Source: Narcine bancroftii (Eukaryota). From it: 64,000 nt of DNA. The stretch is from positions 108,190,001 through 108,254,000 of the forward strand of contig NC_091477.1 in assembly GCF_036971445.1 (NCBI RefSeq), in the 5' to 3' direction. Under the pieces are notes generated by a model, which made no database searches, had not been told where the DNA came from, and saw only the letters and a list, made by a program, of their open reading frames with translations. This document shows positions 1-64,000 of the stretch, piece by piece (position 1 is the first letter of the stretch; each line of letters starts with the position of its first letter). The position numbers and the translations under genes were made by a program.

Positions 1-1954
1 ATTCATTGCTAAGGAAAGTAGAGAAAAAATTGCAGACTCAGGCTATATAACATTCCAAACTCTGGTCTGCACCTTATTTTCAGAAATGTCCTGTGTCTCC
101 ACCCCTCCCCTTCTCTGCAGCCTAAAACATGTTCATTTTTGCAGTTCCAACAAAGGGTAATTGGTCTCTCGTGTTTATTTTTGTTGTGCAGCCTTTGAAG
201 TAAAGACCAACCATTACCATACTAATTGTTTGTAACTACACATTTGTTTTCTGCATCTTGTGTTTCATCTGCAATCCAACATTTCTCACGATACAAAATG
301 TACTTCTATGGTTCCACCAAAGTGTACAATAAATTTTGCCATTTTGTACTTCGTAGCCACCTGTTTCGCTCATTTAAACTCTTTGTAGATTCTGCATTCA
401 AAATGAAAAGTTGAAATTAACTATCAGTATATGCATGACATCACATACAGGCATGTGAGTTGAGGTTTAAAAAAAGTGCCGAGCACACCCCCCCCTCCCC
501 CCACCCTACCTCCCCAGAATCTGGAAAAGTTTTGAAAATGTACAATCAAAATTACCCGTTTTGACATTAAAAAATTAGTCATTTTAAACAAAATCAATTT
601 TTTTTTTTCAGTGAGCATAGTATATCAGACAGATACTACCATCTGTGCACAGACTCCAAGCCCCTTCCACATCACCAGGCAGTACCTGCTTGACCTATGC
701 TCTAACCAGATTGTCTGGTTCTCCTGACCCCAAGCAATACTTGCACCCAGCTTGCCAAGCAGTGCTCTTGCCCAACTTGTATCCAATCCCTAAGTAGTAA
801 CCAGGGGTGCTGTTCTGCCAGAGCTCACCAGAGTGTCGCTCTGGCACCTCTGTAAAAAAAAAAAGCCTAAAGGCAAAATAAATAAATGGGGAATTTTAAA
901 TAATGGGGAATTTAACAGCGGCTGCAAATTAAATACAGGGGATTTTACGGAAGCGGATGTTGGGGTGGGGGATGGGGAGAGGAGTTACGGCGAGATTGTG
1001 GGTGAACAGGGGATTTAATCTGCTGTGGAATTTTAACATAGATTTTGCACATTGTCTTATAGACTGTGTCAGTACAAAGATGATGAGTCCACACTGACGT
1101 GCAAGGAACTGGGATTAAAAATATATAACAGTGTGAAAAAAAATCGAGAAAAACATTGTTCAAATTTGCTCTGAACCCTCAAATATGAAATTTAGGAAGA
1201 CTTTTATAATATAAACATGTCCTGCGACAAATTCGACCCAAAGGTTCTTTTCCTTCCCTTAGCATGACCTCCAGAGGAGTCAATTGTTTCGTTGCGAAAC
1301 AGAAAAAAAATAATCTTCAAATCCTACTTGAAACGTGCTATTCTGGTAAAATGATTCCGTCATTGATTAACTTGATCTTAAAAACTAAAGAGGATGTGTT
1401 TCAGTTAGCATCATAACCTTTTGTTTTCCTTCACCACCGCCATCCAAATGGGCCAAAGTCTGGCTGAGTGAGCCCTCTTACCAAGTCGCTCTTATTTCTC
1501 TCCGGGTTACCAACCATGTCGCTGGGCTATTTGACAGGCATTGCAACTCAAGCCTGTGCCACCCAGTACCTTTGAGTTGCTGTGCATTCCTAGGCTAGTT
1601 GCTCCTTGGGAAGGGGGAAAGCATCCTTGTCTCAGGCAGGATCACATGGTTGGGAACACACAGGAAATTTGTACCATAGACTCTGTGCATGAGGAATAAA
1701 CACCATGGGTTGCCAACGAGGGGTGGAAATGTCATGCTTGTCTTTTAAAAATTAGTTTTAGCAGGAACACAACTTCCGTGATGAGTAACATTGTACTTTG
1801 CCATGCAGGAGGTCCATACTAATGCCATTGCCTTGAGTCCAATGCTGTGCTATTGTCTGTAGTTAGTCCATGTACACAGTGACATACTCTCGTCTCTACT
1901 CAAACTTCAATCATTTTTAAAAAGTAGAACATCAATTTTAAAAATGTGGAAACT

Positions 1955-3020
1955 TCACATGCCCGTATATACAACCCTGAGATTCTTCCTGCAGGCCAGG
2001 CAGAATTTCTATTTAAACTAATGTCAAGAAAAAGATGTGTGTACAAAGAGAGAAATGCAAACAAAAAAATGTGAAATAACAGCTGTTTTGGAAACTGGAA
2101 GTATGAGTCTTGTAGGACCTATACCTCTTTCCTGATGGCAGCAAAGAGAACAGAGCGTGTCCTGAGTGTTGTGGATCCTTGATGATGGCTGCTGTTCTCC
2201 AACAGCAGCGTTTCCTGTAGATTTTTTCTATGGTGGGGAGGGTTTTTCCTGTGATGTACTGGGCTGTCTTCACTATTTTCCGCTCAGAGGTATTGGTGCC
2301 CCCATACCAGCCTGTGATATAGCTGGTCAGCACACTTTCCACTGCACACGTGTAGAAGTCTGCCAAGGTTTCCAATGCTATCTAATGCTGAACCTCTCAA
2401 ACTCTTGAGGAAGTAGAGGCTTTTTTCACAATGACATTAGTATGTTGGGTCAGGAAAGATGTTCTGATATAATGACCACCAGGAATTTAAATTTGCTCAC
2501 CCTCTCCACCTCTGAACCCCATATGATCACTAGATCTGCTTTTCCTTTGGTGAGAGGTTGTTGTTAGTACACCATTCAACCTAGTTTTCAATCTCCTCTA
2601 TATGTTGACTCATTGCCCCTTTTTATACAGCCCACTACTGTGGTATTATCAGCAAATTTGTAAATGGTGCTGTTGCCATACCATAGTCATAGGTGTAAAA
2701 CAAGTAGAGCAGGGAGCTCAGAATGTAGCTCTGTGGCACTCCAGCGCTGATGCAGATTGATGCTCAGACCAATCCTCGATGATTAGGGTCTGGAGGTGAG
2801 GAAATCAGGATCCAATTACACAGTGGGGTGTTGAATCCCAGGTCTTGGAGTTTGCTGATCAGTATTGAGGGGTGATGGTGTTGAATGCCAAACTGTAGTC
2901 AATAAAGAACATCCTGATGTATGCATCTTTGCTGCCCAGGTATTCCAGTTTTGTGCAGTGCCAGTGAGATGGCATCTGACAAGGACCTGTGGCTGCAGTA
3001 GGCAAATGGAACAGATCCTC
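1955..3020 (-). mobile_element. Rex1/Babar-like LINE, degraded 3' fragment
   Basis: FYTCAVESVLTSYITGWYG...IIKDPQHSGHALFSLLPSGKRYRS C-terminal motif; RT remnants upstream. Confidence 0.7.
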
Positions 3021-3599
3021 CTTGCAGCTCATTTTCCTACCTATTCATTAGGCATTATTAAAAATAGCTAAGCTATTTTCCATGGACATTGAAATACCAA
3101 TGTATATTTTTAGAGTTTTGCAAAAGCTGACCCTTATGCTATTCGATCTTGACATCATTTTTGAGAGGTGAGGATTACCATTTCACATAACAGGATTTAG
3201 GAAAATGCTATCACCAGTAAATTTTGTAAATCTTAAACTGCTCTTTAGTTTTCAGTGTTTGAAATTTTTCATTCTCTATAGATAGGTTTATTTAAGTTTT
3301 TAATGTGAATTTTGATGCACAATCTAAATGAGATTGCATTGAGTTATCTATCCTGAATCTGTTTGATAAGAGTTACTTCAATTTAGAGACTTCTTTGGTT
3401 TGTAGGTTTGGCTGAGCAATGTAAATTGAACACGCCATTTTCTGCTGGGGTTGGCTTAAAACTCTTAACCCCATAGGAACAACAGTAATCCAGAATTTCA
3501 AAAATAGAAACTAAAAAATTGTCATGACTGGTGTAAGGTTTAGAACTTTAAATGAGCTATTGGTTTACTTTATTTAATGCCTGTATTGTTCTTTCCTAG

Positions 3600-3650
3600 T
3601 GCATTCCTCAACAGAAAAATGATAGCGACTGTGGTGTGTTTGTGCTTCAG
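3600..3650 (+). CDS. SENP5: SENP5 SUMO protease, penultimate coding exon (catalytic Cys)
   Basis: ttcctag|...|gtaggc boundaries; translates CIPQQKNDSDCGVFVLQ, the Ulp1/C48 Q-x-N-x-x-D-C-G motif as in SENP5. Earlier exons were not recognised in the window. Confidence 0.93.
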
Positions 3651-5173
3651 GTAGGCTGACACTCTGTCTTCTTTACAGACTTGACTGTCCTCTGCCTCAT
3701 CCATTGCTAGGATGAGGCCAAATGTAAACATGAGAAACAATAAATCACATTTGTCAAATATGGTACAAACATCGAATTTCCCAATTTTAGATAACCCCCC
3801 CCCAATCAGGTTCCGCTGTTGCCTTGCCCTGCAATGGTCTTTTTCCCCATCTAACTATCTTTCCCAGCTTGTCCTGTCCAGTATCCTATCATCTCTTGGC
3901 CACTCTCCATTCTATGCTTGCTATATCATTCCTTCTTTTCTAAAAATAAAGATACTGGCCCGAAATGTTGATGAACCACTTCTCCCCATGGTTGCTGCCC
4001 ATTAAGTACCCCTGTTTCTCATTGTTTTGCATATATTCCAGCATCTGCAGTTCTTATTCTTGTCTTCCCTGATTTAAATGTGCAATTACAATGAGAGGTT
4101 AGGAAGCATAGTGACTAACAAAATGTTCAAATTGCTTCTGAAGGAGAAGCTATTTACTGCCAGCAATATTCAACCTCCACATTGCTTTTGGATAGATTTC
4201 ACACAGCAGGGATCAGATCATTGCTGTTTGCAGTACATTTTATAATCCGTATGGTGCTCTAGAGTCTGTAAATTTGTATCTGACCTAGATTATAGGATCA
4301 GGAACCTGCCTCAAGTGGATCACATTTATTTTGTCTTATTTTTTAAGACTTGTAATGGACTTTAACTGAATTATTTTCATGTTTGAGGTTCCTAAGACCA
4401 AAGGTCCAAGTTAACTGTTTCCTAGCATTGGTTAATCACCTACACAACCAGAGGGGAAATAAAGAGTTTAATTTCATTGAACTAAAGAGAACTTTCTGAG
4501 CATCTCTACACATTCCACACAGATCCCACTTTACTGTAACTTTGGAAGCAGCTGGGTGGAATTTCAAAATAAATAAAGGTTGTTATTTATGTGGTGCTTT
4601 TATATTTCAATAAAATGTTTAAATTAATGTAATTAATAAATGCTCTATTGTGGTTATGAAGCAGGTAAAATAAATCAAATTTGAAATACTAGGAATCTTA
4701 CATAAAATAGAAAATGCTAAAAATGCACCAATCCATCAGAATTTCAGAAGACAAGTTAAATGAACTTAGTGTTTCCTCGCATTACCGCATAATAGGAATT
4801 AAGTTGTCAGGTCTGCATTCTGAAACTAAAATTTTTAGCATTTTACAAAGCATGTAAAGATACTGGACAATGTCGTCAATCGTGCCATTTAGACCCAATT
4901 TACACCAACAACCTGGCGAAAATTATTCCCTCAGCCAATCCATCAAAATAATGTTAGTAATTCATTCACTTTGTTGCTCTCTCGATGTACGCAAAATCGT
5001 TAGGATTACACAAGCTTCAGAGAAATACAGAGTTGCTGCATGAATAACTGGTGTTGAATTTGTGTAGATGTAACTATTGTTATTTTCCCAATCATGTCAG
5101 TATTTCAAAGCATAATTTGTTAAAGTTATTGATACCTTTTTTGATGCAGACACTCTTTCCATTAACCATCTAG

Positions 5174-5284
5174 TACTGCAAGTGCCTGGCTCTGGGACGA
5201 CCCTTTCAGTTTTCTCAAAAAGACATGCCTGAAGTAAGAAAGTTGATCTACAGAGAACTGTGTGAGTGCAAGCTCATGGAGTGA
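5174..5284 (+). CDS. SENP5: SENP5 last coding exon
   Basis: ctag| acceptor, in phase with the previous exon; [36 protein letters not shown], matching the SENP5 C-terminus; sits next to NCBP2 as in human. Confidence 0.93.
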
Positions 5285-7436
5285 GCAAGCAGGATGAAGC
5301 TGACTGAAACTTCTCACAGGAAAATGCATTCCAGCAGATAAGTATGGCCAATGTGGTTTTATAAGATCTGGAAGGAGAAAAGGAATAAGGCAGGGAGCAC
5401 TGAAGAACCAGTGGCATTGTTTACCTCCCTCCAGCTACGTGCATGGCCCAAACATCTTCAGATGTGATAAAAGCACAACTTTGCTTCATTGCCCTGTTGC
5501 TGGACAAATTGCATGTAGCCGTCGTCTAGAAGTTTAGACTTCCTTATTTCCCATCGTCTGAGAACCTCTGAATAAAGGAGGTAGTCAAATTGACATTAAC
5601 TTAGCAGGGAGAAAACTAAATTCTTAGTGTAGAAATTGTCCCCGATGTTAATAAATGAGAGCCCCTCTTCATATCCACGAGGGAGATTTTCGCTGTTATC
5701 ATGGATGTTTAATGGCCATAAGATCATTGTGTTAAGCCGCAGCATGTTTAAAAGTGAAAATTATTTCATTAAAAAAAGCAGTAATTCTTCAGTCAGTGCT
5801 GTAAATCTTGTTTAACCCAAACTACATTCCCATCTATTTTTTTTCACATGCATGTACAATGGATTCCTCTGTGAAGCTGTTGCTTCTCCATTTAATTAGT
5901 GAAACAATGGAATAGTTTTGTGAGGGTTGGATATAATCCATTCTCAAAGTTGATGTGCAAGTTTGCCTGGATCAGTAGTGATAGAAAATATTTCCTCTTT
6001 CTGATTAAACAAAATAGTATTGATTTGTGTATGTTACTTTCTGCTGCTAACTTGGAAGTTTTATTCTGAAAGGTGAAGGTGCACACAGGGCTTCTCCAGT
6101 TACTGCAAACCTGGATGGCTCTCACTCCCATCCAATGTTTCCATCTCCACCTGCTCCTGTACCTATTATTTTCCCCTTTATCCCCAGTCGTCTCTCCCTC
6201 TGTTTCGCCTCCTCTCACACCTTCTGACCTGCATCCTATCAACTCTGGCCCCAGCCCTGCCTCCTCCCCCAACCATGTATCCATTTCACTTTTTTTGTTT
6301 ATCTTGGTCTTGATAAAGGATCCTAACCCTAAATGTTGACTGACCGTTACTACCCGTGGATGCTGTCTGACCTGCTGAGTTCCTCCAGCAAATCTTTGTC
6401 TGCTCAAGATTTCAGCATTTGCAGCCTTTGAGTTTCTTTATTTTTTTTTTAATTATCTGAACCTGAACATTACTGGCAAGGCAGTTGGCACCAGTGTTTG
6501 TCATAAGTAGGCCCTGTACCAAACTGAGGGGATATGAATCATCAAAAGTATGGAATTGCAGTTGTGAGGTCAGAACAGCCAAGAACATAGCTTTGTTTTA
6601 AAGGATAATTGAGAATTTTTTTTTAATTTATAAAAATTTTAATTCCTAAAACGTCAATGTGGGATTTGATCACAAATTTTAGTCCATTATACTACAGTCC
6701 TCGGCCTATTTCAGTCATCCTGTATTTCAGTAATATTGTTTTATTTTTGTCACAGTTGATTTATGTGATATATAAACATAAAGCTGGTATCTGATTGATA
6801 GGAATTTCATCTTCTCCTAATTAGGAATTATAGAAATTGAGTAGTGTGGAATCATTCTAAACAGTGGTCACTTGAAAATGGTTGTGTCAATTGCTATCCT
6901 TGTACTATGCTCAGGATTGACCCTGCACCTGGATTTCAGATTTTCAAAACTGTGCTGAAGTTTGTTTGCACTCAATAATTCCAGAATTCAAAATGTTTTC
7001 ATATTCAAATGCTTTGTAACAATCAATTATTCCAATTGTTTAAGACTAAAACCCTTGTGGAATATATTAAAATTTAAATACATAGTTAAATAGGCTAGAG
7101 TCTCCTTAGTATTTCAATCAGAAATTCTCCTTTTGCTCACTTTTTAACTCCAGAAAGTTGAATATGGATTGGATTCTGGAAATAAATAGCCTTTACTTGG
7201 AATTTTTGTTTTCATAATCCAGGAATGTTTAAATTAAATTTTCAGAATCTCTATGAAGGCTATGCCAGCTGAGTTTGTGATCTTGTATAAAATCTACATT
7301 CATAGAGTTTAGCAGCGGCAATGCATTGTATGGCCAGGTGAAAAATATTACATTTATATTAGTGCAATAACAAAATGTACGGTAGAGATTTTTAACTCAA
7401 GGTTTTAATTAGGTCTACGTTGTTATGGAATTGGAC

Positions 7437-7442
7437 AATAAA
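7437..7442 (+). promoter_or_regulatory. candidate SENP5 polyadenylation signal
   Basis: AATAAA followed by a U/GU-rich tract (tcgtttctttgttactc), ~2.1 kb after the stop. Other AATAAA hexamers lie closer to the stop. Confidence 0.45.
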
Positions 7443-8638
7443 GTTCTTGAGTATTTAATCGTTTCTTTGTTACTCTTATTCTCTCTAAACCTTCCATTTC
7501 TCGAGAGTAAGGTTGCATCATTTAGTCAGATATTTTTTGGTTAGTTGACTGAATAAGGTTAGTATTGACTCAGCTTTTAAAAACAAATGATTGTTTTAAC
7601 ATGATCAGGCCCTGAAAGGTGGCAAGTAATTAGGCACAGCTATTAAAACCATAAATTATGGAAGAAATCATTTTTCTTTTGAAGGTGATCTGAAAGTGTT
7701 TGCAGTCTACTGCTTGCCCAATGTTAAACTGTTAGTCTTTTTTGATAATTATTATGCTTTGGGTTAATATAATCACCAAAACTCAGTAAATATAGGCATT
7801 GGGGAGGGAATTTACAAGGCTGTGAAGTGTTTTCTCACTAGGAAAGTTGCAAGTTTGCTTCTCAGCTCTCTTGTTCCTTAGTTTTAGTGTTGAGAGGATT
7901 GTGGGAACAATTGTGTAGCTGTTTTTAAAATAGCTTATTTAAAGAGCATCTTAACAAAAGATGAATTATTGATTAGTTATGCTTGAAGAGGTTCAGTGAA
8001 TTTCATTTTATTTATTCATGCTTTGTGTTCAAATCAGAAGCTTTGCAACAATGTAATCATTCAGTCAATTAAGTATAGACACTAAGACTTAATATTATTT
8101 GAAATCTATCAAGTTGTCAACTTTCATTGTAACTGTATTTAAGATAATACAGCTACCGATGAACATTTATTCAGGAAAGAGACAGAAGGGAAGGGAAGCA
8201 GAATTAATAACATGGCTGCACTCTTAAAGGTGCCCATGGTTCCTTGCTGCAGGATTCTATGACTAAACAACATAGAACAAGGAAAGATAATAGAAGCAAA
8301 ATTGTAAGATCAGATTTGGATTTCTCTGGATCCATTTGCACCACTGACAATTTCCAAACTCTTAAATCTTGAGTGGACTTTAGTGTTTCTATCATTTTAT
8401 AAGCACAGAGTTGTTGCAAAATATGGAGGGCAAACAATTCTACAAGGCCATCAGTAAGTTTTTATTAGGTTTGATTTCCACTTTACAATTTACTGAAGAA
8501 ACTATTCTTCCAAGACAGACTTCAGAGCCTATTTAAAATAAAATGTTCAAAGCTATAGTCAGTGATTGCTTCAAAATCAGACTTCTAGGAAGAGAATAGC
8601 TTTGCTATCTCAAAATGTACAGGGAAAGTCATTATAAA

Positions 8639-8737
8639 CTAGAATTTCTGCCTTGGTTCAGGAACTCTCTGCATCTGGGCCAGTTTTCCAAACCCACCTC
8701 TGCCCGCGTCATAATCTCTCCTGTATTCATCACGCAC
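8639..8737 (-). CDS. NCBP2: NCBP2 (CBP20) coding exon 4 (last)
   Basis: ctgttcag| acceptor; [32 protein letters not shown]. Confidence 0.95.
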
Positions 8738-9354
8738 CTGAACAGAAGCAAATAGAGAATACAGTGTATTAAGTGATAGTGGCATTAAAACAAAAGCAAG
8801 GAAGAATTGTTACATTTAGTGAACTTTTCACATGTCAAATCTTAAAAATTGCAAAGATGCTCTTGTCCTGACCTGAAATATGGACAGGGAATTTCCAGCT
8901 ACAGTTCCTGCCTTACCTGCCGAGTCCCTTCAGCCTTGTTCACTTGAGATTCTAGCATTAGCAGTTTTTAATCACTCCCAGGTCTTAAAACTACATTTGC
9001 CTGTTTCTTCCCACCAACCTTACTGTAGAAAATTAAAGATCAAAAACAAAATTGCTCAGCAGTCAGAGAACATGATACAAAACTGAAAACTACACTATCC
9101 ACCTTGTTTAAATATAACTTTGTCAATGAAAACTGGTGTAAAGGGAATAATTTTGATCAGGAATGAGGCAGCCTATTTATCACAAGATCCCAAGGGAATG
9201 ACATGTCTCCCTCTCCACATGTACTGCTTCAACGTTTTCAGCCCTCTTTGATTTCATGAATCTGCATTTTGTATAGTTTATAATACCAGTGTTTATAAAT
9301 TACAGTCATATCCTGGCAACAAAGGATGAACTTTAGTGCCCTACAATGACAATA

Positions 9355-10300
9355 AGTTTTTTTCCTGTGTTTTTATTTTCTTTAAAATATAACAAAAAAA
9401 CTTTTACACAAGTTATACTAATAACATAAATCAATTGTAAATTAACCTAGTTAGTACAACTTATTTTCTACATGAAAATTCTATATTACAATAATTAAAC
9501 AATTAAATCATAGCATGTCCAAAAATGATATTAAATACAAAAATTATACAAATACACATAAAATTTCTTTATATTTTCTACTTCTCTGATGTGATCATGT
9601 TCTGTGATTATGATCCATAGTTTAAACCCCCTTTACTTATTTGTCTTAAGAAAAAAAGTGTATCCCTACTAATCTACTCCCTCTCTCTAAACAAGGTTAT
9701 CTGTATCTATTTTATAAATATGAATTGAATAACGGCCCCCAGACACCAAACAGGGAATCCCTAGAGCATCCACACCACTTAAATCCTCAGTTTATGATAA
9801 TAATCCATGAATGAGCCCCACATCTTATGACATTAAAGATCAAAAGTCTGAATTTGATATCTAATTTTTTCCCCCAAATTTAAATAAGACATGATGTTAT
9901 GTAACCATTGAATGTGAACGTTCTACTTAATCAAAATTGCTCATCTAGCTATCAACGAAGCAAAAACTAGGAGAGAAACCAAATAAAACAATCAAAGGGC
10001 ATGGTTCTAATTTAGTCTTAAGAATCATTGATGAAGTTTGGAAATTATCTTTCCAAGTATGTTCTAAGTTTGGATATTCCTAAAACACATGAATCAATGA
10101 CGCTTCAAAAAAAAAAAAAATTATATATAAATACACTCATCACATAATAGATCCCTATCAGGATAAAAATGAGAATTTAACTTTACTTTCTGTGTACCAT
10201 CTTCAATTTCAACAATGTCGTGCACAAAATTTAGACTTGTATTCCAATCCCTCTATTTGAATGCTCTATTCCAACCACACTCCCAATCGTTCTTAATCCT
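9355..10300 (-). mobile_element. L1/Tx1-like 3' fragment in NCBP2 intron 3
   Basis: AT-rich degraded ORF2-like sequence ending in a poly(A)/AATAAA-type tail on the minus strand; family call by eye. Confidence 0.4.
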
Positions 10301-10426
10301 GGACTGTTTTTATTATTTTGCTGATAAACACCAAAATGCTCTTAACACAAGCTTGAAATTTTCATTTCATTATTAAAAAGAGGCTACAATTTCTCAGGAT
10401 CACATAATAAAAAACGAACCACATAC

Positions 10427-10565
10427 CTGACCACCGGATTTTCCTCGGCCAAACTGCCTACCTTCCTTGAAGCCAGTATCCCAATCTGTTCTAATAATGC
10501 GATCATCCAAACGCGTTCCATTAATAAATCTCATGCAGTGTTCAGCGTCTGCACGTGTGTCATAT
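10427..10565 (-). CDS. NCBP2: NCBP2 coding exon 3 (139 bp)
   Basis: (E)[46 protein letters not shown]|gtatgt; 5' boundary fixed by frame and by the conserved CFVEY motif. Confidence 0.93.
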
Positions 10566-10807
10566 CCAATTAAATTAGTTAAGGATATGTCACCATTCAA
10601 ACAAGAACTTGTCTTTAACAAGGGATACAGAAACAAGGCGAATTAGCGTTTCCTGATTTGCTATCATCTACTGAAGGACAGATAAAACTTGGTGCTAAAT
10701 GCCTTTTTCCCGTTTCAATACAAAACATGCTGATGTCAATCTTGTATTTTACATGGTGGTTTATTCAGGAAAGAAATAAAGACAGGAACTTCATAGTGAA
10801 AAGATAC
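10566..10807 (-). other. U12-type (minor spliceosome) intron, GT-GG, 242 bp
   Basis: Donor GTATCTTTT (U12 consensus RTATCCTTT); branch site TCCTTAAC at 10585-10578; no polypyrimidine tract or AG after it; the intron must end ...AATTGG to keep the frame. Confidence 0.88.
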
Positions 10808-10989
10808 TCCACAAAACAGAAGCCACACGACGTTTTCTTGATTTTATCCAGACCCATGATGATTCTTTTAACATCTCCACTTTTTGAAAAAAGTTCGTAG
10901 ATCTGTTCCTCAGTTGTGTAGAATGACATATTCCCAACATAGAGGGTACAGCTATGCCTCAACAGTTTGATCTGTTCATATTGGCTTCC
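10808..10989 (-). CDS. NCBP2: NCBP2 coding exon 2 (182 bp)
   Basis: ttttgaag| acceptor; [60 protein letters not shown](E), containing RRM RNP2 and RNP1. Confidence 0.95.
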
Positions 10990-12698
10990 CTTCAAAACAA
11001 ACAATACAATTTACATTTGGACACAGGAAACAAATATACATTCATAGATCTATGTCTAAAATAACAGTATCAGGAAAATAAATTCACAGTTTTGCTTCCC
11101 TTAAGATCAATAGTTTAAAACTAACTTCAGGTCAAACCCTTATGGCAAATCTCCCCTAATAAGTTGCCAAAAACTCATCACCTTTTAAGTGTCCCCATGA
11201 AATAAGGAAGAAGTCCTACCACTCACTTATAAATGGTTTCCTCAATCAGTTGTTCAGATTACACTGTCAAAAGTATTGAAATTTTCCTCCACTTTTTCCG
11301 CAGTTCCCAAATGAGTGGGCCAAAATGTAATTAATCGCCAACATTAACGTCAGGGACTGGAGCACATAATGCTCCAGGAAGTACAGCAATGTTGGGAGGC
11401 AAATCTTTTATCTGCCATTTTAAAATTAAATCCATCACAGATGAATGCACAAAATATAAGTGAGTAGATTCTGCAAAGTTCCAGGACAACTTGTGTACAA
11501 TAAACCTCAAATAGCAATGTGATAATGAGCAAATAAATCTTCAAGAAATAAGAGCAAAATTAGGCCTTCTGCCATTAAGATCATGATTGTCCAGGCCATG
11601 AACTCAACTCCACCTTTTTTCCCCCCCATAACCCTTCATTCCCCTACGATGCAAAAATCAGTCAAATAGATTTAATGACGCAACTCCTACTGCTTCCTAT
11701 TGGTAGAGAATTCTACAGATTTGCTACTTGAAAAAAATCTGTTCCATCCCAGATCTACTCCTTTGAATCTTGAGGTGATATCTCCTAGTTTAAATTTCAC
11801 CTACAAGTGAAAATTACATTATACAACATGTAGGCAGGAAGTTATTAAGATCTCCCACTTCTGAAATCTATTCTATTAATATTGGCCAGATCACAATACA
11901 ACAAAAAATATTATTCAAATATATGGGGCATTTTACATCTCTCAAATAGCAAATATGACTTAGTTCAACATTTCAACCAATGTAAGCCCCTCTAATTGTA
12001 CAGCATTCCTTCAATATTACACTGGTATGTCAACATGTATTCCTGTCCTCAAGTCTCCAGGACGGAATGAGCAATTTCTGACATAGAAATAATCACAGAA
12101 AAGTTTCAGATCATCAATGCACCATTTTGGCTAATTAAGTCTGTACCTGGTCTACGCAAGTTCAATGCAGGTAGACTCCATGTCCCTGGGAAGTGAGAAT
12201 GAACAAATAATTTTTGGGTGAAATAATTTTTGTTCAACCACGAGATATCCAAGTCACTGCCAAGCTCAGCGTTGATTATATACTCCTAATTGCTTTGAAT
12301 CTTGAGGAGAGGATGATCACATTTGTGGGGAATAAGTATTGAATTATCTGGGGTCGGAGACAACCACAAATCTTATAATAAACATTCAAGGCTCGCAGTA
12401 GGAATCCTCTGATCAGGTTCTAAGCAGTGTTATTTGCTCTCGGATTACTTGTTGAGTATGGTTGATCAGAATATGGCCCACCTGGTCCAATGTTTGCAAC
12501 TTGCCAGTCACCAGCAGATTGTTCAGGTGCCAGCCATTAGAAATTGGTAACTCACTCTTTAATTTTGTCTCCATCAGAAAATGGCCATTACTGTCAGAAA
12601 TCATTTGGCTCATTTATTTCTGTTATCGTCTGACCTGGTGGCAATGTCCCAATCTTGCTATGAAGGAAAAAAAAAATCTAATTGCCACTTTTAACCTT

Positions 12699-13293
12699 CC
12701 ATATATTTTGGCATACAAGATGACCTTCAGATAAGCCGGGTCCCTATTTTCAGCCTGAATTTCATGGTTTTATCATATCGGGCATACAAGACAACCCTCT
12801 CCCTCAATTTTGTGCACAGAACTTGCCAGAGACTGGCGTGCGAGCCGCCCAGTAACAACCTAAACTTTGTTACAACACCCCAATCGCCAATTAATAAATC
12901 TTTAAACTAAGCAAGTAAAAAAAACACTTCTAGTCAGGAAGATACCAAACAGAGCTGGGTCTAAGTCTTCAGCATCGGCTGCAGCCAGTCAATGACTGAC
13001 TCCATTCTCAACATCAGGTGTAGTGCCGTCCGCTTTGAAGAAGTCGCCTTGCTGCTTGGTGCAGGAACCACAGCTATGTGTCGGCTTGGAGGATCTCGGG
13101 CTCTACAATTGTAAAATGTCTGGGTGTGTGATAGCAGGTGTGGGGAAATGCTTCAAGGGTCATCTTATACGCCAATTCTACATCAAGCATTTTTTTAGTT
13201 GAATTTAAGGTTTCATTTTCGTATCTGGTGTACAAGACTACCCTTGATTTTTGAGCACTTTTTAAGGGTCATCTTGTACACTGAAATATACAG
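12699..13293. mobile_element. Tigger/pogo-like MITE
   Basis: Imperfect TIRs ccatatattttggcatacaagatgacc / ggtcatcttgtacactgaaatatacag; TA at the right flank; internal repeats of the TIR core. Confidence 0.65.
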
Positions 13294-13483
13294 TATTTGG
13301 TCTCAGTCAATCTACCAATCTCTTTTCTGATTCTGAAACATAACTTATCTTTACCAGCACTGATGAGGTCTCAGATCCAAAACATTAACAGCAAAATGTT
13401 TCCAACACTTCATTTGCATTAGAAACAGGAAACAATAGATCATTGACCCCCATGACCTTACTTCATCAATAAATAAGATCCAG

Positions 13484-14290
13484 TCATCAAGTCAAGTTTA
13501 TTGTCATCAGATTGTACAAGAACAACTTGATGAAACAGTGTTTTCTGGTCATCGGTGCAAAACATGCAGGCACGCAACCGACCTAACACACATACAAACA
13601 ATGCACATGAATGCCAGTATTCACATAAATTAATAGACATTGTTTCATGAATATGAGAGTTTTGGATGGTTACTGTGAGCAGCTCCTTTGGTCATTCAGC
13701 ACTCTCACTGCCCTTGGGAAGAAGCCGTTTCTCAGCCTGGTTCTGAAACTTCTGTATCTCTTATCCGACGGGAGCAGCTGGAAGATGCTGCGTGGAAGGG
13801 ATCCTCAATGATTTTGCACCCCCTGTTCAGACAACAATCCTGGTAGATCACATCACCAGTGATCCTTTCTCCCACACTGATGCAGTTGGATAGGTCACTC
13901 TTGATAGAGCTTCTATAAAAGGTTGACATAATGGTGCCCTGTAGCCTGTTGCATTTTCCTGACAAGTGAGATGTTGAGTGTCACAATAGGTCACTAGTTA
14001 AGTGACCTCTAAGTAACTTGGGGCTCTCCACTCTCTACTACAGGGTTGCTGATGTGCAATGGAGGGAGGGTGGTCATTATTGGTCCTGCTGAATCCACAA
14101 TCACATCCTTAGTCTTGTCCATGTTGAGACTTGAGTTGACATTTTCCACATCTCTGTATTGCGACTTACTGTTGCTGAGGAGGTCAACTACTGTCGTGCC
14201 ATCTGCAAACTGGATGACGCTGCTGGAGCTGGATCTGGCGATGCAGTCGTGGGTCAGTTGCGTGATCAGGTGCAGGCTGACCACACAGCA
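13484..14290 (-). mobile_element. Rex1/Babar-like LINE fragment
   Basis: QFADGTTVV (FADD remnant), TFYRSSI; tail gatgacaataaacttgacttga. Confidence 0.7.
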
Positions 14291-14703
14291 CAATCATCGC
14301 TCTAGCTCCATTTTCCTGCCTACTCCCCATAGTCCTCAACAACTTGACGGTGTTAAAACCCCAATTTATACTATGCAGCAATTTGATACCCTTGCCGGGA
14401 CGGCATCTGGTCACTCCCCTGACCTCCGTTCTGTTTCCCATACGGTTTTTAAAATGACCAACTTCCCGTTGAGATGCACCATTGGAGTCACAAAAAATGA
14501 AACTTTTTAAAAAATGTAACGTGCAGGGGTGTGAAAACGAGGCGAAAAAGGTCCGGAAATAACTTCCAGCTTGGCACCAAAAGCCCCAGGAACAGTGAAG
14601 GACTCGGCCACCAAAACTCTGAATTCCAAACGTTTTGTGACTTTTGGGAAAGAAGTTCATCATCACATCAAACTCAGCAGATCCTGCAGCATCCACAAGG
14701 GTT

Positions 14704-16227
14704 CTCTCCTCTCCCCTCCCCCCTCCCCTCCCCCCACCTCCCCTCCTCCCTCCGCCCCCTCCCCCCNNNNNNNNNNNNNNNNNNNNNNNNNNNNNNNNNN
14801 NNNNNNNNNNNNNNNNNNNNNNNNNNNNNNNNNNNNNNNNNNNNNNNNNNNNNNNNNNNNNNNNNNNNNNNNNNNNNNNNNNNNNNNNNNNNNNNNNNNN
14901 NNNNNNNNNNNNNNNNNNNNNNNNNNNNNNNNNNNNNNNNNNNNNNNNNNNNNNNNNNNNNNNNNNNNNNNNNNNNNNNNNNNNNNNNNNNNNNNNNNNN
15001 NNNNNNNNNNNNNNNNNNNNNNNNNNNNNNNNNNNNNNNNNNNNNNNNNNNNNNNNNNNNNNNNNNNNNNNNNNNNNNNNNNNNNNNNNNNNNNNNNNNN
15101 NNNNNNNNNNNNNNNNNNNNNNNNNNNNNNNNNNNNNNNNNNNNNNNNNNNNNNNNNNNNNNNNNNNNNNNNNNNNNNNNNNNNNNNNNNNNNNNNNNNN
15201 NNNNNNNTCCCCCTCTTCCTCTCCTCTCCCCCTCTTCCTCTCCTCTCCCCCTCTTCCTCTCCTCTCCCCCTCTTCCTCTCCTCTCCCCCTCTTCCTCTCC
15301 TCTCCCCCTCTTCCTCTCCTCTCCCCCTCTTCCTCTCCTCTCCCCCTCTTCCTCTCCTCTCCCCCTCTTCCTCTCCTCTCCCCCTCTTCCTCTCCTCTCC
15401 CCCTCTTCCTCTCCTCTCCCCCTCTTCCTCTCCTCTCCCCCTCTTCCTCTCCTCTCCCCCTCTTCCTCTCCTCTCCCCCTCTTCCTCTCCTCTCCCCCTC
15501 TTCCTCTCCTCTCCCCCTCTTCCTCTCCTCTCCCCCTCTTCCTCTCCTCTCCCCCTCTTCCTCTCCTCTCCCCCTCTTCCTCTCCTCTCCCCCTCTTCCT
15601 CTCCTCTCCCCCTCTTCCTCTCCTCTCCCCCTCTTCCTCTCCTCTCCCCCTCTTCCTCTCCTCTCCCCCTCTTCCTCTCCTCTCCCCCCTTCCTCTCCTC
15701 TCCCCCTCTTCCTCTCCTCTCCCCCTCTTCCTCTCCTCTCCCCCTCTTCCTCTCCTCTCCCCCTCTTCCTCTCCTCTCCCCCTCTTCCTCTCCTCTCCCC
15801 CTCTTCCTCTCCTCTCCCCCTCTTCCTCTCCTCTCCCCCTCTTCCTCTCCTCTCCCCCTCTTCCTCTCCTCTCCCCCTCTTCCTCTCCTCTCCCCCTCTT
15901 CCTCTCCTCTCCCCCTCTTCCTCTCCTCTCCCCCTCCCTCTCCTCTCCCCCTCCCTCTCCTCTCCCCCTCCCTCTCCTCTCCCCCTTCCTCTCCCCCTCC
16001 CTCTCCTCTCCCCCTCCCTCTCCTCTCCCCCTCCCTCTCCTCTCCCCCTCCCTCTCCTCACCCCCCTCCCTCTCCTCACCCCCCTCCCTCTCCTCACCCC
16101 CCTCCCTCTCCTCACCCCCCTCCCTCTCCTCACCCCCCTCCCTCTCCTCACCCCCCTCCCTCTCCTCACCCCCCTCCCTCTCCTCACCCCCCTTCCTCTC
16201 CTCACCCCCCTCCCTCTCCTCACCCCC
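14704..16227. repeat. polypyrimidine/polypurine minisatellite in NCBP2 intron 1, spanning an assembly gap
   Basis: 19-bp unit CCTCTTCCTCTCCTCTCCC grading into 18-bp units (CCCCTCCCTCTCCTCACC); 441 N at 14767-15207. Confidence 0.95.
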
Positions 16228-16362
16228 GACTTCTTATGGATGCTGCGTGACCTACTTAAACGTCTCCAGCACATCTTTGCCTCTCCAGACTTCCTTGGTG
16301 AACCGTTAACCCCATCCCGAACGCTTGGGAGGGGGTTTGGGGGAGCATCGCGGACTCTTTAC

Positions 16363-16431
16363 CCGAAAATGCTGGTCTCGGTAATCGCTCAGCTCCACGC
16401 GAGAATCGCTGTTGAGGGCGTTCAGCGACAT
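16363..16431 (-). CDS. NCBP2: NCBP2 coding exon 1
   Basis: ATG...MSLNALNSDSRVELSDYRDQHFR|gtaaag; joined CDS 69+182+139+99 = 489 nt = 162 aa plus stop. Confidence 0.93.
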
Positions 16432-16784
16432 TGATATGACTTCGGCCTCCAACGAGCCCAACTCCAGCACCGGGAACAATCCACCCAGCGGCCGGTCCAA
16501 CGCCAAATGCGTCCGTGTGATCTCCCGCTCCCTGGTGCAGTCCCCACGTATTTATCCGCAGGCTTGGAGCCCTGTTAACGGAGTAATCACCCCTATCCTG
16601 AGAGATTCTCCTCTGCATTCGTTTATCCTGCTCGTGTGCACCGATTAGAAAAAAAAACAACCGACACCTGTTAAATTGAGATCAATAAGATTGAGATCAA
16701 TAAGATTGAGAGAGTGCAGAGCTTTACTGGAATGTTATCCTGGCTTCAGTAACTGTTAAGATTTTAATTCCCTGGGGTGTGGAA

Positions 16785-17045
16785 GAATGAGATCGAGAAC
16801 CATGAGGGGGGCAGAGTAAATGTGAGTAAGTGGGTGAGATCCAAACCAGAGGGCGAAAGGGGACAGGTTTCGGGTGATCTTCCTCAGTGGGAGAGTTGGA
16901 ACGAGCTGCCAACTAAAGTGATGAATGTGAGCTCAACTTTAACATTTAAGAAGAACTTAGACAGGAGGGGCGCAGGTCCACTGGGGCTAGTGAGAACCCT
17001 CGTTCGGCGCGGATTAGAAGGGCCCGGTTTTGTTATGTCGATGAG
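16785..17045 (+). mobile_element. CR1 3' end fragment
   Basis: tggaacgagctgcca...tttaagaagaacttagacagg; similar to the 3' end of the CR1 at 52845-54395. Confidence 0.6.
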
Positions 17046-17052
17046 TTAAATT

Positions 17053-18765
17053 GGAACCATTAAAGTGACGGAACCATCAAAGTGACGGACCCGGCGGCCG
17101 AGTGCTAACATGGTGGAAAGTGACGGAACCATTAAAGTGACGGACCCGGCGGCCGAGTGCTAACATGGTGAAAAGTGACGGAACCATTAAAGTGACGGAC
17201 CCGGCGTCCGAGTGCTAACATGGTGGAAAGTGACGGAACCATTAAAGTGACGGACCCGGCGGCCGAGTGCTAACATGGTGGAAAGTGACGGAACCATTAA
17301 AGTGACGGACCCGGCGGCCGAGTGCTAACATGGTGGAAAGTGACGGAACCATTAAAGTGACGGACCCGGCGGCCGAGTGCTAACATGGTGGAAAGTGTCG
17401 GAACCATTAAAGTGACGGACCCGGTGGCCGAGTGCTAACATGGTGGAAAGTGACGGAACCATTAAAGTGACGGACCCTGCGTCCGAGTGCTAACATGGTG
17501 GAAAGTGACGGAACCATTAAAGTGACGGACCCGGCGGCCGAGTGCTAACATGGTGGAAAGTGACGGAACCATTAAAGTGACGGACCCGGCGGCCGAGTGC
17601 TAACATGGTGGAAAGTGTCGGAACCATTAAAGTGACGGACCCGGTGGCCGAGTGCTAACATGGTGGAAAGTGACGGAACCATTAAAGTGACGGACCCTGC
17701 GTCCGAGTGCTAACATGGTGGAAAGTGACGGAACCATTAAAGTGACTGACCCGGCGTCCGAGTGCTAACATGGTGGAAAGTGACGGAACCATTAAAGTGA
17801 CGGACCCGGCGGCCGAGTGCTAACATGGTGGAAAGTGTCGGAACCATTACAGTGACGGACCCGGCGGCCGAGTGCTAACATGGTGGAAAGTGACGGAACC
17901 ATTAAAGTGACGGACCCGGTGGCCGAGTGCTAACATGGTGGAAAGTGACGGAACCATTAAAGTGACGGACCCGGTGGCCGAGTGCTAACATGGTGGAAAG
18001 TGACGGAACCATTAAAGTGACGGACCCGGCGTCCGAGTGCTAACATGGTGGAAAGTGACGGAACCATTAAAGTGACGGACCCGGCGGCCGAGTGCTAACA
18101 TGGTGGAAAGTGTCGGAACCATTACAGTGACGGACCCGGCGGCCGAGTGCTAACATGGTGGAAAGTGTCGGAACCATTAAAGTGACGGACCGGGCGGCCG
18201 AGTGCTAACGAGATGGAAAGTGACGAGAACCATTAAAGTGACGGACCCGGCGGCCGAGTGCTAACGTGGTGGAAAGTGACGGAACCATTAAAGTGACGGA
18301 CCCGGTGGCCGAGTGCTAACATGGTGGAAAGTGACGGAACCATTAAAGTGACGGACCCGGTGGCCGAGTGCTAACATGGTGGAAAGTGACGGAACCATTA
18401 AAGTGACGGACCCGGCGTCCGAGTGCTAACATGGTGGAAAGTGACGGAACCATTAAAGTGACTGACCCGGCGTCCGAGTGCTAACATGGTGGAAAGTGAC
18501 GGAACCATTAAAGTGACGGACCCGGCGGCCGAGTGCTAACATGGTGGAAAGTGTCGGAACCATTAAAGTGACGGACCGGGCGGCCGAGTGCTAACGTGAT
18601 GGAAAGTGACGGAACCATTAAAGTGACGGACCCGGCGGCCGAGTGCTAACATGGTGGAAAGTGTCGGAACCATTAAAGTGACGGACCGGGCGGCCGAGTG
18701 CTAACGTGATGGAAAGTGACGGAACCATTAAAGTGACGGACCCGGCGGCCGAGGGCTAACGTGGT
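17053..18765. repeat. 55-bp CpG-rich tandem array, ~31 copies, between NCBP2 and NCBP2AS2
   Basis: Unit ATGGTGGAAAGTGACGGAACCATTAAAGTGACGGACCCGGCGGCCGAGTGCTAAC; period 55 (17111, 17166, 17221); no spacers. Confidence 0.97.
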
Positions 18766-18768
18766 TGA

Positions 18769-19011
<243 letters not shown>

Positions 19012-20261
19012 AAACGGGCCTGGCGTCGCTCCCGGACCTGCAGCTGGAGCAGGATGATTGTGGGAAGGAGCTGTCCCGGGAGGGCGTTTGTCGCAGGTGG
19101 CGGCGTCCGGGCCTGATAATGCAGCCGAGAGTCGAATTGGGGACACGATCGAATCCCAGCCCAGGCCACATTATCCACCACCACTTTACTCAGAGACACG
19201 GAGGCCTCACAACTCGTTTTGCTGGAATTATTTCAAACCATAAATGATGACAACTTAAATTTACGCTGTAGAGCCCTTTCTCCGTTAAAGCATGAAATTG
19301 GAGCACGTCGTCGTAAACAAAAGCATGGAAACTCCCATTTACTTACCATGAACTCTAGAAATTCCACCGTTATCTAATTCATGCCCAGCCTTGGGCTGTG
19401 GAAAGAAGTGAAGCGGTCGGGAAGAATGTGCAAACTCGCACAGAGCCCCGGAATTAAACACGGGACAGTTGGAGCGGCCAGACAGTAAGTACTGGTCATG
19501 CCACTGAACTCCAATCAAGAGGCACGGACCAGTGAAAGTCTGGCCTTTTAGCACAGACAATTCTGGACAAAAGTGCAGATTTTCAGTGTTTGCAATTCCA
19601 GGGCCTTTGGTAATGGTGCACACATTTTAAATTCATATTGCAAGAGATTTCTTTTGTTGAGGGGAAATCAACATGGAGGTGGAGGATCATTTGTTTTTGT
19701 ATAATGTCTTGAATAAAAACGGCCCCAGGCAACTCACAATATTCATCCGACCATTTCTTTATCTGGCTTATTCTTTGGGATTGAACCAGATAAACACATA
19801 TTAGAGTGAATCATGAAAGGGTAAAAATCCAAAATCTTGGATGAAAACAATAGCATAAAAGAGGAAAGAACCTCAAGATATTATTTAGACACAAAGATGG
19901 GGTCCTGAAAATGATGTATAGTAATATTTATTATGATGCAGAGGAGTTTGTTTTGTCCGATGTTTCCCAGCAAAACCATCCCATCAGCTCATTTATCCTC
20001 ATCCTATTTCCCTGGGGTCCTGCTATTTATCTATATCACTTATCTAATTCCTATTTTGACTTTTCTGACATTTACCTACATGAAGGGATAATTTACAGTA
20101 GCTGTTTAAATTACCCAGAGGAAACCCAGATGATTACTTTCAACTATACACCCATCTTAAATCTCTTGGTTCTTGTATTCCATTCAAAATTGTGCCTTCT
20201 CATTTTAGATGAGATACTATTTATTGTCATGTAATAAAACAGAAATATATTACACTGAAGA

Positions 20262-20960
20262 TGCAGTGATTGAAGTAAAAACCCAATGCTGGAGAAACTT
20301 AGCAGGTTAAACAGCGTACTTTATAGAGTAAACATAAAGATACATAATCAACGTGCTCCATGGCAACCTTCTCTATAGAGACTGAACGCAGGCTGGGAGA
20401 TAGCTTCACTGAGCATCTCTCATTTTCTAAAGATGTGTGGTAGATTAATTATTTTGTGTAAATTATCCTTTAATGTAGGAAAATGGCAAAAGACTCTTGA
20501 TCTGCATCAATTATAGGGATCTCTCAGTAGCCACCCTTCATTTCTCCACCCCACTCCCACACCAACATGTCTATCCATGGCCTCGTCCTCTGCCAAACCA
20601 AAGCCACCCGTAAATTTGAGGAGCAACACATAATATTCAGTCTGTTACTCACCAACCTCTAACATCGACCTCCAGTTTCTGCTGGACTACTCCCCATTCT
20701 CCCTCTCTTCCCTATCCCTGTCTCCTTTTCTCCGGCTCTACACCCCTTCCCTCTTCATTCAGAGCTATGCCACTCCCTGTTTTCTCTTGTGCCCTCCTTC
20801 CTTTATTCATCCAATACCTCTTGCCAGTGTACCTCTTGCTGCCCCTCCCCCTACCATTTTATTCAGGCACATTTTGCTCAGCCTTGATGAAGGGCTCAGA
20901 CTGAAACACTGATTATGTATCTTTATCTTGGCTCTATAAAGTATGTGTTTCTCCAGCATT
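20262..20960 (+). mobile_element. Penelope-like (GIY-YIG) remnant
   Basis: GET.RRLGD.F.EH-like remnant and ttgatgaagggctcag..tgaaac terminal motif; related copies at 28765-29085 and 42340-43190. Confidence 0.55.
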
Positions 20961-21838
20961 GTTACAGATAGTGCTGAATTCAAATTCAAGTAGCTGGTGT
21001 TGAAATAGCATTAACCATTACACTAACCATCCTACCCTTCATATCTTTGTATGTTTATTAAGATTCTTTTCACAGTTCTCTGAATCTCCAAAGTTGTCAC
21101 TTCCAAACTTATGGACAGCACCCTATTTAAAGGGCAAATGATTAAATTGTATTAACATAATTAACAAAAGCAATTCTTGTACCAACCCCTGATGTACTCC
21201 ACTGCAAAAATGTTCTGTGCATGCCTCTATCATATATATTACAACATAGGAGACTACTCGGCTCATCATATCTATGCTGGCTTCCTTAAATTCTATTCCC
21301 CCTTGACTTCCATGATTGTAGCCTTGCACATAACCATTATCATCTGCTTTTTATTCTTTTGCCATCCCTACATGAAAGGATAATTTACACAAAACAATTA
21401 ATCTAACAAACATCTTTAAAAAATGAAAGGAAACCTGAGAACCCAGAGAAAGCCTATGCTGTCACAGGGAGATTGCACAGATAACTCCTGAGGTTAAGAT
21501 CAAACATCAAGCTGTGGCACCACGTCACAACTCTCTCACAAAAGGTCTGAAATAGAAGAGTGCTTGGGGTGTAAGGTGAATGGCTGGAAAATTTATGAAT
21601 TATATATGGTTTCTGATGTTTCACCAATGGAGATTAGACTTGTTTTTACAATTTAAGGTGATTTTTTTTTAAATTGTAATGTTATAATAGGTTTTGTGAT
21701 TCAATTCCTGTGGCCAATGTCCAAGAGTGATTCACACCTGAAATCCTGAATTATGTCAGATTCAATAAATATTCTGAAACTATTATTTCAATGGTAATAA
21801 TAATCAAATTATTAATTAATAAACTATTAGACTAATAA

Positions 21839-22443
21839 CACTGGGCAATTAAGATTTTTCTTCCTGATCATTTTTGGGTGAATTTTATGGACTTTGGGCT
21901 GCTGAGCACACACACACATAAAAAAGAACGCCTTAAGTTTTCCTATCACATTGATGTTTAGCTACAACCTATTTTTGTGATTTCTTGCATATTTTAAGTC
22001 TACTTCAAGGATACAAAACCACAAAGTGCAACATGTCACTGAAAATTCATTTTCCTCATTCGCACTTGGAACTTCTTTGTTGATCTTGATGTAGTCAGTG
22101 ATAAACCTGGTAAAAGGTTTCACCAGGATATTGCGACCCTGAAAAAGCAGTATCAGGTTAACTGGAATTCATCAATGCTGGCCAACTATTGTTGGAGACG
22201 AGAGGCATCAGATGCTGAGTATAAATGAAAAATCAGTTGAATTGACACATTATGCGATTAAATGTGCTAAATTCATTAAATGTTCATTTAATGTTTCTCT
22301 TAACTTTCTACATGATACAGCAAATCTGAAATTATTTTTTGTGTTCAGATTGAATTTGTCTATCATATTGAATTTGTCTATCATAATCCCCTTTTTCTTT
22401 CCAGGAACTTTCAAAATTTTTTTTTTTAATTTGTTGTTTGGTG
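21839..22443 (+). mobile_element. Chapaev3-like (CMC) DNA transposon deletion derivative
   Basis: taa|CACTGG...GTG|taa termini; transposase remnant CNMSLKIHF.HSHL / VSD..G.RFHQDIATLKKQYQ.NWNSSMLA.YCW with one frameshift. Confidence 0.6.
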
Positions 22444-22486
22444 TAATCCAGACCGTGAATTTGACATCCTGCTCAACCATTTAGAC

Positions 22487-22602
22487 CAGTGTCTTTCAAA
22501 CGTTTCTTTCCACTCACATACCACTTTAAGTAATCCCTGTGCCATAAATGCTTTTTGATTAGAATAGTATGTGAATGGAAAGAAAAAGTTTTAAAACCAC
22601 TA
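22487..22602. mobile_element. short hAT/Charlie-like MITE
   Basis: cagtg...cact termini; degenerate 8-bp TSD atttagac/atttaggg; same internal hairpin motif as 29999-30347. Confidence 0.55.
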
Positions 22603-22624
22603 ATTTAGGGAATTCTAAAATACT

Positions 22625-22875
22625 AACTTTTTTTTTTTAATTTTTTTTATTTTTCACACAATGAACCATATTGACCAAAATACACATAAACATTTCCCTC
22701 TTGAATATACACAGTGTCATTTTCTGCCCTTTCTCCCCCCCTCCCTTCCCTCCCTCCTTCCCATCCCCTCCCCACCCACTAAATGTTCAACATATATGAT
22801 ACATTAAACCCATTAAACAATGTCATCACACAATGAAAATAAACAAGAAAATTGAGTCATCTACTTTTACACATG
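22625..22875 (-). mobile_element. L1-like 3' end with poly(A) tail
   Basis: poly-T run and TTTATT on the plus strand, followed by a C-rich tract typical of an antisense L1 3' UTR. Confidence 0.55.
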
Positions 22876-23004
22876 GATGCTGAGTGTTTCTAGCATTTTA
22901 TTTTTATTTCTGATTCTAGCATGTTCAATTCCAGCACATCTGCAAAGAAACCTCGAAAATACAGAAGAACAAAATAGATAAAATCAGCAAAAACACAGCA
23001 GACT

Positions 23005-24605
23005 TCAAGTTTTAGAATTCTTTCCTATTATCTGTACCTTGAAAATGTAAAGACTCAGCTGGCTCAGTATATCGTTGGAAAAAATTTTAGAAATATCAGG
23101 AGGGTCTTCCATAGACAAATGGGGGAAGAAGGAGGCATTAGATTTCCATTGAAAGTTACAATAATTAAAGGTATATTCTAGAGTACCTGGAGCAATGATG
23201 TAAATATATATTTGGTTATTCTCAAAAGAAGAAAAGTTCCCAAAAAATCTATTCACTGTGCTGTTGAGCACAGAAACATCAGACCCTCCTAGATCAATGA
23301 TTCTGATTGATTCTTGGTCTGTTTTGACATTCAGGAGATGTCTAGGAGGCATATAAGTGTGATAAAATATCAAAATGTATTCCTCTTGGTCAATTACAGA
23401 ATCTTTTAAATGGAGAGCTTTTTCTAAATAGGAAATACAAGGAATCAAGCCACCCTGGTGTAGACAGCCAAAAAATACTGAACATAAAATGTTAAAGAGA
23501 ACAATTACAGTTTTCCACCTCAATGTCTTATGTTTTAAAATATAATGAAGAACAACTGGTACAATAAGTGGACTAAGAAATCGTCCTTCCTGATGACAAA
23601 ATAAAGAAAGAACAATCATAGGAACAAAATAAACCAAAATTAAATATTCAGTCATTGCCAATCTCTGTTCACATTGCTGTCCTTTTGGAACGTGACTTTC
23701 CCCACTGCGCACAAGTTTGCTAATTAGGATTTGGATACCAGATGCACAGGCTGACAAATGAAGAGTACCAAACAGTACAAGACCATTCACAGTCAGATGT
23801 GTAAACCAGGGATGTCTCCCATGTGAAGAAAGATTTTCCCAATCCAAGTTGTACACAATGAAATTGAGAGGAGTTACCGCTACATGTTGTCGTAGATTAG
23901 CAATGTGTTTATGTACAGCATTTTCAGTGTTCAAAAAGCAGTGAATTTCAGAAATCATTACACCAAAATATAATGTATCTATCATAATGAAAGTAAAAGT
24001 GGTTACAATTACAGAGGAAAAAATGCCAAACATATTGGACAAAATCGTTCTAAAACTGAACTGAAATGTGCCTTTCTGATCATGAGAAAGCCAGAGGAAC
24101 ACTGGCACTAAAGCATAAACTAGGAACGTGGGCCTATTAAAAATACCCGAGGCCAAAAGAATCCCAACCAGATAAACATTCTTCTTTCTGTTCTTTTCCC
24201 CAACATCGGATGTCACGTTTGTTTGCTTTGTGTCGACAGCCACTAATAACAGCAGCAATGAGAAAAGACCTGCTTCTATAGAATTTGAAAATGTTCTGGT
24301 GTGAAAAACCAACATCACATGTGACACACTCAACAGTGTTAAAGCATTCCATGGGTCTGCATCCCAGAGACAGGCTATACTGTATACTGTGTAGTCTAAT
24401 ATAAAAGACAGGCATGTCAGATAAAATCTGGGTAAAACCAACAAAGTATAACTGTTTACAATGTTGTCAAATAGGCCACAGTTTTCCAAATTTTTAAGTA
24501 CTGTGAATGAAAATCCTGTTGTGGCTAATGGGAAAAAAACTGATCTGCTAGGATAACACGTATTGAATTCCCAGGGGTGGACGGTTTTCAACTTGAAAAT
24601 GTCAC
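23005..24605 (-). CDS. PIGZ: PIGZ paralogue A, large last coding exon (GPI mannosyltransferase 4)
   Basis: tttgtag| phase-1 acceptor; open frame with WEF..YPSRS, TRTFSNSIE, FNRPTF, HGRHPWFTH, HQEGRF, HQGG and HTYMPP motifs (GT22 SMP3/PIGZ); multiple hydrophobic segments. Confidence 0.92.
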
Positions 24606-25879
24606 CTACAAAGAAAGGATAAGGAGCTTGATAGAAACATAAATTACTTTATATAATCTACTTAATTCTTTAAAAAATGCTGTATATATTTGTTTTAGCT
24701 TGTTAATGTGAACCATAAACTGAAAACCGAAACAAGCAAATAGTGAAATTATGAGATACTGCCTCAATGGAAATACTGAAATTAAACCTCCTATTTCTCC
24801 TTTTCTGAACACAAAAATCGAGAGGGCTGAGATATTGATAATATTATTTAAGGTACATCAAGATTTAAAAGTAATGTATTTGGAGAACTAATTAAACAGC
24901 TGAATTATGAAACCTAAATAATAATCTTAAATATGGGCATATATAAACACCTAGAAAGATTTAGGTATGGAGGGATCTGGATGTCCAAGTACATGATTTA
25001 AAAAAGTGATTAGCAAGTCATTAGGAAAGTTAAAAGAATGTAATTGTTTAATGTTAGGTGAACTGAATAAAAGAAGCAGAGAAGTTCAGAGTCTCAAAAA
25101 AAAAGGGTCCTGACATGAAACTTTAACTGTACATCTCTCACTACGAATAAACAAGGAAGTGCTGGAAGAACTCTATGGGTCAGACAGCATCCATGGGTAG
25201 AAATGGTCAATGTTTCAGGTGGGGACTCTTTATTGAGACTAAAGATTTAAAAGGGTGAATATAAAGGAGGAAAGAAGCTGATAGAGGGACCTGGAGGTGA
25301 TAGGATATTGGATGGGTGGAGGGACACAACACTGGGAAGGGGGGGCCGGGGGGAGGGAGAAAAGTTACAAAGTGCAGGAATGGGTAAGTACATGGAATGC
25401 AGTCTAACCTGCTGCATTCCTCCAGCAGCTCATTCTTTGCTCAAAATCCCAGCACCTGCTGTCATTGTATGGGTGTCTATCTCGGTCTCTCTTTATATAC
25501 ATATACACACAGCCTGCTGAGTCCCCTAGTTTCTCATTCCACTTGCAGGGAAGTTGTTATCTATATGGGTCACATCTAGAGCATGTTTACAGTGATGGTC
25601 TTGTTTAAAAACATCAAAATAGTGGGAGGAGTTCAGAGAAGGTAAACCAGATTGACATCTGGAAAGAGTTGATTGTCTTATAAGGAAAGGTTTGGCTTGA
25701 ATTTGAGCTGTTTGAGTTCAGAAGACTAAAGGGTAAGTTAACTGAATCATTCAAGATCTTGATTGTTGATGGGGTGGATGTAGGGAGGATATTTTCTCTT
25801 GTGTGAAAATTGAGAATTTAGAACTAGGGTTATATTTAAAAACAAAGGGCTGCCAAGAGATTTACAACAGATGTAATGA

Positions 25880-26815
25880 CCCCTCTCTGAAACTGGATTC
25901 TGGATCACAGCCTGTTCAGGTCAGTAACAGGACAAAAAGCGCTAACGCTGAGTACTGGCGCTCACCCTCTCCTATTCACACTTCTGACCCACAACTGCAT
26001 CACTAGATCCATCGAGTTTGCAGATGGCACAACAGTAGTCGGCATCACACAGGGAAGAGGTAGTGAGAGCAATAACCTGAGTCTCAATGTGGACAAGACA
26101 AAGGAGATGTTAATGGACTTCAGGAGAACCAGGAACCACACATCAACAACTCTGTAGCGGAAAGCACCAAGTTCCTTCGAGTTCACTTAACTAGTGACCT
26201 TTCATGGACTGGACACCCAACATCTCCTTACTTGTTAGGAAGGCACAACAGTAACCACTTCCTGAGAAGTCTGAAGTGGACAAGGCTACCGACCGTCAAT
26301 CTTCTACAGGAGCTATCAAGAGCACCATAGATTGCTGCACCACAACAGTTGCTGCAGAGATGTGGATCAGAGGTTATCTACAGGACCACGAGTGGTAAAG
26401 AGGATCAATCATGTCTCTCTCCACCCCATTGACCGTTGTCTAAACAATGGGTCCTAAATTGTTAAGGATCCCTTCCACACCGCACAAGCATCTTTCAGCT
26501 GCTCCATTCAGGAAAGAGATACAGGAGTACTGTATCAGAGCCAGCACCACCAGGCTGAGAAACAGCTTCTTTTCATGGGCAGTGAGAATGTTGAACGACC
26601 AAATGAACTGCTCACATTAACCAATATTCACAAAATAATGTTTCTCTATCTATCCATTCATACATCTATATGTATGAATACTGGCCTGCATATGCATTGT
26701 TTGTGTGTTATGTCTGGTTGTGTGGGTGTGCGTGTGCATGTGCGTGTGTGTGTTTTGCACCGGGGACCGGAGAGGGTTGTACTTGTGCAATCAGATGACA
26801 ATAAATTTGACTTAA
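25880..26815 (+). mobile_element. Rex1/Babar-like LINE fragment in PIGZ-A intron
   Basis: tttgcagatggcacaacagtagt, LNVDKTKEMLMDFRR; tail gatgacaataaatttgactt. Confidence 0.7.
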
Positions 26816-27103
26816 ATTTCTCTGAGAGTTGAATGTTATTAAAACAATGTTTCCTCAAAAGATGATAGAAGCAAAATTTCTAAATGTTTTTAAAGTAGTG
26901 ACTGACAGATTAATAAAGAAATGAAAAAGCACGCAAGGGGAAGGCAGGATAAAGGGGTTCAGGTTACGATCAGAACATACATGATCTTATTCGATGGCTG
27001 AGTGACCTAATTCTGTTCCTAACTGGCATTCACCTGATCAAAATTGATTTAATTCCTTAAACAACGCTACAACTTACCAGAGTGGAAAATAGAATGGACT
27101 AAA

Positions 27104-27560
27104 TCAAGTCAAACAAAGTCAAGTCCTTTGGTCACTTAGCAATCTCACTGCCCGTGGAAAGAAGCAGTTTCTCAACCTGGTGTTGCTAGATCTGATACTT
27201 CAAGATAGTGACTCCCAAAAACTTAAATTTCCTCACCCTCTCCACTTCTGATCCCCCAATGATCACTGGATTGTACACATCTGGTTTTCCCTTCCTGAAG
27301 TCAATAATCAGCTCCTTAGTTTTGGAGACATTGAGTGCGAGGTTCTGGTTGGTGAACCATTCAACTACGTTTTCAATCTCCCTCCTGAATGCTGACTCAT
27401 CGCCTCTTTTTATACAACCCACGACCATGCATGGTTAGCAGATTTGTAGATGCTGTTGTTGTCATACCGAGCACAGTCGAAGGTGTAAAACGAGTAGAGT
27501 AGGGTGCTCAGAATGCAGCCCTTCTTAGTTCTTACTAATTCTCACTGGTTGTGGTCTGTA
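27104..27560 (-). mobile_element. Rex1/Babar-like LINE fragment
   Basis: WFTNQNLALNVSKTKELIIDFRK...FKFLGVTI. Confidence 0.7.
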
Positions 27561-28216
27561 CAGGTACAAGGAAAATAATTTTTTTAAGTGAATGGTTTTA
27601 TCTGGGGGAAAAAGTCAAACCAGCACTGAATGAATACTACAGGAATGGTGGGGGGAGGGGGCAAGTGGAGACTAAAGAATAAGCTGGATAGTTGGTAGTT
27701 TCCTTATTGAAAATCCCATCTAGTCTTTCCACAGGAGCAACCTAGAATGTACTATATCTGCCTGCTCTTTTCCCAAACTACAATTATTTATTCCTCAAAA
27801 TATTAATTTGATACCAGTTTGATTTGCTGAAAATAGTCCAAACTACCCTTTCTGAGAGGCAAAGTATATCTGGTGGCCCATTACACTTCCAAAGATAAAC
27901 TGTTCCCCTGTTCACACACAGTCCAACATAGTCACTACATGAAGAATGACACTTTAATTGGAAGCAACTAAAATTATTGGTATGAAGAACACAGTTATTT
28001 AGGTGTTCAATGAGATTTGCAATGGACATTGCCCCAGAGGTGAGAATTATTGAGTCTCAGCTGTTCAGGATGAACAGAGCACATGTACTTATCAAGCACA
28101 TAATAATCCATTTCAGTTAGGATCCAAGGCATATTAAACTTTAGCAACACAGAGCTAACTACTAGAAGGAAATAAAATAATTAACAAGGAATGTTTTGCA
28201 GTGACTAGATATTTAC

Positions 28217-28334
28217 CTGCCATAACCTCTGGCGACTGAAAAAATTCATCAGGATGTATGTAGCCTGTTTGGGGAGCCAGACACCAGAGTATTCTGAACA
28301 GCCCAAAAGTCAGCCAGATTATTTTACGTTCCAT
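28217..28334 (-). CDS. PIGZ: PIGZ paralogue A, first coding exon
   Basis: [40 protein letters not shown]|gtaaat; upstream acceptor with exon start at 28346; joined CDS 1719 nt = 572 aa. Confidence 0.92.
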
Positions 28335-29998
28335 CAAAAACAATCACTAGAAAAATTGTAAATATTACGTTTTAATGTTATTTCCTTTGATCTCTCAATA
28401 TCCAAAAATTTAGCTACCCAAAGCGCACACATTTCTCCACTTTTACAAATTAATTTCTACGCTCCAAGTCTGATCCTACCTGAAGCTCCTAACATGACTT
28501 TACAAATGGAAAACTTGAAAAAAATATTTGGAAAGTCTGAAAAAAAATTTTATTATCCTAGACCTGTGAAAATTAGCATGTTGTTGGTCCTTAAATTTTG
28601 GATATTGAAGCTGTAGTTGGAATCAGTCTGTATCAAAATTATTTTTTAAAAGAAAATATTTCATGCCATTGAAAAATTCAGCATGAAAGCACACACACAC
28701 ACAGTACATACCAGGGGCAGTTTATGGTGACCGACCGGTTAGTAATAAATCACAAAAATATGAAGACACTGTGATTGAAGTAAAAACACAAAATGCTGGA
28801 GAAACCTGCTTGCCTTTTTTTCCCACTCCCCCTTTCCAGTTCTCTCCCCCTCCCATACCCTTCACCCAGCCCTCCCCATGATCACTGTTGTCCCCTCCCT
28901 CCCCTTCTCCATCGGCCTCTGACCCCCCCACCCCCCACCATTCTTTTGTTTCGACGCCTGCCGACATTCTTCCATACCTTGATGAAGGACTCAAGCCTGA
29001 ATCATCTGTTGTATATCCTTACCTTTGCTACATAAAGGACACTGTTTGACCAGCTGATTTTCTCCAGCATTTTATGTTTTCACTCTGGTGACCAGTTAAC
29101 CCAGCATAAGCATGTCTTTGGGATATGGGAGAAAACTAAGAAGCTGGAAGCAATTCAGTAATTGGAAGAAGATCCAAGAGCCACACAGATAGTATTGGAG
29201 ATCGGGGTTGAATTCAGGTTGATGGGCGTGAGAGGTATCAGCTTTAAGAGCTGTGCTAATGTGCCAATTCTCATAGTCATAAATCAGCAGTATATTCTGT
29301 TAAATCCACAGTGATTACAGTAGAATCCCTATTCTGAAAAAAATCAACCGGAAACTCAAACAACTGGCTAAAAAAAAAGGTGAGTGAGGGAAGTTGAATA
29401 TACAGGATTGGACAGATTGACCCTGCAGGGGAACGCTGAGACTTGGTTGGACACACACAGGTTTGCCCCACTGATCTAGCACACTTTCTTTTCGCTGCTG
29501 CCACTTGTGTGGAAGTGAGTCGGGTTGTCAGCACAAGGATAGTGTGCTGAGCATCTGACCGGAACACTTGAGTTAGAGCCGGCAAGATGGAGATAGGACA
29601 TGGAGGGAGAGGGGTAAAATGGCAACAGTAGTAAGACCTTCAAGCAGCGAAGCGCCACGGTCCTGCCCCGGCCACCGCAGCTGTTTGAATAAAGTTTCAA
29701 TAAAATTGCATTGGAATGAAATGGTAGTGCCCAGGATGAAGAGCCAGCCAATATCACTCACTCAAAATGTCTCCCTATCCCTGCCTATTAAGAATCTTTA
29801 TGGGTATTAGGTATATTAGTAAGGCTTTATCTGCCAACATGTGTATTAGTTTGACCTTGGAAGAGTAAGTCTCACTCAACCAGAAAATTCACATATCCGA
29901 CATTCACGATCCCCATATGTCCCAGACAATGGAGATTCTACTGTACATTCAAATTCCTGCAGTTTTACAAATCAGTAACATATATTTATGATATAGAC

Positions 29999-30347
29999 CA
30001 GGGGTGGGCAACATTTTTTTTTAAACTTACATTCCACCTTAAGTATTCCTTATGCCATAGATGCTCTTTGATTAGTAAGGGATTGCTTAAGGTGGTATGC
30101 AAACAGAAAGAAAAAGGTTTGAAAATCATTGTTTAATCGTACCTAATTGACTCATTATGCGCACAGTTTCATAATTCCAAAGGAAATGGGCCAATGACAA
30201 TTTTTCTCAAGCAAAATACTTCAATAATAATTGAGTTTAGTGGTTCCCAACCTTCCCTTCCCACTCACATAACCATCTTAAGCAATCCCTGATGAATCAC
30301 AGAGGACTTCTAGCATAGGGGAATACTTAAAGGGTTGCCCACCCCTG
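29999..30347. mobile_element. hAT/Charlie-like MITE
   Basis: Perfect 14-bp TIR CAGGGGTGGGCAAC / GTTGCCCACCCCTG; degenerate 8-bp TSD atatagac/ttagagac. Confidence 0.8.
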
Positions 30348-31271
30348 TTAGAGACATTAACTAGCATAGCATAAACTTGTATAATGATCAACAAATGATT
30401 GCAGAAAAAAAGTTATAAATCGAGCAAGCAATTCCTGACACAAGATCAAAATTTCTCAAGTTTACCAACCTTACGATGTGCAGAAGTTTTCTTTAGGTTC
30501 TGGCATTTGATTGGAATAATCCATTTGAACTTGTCATATTTGGCCCTTTTTATAGCAGTGGTAAATTAATGTTTTTGGCCAGTAAGAATGTTAATATTGC
30601 TCGGATACAGATTCCACATTGTAACTATGACATTTTCAAAAGGCACTTAAAACTGAAGAAACTGACGCACATTCTCGGAATAACAGATGTGTGCTGCAGA
30701 GAAAGTTGTGAAATATTCAAAAAATAAATTTGGTTTCTAATATTCCAGTGTAGTGTTTGATTTTTTTTTAAATCAAATTAGAACTCTATATAAATAACTG
30801 TTGTCAAGGCTACCAACTGGGTTAAGCTGCATGTGCTAATGTATCCTGAGATTGCAAACTTAATTAGAGCTACACGTTGTTTTGAAGGAAGATAACGGCT
30901 TAAATTTTGGCACCAACATGATCACCTTTCTAATAAATATACTCCAACACAATAACAACCATTCACACACAATCAAAAGAGAAGGATAGGTTGGATAGGT
31001 ATATGGACAGGAGATGTGTGGAGGGTTATGGACCAAATACGGGTCAGTGGGACTAGGTGGGAGATGATGTTTGGCACGGACTAGTAGGGCCAAACTGGCC
31101 TGTTTCTGTGCTGTAATATATGATGTAATATAACCATGGTTATATATGGTTATTGCCTCTTGTAATAGACAAGTGCTTGTCAAAGGAGCCAGGCCTAAAA
31201 CTTTGGTTACCCTTTACTTTCTATCGATGCTGCTGAACTTGTATTAGACTTGTAACTACAGCACATTCGCG

Positions 31272-31560
31272 TGGTGGGGGTGGGAGGTGGAGGGGGAGCA
31301 GGGGGTAGGGGATGGAGGGGGGTGGGGATGGAGGGGGCTGGGGATGGGGGTGGAGAGGGGAGGGGGTGGGGGGTGGAGGTGGAGGGGGGTGGGTGAAGAG
31401 GGGAGGGGGAGGGGGAGTAGGGGATGGAGGGGGAGTAGGGGATGGAGGGGGGTAGGGGATGGAGGGTGGAGATGGGTGGAGAGGGGAGGGGGTGGGGGGT
31501 GGAGGTGGAGGGGGGTGGAGGGTGAAGAGGGGAGGTGGGAGGGGGTGGAGGGTGGAGGGG
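31272..31560. repeat. G-rich low-complexity tract (G-quadruplex potential)
   Basis: Dense GGGG runs with GGAGG/GGTGG/GGATGG spacers. Confidence 0.85.
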
Positions 31561-31621
31561 AAACACTCTCTTCCTGTTTAATAGCTTGCATTCGCTGCAA
31601 ACCTGGCTGGCTATTTATTAC

Positions 31622-32000
31622 CTGTGCAACGGGACACGCTCCCGCCACCGGTTCCAACGGCCAGGATTTGGCCAGGCGCGCGATCCGATTGGGCGGGTTG
31701 CCTGGGCCGGCGGCGCGATCCGATTGGGCGGGTTGCCTGGGCCGGCGGCGCGATCCGATTGGGCGGGTTGCCTGGGCCGGCGGCGCGATCCGATTGGGCG
31801 GGTTGCCTGGGCCGGCGGCGCGATCCGATTGGGCGGGTTGCCTGGGCCGGCGGCGCGATCCGATTGGGCGGGTTGCCTGGGCCGGCGGCGCGATCCGATT
31901 GGGCGGGTTGCCTGGGCCGGCGGCGCGATCCGATTGGGCGGGTGGGGACCGCGGCGGGGAGGGAATATTGTTAATGTTTCGAGTTCCGTCACGTGATTTC
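31622..32000 (-). promoter_or_regulatory. putative promoter and non-coding exon 1 of PIGZ-A
   Basis: CpG island; minus-strand donor CAG|GTAATA at 31622/31621; E-box GTCACGTGA at 31988; CCAAT and GC boxes within the VNTR. Confidence 0.55.
31676..31943. repeat. 35-bp GC-rich tandem repeat, ~7.7 copies, at putative PIGZ-A promoter/first exon
   Basis: Unit CGATCCGATTGGGCGGGTTGCCTGGGCCGGCGGCG starting at 31681, 31716, 31751 and so on; copies are essentially identical. Confidence 0.95.
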
Positions 32001-32806
32001 GGTGAGAGTTTGGTTCAAGTTGAAATTCTGGAGAAGAAGGAAAAGTTACTCCAGTTGTGGCTCCACAGATGTTGTCTGGCCCTGTGAGTCCCGTCACTAA
32101 GTCCGACCATATGGACCAGCGTGTTAGTGGGTGATTTGGGGCAATTCAAAGACTATGGGCTTTAATTCGCAGCCTTTGTCTATGCGCTGGATACAATTTC
32201 TCTCTTGATGAATAGTCTCCACTTTCATTGAGTTAAGGAATTGGAAGGTAGATGTGAAAAGCTGGGAAATAAAGCCCTGTCCCGAAGCCCAAGGTCCCCA
32301 TCAGACCACGCAACACCAGAAATGCTGCCACCTGGAACAAACGGTAAACGAGTGGAACTCAGGGAGTGACTGACACCTGGAGAGGCCAAGGGTGGATCGG
32401 ACGTTTTATTTTGAGACCCGACAGGAAGATAGCAATAGAAGGAAGTGAGGATGGGTGAGACAAAGGCTTGGCAAGCGATAAAACCCAAATGAAACGAGAA
32501 GGGTGTGGGGAGATGTTGAAACAGGGGCAACAAGAACGATGGGCAGATAGAATAAGGTGGAGAAGGGGGGTAGGAAAGGTGAATCAAGGAAGAAAAGTAG
32601 TATAGGTCTGTGGGTGACGAATAGAATCAGGTTGGGGAGGGTGATGAGTCTAGGTAACAAAGGTGAACTGAGGGAGAGAGACTGGGTGGATTTGTGGGAG
32701 TATCCCTGATGTATTCTTCACAACCTTCTCAGGGATCCTCGGACATACACAGGCTGTCCTTCGATATTGACCTGGGATAGTACATTAATTATAGAGGGTC
32801 GTGTGA

Positions 32807-34448
32807 ACGGACACACACATACAGTCCTTATTTGACCTTCCAAATTGCCACCTCACATTTCACAGGGATTCAATTCTGTTGGTCATTATTCCCTCGAATT
32901 TCATACTGCAGCCAATTCTATGCTCCTCTCCATCAACAATCACCTTTCTGGCATTTGCTACCTCGCATTCATTTCCAAATCACTGATGTAGATTAAAGTA
33001 GTCATGTTGTCATGTGAACTCTCCAGCAGAAACCTGGTTTGAAAGCACCACATCTATCAATCAAGCTCAAGGCCACCTACACAGCAAGCATACACTTTGC
33101 CATTGGCTCCTTTGAAAAAAAAATATTACCCTCATTTCTGGCTCCTTTAATCACCTGCCCTACTTTGGCATACCTGAGCCGGCACCCACTAGCCAGCCTA
33201 GAGTATAAAGCCCAACACGTCGAGCAGCTTGGCCTCTCTCCCTGAGGATGAACTCGAGCTCTACTCCAGGTCATGATCCATAGACAACGCTGGAGAGTCC
33301 ATTTACAAGGTGTGTGCCAGTAACGTGCGAATAGATTAATGTAATCTTTCTTTTTAACTGTGGTAGCAATGGAGCATGAACCCTAGGCTGAGCTTTACTA
33401 AGCCCCCATTCCCCTGGTGATGCCCTCTCCTCAGGTATTCTAAATGTATCCGCCGGGTATGTACTCTGGGTGTGTATGCTGTGCCCGGTGATGGCAGGAT
33501 AGAATTGATGGGCCAGGTGGAAAGGGGTGCATGAGAAGGGGTTGGGCTGGTTGGACCTCATCGCCTGACCCTACACCATGTAAATTGCATAACGGTCACT
33601 GACTCCCCCAGTGTCTCCATCACGAGGGGTTAACATTGATTAGAAACTGAGGCTACGAATCATGAAGTGTTTAACTCACCCCGTAACTTGCTGCCACTCA
33701 AGAAGATCAACAACATGCATGACACATCCCGCTGGTTGGGAGGCATTCAATCCACAACCATTCACCGACTCCCCATCACTGACAAACGGCAATAGTAGTT
33801 TGTAAATTTGAATCATCTGCAGGCTACAGCAGAAATACTCCTTGGTCAGGATCTTTTAACCCATGATTATTTAATAGATGGTTTTCCCTGAGTATGGAAA
33901 GCAAGTGACTTGTTGGGGCTCAGTATGCTGGAAATAACAAGAGTTTAGGAATCCCTCCATGTAACAACAGCAGGCACTGAATTACCTAACCCCCAAGTGG
34001 TAGTTCGGTGCCTGCTGCTGGGTTGTGTCGTGAGGGGCTCCTAAACTCTTCCTGGAGATTACAGGCAAGACTCCACCTTCACGTTCCCACTACAAAACTA
34101 TTAGATTTTTTAACTTCCCTCCGACTGAATTGGATGTTATAATTGTAATAGTTTGCTGATTGGTTGAGGATTGGAGAGTGGGGGTTGGATTAAAGCAGCT
34201 CAGTGGCACTCTGATGGGCGCTGCTGGACGGACACACATATACAGTCCTTATTTGACCTTCCACATTGCCACCTCACATTTCACAGGGATTCAATTCTGT
34301 TTGTCATTATTCCCTCGAATTTCAGACTGCAGCCAATTCTATGCTCCTCTCTATCAACAGTCACCTTTCTGGCATTTGCTACCTCGCTAACCACATCCCT
34401 TACATTCATTTCCAAATCACTGATGTAAATTAAAGTAGCCAGGTTGTC
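32807..34448. repeat. pair of ~200-bp direct repeats (32807-33011 and 34228-34448)
   Basis: Near-identical acggacacaca.atacagtccttatttgaccttcca...ttaaagtag.ca.gttgtc; second copy has a ~16-bp insertion. Confidence 0.9.
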
Positions 34449-35084
34449 TTGCCCAGAGATATTTCTTAAAAATAAATGTGGATGTCTCATTTGTCTGCTA
34501 AGCATATTTGTATCACTGAACCTTATCGTACAAATCATGATCATGTTGCAAACCCTAACCTTATTGCACTGGCAATGCATTCAGCTTGGTAATGTAACTT
34601 TTTATTTCCCAAAAACAAAATACTTAATGCCTATAAATGTTAAATTTTTTTATTTTACACTTCTTCCACCCTTCGATCACACCATTACAAAGCAGAAGGT
34701 AACATTCAGTTGGTCTATTCCACCAAAATGATGACTAGTGTTGGGTACATTTTCTATCTTAAAGTCTGCTTGAAAACACCCAAAAGTCAAAACTATCAGG
34801 AGACTGGATGCAGAAATGTATAGATGATTTTATATACAAGAATCATTTTCCAAGTATCTTGTTTCCATGATATTCAGTCTGTCAAAAATCAGTGTTTCAG
34901 CCTATATTTTTATTTACACAGCAGTTCAGTATATCGATGATCATTCGTTGAACCTTGCTAGTTCGTTGATTTCAAGCCTCAGATGCTGTGAATAATATGA
35001 AGTTCTGTTATCGCATTCAAGGCCGTCTCCAATCACTCCCATGTTGCAGGTTGACTATAAAACAGGAGTACACCACAAGTAAAA

Positions 35085-36715
35085 CTAGGTTTCAGAGTTC
35101 CTTGACTCTATATGCACCTCATAAATGTAAAGACTCAGTTGGTTCAATCCATTCTTCACAAGAGAAGGAATGTGAGGAGGATCTTCCATAGTTAAATGAG
35201 GAAAGAACTTCTTCAGAGTTTTCCATTGGAATCCACAGCTATCAATATCATTTTGAACAGTACCTGGAGCAATGATATAGATATTCATTTCCTGATTCTT
35301 CACCGTGTGTTTGGAATAACTATTGGCAAGTAATTCTTGCACTGTGCTGTTGAGCACATGCACATCAGACCCACCCAGGTCAATGATTCTGATGAATTCT
35401 TGGTTTGATTTAACATTCAAAAGATACCTAGGAGGCATGTAGGTATGGTAAAATACCAAATTATACTCGTACTGCTTAACCATTTGATTCTTTGAATGAA
35501 GAATTTTTTCAAGGTAGGACAGAGAAGGAATTAGACCACCTTGGTGCAACCAACCAAAAAGCAAGGATCCCAAGATATTAAACAAGACTATAATAACCTT
35601 CCATCGGAACAGTTTATATTTTGGAGCACTGAGAATTACAAGTGGCACAATGAGTGGACTAATATATCTTGGTTCCTGGTGTTTAAACAATGATAGAACA
35701 AAGATTGGAATTAAATAAACAAGGAACAAGTACATATCAAAGTGGGAAGTGGAAGAAAGTGGTGCTGACAATTTCTTTTCTGAACGTTTTTTTGTAGAAT
35801 TACAAGAGGTAGCTTTGCAGGCAAAGTTACTGACCATTATTTTGGTACCAGCTACAAGAGCAGAGAAATGAAGGCTACCAAACAACAGGAAACTATTCAG
35901 TGTCAAATGTGTAAACCAAGGATGGCTACCATGTGCAACAAGGCTTTTTTGATCCAAGTTGTACAAAATAAGATTAACAGGGGTTAAAACTAAATGTTGG
36001 CTTATGTTAACAATATGTTGATACACAGTAATTTCATTGTTCAAAAGCCAGTCCCTTTTGGACAATAATGAACCAAAATACAGTGCATCTGTCACAATGA
36101 AAAGAAAACTAGTTGTAATCACAGAAATCAAAATGCTAATGCAGTTTGTTATGATCAGTTTTAAACTGAATTGAAAAGTGCCTTTTTGATCACAAGAAAG
36201 CCACAGGAACATTGGCACTAAAGAATAACTGATGAATGTGGGACGATTGAAAACTCCTGAAGCCAAAATAATCCCAATAAGATATTTACTGTTCCATCTG
36301 CCCTTTTTTCCAGTATCTGCACCCACATTTGCTTGCTTTGTGTCCATACCTACCAACAGCAGTAGCAATGCAAACAGAACTGCTTCTATACTGTTTGAAA
36401 ATGTTCTTGTATAAAAAACCAACATGACATGTGACCCACTTAGCAGTGTTAAAGCATTCCATGGATCTGCATTCCACAGACCGGCTAAATGGTATACGGA
36501 GTAGTCCAATATAAAGGACAGACATGTCAGGTAGAATCTAGGGAAAACCAACAAAGTGTAACTGTTTATGATGTTGCCAAAAAGCTCAGAATTGTTTAAG
36601 GCTTTCAAGACTGTAAATGAAAAACCTGCTGTGACCAATGGGAAAAGGACTGATCTGCTGGGGTAACTGGTATTGAATTCCCAAGTACGGAATGTTTTGA
36701 GGTTTAAAATATCAC
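35085..36715 (-). CDS. PIGZ: PIGZ paralogue B, large last coding exon
   Basis: tttgcag| phase-1 acceptor; same motifs as copy A (TRTFSNSIE, FNRPTF, HQEPRY, HQGG, HTYMPP, FFPHLTMED); no stops. Confidence 0.92.
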
Positions 36716-38619
36716 CTGCAAAGAAAACAAAGAAACATTGGAATAAGAACATTTTAATAGTTATATATACATCCCAAACAAAATGTCATCAGAAAACATT
36801 ACCTCCTTACCTTGACTTTAACAAAATTCTCCTACAATTTTTGATCTCCTCTGGCTTATTGTGAAACTATATCTGCTCTATTGATAAAAGTGGCTCCATG
36901 AAACAAAAGATTTCCTTTTCCTTTTGCTTAGTGTTAAATAGAGGTTTGTCATTTAACTGATCATTCGTCTCTCAGATCTTGAATCCAAGCAGCATGCAAT
37001 GCAATTTGTTACTAAATTCCTATGGTTATTTAATCTCGAGTGTTTTTCTCTCGCTGCTCTCCATAACTAGTCTCTGTCTTGAATCCTCATTGCAATGGAG
37101 ATTGAGATGAATGAGTCCATCTCCTGCTTGAAATTCTGCTTCTCCAGAACTTCAAAACTAGGGAAGTTCTTTCATTCTTCAATTTCTCCTACATCCTCTT
37201 GTTTTAAAATAAATACTTGGCATTGCCTAATTCTGATTTATCTTCTTAGCTTTGCTATTCTTTTTGATTGTGGCTTCACTGAGGCCTCATCCTAGCAAAA
37301 TAAAGAAAAAAAATCATAATGCATCTTTTTTATGGGCATAATGAGATGAAAGCAGAAAAGGATTTCCGTGAAAAAAATGCAAGGTTCACTGGATCTCATT
37401 TACAAATACCACAGTACTTTTTCATGTCCCTTCACCTCTCCAAGAAGTCAAAACGGAGTTGGAAAAGATGACCACAAAATGCCAGCAGAGGAAAAAGAAT
37501 GGAATTAAATACACAAATGTTGAAAATGCTCAGCAGGTCAGGCCATGCCATATCTGTGGGAAGAAAAGATTTAACATTTCTGGTTGAAGACCCGTTATCA
37601 GTCTTGAAAAGACCAAGAAAGCTGTTGGGGAGAGGAGGATGGGTGAGGAGGACATGCCTGATAGGGTGACAATGGGGACAAGATACTCTTTCAAAGAGTG
37701 AATAGGAGCAGTAGGAGTGCAAGAATATGGACAAAAGAGGGGGCAGCCATAGACTAATAGATCAGTGTGTAGGCCTACTTCTCATGTGTATAGGAGTGGT
37801 AGTATCTGGAGGCCTGATAAGAATGTGGAGAGAATTTTTAAAAAAATAAGTGTAATTGGTCACCACAGATGCCTTGAGCCAAAGGTGCCATTTTGGAGCT
37901 GCATCTCTCTGACTGTACAAAGCTTTAACTTGGTTTCTCTTTCCACAAATGCAGCCTGACCTCCTGGGTATTTCTAGCATTTTCTGTTTATATTTGTTTC
38001 CAGCATCTTTTTTTTTTCCTAAGAAAGGAAACATTGCTTTTGTTTGTTTTGTGAAAGGCTTGAGAAAGGAGAAAATCTTAACTAAAAAATCAAATACAAT
38101 TTGAATATTTTCATGTTCTCAGCTCCCAGAAAAAAATGTAAGTAACTCCCTGCATGGAAAACTCACTTTGCATGGAGTCAACAACTTGCATTCATTCATA
38201 CTACACTGTATTTAATGTGGTATAATACCATGTCAATATTCTAACTTGAGAGTAACTGGAATAATGATGAGCTTTGTGGGCATCTCCGGTTGCATCATCA
38301 TTTATACAACTTCTATACAGCACAAATGATTTGTTTCTTGAGCAAGTGCACGCCTCCAATTTAAGAGACTCATTGCTTCCAGGCATGTGGAAAAGAACAC
38401 ATATTAAAGCTCCCTGCAAAATATTCCTTCATTAAATCAAGTACTGCTACCATTATTAGATCAGAAATGCTTTTCGGTTTTTCATTTATTTGCTGTCCCT
38501 CAGTGGCATCATCTAAATTATATTGTCCAGTTCCAATGTACACTCAGCCCTACCTTGTCATTCTCAGGCTTGTCATATTACTTATGGTAGCAGCCAATCT
38601 GGGATAAAGCGATGTCTCC

Positions 38620-39115
38620 TCCAACTTGTGGTGAACTTGTTTGCATTCTGTGCAAACGGGACAGCTTTTAGTCAGTTTCCTGACTTCTTCCAGAGAGTAA
38701 GGAAGGTTGTTAGCCCTTGTGTAGTGGAAGAACCTTGTGACTCCTGGGTGGCACAGTCTGCTATGGATCTCTTTTAGCCCCTCCAGCTGAGCACCAGCAG
38801 CAGATCGTGACAATGCGTCAGAGGGATCATTTAACCTGCCCGGTCTGTACTGGATCTCATAATTATAATTGAGAGTTCTATTCGCCAGCGTGCCATCTTA
38901 TCGTTCATGATTTTTGATTTTACTCTTGTGTTTAGTACTGAACATGTAGGCTACAGATTTCTGATCAGTGACAAGAGTAAATTTTCTGACGGCTAGACAA
39001 GTGTCTCCAGTAGCGAACAACTTCAATAATAGCCTGGGCTTTTTCAATGGCAGGATGTTTAAGTTCAGGTCCACGTAACATGGGGGAGAAGAATACCACA
39101 GGTCTGTCCTTTTGA
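38620..39115 (-). mobile_element. Gypsy LTR-retrotransposon pol remnant (RNase H to integrase HHCC)
   Basis: VTDQKS, ARWR, IQYRPGRLNDPSDALSR, then H...CHPG...CPVC zinc finger. Confidence 0.85.
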
Positions 39116-39144
39116 TTTTAATTCTTCTTCTGCTGGGGGGAGAC

Positions 39145-39364
39145 TGTGGTGAATGTCTGCCAAGCTGCCTGACTCCCCTCTGGCAAGCCTTGCTGTACTA
39201 ACATTAGCTGTGGATTATCTCTACTGTTAAGGACATTCCCCTTGGGTATAACTCTGCATGCACCTATTGTCTTTCATTATTGTACCATGAGTTTCTGTTA
39301 ATAAAAGCCATGATTATTGTTTGATCACATCATCTTTGTCGACTTCATCAATTGGCACTTCACA
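39145..39364 (+). mobile_element. LTR-like segment
   Basis: Polypurine tract GGGGGGAGAC immediately before TG; internal TATAA and AATAAA; ends in CA. Confidence 0.55.
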
Positions 39365-40134
39365 ACTAAACACTAGAAATGATGCCACTGCCTTCCAATC
39401 CCAACCAGTAATACTACTCTCTATCAATCAACGCCATCCCTGCTCAACAAAATCAATTCCAGTACTCACCAGGGCATCCTTCTACCTTTCTGTTCTACAG
39501 CCTGATTTACACTTTCAGTTTCTGACTTCACTGCCTTTGTCCAATTCTGGCCCTACTTTGCTCACTTCAACAGTGCCACTTTTGTGTTCAGCAAATCTTG
39601 CCTTTCTTTCTCCTGAATGTAATTTCCTTTCACTGCTCAATTTTCTTTGATAACTTCCATTAAAACCCTAACATGGGCCATGTATTTTTATCATTATTTC
39701 CAACATTTTCCCAAACAGCTTGCATCACATTTGCCACTGTTGTTATTGAGCAGTATTTCATTGCAAGTTTATTATTCCATGGCTTAACTGGAAAGGAATT
39801 CTTCAGATAATAATGGTACAAGTATATAAAAAAAAACATTTCACTTTGTTAGGGTTTTAGGCTTCATTTAGTTGTATAGTATTTCATGAACTAATGACCA
39901 ACAGCATTTCACATCATTTTTAAATTGTCTTGTTAAGGTATACAAATTGCAGCCAGTAGCAAAATAAAACAAAAATTTAGCTACTCATGTTCATGCAGAT
40001 ATAAACATGCTGTACCAAGCGATGGTACTCTCTAAATTGTGAATGCAAGACAAATGAAAGCATTTAATTGATGACAAAAAGGAAAATATTATTAGGGTTT
40101 AAAAAACCCAAAATAATCACATCAACTCTTTTAC

Positions 40135-40252
40135 CTGCCATGATCTCTGGAGATTGAAAGAATTCATCAGGATGTATGTAGCCTGTTTGTGGTGCCAGGC
40201 ACCACAGTACCCTGACCACTCCAAGAACCAACCACATTGATTTGAGTGCCAT
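40135..40252 (-). CDS. PIGZ: PIGZ paralogue B, first coding exon
   Basis: [40 protein letters not shown]|gtaaaa; 118 nt, same as copy A; joined CDS 1749 nt = 582 aa. Confidence 0.92.
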
Positions 40253-41920
40253 ACTGAATACGTGACTAATTAAAAACAAAATACGGTTCTAATTAGTTCA
40301 TTTGTAACAAATAAATAATAAATCAATTTTAACATTTTGAAAATCTTTTTTTTTAAAACAAAGGACACGACAGAGTGGATCCTTTCTGATTGAATATATG
40401 ACCAAACAGAAAGTGGTATGTACTATTCAGGTCAATAAAGGAATGCTGCCAACTGGTACATTCCAGGCTGCATTGAGGCTTGGCACAGCCAATGTAAGGG
40501 TGCAGTGGGGAAGGACCAGAGTCTAGAGTCCTTCCTTACTGGCCATTAAGGGCCTGAGTCCAAGGGAAAGCCCCTCAAATAATAGAGGGGAGAATAATGG
40601 CAAGGTGCAACAGTGTTGGGAGAGCTACTAAATAGAAAATTAACCTCACAATGTACAGGGATGGAATAGTATGGATAGGACAATAAGGGTGCAAAGAGAC
40701 TTTGAACAGTTTTCCTTTATTAAATAATTGATTGTAAATAAAGCATTTCTAGTTAAAATAAAATCTGTGAGAGAGAAAACCTGGGTGGAAGCAAGGTTCC
40801 CTACTCTGAAATATTAATTTAAGAAAATTCTTGTGATATGTACCCACAGAAGTTTGTGATTCACTTGACTGTTAGGATATCCATAGTGCAATACATTTCT
40901 CTTGACTGCAAAGGGGAACAGCCAATATCAGTTTCAAATTTTTGTATCAAGTATTATAGCAACACACTGGTGGCACTTTACAAGCAGCATGAATAAATTG
41001 ACTTTATTCAGCTCCTTGCACAAACTCTATACAGAAGGATCATGGAGGCAAGTTTGAAACAAGTTTCTCCATTTCCACTCCAACGGCAACAATTATCTAC
41101 TTCCATTTTCAAGATATTGCCAATTTCTGCCATTGCATCTTCTATCTTTGCTGAAACCATTATCCATTCCTCTTAATACCTTATTATTCCATTGTTCACA
41201 TCTTCAGACTCTCATATTTTATCATTCAGATACTTGGTCCCTCCCAAAACAGGAAGCTGGCTAGATGAACCAGGTCAAAAAGCAAACTCCTGGAGGGATT
41301 CCACAGGTCCGGCAGGACCTATGAAGGGAAATGGCCAGTTAATATTTAAAGTTTAAGTGCTGGTTCAGGACTAACTATATCCCTTCAGAGATGCTGCCTG
41401 GCCCACTAAATTCCTCCAGACTTTTTCTCTACATTTCGGCATCTGCTGTCTTTTGTGTCTCCACCCTAACCAGATCCAAGTCTTAGCCTTGTAAGCACGG
41501 GCTTGGTAACCCAATTTTGTTTTCTCTCAGAAGCAGAAACCTGTCAATTCCAATTTCAGTTTTAAATCCTTCCACTGCGCCTCTGTCAGCTAAAGGAATC
41601 TGTAAAACCAATGCTGGGGAAACTCAGGGGCTCGGACAGTGTACTTTATGTAGCAAAGATAAAGTTACAAAGCTGGAAACAACTTTTGTATCTTTAATCT
41701 TTGCTACACTGACCGACCCACTGAGTTCTTCAGCATTATGTTGTTAACAAGGACTTGCCAGGGTGGGGGGGAGAGGGAAGAGACTCTCGCTCACTTCCGA
41801 AATTGGAGCCTTGAACCCGAGAGGGGGCAATCGCGTACCCCCCCCCCCTCACACCGCCCCGGGAAAGGACCAAAGGCGGCCTGAGTCAAGGCGGAAGCAT
41901 GTCCAACAACCCCGCCTTAC

Positions 41921-42040
41921 CTGTATCAAACCCCAGCGCTACCACAGCACGGTCACGCAAGAGGCAGGGCAAGCTATTCAAATATGGTCATCGTGATTGG
42001 CTGGCGATTCGTGTCGTCATGACGCCACCCTGCGTCGTGG
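41921..42040 (-). promoter_or_regulatory. putative promoter and non-coding exon 1 of PIGZ-B
   Basis: CpG-rich patch; minus-strand donor CAG|GTAAGG at 41921/41920; CCAAT at 41996-42000 on the minus strand. Confidence 0.55.
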
Positions 42041-42339
42041 TCACACCATGTTCAACTGGGAACAAGAACAACCACTGATAAAAATAGCTGGAATCCCCCC
42101 CCCACCCCCCACCAAGTTTATAAAGCCTGTACCAGGTCAGAATCCGAATTTATTGTCAAAACAGTGCAAGAAAAAAGAAAGTCAAAGTAAGCCTGGGACT
42201 GTGGCTCCTTGTTCATTCAGGAATCTGTGCTCCTCCTCAGGCTCCTGTGCCTTGATGGTAGCAGAGTGAAGAGGATATGGCTTGAGTGGTAGGAGTTCTT
42301 GAGGATAGAGGCTTCCAATATAAAGTCAGCTGGACAGGG

Positions 42340-43190
42340 TAATACCTGATAACTACAATTAATTGGTCTCTGCTACATCAGAGAGGCGGGACGCAGATTG
42401 GGAGATCGCTTCATTGAGCTCCTCGGCTCTGTCCAATGCAATAGCATGGATCTCGCAGTGGCCAACCCATTTCAGTTCTCCATACCATTCCCTTGCTGAC
42501 ATGTCTACCCATGTTCTTGTGCACTGCCAGACTGAGACCACCCATAATTTGGAGGAACAACACCTCATCTTCTGACTGGGCACCCTCCAACCAGATGGCA
42601 TTAATATCGACTTCTCAGGCTTTTGTTAAAAAATCCCCCCCCCTCTCCCCCCCCCCCCATCTCTCCATTCCCTGTTCTCCTTTGGACAGACATGACAAAT
42701 TCTACCTAGTCTCTTATCATATCTGATTAACACCTTTTGTTGCTTTGAATTCCTCCCCCATTGTTTGAATTCTGATATATCCTGCCTCTACCTTTTCCTT
42801 GAAGAGCTCAGGCCAGAAATGTCAGCAAGATATCTTTGTCTCCATTAGATACTGAAAAGATCAGCTGAATTCCTCTAGCATTTTGGTGTGTTTACTACAA
42901 TCACAACATCTGCAGCCTATCGTGTTTCACTCCCTTTTCTCTTTGTCTACTTTCACAGAGCCAAAATCAATTCTCACTTTTCCTCTTATTAATAGGTCTG
43001 AACTCCTCCCCCTTAGGTCTGAACTCCTCCCCCTTCCATTCTTCCCCCTTAATCTTTCATCCATAATTAAGATACCTGCCTGATTTTTGTTTCTACCTTG
43101 AAGAAAGACTCAGGCTGAATCAGTGGTAATATACCTTTACCACCTATGATCACTATGACGCAGGCTGAGTTCCTCTAGTATTTACTGTGT
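42340..43190 (+). mobile_element. Penelope-like GIY-YIG remnants
   Basis: ctacatcagagaggcgggacgcagattgggagatcgcttc (YI.E..RRLGDRF) and ggaggaacaacacctcatctt motifs. Confidence 0.6.
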
Positions 43191-44514
43191 TTTGATATTG
43201 CCTCACCAATATCTTGTACAACTTCAACATGATGTCCCAACACTTGTATTCAAAGCCCTGACTGATGAAGACAAGCATCCAAACTTTTCTCTTCCCTACT
43301 CTGTCTACCATGCCAGCTATTTTTAAAGCGCTAAGTACCTGCACCCGTAGTTTCTTCTGCTCTGTAACACTCTTCAGTCACTGCCATTAATAGAGTAAGC
43401 CTTGTGGTGGTTCAATTTACATTCACTGAGCTAAACTATAGCATCTTTCTACCAATCTATTCACTTTTTGTCATCAGAATGCATGGGTTAGTTGTGACTT
43501 CTTTTGGATTTGTGATTATAGATATTTCCTATATGAATAAATTTTGTGAAAAACAAGTTGATGATGATATTTACTGTTTAGTACAAATGGTTTAATTTTC
43601 TTGTTATAAAGGAGTGAATGGATTTGTTCAGGGTACACTTGCTAAAGCCCAAGATATTTTTCATCATTATCTTTTGCTATTTCAATACTTTTTGTTCTTT
43701 ATTTCATTTTTGCACTCATCTGCTGCAGATGTTCAGCTGTGATCTTCTCTCAAAGATAATCACTGTGTATTAAACTTCTAAAACCACATTGCTGTTGTGC
43801 TTTAAAAGAGTAAAAGTCCTGGAATTTCCATTCCAAAAAAAAAATCTTCACATTCCTGAAGAAATACTCCATATTATTTCAGGCAGCTTCATATGCAATG
43901 GGGTAAACAGTTCTAAATTTCTATTGTTGGTCATTCTGATCAATTTCTAAACAATTCCTCTGATAGCTCAATCATTAAATCAACAAAAATAAATTAAACT
44001 AATACATTTAATCATTTTTAATAGGACTAATGTTGTCCACATTGTTTTAATTTAATTAAAAATCAATTCAAAAGCATGAGTGACTGTGAATTCCTCAGCC
44101 ACTGGAAATCCCACCATTAACCTCCACCTCCCTACCTTATTTTTCTCTCGAGACCCTTTTTAAAACCTGCCTCTTACACACAGCCTTTGGTCACCCATAC
44201 TAATCCTAATACATGTATACCCAAAATTACGAAAAATTAGTTTTTCTGAAGAAAGCCATGTTCACTTTTACAGAAGGATTTTAATGGACTTTTACGAAAA
44301 TAGCCTTTAATAGTAGTGAATGGGTCTTTGCTTGACGCTCTAGTTTCATAAAGTGCGGTATATCTGTATCTGCATATATGATGTCAAGATTTATTTGATA
44401 ATATTACTGTACAAGGAAATTTTAGAATGTTAGATGTTCAAGATAAACAGTGTTCCTGGAAGCAGATGATCTAACCTCCTCATTTATGAAACAATTATTT
44501 ATAGAAGATTCTTT

Positions 44515-44710
44515 GTAAAGGTAAAGTTTCCATTATTGTCACGAAATGATACTACATTTAGTCTACCATAAGGAAGACAAAGTTGCCACTTTGTCATAGA
44601 GACCTACAGCACCTGGTGTTCCAAGGAGGTCTCCCCTCCAAGTACTGACCAGGCCTGAGCCTGCTTAGCTTCTGAGATCAGATAGTCTCAGGTGTATTCA
44701 GGCTATTAGT
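44515..44710 (-). mobile_element. 5S rRNA-derived SINE-like retrocopy (5S head 44710-44600 plus LINE-like tail)
   Basis: Minus strand reads ...ctgatctcagaagctaagcaggctcaggcctggtcagtacttggaggggagacctccttggaacaccaggtgctgtagg, a diverged 5S; followed by gacaaagtgg...gtgacaataatggaaactttacctttac. Confidence 0.8.
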
Positions 44711-45139
44711 TGGTGATAATCAATTTCACATTTTAGTATGTCATCCAATCCAGAATTTGAATTGTTTAGCATTGGAAAAGCTGGCTGGCTCATTTTCAGA
44801 ATGTAACTTTAAATATATATATATATTTCTACTCAAAGGGCAAATACATAAATTTGAAATAAAAAGTTACAAGTAAATGAGATTGATACGATTCAGCAAT
44901 TATTATTTTAAAAGCTGCAACAAATGTCTGAATGAGTGTGAATAACCACGTAATTCTTAAATTTGGCATTTCCAATAATCTCAATTTTATGGAAAAATAT
45001 ATTTTACCAAATATTGTACTGCCTTAAGTAGTGATTTCCATATCATTAAATAGTGATTATCATTGGGTCAAATAGAGGTCATTTAAGCCAGGAACTGCTG
45101 TCCTTACCCTGCTGGGGCCTCATTTCTGTGAGGGGCGCT

Positions 45140-45256
45140 GGACAAAGTGGTGACTCTCTGTCTTCCTGACAGGAGGCAAAGTTAAAGAATTTCATGTATG
45201 TTACATTCTAAGTGTATTATTACGTGACAATAATGGAACCTTTACCTTTACCTTTC
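45140..45256 (+). mobile_element. second copy of the same retroposon 3' tail, without 5S head
   Basis: gacaaagtggtgactctctgtcttcct...cgtgacaataatggaacctttacctttaccttt. Confidence 0.65.
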
Positions 45257-48200
45257 CAGTCTTGATTCATACCAAGGTGTTCAACCTTTAACTAGCCCCT
45301 GTAAAGGTCTGGCCACTGAGTTTTTATTTGGATTATTACCATGAAGTATTAAATGATAGCTTTGCTGATGCCATCCACCTCCTATTAATGCAAAATAAAA
45401 TTTAGAATGTATTAATATCTGGCATATTTAATTCCATTTGCATTATTTTCCTGGATCAGACATTACAAAATAAAATGAGAGGTACTTCTTGATAAACATG
45501 GAATCAAATTAAGAGAAGACCATACAGATCTTCACTACCTGTTGCTTCCCTCTGCCTGTCTTGAGAATATGCCATGAAAACATTATTTCAGTTAAATGTA
45601 GATAGAGGCATAAAGCAATAAAGAACAAAGGGAGTTTAAAAAAGATAAGATTTGCCTTTTATATTGTTTGAGTTTTTGTCATTATTTGAATATGTATAAA
45701 GCTACACTGAGATGCTAGTCTAAAATAAGAGTTTCTTCTCTATTAGTTTAATTATATTAGTGTATTCCAATTATTTAAAAAAATAAACTACCCCTCCATC
45801 ACAGATATTAATTATATCCTAATTCATCAGCCTTAAATTTTCTTTTGGGTAAATCTTCTGTATGTTATTTGATGTGAGATGTGATCCCTTTTGTATCATA
45901 TTCATCTTTTCAGATGACCTTAGTCCGATGACTCTAATTTTCCTTATTCGGTCAAAAGGTCTGACCATGAAGTATAAATTCACTTGTACTCGCAACAGTA
46001 TTCCTCATTTTTAAATATTGAGAGAACTTGTCTTTGGTTTATGCTGCGAGATTGTACTGAAAATTTGTGTTTTCAAAGTAATGAGGTCCAAAGTCAAACA
46101 GTAAAATTCTAAGCAGTGTACTTACAAAAGGATTGATACCAGTGTTTAAAATGATTTTTTTTCATGAGTTTCGTCATTATTTAGAAACATATAAAGTGAC
46201 ATAATTAGCAAAAATAAAAGCAAAAGATTTATGAATTTTAAATTGAAGCCCATCTCATCTAATATAATTGGGATTAAAATAAATTACCAGTGTTTTCAAT
46301 GCTTATCACTTTGTCTTTAAATAGCATTATTATTAAACTTGTAGGTGCACAATAACTTCTGTTCATTATGACATCGTATCAATCTTGATTTAATTGCTTG
46401 GTGCACAGCCAGTTGCTGCAAAAACAAAAGCCCCATTCTTTCTGTAGCCAAAGCTGTTGAAGCATCAGAGAAGCTATCCTTGACTTCCTTAATCATATAT
46501 TCCATAAAATAAAATGCCTGTCTAGTAAGTCACATGAAGCATATTCTAAAAAGCTGAATCTCCTGCTTATACTCTTTCTAATCTTTCCTGAGTTTCGTTC
46601 TTAGTCAAGAGAAGCGAGGCTGTCCCTTTTAACTTTGATTGATCAATCACACATGTCTTTCCTGTATGGCTGACTTTCCCTCCCAACCTAGATGATAAGG
46701 TTGAGAATAGACAAGTCAAAGATCTAAAAGCAGATTTCCAAATATGCTAGCAAAATTCCTGTGTGCGAGCTTCAATTTGTATAAATGTACTTCTAAAATC
46801 TGTATTATACATATTATCCAGTTTAAAAAATCATTATGAAACAAGTTGCAATGAAATAAATGTGGATCAAAAACACTTTTTAATGATAATGAAATGATTT
46901 TATTGTTATGTTCAGTACATTGTTCAATGTACATATGCACCAATATTCTTGCTGCAGCTGAACAGATACTTTGTAATGAAAAAACCTACAATATTATACA
47001 TTAAATTAAATTTTAAAATACAATAAATGTATTAGATAATAAATAAAGTTACCATAGTGTAAGGAAAAAAAATGGCATTACAACATTGCAAACAGGCCAT
47101 TTTGTAATGTCAGATCAATTCATGATTAGTATAGCAAGGGGAAATTCAACAACCATGAGCTACAATTCACAGTACAATAAATAATGCAAATTTTAAATTG
47201 TGATGAATGCCTTAGGAAAAAAATACATTGCAAATTCACAGACACAGATTATAAAAATGTGTGAAATTAATACAGGCATACTGGGCCTGATACCATCACA
47301 GGAATAAGCATCTTCCAACAGTTAATGTTGACCACTTCACATCAAGGAAACACCTGGGTTTACCATCCAGATTAATTCCTAAGAGATCATTTGTTATCCT
47401 GAGTATTTTAGATTTACCCTCTGGCTTCCTATCAGGATTCACGCACAAAACACAATCAATTAAACTTTAAAATAACATTTTGCTTGGCAATTGAACTCAA
47501 TTTTGATTTACAAAAACACATTTGTATTTCTTACCGAAAAAATAACTTATTGTGGAACCTAGCAACATGATGCGTGGTCTTTATCCAAAATGTTGACAAT
47601 TCTTCTTTTTCACTGATGTTGCATGATCTGTTGAGTTCCTCCAGCAGTTTGTTTTCTTTATCTATATTATACCATATGCAGTGTCTTGTATCTGCGTTTA
47701 GAGTTAATGCCAACTGTGCAAAAAAAATCGACTAACTTGCCCACAATCCTGCTCGAAACTTCATTAATGGGGGTTCCTTCCCGATGCATGTGCTAAGATG
47801 AGAACCTGTTCAATTCCTAACAGGATTCACCCAAACGTGTGAATCTCCTCACATCTTGCAGTCTTTAGGGATGTACATGAATCCTTAAACCAACACTCTA
47901 TAAAGCCACTACACAGTAGCAATATATACTTTGAATGTTATGGAGGAACCAGAGGCTATATGGAAGGGGAATATAGCTCCCTTAGTCAATGAAAGGGACA
48001 AGCTGGTTCAGATCAATGAAGTGTATGTAAGAGGGAAAGGTCTAGTACTTCTTGGGAAGGTGGAGTGTAGTGGGGAGGGGGTATATGATGGAAGAGAAGA
48101 CCATCTGTACCTATCATAAGAAGAAAAAAAAATTACATGTGGTAAATTTGAAACAAAATCAGAAAATGGTAGAGATACTCAACAGATCATATAGTATCTT

Positions 48201-51200
48201 TTAAAAAAGAAAAATATAATTTCTTGGGTCCATGATCTTTCATCAATTCCTTTGAAAGATCATTAGCGTAGTGGCTGAACCTGCTGTGTAATGCTGAACC
48301 TGACCCTGACTGTAATGAGTTTGCGTATTCCCCCCAAGTCTGTGTGGATTTCCTCAGAGTGCTCTGGTTTTGACCCAACCTTCAAAAAAAATGTCTGGGT
48401 TTGGAGGTCATTTGGGTGTAACTGAGCCCATGCTTTCTGGATCTCTCCATCTCAGGAGACAGACGTCACTTCATCTTGAATAACCCGCCAACACCCACAG
48501 CTACCTTGATGGTACCTCCTCCAATCCTACCTCATGTAAGGATGCCATACCTTCTTCCTGATCTCTCTTTCTTTGTCCCATCTATTTACAAAATGAAGCC
48601 TTCTGCTTTAGAGCTCCTGGAATATTTGTTTTCCTGAAGCATGATTTCCACTCTTCCAGAGTTGATGGAGCTCTTGTACCTACTTATTCCAGTTCCTACG
48701 TCTACTGTGGACCCAACACCCCTCCCAGGCAGAAAATTATGTATTCCATTTGGAATTGTAGATTGAATTTTCCTTTTAAAGTAATAGGCACGCTCCTCCC
48801 ACAAACAATCTCCTGTCCACCTAGTTGTCTTCTCCTTGATGAATGGCTCAGGCCCAAAATGTTGGTTATGCATTGCTACATAAAGTACACTGTTTGATCT
48901 GAGTTTCTCCAGCTTTGTGATTTTACTTCAATCACAGCTTCTGCCGACTTGAATGTTTTATTAGTCTTCCTCTCCCTTTCATCTCTTCTCTCCATTGGTT
49001 CCATCTGTCAGTTTCTCATCTTTATCTCACCCAACTTTTGTACTGCTATATAGTGGTAAGTTTTCTTGTTTCTCTCTCTTCTGATGTGGGCTCTTGACTT
49101 GACACCTAAGGCAACAAGGAAAGTTAATGAAAAAAGTAAAAGGCCGTCTGATCCAAGGAAATGTGGTAAGCTGGATCCAAAAAAATCAACTCTAAATGCA
49201 AGCAAAGTCTAATTGTCGATGGGTTTCATTTAAACTGGAAGTATGTTAACAGTGGGATTCCATAGGACTCGGTGGTTGAAATTGGTGCTTGTGATAGATT
49301 GGATATAACATTGGACGAGACAGTTAGGACAAAATTAGTCCTAATTGAATAGTTTGGAGTAGGTGCTTAATTGCGCAGAGGGGGTGACACCAAAATGACT
49401 GTCTACAAAATTTTTGTGCAGTGTTTCAGCAGAAATTTATTATTTTTTGTAAAAAATATCCCTGTAGTTATAACAACAAAAACATTTTTTGTAAGACCAT
49501 CTTACATGAATCAATATACTCTATACTAATTTACTTTTTGACCTTCTAATGCACTCCGGTCAGAGCTCTCATTGTTACCCAATTACAATGTTGCTTGGAA
49601 TCACGTGATTTCGTCTGCATGCGCTACAAGCATGCGCTGTTGTTTTCATTGCTGCTGGTGTTTTTCTAGTTGCTGCTTTTGTCAAAGGTTCTCGTGTTTT
49701 GGCTACAATATTGTGGCAATTAGTACTTGAGAACCCAACGTATCTCAATAATCTTTTTGAGAATAAAGTAGTAATTAAAGGAAAAGGAGAAAAATCAAAA
49801 CAGTCATTAATAATGTTGTACCTGTTGATGTTATAATTTAATACAGAAAGGTTTTACAAAGCAGTGCATATTATATTGTAATTTAAAGGTGTAATTCCAA
49901 TTTTGCTCCCTGTTTATCTCTCTATTACATTCAATGATGGACGTGAACTATGATTTTTGAGTAATCTTTGTACCAAAAAATGACTAAGGTTTGGTCTGGG
50001 AATCAGCGCAGTTCTTCGTGCGATGCTGTTCCCAATCGCACACCAAGTTCCAGAGTTATGAAGGACTCATGATATTGTTGCAAGACAGGTGACTTCGGGG
50101 GAACTGACAGTGGTACTCCCATGTTAAATACATACAATGCTTGCCGTAAAGGTACAGAGAGGCGCCCCTCATTAAGAGAAAGAAAAGCAAAAGAGAGTCC
50201 CTTCAGAGACAATAAAGTGTCCATGGATTAACCTGCTGTGCTCATGTAACCTCTATAGCCTCCTGGCTATTCCAGCATGAGTGTTGTAGCTTCAAATCCT
50301 TCCCTCGATTAGATCACGACGTTTAAAAGCATCACATCGGCAAGTTCTTAATGAAGGCAAGTAGTATGCTATTCCAATTCACTTTGGCAGGTCCAGATCA
50401 AGTTGGTTTATGGGAGGAGAGATCTTTTAGGCATTTTCAATACCCGCTCAACCTTTAAAGTATTGGAGAAACGAAGTCAAATGATTGAGTGGTCATCTTA
50501 TTTTCTGTAAACTTTGTTGTGGCGACTGGTTAATTTGGAACATCAGTGGTTTCAGCCCCTCCCTACATTCATACCACCTTAAATAATCCCTGACTAACGT
50601 GAGAGCGCCGATACTTAGCCAGGGGTGACTTAAGATGGTATGGGAGTGGGAAGGTTGAGAAGCGACATCATTTTAAAAAAAACCTTTTGCTTTTCAAACA
50701 TCTGCACAGTATTTTAGAAATATGAGGACATAAGATGGCACAGCATTAACAAGCTGTCTCTGGGCGTGACCAGTCAGTATCACCCAGAAAAGTCAATAGA
50801 CCAGTCAGTATCACCCAGAAAAGTCAATAGAAAACTTGGTTTTCCAACCTAAAAGGCGTGTTGGGGAAAGGCGAGAATCCAGGGAAAGGGGGCTTTTCCA
50901 TATTGATATTCAATAGGTAAAGCACTAATGTTTTAACTTTCTCAGAGTTGCATGAAAAAATGAATGTTAAATAATACATATTTTTGCTACGTTTAAACAT
51001 TCTGTATGTATTATTAGTTTTGTATAATGTACACATTGTTCGACAAGATCTGGATATATTTCTTGGGGTGGTACACGCGGCAACCTTTGAAATGAATTAA
51101 GGAGGGTCCCTTTAAAAATAACATCAGTGAAACACAGTGTATCAGAATGGGAAAGACGCGGGAGGTCGGCGAGCGCAGCAACATTGAGTTGAATGTCTCC

Positions 51201-51365
51201 GTTTTGTATCCAGTTCGATCTTGAAACAGCGAAGCTTTGGCGTGAGTTGAAGATCCAGCCTTTCCTGGAGCGTCTGCGAAAGCTCGGAGGACCTATTTGC
51301 ATCTGAAGCTGATTTGGGGAAAGTCCGAATCTTAACTGCGACCCTTCGTACAATCATTAACCAGA

Positions 51366-51391
51366 CCAATATCGAACCGGGGCGATATAAG
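51366..51391 (+). promoter_or_regulatory. candidate MELTF core promoter
   Basis: CCAAT (51366), GGGGCG and TATAAG (51386) ~50 nt upstream of the ATG, within a CpG-rich patch. Confidence 0.4.
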
Positions 51392-51438
51392 CGAGCTGAA
51401 GGAATTAAGGTGGGATCGTTCTGAACCTCGATCGGACC

Positions 51439-51493
51439 ATGCCGGCGTCGGCTGGATGGGTTGTGTGGATTTTTGTCGGCTTCTTCAGTTTGG
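51439..51493 (+). CDS. MELTF: MELTF (melanotransferrin) exon 1, signal peptide
   Basis: accATG; MPASAGWVVWIFVGFFSL + G|gtaagt (phase 1); lies in a CpG-rich patch; phase matches exon 2. Confidence 0.75.
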
Positions 51494-51929
51494 GTAAGTA
51501 CAATAAAGTCTTTCACTTCTGGCCAAACTCAAGGTTGTAACGTGAGGCTAAAAGGCTGCGAGTAAAGTCAATGCTCAATGTGTTCGGACACGACAAATGT
51601 CGAGAGATTGAAGGGAGGGGTTTAAAAATAACCGGGACACATTGTTTTTCTGCATTAAAGATGTAGCAAAACGCATTAAAACGTATTCTCGAATATTTAT
51701 TTTGGTTTGAAACTATTTGGGATTTGTATTACTGAATGGCCTTTTGGACTTTAATATGACCATAGTTAATCTTAATTGCAGTTTATCTCGCATCTTCAAG
51801 ACTAACATTAGAGTAAATTCAGATTTCAATTCAAAGGATCAAATCAAAACTCTAAGTCTGCCTAATTCGAAAAAATATGGAAAGCCTCTACTCACTTACT
51901 ACAAACCTTGACACATCCAGTCACTCATT

Positions 51930-52396
51930 ACTGGTGTGACCCACACAGATGCAAACATTCATATTATGTGCCGTCTTATAACAATAATCTATATTTTAAA
52001 AAAAAAGTAGTGCATGAAAAGTAAGGCAGTGTCTTCGGTTCAATGATCATTCAGGAATCTGATGGCAGCAGGGAAGAAACTGTCTTTGTGCCACTGACCG
52101 CTTGTCTTTAGGCTCCTGTACCTTTTTACCAATGGTATCAGTGTGAAGAGGGCATGACCTGGGTTGTGGGGGTCTTTGAGGCTAAAGGCTGTTTTTTTTT
52201 TAAAGCCACCGCCTCATATAGATGTCCTCGAAGGAGTGAAGTCTGGTGCCTGTGATGTCGCAGGCCGAGTTAAAAACCCTCTGGAGTATTTTCTTGTTCT
52301 GAGAGTTGGCACCTCCATACTAGACAGTGATGCAACCAGCAGAATGCTCTCCACAGTACACCTGTAGAAGTTTTCAAGAGTCTTCAGTGACATACC
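51930..52396 (-). mobile_element. Rex1/Babar-like 3' fragment
   Basis: MSLKTLENFYRCTVESIL. Confidence 0.65.
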
Positions 52397-52844
52397 AGAA
52401 GCAGGAGGGACTCTGCAGGTCATGGAGAGAAATGGAATGTAGTCTCAAAAAAGTGCCCCAACCCAAAATATTTGTGACCCATTTCTCTCCATGGATACTG
52501 CATGACCTGCTGAGTCTCTCTAGCTTCTCATTGTTGGGCTAATGTTGTGGTGTTTGAAACCGCATGCAAAGAAAAATCTGTCATGTATGTACTCTGACAA
52601 TAAATCTGAGCCTTTGTGTTTCATCCAGACTGATACTTGCAACCCACTCCTCTAACAAAAGCAACAACAATGTTGTGAATGTTGCAGAATGAACTTAGAC
52701 ACATTCTGCTTGTAAGCTGATCGACCATTAAAATCTTATCATTCGATTAAAGCAGAATCTAACCCTGTCACTTAGATCAGCCATTCACAATGGGGACCAA
52801 AACACATTTAAGTAAAAGCCTTGTTTTCTTTTCATGTGTAGGGT

Positions 52845-54395
52845 AAGAGAAGCAAAAGGGGTAATATTGGAAAATGTAGGGATTAGGAAAGAGGGGGTGT
52901 TGGAATGTTTGAGGCATGATAAGTCTCCAGGTCCCTATGGGATTTTCCCCAGCACCTTGAGGGAAGTCATGGATAAGATAGCGGAAGCTCTGACAGGGAT
53001 TTTTCAAAAGTCACTAGAGGGGGGAATGGTGCTGTAGGATTGTGGTTCCTCTGTTTAAAATGGGCTCCAGATGTAGGCCTAGCAATAATAGGCCGGTAAG
53101 TTTGACGTCAGTGGTTGGTAAACTAATGGGAAGTATTTTTAGAGATAATTTGTATAAGCATCTAGAGAGGCAGGGACTGATCAGGAACACTCAACATGGG
53201 TTTGTGCAGGGAAGGTCATGCGTGATAAATCTTGTTGAATTTTTTGAGGAGGTGACTTGGAAGGATGATGAGGGTAGACCAGTAGATGTTGTCTATATTG
53301 ATTTCATGGAAGGTTGGTAAGGAAGGTTCAGGTGCTAGGTATTAATGTTGAGATAGTCAAATGGGTTCAACAGTGGGTAGAAAGTAGATGCCAGAGAGTC
53401 ATGGTGGATAACTGTCTGTCAGGATGGAGGCTGGTGATGAGCGGTGTGCCTCAAGGATCGGTGTTGGGTCCCTTGTTATTTGTCATTTACATTAATGATT
53501 TGGATGATGGAGTGGTAAATTGGGTTAGTAAATATGCAGATGATACAAAAATAGGGGGAGTTATGGATAGTGAAGATGGTTTTCAGAGACTGCAGGAGCC
53601 TTTGGATGCTTAGAAGAGTGGGCTGAAAGATGGCAAATGGAGTTTAATGCAGACAAATGTGAAGTGCTTCATTTTGGGAAGAATATCAAAACAGGAGGTA
53701 TGCAGTAAAGGGAGGGGGCATTAAGGAACAGAGAGATCTTGGAATAACGGTTCATCATTCTTTGAAAGTGGAATCTCATATGGATAGAGTAGTAAAGAAG
53801 GCTTTTGGTATTCTGGCCTTTATAAACCAAAGCATAGAATATAGGAGTTGGGAAGTGAGATTGAGATTATTCAAGGCATTGGTGAGGCCAAATTTGGAAT
53901 ACAGTGTGCAGTTCTGGTCCCCAAATCATAGGAAGGATATCAATAAGGTAGCGAGGGTGCAGAGAAGATTTACTAAAATGTTGCCTGGATTGCAGTATCT
54001 AGAATACAAAGAAAGATTGAGTAGACTGGGTCTTTATTCATTGGAGCGTAGAAGGCTGAGGGGGGATTTGATAGAGAGATCTAAAATTATGAGGGGGATA
54101 GACAGAGTAGATATGAATAGGCTCTTCACACAAGGTCATGAGTTAAGGGGCAAAAGTTTAGAAGTATTATGAGAGGGAAATTCTTCACTCAGAGAGTGGT
54201 GGCTAAGTGGAATGACCTTCTGGTTGCAGCAAGGTCAATTTTGTTATTTAAGGAAAAGTTGGATAGGTACATGAATGTGAGAGGATTGGAAGGTTATGGG
54301 CAGAGTGCAGTTAAATGGGACTAGAGGAGATCACTTAAATCAGTACGGACTAGAGGGGTTGAGATGGCCTGTTTCCGTACTGTAATTGTTATATA
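52845..54395 (+). mobile_element. CR1 LINE, 5'-truncated, dead RT
   Basis: KSPGP.GI, RPVSLTSVVGKL, QHGF..GRSC, SGVPQGSVLGPLLF, YADDTK, LVRPNLEY, LERRRLRGDLI; contains stops and frameshifts; 3' tail gtttccgtactgtaattgttatat. Confidence 0.93.
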
Positions 54396-55881
54396 GTTAA
54401 GTGACATAAATATTTTTTATGTAGTCAGAAGAGAAGTGCAGAAGAAAAACCCACCAAAACTTGACTGCTTCACAGGGAAGGGGGCCCATTAATTTTGAGC
54501 AGATGCCTAAGGGTTCCTTAGCCAAATAAAGGTTGAGGATGGCTGACTTAGATGGTGATATAGGACAAGCAAATATCCAGTGAATCAGCTGTTAAGTCAT
54601 TTCAAACCAAAAGCAAAAAATTGACTTCAGAATGAAAAGAGTGAGGCACTTGAGCCTTTTTGGCACCAACCTGGCTGCAGATCTTGCTTGTAAACTTTCA
54701 TAAAATTATCAACTGAAATACAAAGCTACCATTGTTAAATCCATTTCGTTTCCTCCCATGGTAACGAAGGAAGTTGTTAATGATATTGTGATGCAGCATT
54801 TAGTGTCCAACAGTCTGCTTACAGGTGAACAGTTTGGGTTTCATCAGAATCACTCATCTCCAGACCTCATTTGAAACTAGTTCAAATATAGAGCTGCATT
54901 CCAGACAGTATTTGACTTTGGCATCAAGAAGCCAAAGTGAAATTGAAGTCATTGTGCAATCAAGGGGAAAATATTCCAGAGATGAGAGCCATTCAAAGTA
55001 AGAAGGTTTGGTTGTTGGAGGTCAATCATCCTAGACACAGCACATCCCTGAAGTAATGATTCAGGGAAATCTGGCAATTTCATTAAAGACCCTCCTTCCA
55101 TCAAAAAGTCAGAAATGATGTGAGGGGAATGATGTTGACCATTGATTGCATGATGCTCAGTTCCATTCACAATTCTACAGCAAATAAAGTTGCAGCAAGA
55201 TCAAGATAACATGCTGGCATGAACTGCAGGTAACAAGAATGGCAGGAAATCACTATCTTAAACAAGAATCAGTGACAATAGCATTGTCAAAAAGGCTCAC
55301 CAACAACATTGACCAAAATTTCAAATGAACCAGTCATTTGAATACTATAGGTACAAGACCACATCATAGGCTGGGTATCTTACAGTTAGCGACTCCACTC
55401 CTAAAGCCTCTCTACAACCTACAAGGCACAGAGTGGTGGAATACTTTTCACTTGCCAAGAATCAATAACACTGAAGAAATTTGACACTAATTGTTGCCCT
55501 GATGATGTTTCAGCTCAAAATGCTGACCATTCTTTTTCTCCCACTGATGCTGCATTATTCCCCAAGTTTGACTTTTGAAAACACTATTGATAACTGACAC
55601 CCCATCAATAGCCTAAGCATACATTTGTTCTATCACCATTTCATTGTGTACCACTCACTAAAGTAGACAAGTTGCTCTGCAAAGCTGCTCCAACAAGACC
55701 TCCAAAAACGTGCCTTTCATCAGCAAGAATGACAGGTTGGTGGAAGATGGATACACTCGGTGTTTTCTCAGGTCACACAATATCCTTACTCGGGAAATAT
55801 ATTGTCAATCTTTGATTATGACTGGATCTAAATCCCAGAACAACTGTTGCTGTCATTTTCCCATGATAATAATCCTGGCCT

Positions 55882-55933
55882 CCATAAATTACCCCCTCCA
55901 TAAATCTTCGTCCGCGAAGCCAAGCCAAAGAAG
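55882..55933 (+). mobile_element. 52-bp RTE 3'-end insertion
   Basis: Tail matches the end of the RTE at 61956-62325; 11-bp TSD AATCCTGGCCT at 55871 and 55934. Confidence 0.85.
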
Positions 55934-56002
55934 AATCCTGGCCTTGCCAAAGGCTCCTGTATCTTATGACGTTAATATATGTAATTAATTAATAAATATA
56001 AT

Positions 56003-56195
56003 AGTTTGGAATGAGCTGCCATCTGATGTGGTAAATGCAGGCCCACTCTTAAGTTTTAAGAATAAATTGGATAGATGGATGGGAGAGGTCTGAAGGGTTA
56101 TGGAATGGGTGCAGGTCAGTGGGACTGGCAGAATGATATTTTGGGACAGACTAGAAGGTCCGAATGGCCTGCTTTCTGCGCTGTAGTATTCTATG
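56003..56195 (+). mobile_element. CR1 3' end fragment
   Basis: tggaatgagctgcca...aatggcctgctttctgcgctgtag; another 3' end lies at ~30990-31145. Confidence 0.7.
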
Positions 56196-57589
56196 CATCT
56201 CCCAAACTCAAGTTTTCCAATTGAAGTTTCAACAAAATTAATGGACTGATGAGAGGCTGTTTCTGAGACACTCCCTATCTCTGATGCGATACAATACATT
56301 CAGCATTTTTTTTTTTATCAAGTGGATTTCTAACCTGGTACTTTTCTGGTTGAATTTCCAAGACCTTGAACTTGCAATGTTGTAAATGCATGCCAGTTAT
56401 TATGACCTGCTCAGCATTATGATAAGAGGTGTGGTGGGGGGAATGGGATACAAAACTTCAGTGAGGTGAGTCATGCCATGCAGTGAGAATTTGGAGATGT
56501 ACTGTAACGCATTTATGCCAAATTGTGTTTGGTATTTAAATGGAATTTCAATCAGAACAGGCAAGCCAAGTATTAAAATGGTTAAAAGTGGGATTTCATA
56601 GAAATGTGTCAACTCCACACATGATAATATTTAAAACAATTCAATCAGATTTATTTTAAAAAAAAAATGAAAATCACAAGTAGGTTATATTTTAAGTTAC
56701 TTTTATGAATCAATGACCTTGATAGTTTTAACGGATTGTAGCAGTTAATTTATGTGAAGAAGCCAGAATTTACTGGAGTTCTGTGGTATAGGAATAATCC
56801 TGATTTATATTCCAGAGGACTCAGTGCAACAAAGGAAGGAGGATTGATCACCATAAAATAAGTATTTCTGTCTAAACCATGTTGCCTAATAATTGAACAA
56901 ATTCTTTTAAATGGAATATTGGGATGATTGGTTAATCATTTAACGCAACACGACTAGCTTTGGGGTGTTCTTAATGGTCACTGCAGAATTCTTTGAAGTG
57001 CAAAATTTAAGGTGAAACATAGCCATAAAATTTTAGTACGATCCAGGAGTGGATTGACAAGTCCTTAGTATTTTGCTGAAAGTGGGATATATACCCACTA
57101 TTTCACTACAAGGCACACCCAGTCCTAGTTTACCAACAATTTAGAAAGTGTATCAGGTGCAAAGAATTTGAAGAGCCCAGTTGCTAGGACACTGCCAATA
57201 ATTGAAAATGTTGCTAACCTAGACCCACACTTGTCAATTTGAGCTGCCAGCATATACTTTCAGGATCATTGTTTATTTTCATGCTTCTCACTGAATTTCT
57301 GGAAATTTGAACTTTGAATTCTTACATAATGTCATTTATTATTTTATGAAACTATTTTATTTAATTAACTTTTCAAGCTTTTTAGTTTAGCGAGCCAAAT
57401 TATGGATATGGGCAAACAAAATATTCGAGGACAAAGGATTTACGATAACTGCTTAACACACAGTCTTGCCTGATACCTCACAGATTAAAAACAATTAATT
57501 AAATATTTAGAATCTTTTTCCCTCCAAAATGGTGGGTTCTTGCACAATCCTGGTCTTTTACTGAAGCATTGTTATTAATCCAGTCCTCA

Positions 57590-58235
57590 TGGAGGGTTCA
57601 GTGCTGGAGAGGGTCAAAAACATCAAATTCTTGGGTCTCAACATCTCTGACGATCTATCCTGGAGCCTCCATGTTGATGCAATCATAAAGCAGGCTTGCC
57701 AGTGGCTATACTTTGTGATTTGTCTGAGGAGGTTCGGTATGTCACCGAAGACTCTCTCGTAAACCTCTACAGGTGTATGTGGAGAGCATTCTGGCTGGTT
57801 ACATCAATGCCTGATAAAGAGGCATCAACTCTCAGGACAACAATAAGCTCCAGAGGGTTGTTTCTTAGCCTGAAACATCACTGGCATCAGACTTCACTCC
57901 ATCGAGGACATCTACATGAGGCGGTGTCTTAAAAAAAGCAACCTCTATCCTCAAAGACCCCCACCACCCAGGCCATGCCCTCTTCACTCTGCTATCATCG
58001 GTGTAGGAGCCTAAAGATGAGTGCTCAGCGGCACAAGGACAGGTTCTTCCCCGCTGCCATCACATTCCTGAATAATCAATGAACCAAGGACGCTGCCTTA
58101 CTTTTCATGCACTTTATTGTTATTATTTTATTTGATATAGTAATGTTGTAAGATGGTTATAATATGAACGTTTGCACCGTGACGCTGCCGCAAAACACCA
58201 AATTCCATGACTTGTTCCTGACAATAAATCCTAAT
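57590..58235 (+). mobile_element. Rex1/Babar-like 3' fragment
   Basis: KFLGLNISDDLSWS, NLYRC; tail gacaataaa. An antisense relative lies at 58968-59370. Confidence 0.7.
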
Positions 58236-58319
58236 TCTGAAGAACATTACTTGCAGCAGGCATTGAAAGCTGCTTTGAGATGTTCATGCAAGTTGACCAA
58301 TTATCTTTCATCGTTCCAG

Positions 58320-58477
58320 CAAGAAGTGGGTTAACAGATCTTCGATGGTGTGTTACTTCTGCTCCCGAGATGAAAAAGTGCAGCCATATGAAGGAAGCTT
58401 TTGAATCTGTTAAGATTCAACCCTTGATATCCTGTGTTACTGGAATCTCCGTGATGGATTGTGCAAAAAAGATAGCG
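58320..58477 (+). CDS. MELTF: MELTF exon 2, start of transferrin N-lobe (gene continues beyond window)
   Basis: gttccag|...|gtacga; RSGLTDLRWCVTSAPEMKKCSHMKEAFESVKIQPLISCVTGISVMDCAKKIA, the transferrin RWC..C..C..C pattern with melanotransferrin-like EAF...IQP; MELTF neighbours PIGZ in human. Confidence 0.88.
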
Positions 58478-59739
58478 GTACGATTGCCCTCCCATTCCCT
58501 AAAACTTTTATTCAAAATGATTGACCTCCTCTTTAGATATATTTTATTGAAGTAGTTTGCTTCTCTGTGTTTCAATTATATCTCTCAATTGTTTTCCTGA
58601 CTTGAAAGAAAATACCTCCAGTTTTTAACATTGCATTATTGACAGAAGCTGAGAAATGACTCTTATAATTGCCTTATTTTCTTCAGTAAAGGCCTATAAA
58701 GTTGGGATAACATGTATATTAGCATAATTTGGTGTTAATAACTTCAAGTTTTGTTTAGAGGCCTTTCAGCACCATTAATCTCAACATGCGACCTGACTCA
58801 GAGTGCTTAAATATTCTGTTTGTGTCTCGTGGTATGTTCAAATCAATTTGAAGACTGGGTTACTATTTTAGATTGCAAATAGCCAGAACTTAGTTTGTGC
58901 ATGCTCCAGGCATTTTTACAGGATGTAGATGTGTGTTTGGTCTTATTGTGGGACCATTGAGAGTTGAATCAAGTCAAGTCATCTTTATTTATTATTCATT
59001 CTGTGCTCGCATGGTAAAGATGAGATAGCATTTCTCCTGGACCATAGAGCGTATTTACATAAATACACTTTAAAATGTTAAGATATATACAGTAAAAGTC
59101 CATGGTACCCTATGCTCAAGGAATTCAGGAGTCTAATGGTTTTGGGGGGGGGGGGGGGAAACAGCGGAATCTGTTTCCAAATCTGGGCAAAGGGCTTGAG
59201 TGCTATGGTACCCCCTACTGGATGGCAGAAGGGAGAACAGTTGAACAGTTTACATGAGGGGTTTGTGGAGACCTTCACAATGTTTATTGCCTTTTTTCCT
59301 GTATCAAGTGTTGCAGATGTCCTTCATGGAAGGAACAGAGCCCCTACTGATCTTTTCCACTGACATTACTGCTCACAAGCAATTGGGATTGTTGCTACAC
59401 TAGTCTCCACTGCAGAGTTCGCACTACTAGAAAGACTATTCCTCCACATTTAACTCCGTTGCAAACTGAAGTGACGTGATGTTTTTGGCATCAACCCAGC
59501 AATTTGCATTGGTAGGCAGAGCAACGTCACATGGTTTGTTGCTTAAAACAAAGTTACCTCTTTAGCTGACAGATCTGAAATAGTTAAAGCAAACCAAAAT
59601 CCATCCAACAAGCACACTTGTTAACATTAGGAAGTAGTTTATGTTTTATCAATCAATCAATTAATTGAGAGACTTCTTTGAATTAAAGTTGATTAAAAAT
59701 AGTCCATGATTCTACAAGTCAAATATTAGCGCCACCGTG

Positions 59740-59945
59740 CAGGGCGGCACGCAAAGCATAGTGGTTAATGTAATCCTGTTACAGGGCCAGCAATTGGGAC
59801 CAGAATTTGAATCCTGTGCTGTCTGTAAGGAGTGTCTGAGTGGGTTTTCCTCAGGGGCTCTGGTTTCCTCTCACTCTTCAAAACGTACCAGGCGTTGTAG
59901 GTCAATTGGTTGTAATTGGGCAGCACTGGCTCGTGCTGTATATAT
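59740..59945 (+). mobile_element. tRNA-derived V-type SINE
   Basis: A-box-like tagtggttaatg, B-box-like tttgaatcc and ctctggtttcctc core; relatives at ~48260-48430 (+), 29100-29260 (-) and 21380-21520 (-). Confidence 0.55.
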
Positions 59946-61955
59946 AAATTTTAAAAATACAACAAGATCCTGTTCACAAGAACAGAAGCAGTATTGCCTG
60001 ACAGCTTCTCTTTTGTAAGCCTGACTTTGAAACTACAGTATTTAAAAAAAAAAAGGGAAAAATGATAAAGAAAATATTTGTCAAATAACATCTGAATTAA
60101 TAATTAATGTCTTATTGGTCTTTCCTTTCCCTAGTACCTGGTGGAAATAAACAACATGACTTATATTCTCCAGCTAACCACATTATGCACATTACTAACC
60201 ACAACCCAGAAAGGTTACCTCTATCTGCAAAAACACCCTGCAGTCAAAAACTGGCATGTTACTTAAGACCGCCATCAACTCAGCTGAACAACTCTATGTA
60301 GGAATCACATACAGGAAGGTAGTAATTTGTTCTAACTGTTCATTCATTCACAGGATTGCAGAGAAGGCCAACATTTAATTCCCATCCCTAGGTTATGTTG
60401 AGCTACTTGTTTTGAACTGATACTGTTTGTACATTGATGATACTCCTGCTGGGTAGAGTTACATGATCTCTAATTGGATGAATGTTGGAATGGTGATATA
60501 TTTCCAAATCGGGGTAACTGGTGACTTGGAATATAGCTTGGAGATAGTGATATTCCTATGTGTCTAATGGCTGTGTTAATCTAGATGGTGGATCACAATT
60601 TTAGGAAATGTTGTAGAAATATTTATGCCTGAACGTTGGAGGGTTTGGAGCTTCTATGATAAATAAAATATGGACAGTCTTGCTACATTATTTGTGAAGT
60701 CTGTGATTTTTTTTTTTTTTGTTCTGCTTTCCTTCATGTGTCTGGCGCATAGTGCTCTGCTGTTCCTGAACAGACACAGGGGGACCCAACAAAATGGAAT
60801 ATTTGTTGCAATCATTATGCTTGCAATTGTCATTGCTGAGGAGCCTTTGCAGTCTATAGGTCATTACTGAAGAAACAACCCTTTGTAACACCTATTAATC
60901 CTAATTCTGCACTATTCTGGAAAGCCCTATTGAAGCAGCTCCCTGGCTGACAGAAATGCAAGCTGTTTATTTCCTGGCTTTCCTGGCCAACCAACTCCTG
61001 TTCTCCATCACCCCTCCTCCGCATATTCCCTCAATCTTTATACTTGATGACCTTCCTAAATGCACTGATCATTCAGTCTCCCCCATCCACAGACCACTGA
61101 GCCAGCAAATGCCATGCTCCTCACCAGATCCAATTTTTCTCCCACCCAACCACTGACATCTTTTCACCCACTCCAACAAAATAGCCAATTTTCCCCTGAT
61201 TGGCACCGCAGAGTGCCCCTGTTTGTGAGCAGCTGACCACTTATCCTGTTTCCCAATCTTCTCCCCCTATCCGTGGCTTGTTTTCCAGAATGATCTGATT
61301 CTTTTTTTTTTGTTTGCATGCTCTGAACTAGTAATGTGCTACAGACTTAGAAATATTTGATGTCAATGGTTTTAATGCAGCAACTATTTTATGTCTGTTT
61401 GAAGCCATTGAAAAATACCTAGCCTGGTATTGTTGCACATTGTATTAAGACAATATTATCATTGCTTTAATTTTTATTTTGCTGTGATAATTTGATGTAT
61501 AATTCATTGGTTTTTGATTGTTATGGATACTTTATCATCGTAAAGATATGTATACTTCAAATAAGTACAGGAGAGATTGTAATGTACACAAAAAAGGAAA
61601 TGCTTGGTAATGATGCTTTATCTATATGGTTTGGTTTTAAAAATAATATTCATATAGTACCATCAAAATTCATTTGATTATGTCAATGGAACACAAGTCT
61701 TAACCTTAGTATTAGTCTGGTGTCCATCCAAATTAATTACTTTTGACATTTTCATTGAGATCTTTCTGGATCAATGAAATGACTAATAATAGTCAATGCT
61801 TAAGAAAAATTCACACAAAGGCTAAGCAGCACTTTTGGAGAGAAAGCATCTGTTTTAAAAAAAATAATAATAGTTAATTAATAATTGAAAAGCAAAAAAT
61901 AATTACAGATGCTGGAAATCTGAAATAAATGTAATCTCCATCGAACTATATTGCT

Positions 61956-62325
61956 GGCCACCGTGACAGAGGTGCACCAAAGAAAAGGTACAAGGACTGC
62001 CTAAAGAAATCTCTTGGTGCCTGCCACATTGACCACCGCCAGTGGGCTGATAACGCCTCAAACCGTGCATCTTGGCGCCTCACAGTTTGGCGGGCAGCAA
62101 CCTCCTTTGAAGAAGACCGCAGAGCCCACCTCACTGACAAAAGGCAAAGGAGGAAAAACCCAACACCCAACCCCAACCAACCAATTTTCCCCTGCAACCG
62201 CTGCAACCGTGTCTGCCTGTCCCGCATCGGACTTGTCAGCCACAAACGAGCCTGCAGCTGATGTGGACTTTCTACCCCCTCCATAAATCTTCGTCCGCGA
62301 AGCCAAGCCAAAGAAAGAAAAGAAG
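61956..62325 (+). mobile_element. RTE (BovB-like) 5'-truncated copy, apparently young
   Basis: Uninterrupted frame GHRDRGAPKKRYKDCLKKSL...WR...CNRCNRVCLSRIGLVSHKRACS*; GAA/GAAA tail; 8-bp TSD ATATTGCT at 61948 and 62326. Confidence 0.85.
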
Positions 62326-63115
62326 ATATTGCTATTGCAATTTATTGATTAATGTATAATTAATTGTTTAATCTGTGAGGCAAAATATTGCTTTACGAGA
62401 TTGGATGGCTGGATTAGTGATTTCAATGGACATCAGTTGTGTAATATGTTTGGTCCGAGCACTGATCATAGATTACTTGGATCAATCAGATTCTATTAAT
62501 CATTTGGGAAAAGTTCACACATGATTTGAGTAAATATAACCCATTGGCTATTTGAAAACAGGATGTGTTTGAAAGTGCCTTTAATTCATTGAATGAGGAA
62601 GTATTAATGGGTCATATCAATTATCGCTCATTACTTGAGAGTCAAAAGGAGGTTATCGTTTCATGTTCGAGTCAAAAGACTTTTACAGAAATGTAGACTA
62701 CAATTTTAGTATTTAAGCTAATTTATTACAGATCAGGTGCTAAACTGAAGTTTTATGGACCTAAAAATCACTCTGTACTGTGATGGATTATATTATATTT
62801 TATATTGTATATAAAATATGTTTGAAGGAGATAGATTGTGGGGGTAGTGTAGGTCACAAACAAACACTTCACAAAACCGATCTCATTTAAAATGCCAGAG
62901 CTCTGCTCAAGCCAGACTGTCCAGTGCCTTTGCAAAAACTTTGAAGAGTGCCCATAGAGACTTCACAAGGAGGTGTTAATTGGACATGCTGTGGAGTAAT
63001 GGATTATTGTTTTTGAAAACAACAGATGAGCACACTCAGAAGATTTCGATGCCGAAATCTGACTGAATGCAGTTTGCTGTTCTAAAAATGACATGTGGTT
63101 TTGCAAATAGAGACA

Positions 63116-63659
63116 AGGGGGGGAGGGAGAGAAGGGGGGGAGGGAGAGAAGGGGGGGAGGGAGGGAGAGAAGGGGGGGAGGGAGGGAGAGAAGGGGGGGA
63201 GGGAGGGAGAGAAGGGGGGGAGGGAGGGAGAGAAGGGGGGGAGGGAGGGAGAGAAGGGGGGGAGGGAGGGAGAGAAGGGGGGGAGGGAGGGAGAGAAGGG
63301 GGGGAGGGAGGGAGAGAAGGGGGGGAGGGAGGGAGAGAAGGGGGGGAGGGAGGGAGAGAAGGGGGGGAGGGAGGGAGAGAAGGGGGGGAGGGAGGGAGAG
63401 AAGGGGGGGAGGGAGGGAGAGAAGGGGGGGAGGGAGGGAGAGAAGGGGGGAGGGAGGGAGAGAAGGGGGGGAGGGAGGGAGAGAAGGGGGAGGGGGGGAG
63501 AGAAGGGGGGAGGGGGGGAGAGAAGGGGGGGAGGGGGGGAGAGAAGGGGGGGAGGGGGGGAGAGAAGGGGGGGAGGGGGGGAGAGAAGGGGGGGAGGGGG
63601 GGAGAGAAGGGGGGGAGGGAGGGAGAGAAGGGGGGGAGGGAGGGAGAGAAAACAGGTTT

Positions 63660-63693
<34 letters not shown>
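63116..63693. repeat. 21-bp polypurine minisatellite plus (GT)n(GA)n microsatellite in MELTF intron 2
   Basis: Unit GGGAGGGAGAGAAGGGGGGGA, ~25 copies. Confidence 0.95.
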
Positions 63694-63694
<1 letters not shown>

Positions 63695-64000
63695 ACTGGT
63701 TTGGTTTCTGCAGCATGGCAAGCTGGTGGCTTGTTTAAAACCCATGTGGTCCATCCAAGAGGAAATAGCTGGCTAGAATGTTTTTCCTGAAATAGGGGAA
63801 ATAAAAAGGAACTCTGTGGTGACCTGCAGAAGAAGATGTTATCATTTGGAAAACCCTGATGGGGCAAGTTTCTTCAGTAAGACACTAAAGTAACTGATGG
63901 AAGTAAATTAATTTGTGTCCGTCCAACGAGGAATGAATCTATCTCTGAAAACCGACAAGAACCTTCCTGGTGAAAATGCATAAATGATAAATTCTGTGCA

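What the first reader, a model, noticed from the sequence alone, without database searches (positions are those of the whole stretch)
10566..10807. NCBP2 minor-spliceosome intron with non-canonical GT...GG termini
Seen: exon 2 ends GTG GA|GTATCTTTT, and a perfect TCCTTAAC branch site sits 13 nt before ...AATTGG|A TAT GAC. There is no AG between branch site and exon, and a nearby AT end would give GAA TGA (stop). Given the U12 donor, only a GG acceptor restores the invariant CFVEY of RNP1. Known: U12 introns choose the 3' end mainly by distance from the branch point and tolerate unusual dinucleotides, and CBP20 genes are known to carry a U12 intron. Inference: a +6 C>T donor plus a GG acceptor could make this intron rate-limiting for a cap-binding subunit that itself serves splicing and snRNA export. 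Retention would stop translation ~13 codons into the intron, and automated annotation probably mis-models this gene.
Basis: partly seen in the sequence, partly recalled or inferred. Interest (0 to 1): 0.7.

Follow-up and report, generated by a model that had tools for sequence, protein, structure and literature searches.

The report
GG-ending minor intron in ray NCBP2
In a ray's gene for the small cap-binding protein, one minor-spliceosome-type intron ends in GG instead of AG, yet assembled transcripts show it cut out exactly there, so it is a new example of a known rare intron type, likely tolerated rather than regulatory, and the public protein model gets one residue wrong at this junction.

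Summary
NCBP2 intron 2 (minus strand, 10807 to 10566, 242 nt) starts GTATCTTTT, has TCCTTAAC with the branch A 13 nt from the end, and ends in GG. Contigs of 4 of 4 likely-RNA runs (one study) join 10808 to 10565 with no ambiguity and no other joint; 3 of 4 hold an unspliced contig that reads GG. The human intron is GT-AG with +6 C, as are 2 of 2 readable distant orthologs, so GG is likely derived. The regulatory reading is not supported: unspliced contigs are roughly 0-3% of the signal against 1.5-2% for the next, ordinary intron (rough), and +6 T is a known human variant. GT-GG minor introns are in print (5 human, 3 mouse), and this scan met two on other DNA. The public protein reads H86 where RNA gives D86, reproduced only by sliding the intron 5 nt. 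Verdict: real, RNA-backed, new member of a known kind.

The parts
16363..16431 (-). NCBP2 exon 1, coding part (ATG at 16431)
   Evidence: loose end of RNA contigs behind 10990 maps to 16364; translation matches P0021
10808..10989 (-). exon 2 (182 nt), ends inside the Glu codon of CFVE (phase 2)
10566..10807 (-). intron 2, 242 nt, U12-type signals, GT...GG ends
   Evidence: joint 10565-10808 in 4 of 4 likely-RNA runs
10799..10807 (-). U12-type donor GTATCTTTT (+6 T; human and mouse have +6 C)
   Evidence: predicted pairing with this genome's U11 and U6atac through a G-U wobble
10578..10585 (-). U12-type branch site TCCTTAAC; branch A predicted at 10579 (or 10580)
   Evidence: predicted duplex with this genome's U12, one A bulged; no lariat data
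10566..10567 (-). GG acceptor, context TTGG|AT
   Evidence: window sequence; 0 differences in contigs 10536-10837 of X5, X6, X7
10427..10565 (-). exon 3 (139 nt), starts A TAT GAC, giving Y85 D86
   Evidence: RNA contigs 10425-10565 with 0 other letters
10765..10767 (-). in-frame TGA reached if the intron is retained (97-aa product)
10549..10550 (-). first AG after the branch site, 17 nt into exon 3; same offset as the acceptor of the human U2 twintron intron
   Evidence: no joint to it listed in 4 runs
10948..10949 (-). GT (GTACCC) 142 nt upstream of the U12 donor, same offset as the donor of the human U2 twintron intron
   Evidence: use not seen
8639..8737 (-). exon 4, coding part with stop; intron 3 (8738-10426) is an ordinary GT-AG intron used as the internal control

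Best explanation
NCBP2 intron 2 of this ray is spliced at GT...GG, likely by the minor (U12) spliceosome, and the GG is likely a tolerated lineage-specific A-to-G change at -2 of an ancestral AG rather than a control switch. Shown: the sequence, the exact junction in assembled transcripts, GT-AG in human and two distant orthologs, and standard U11, U12 and U6atac boxes in the genome. Inferred: U11/U12 bind the donor and branch site; the 3' end is chosen by distance (GG at 13 nt, inside the published 11-13 nt optimum; nearest AG at 30 nt), helped by the kept T at -3 and AT at the exon start. A full-consensus branch site (TCCTTAAC at 13 nt; human TCCTTAAT at 8 nt) likely made the AG dispensable. 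The public model misses the junction by 5 nt, likely because protein-guided alignment without a canonical end preferred His over Asp opposite the homologs' Tyr.
For:: one joint across intron 2 in 4 of 4 runs, depth 497, 767, 665, 355, 'both' = 0; X8 record 30 bridges it with 141 and 79 letters and 0 differences; no other joint in 10427-10990; unspliced share 3.0, 2.3, 2.4, 0% against 1.5, 2.0, 1.9, 1.5% for intron 3; joint depth ratio intron 2/intron 3 0.82-1.00; one genomic match only, so no retrocopy explains the joint and this gene must supply the protein; human/mouse ortholog is a catalogued U12 intron, GT-AG in human; 10 of 10 distant NCBP2 loci have GTATCCTTT; 2 of 2 with exon 3 end in AG. 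U6atac, U11, U12 found over the Rfam cut-off with unchanged pairing boxes; +6 T costs 2.7 kcal/mol per duplex but keeps every pair; review gives 11-13 nt optimum and says non-canonical ends support splicing; over half of non-canonical U12 ends differ between human and mouse (14 of 24); this protein differs from 9 other shark and ray proteins at 11-13 sites while those differ from each other at 0-7, in line with faster drift of the gene.
Against: The four runs are contigs, not reads, are only guessed to be RNA, come from one study and may be the assembled animal; in 3 of 4 runs the joint has only 30 letters on its shorter side. The tool warns that contig depth cannot rank parts of a gene, so the retention figures are rough. 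In 3 of 4 runs the unspliced share is a little higher than for intron 3 (1.2- to 2-fold) and the intron 2 joint a little lower. Steady-state RNA hides retained transcripts that are degraded. The review says non-canonical ends often splice less efficiently, and 2 of 3 human GT-GG rows show about 30% retention, on low counts. No shark or ray intron sequence could be read, so the age of GG is unknown. U12 dependence was not tested.
Confidence: 0.82

Rival explanations
1. The weakened donor and GG acceptor are a selected brake: the intron is slow, retained copies are destroyed, and CBP20 output, or the balance with the short U2-spliced isoform, follows minor-spliceosome activity.
For: +6 T weakens both predicted duplexes by 2.7 kcal/mol; unspliced share slightly above intron 3 in 3 of 4 runs; human NCBP2 intron responds to CENATAC and ZRSR2 loss; the twintron GT and AG positions are kept in frame, 109 aa; NCBP2 is described as a U12/U2 switch in human.
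Against: Spliced form dominates; no twintron or other joint listed; human GT-AG intron is retained 6-10%, no less than here; GTATCTTT occurs 24 times against 361 GTATCCTT in the human table, with shown examples at 4-16% retention apart from one low-count row; no conservation shown; the AG and GT of the twintron lie in coding sequence and may be kept for the protein.
Confidence: 0.1
2. GG is a private or low-frequency allele of one animal or population, not a species trait.
Against: No other letter at 10566-10567 in any contig, so the sampled animal(s) look homozygous, which is unlikely for a rare allele.
Confidence: 0.05
3. The intron is removed by the major (U2) spliceosome using an unusual GG end, as for some U2 GT-GG sites.
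For: GT-GG sites such as BANP are reported in human among U2/U12-like non-canonical sites; GT donor present.
Against: Donor and branch site are U12 consensus; ortholog catalogued as U12; 13 of the last 20 nt are pyrimidines, mostly the branch motif, against 17 of 20 for intron 3.
Confidence: 0.02
4. GG is an assembly error and the true end is AG, or the true junction is the slid one of the public model.
For: Public protein P0021 implies a different junction; no DNA run could be laid over the site.
Against: Three short-read contigs span the site with 0 differences, and the joint is at 10565-10808, not 5 nt off; the slid intron would be TT...TG with no splice signal.
Confidence: 0.01

Closest known systems
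GT-GG U12-type introns: human/mouse ARAF, human SLC12A7 (Sheth et al. 2006, PMC1557818, passages and Tables 2-3); TCTN3, SLC12A7, ZDHHC1 rows in de Wolf et al. 2021 (PMC8280824, supplement file 1 rows)
   Same: U12 donor and branch site with GG end; one-base change from GT-AG; SLC12A7 is GG in human and AG in mouse, the same kind of lineage switch; TCTN3 and SLC12A7 share the TGG|AT context seen here.
   Different: Different gene and lineage; here paired with a +6 T donor, which the three human GT-GG rows lack.
Human/mouse NCBP2 U12 intron 2 (Olthof et al. 2019, PMC6717393, supplement rows; de Wolf 2021 supplement rows)
   Same: Same position and phase (GTG GA|GT ... |ATAT), GT donor, U12 branch site.
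   Different: Human ends in AG, 8 nt after the branch A, with +6 C and TCCTTAAT, 1602 nt long; the ray ends in GG at 13 nt, with +6 T and TCCTTAAC, 242 nt long.
NCBP2 twintron giving the short CBP20 isoform (Janice et al. 2013, PMC3564746, first third of text plus passages; review PMC8329584, one passage)
   Same: GT at -142 and AG at +17 are present and in frame (109 aa).
   Different: Donor reads GTACCC; no such joint listed in 4 runs, so the twintron is not shown here.
Plant CBP20 U12 intron (Pieczynski et al. 2018, PMC5932401, passages)
   Same: A U12 intron in a CBP20 gene.
   Different: AT-AC ends and another position; not the ortholog of this intron.

Membership tests
U12-type (minor) intron | 5' splice site RTATCCTTT-like, able to pair with U11 and U6atac | tested here: met
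   GTATCTTTT; all pairs kept with one G-U; same variant in human U12 introns such as VPS35 and ZPR1
U12-type (minor) intron | branch site TCCTTRAC pairing with U12 | tested here: met
   10585-10578; predicted duplex with the genome's U12
U12-type (minor) intron | short branch-to-3' end distance (optimum 11-13 nt), no separate pyrimidine tract | tested here: met
   13 nt
U12-type (minor) intron | minor snRNA genes in the genome | tested here: met
   U6atac, U11, U12 over cut-off; U4atac not searched
U12-type (minor) intron | orthologous position to a catalogued U12 intron | tested here: met
   human/mouse NCBP2 rows; 10 distant loci
U12-type (minor) intron | removal depends on the minor spliceosome | not testable with these tools
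   needs knockdown or snRNA block
GT-GG non-canonical subtype | transcripts joined at GT...GG with genomic GG | tested here: met
   (contigs of 4 likely-RNA runs, one study)
Rate-limiting or detained minor intron | retention well above neighbouring introns | tested here: inconclusive
   0-3% against 1.5-2% from contig depths; rough, steady state only; no support found
NCBP2 U12/U2 twintron | outer U2 intron spliced to give the short isoform | tested here: inconclusive
   sites present, joint not listed; contigs drop rare forms
NCBP2/CBP20 gene | protein matches CBP20 over its length; RRM | tested here: met
   E 3.4e-84 to the 20 kDa cap-binding protein chain 1h2t_Z, residues 3-153; RRM_1

The most novel reading that the evidence does not exclude
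Electric rays rebuilt the NCBP2 twintron: losing the U12 AG leaves the +17 AG as the only acceptor open to the major spliceosome, and the weakened U12 ends make full-length CBP20 a sensitive gauge of minor-spliceosome activity, so that stress shifts output to the short isoform or to decay, a feedback on snRNA export that steady-state RNA hides.
Probability: 0.07. Interest if true: 0.55.

Novelty: new member of a known kind. Interest (0 to 1): 0.27.

Why it matters
It is a natural, transcript-backed case in which a single-copy housekeeping gene carries a minor intron with two departures from consensus and is still spliced precisely, which supports the view that branch-site distance, not AG, fixes the U12 3' end. 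It offers a ready minigene pair (human AG at 8 nt, ray GG at 13 nt). Practically it shows a quiet annotation error: a 5-nt intron slide hides a Tyr-to-Asp change (human Y89 position) behind a His. It does not open a new mechanism.

Tried and rejected
No RNA holder on record was listed by the run search; four runs are RNA by guess only. Laying DNA runs X1 and X3 at 80% likeness gave no cover over the gene, and X9 (organism B, share 0.05) gave no ortholog intron, so one search added neither a raw DNA check nor a relative; these holes prove nothing. Other acceptors (AT at +2 or -3, AC at +7 or +9, AG at +17) were rejected: frameshift, stop or altered RNP1, and no joint listed. A retrocopy as source of the joint was rejected (these score best candidates only). 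Compensating changes in U11, U12 or U6atac were looked for and not found. Protein models of other sharks and rays (15 of 25 cluster members listed, 14 others aligned) show no junction shift but say nothing on intron ends. The primary mutational papers (Dietrich 2001, 2005; Levine and Durbin 2001) were not held, so the 11-13 nt optimum rests on a review passage. The twintron paper's supplement on vertebrate conservation could not be read, nor Table 3 (an image) of the pan-eukaryote survey; both may bear on how often GT-GG arises. No paper on this case was found in searches (open-access library only).

Full report
Setting. The finding lies on the minus strand in a four-exon gene whose 162-aa product matches CBP20/NCBP2 (E 3.4e-84 to chain 1h2t_Z, run with the public protein P0021, which differs by one residue). 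The window is G000:C21:108190001-108254000. DNA and protein searches of G000 each gave one match, so the gene looks single-copy.

Observation. Intron 2 runs 10807 to 10566 (242 nt). It begins GTATCTTTT, holds TCCTTAAC at 10585-10578 and ends TTGG before A TAT GAC. The second branch A is 13 nt from the end; the first AG is 30 nt away, 17 nt into exon 3 and out of frame with this donor. Of 35 acceptor positions tried with the donor fixed, only GG gave the full protein with CFVEY; retention gives 97 aa. The motif pair is far beyond chance (about 5e-8 from window counts).

Transcript evidence. The run search listed 9 runs, none on record as RNA, four guessed to be RNA (X5-X8; four samples, one study). 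Laid on 8400-11300, all four show the joint 10565-10808, 242 skipped, no ambiguity, at depths 497, 767, 665 and 355, and also the ordinary intron 3 joint, as spliced RNA should. Three joints have 30 letters on the short side; X8 record 30 bridges with 141 and 79 letters and no difference. No other joint is listed within exons 2-3. X5, X6 and X7 hold a contig over 10536-10837 with 0 differences, so GG is not an assembly error, though the samples may be the assembled animal. The DNA runs gave no cover over the gene.

Efficiency. From contig depths the unspliced share is 3.0, 2.3, 2.4 and 0% for intron 2 and 1.5, 2.0, 1.9 and 1.5% for intron 3; the intron 2 joint is 0.82-1.00 of the intron 3 joint. 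The tool warns that such depths cannot rank parts of a gene, so I take only that the spliced form dominates. The human GT-AG ortholog shows retention of 0.098 in healthy samples and 0.062 in control cells (supplement rows; a different measure). Against my reading: intron 2 is slightly more unspliced than intron 3 in 3 of 4 runs, decay could hide retained RNA, and human SLC12A7 and ZDHHC1 GT-GG rows show 0.28 and 0.32 on low counts, TCTN3 0.075.

Ancestry. Human and mouse donors read GTATCCTTC; the human intron is GT-AG with TTCCTTAAT and 8 nt from the second A to the end. So GG and +6 T are likely derived. No shark or ray intron could be read, so their age is open. The protein differs at 11-13 sites from 9 other shark and ray proteins that differ at 0-7 among themselves, a hint of faster change in this lineage; whether that is gene-specific was not tested.

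Mechanism. U6atac, U11 and U12 genes are present with ordinary pairing boxes. The +6 T turns a G-C pair into G-U in both donor duplexes, costing 2.7 kcal/mol each, and the branch site pairs fully with U12 with one A bulged (predictions). GTATCTTT occurs 24 times against 361 GTATCCTT in the human table (string counts over the whole file, some in acceptor columns or repeated rows). A review gives 11-13 nt as the optimal branch-to-end distance and says non-canonical ends splice, often less efficiently (PMC3584512, passages). I infer that a full-consensus branch site at optimal distance, with T at -3 and AT after the end, lets the minor spliceosome use GG. U12 dependence itself is untested.

Annotation. 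P0021 equals the RNA-supported translation except H86 for D86. Among all donor and acceptor shifts of -30 to +30, only sliding both ends by 5 nt (intron TT...TG) reproduces it, and that slide has the best BLOSUM62 score against the stingray homolog among 19 slides (62 against 57). That homology-guided alignment caused it is inference. RNA contigs read the Asp codon with no difference; the position is Tyr in all 16 other aligned proteins and Y89 in human.

Known context. GT-GG U12 introns are in print: 5 human, 3 mouse, including ARAF and SLC12A7, and 14 of 24 non-canonical U12 introns switch ends between human and mouse (PMC1557818, passages and tables). A pan-eukaryote survey lists GT-GG as a subtype (bioRxiv 2022.09.24.509304, passages). 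Missed U12 ends in annotation are a known problem (PMC1635337, TOGA2 preprint; passages). Human NCBP2 is a U12/U2 twintron; its outer GT and AG positions are kept here in frame but no such joint was listed. PMC2831892 and PMC4176328 were seen as passages. This scan noted GT-GG introns in gecko SFI1 and camelid VPS16, by their summaries without RNA proof. No paper on this case turned up in searches.

Verdict. Real and transcript-backed; a new member of a known rare class; most likely tolerated (0.82), possibly regulatory (0.10). Interest 0.27.

Noticed in passing
window 10559-10561 (-), codon 86: RNA-supported Asp where all 16 other aligned CBP20 proteins have Tyr (human Y89), right after RNP1; hidden as His in the public model. 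Ten further residues are private to this species among 11 cartilaginous-fish proteins, including L44M in the LYVGNL motif.
   Followed up: partly
window 23008-24648 (-) and 35088-36785 (-): Two long open exons of the Alg9-like mannosyltransferase family (PF03901), 60% identical to each other: likely a tandem PIGZ duplication (PIGZ name recalled from human synteny).
   Followed up: partly
window 18784-19011 (+): 75-aa ORF head to head with NCBP2 that resembles NCBP2AS2 (name recalled, not searched).
   Followed up: no
window 10808-10903, run X9: A low-depth contig (2.9) in a run of organism B matches 96 nt of exon 2 with no difference, ends at the exon end and runs on in unrelated sequence; may be contamination or a chimera.
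   Followed up: no
window 14640-16250: Intron 1 holds a long purine-rich tandem repeat (minus strand) with a 441-base N stretch at 14767-15207.
   Followed up: no
window 9480-10050: Intron 3 holds a repeat element that draws many unrelated contigs and false joints.
   Followed up: no
L122-L125 (G000 C27, C22, C17 and others): 14 U6atac-like matches over the cut-off, most shorter or diverged, likely pseudogenes, against 1 U11 and 3 U12 matches.
   Followed up: no
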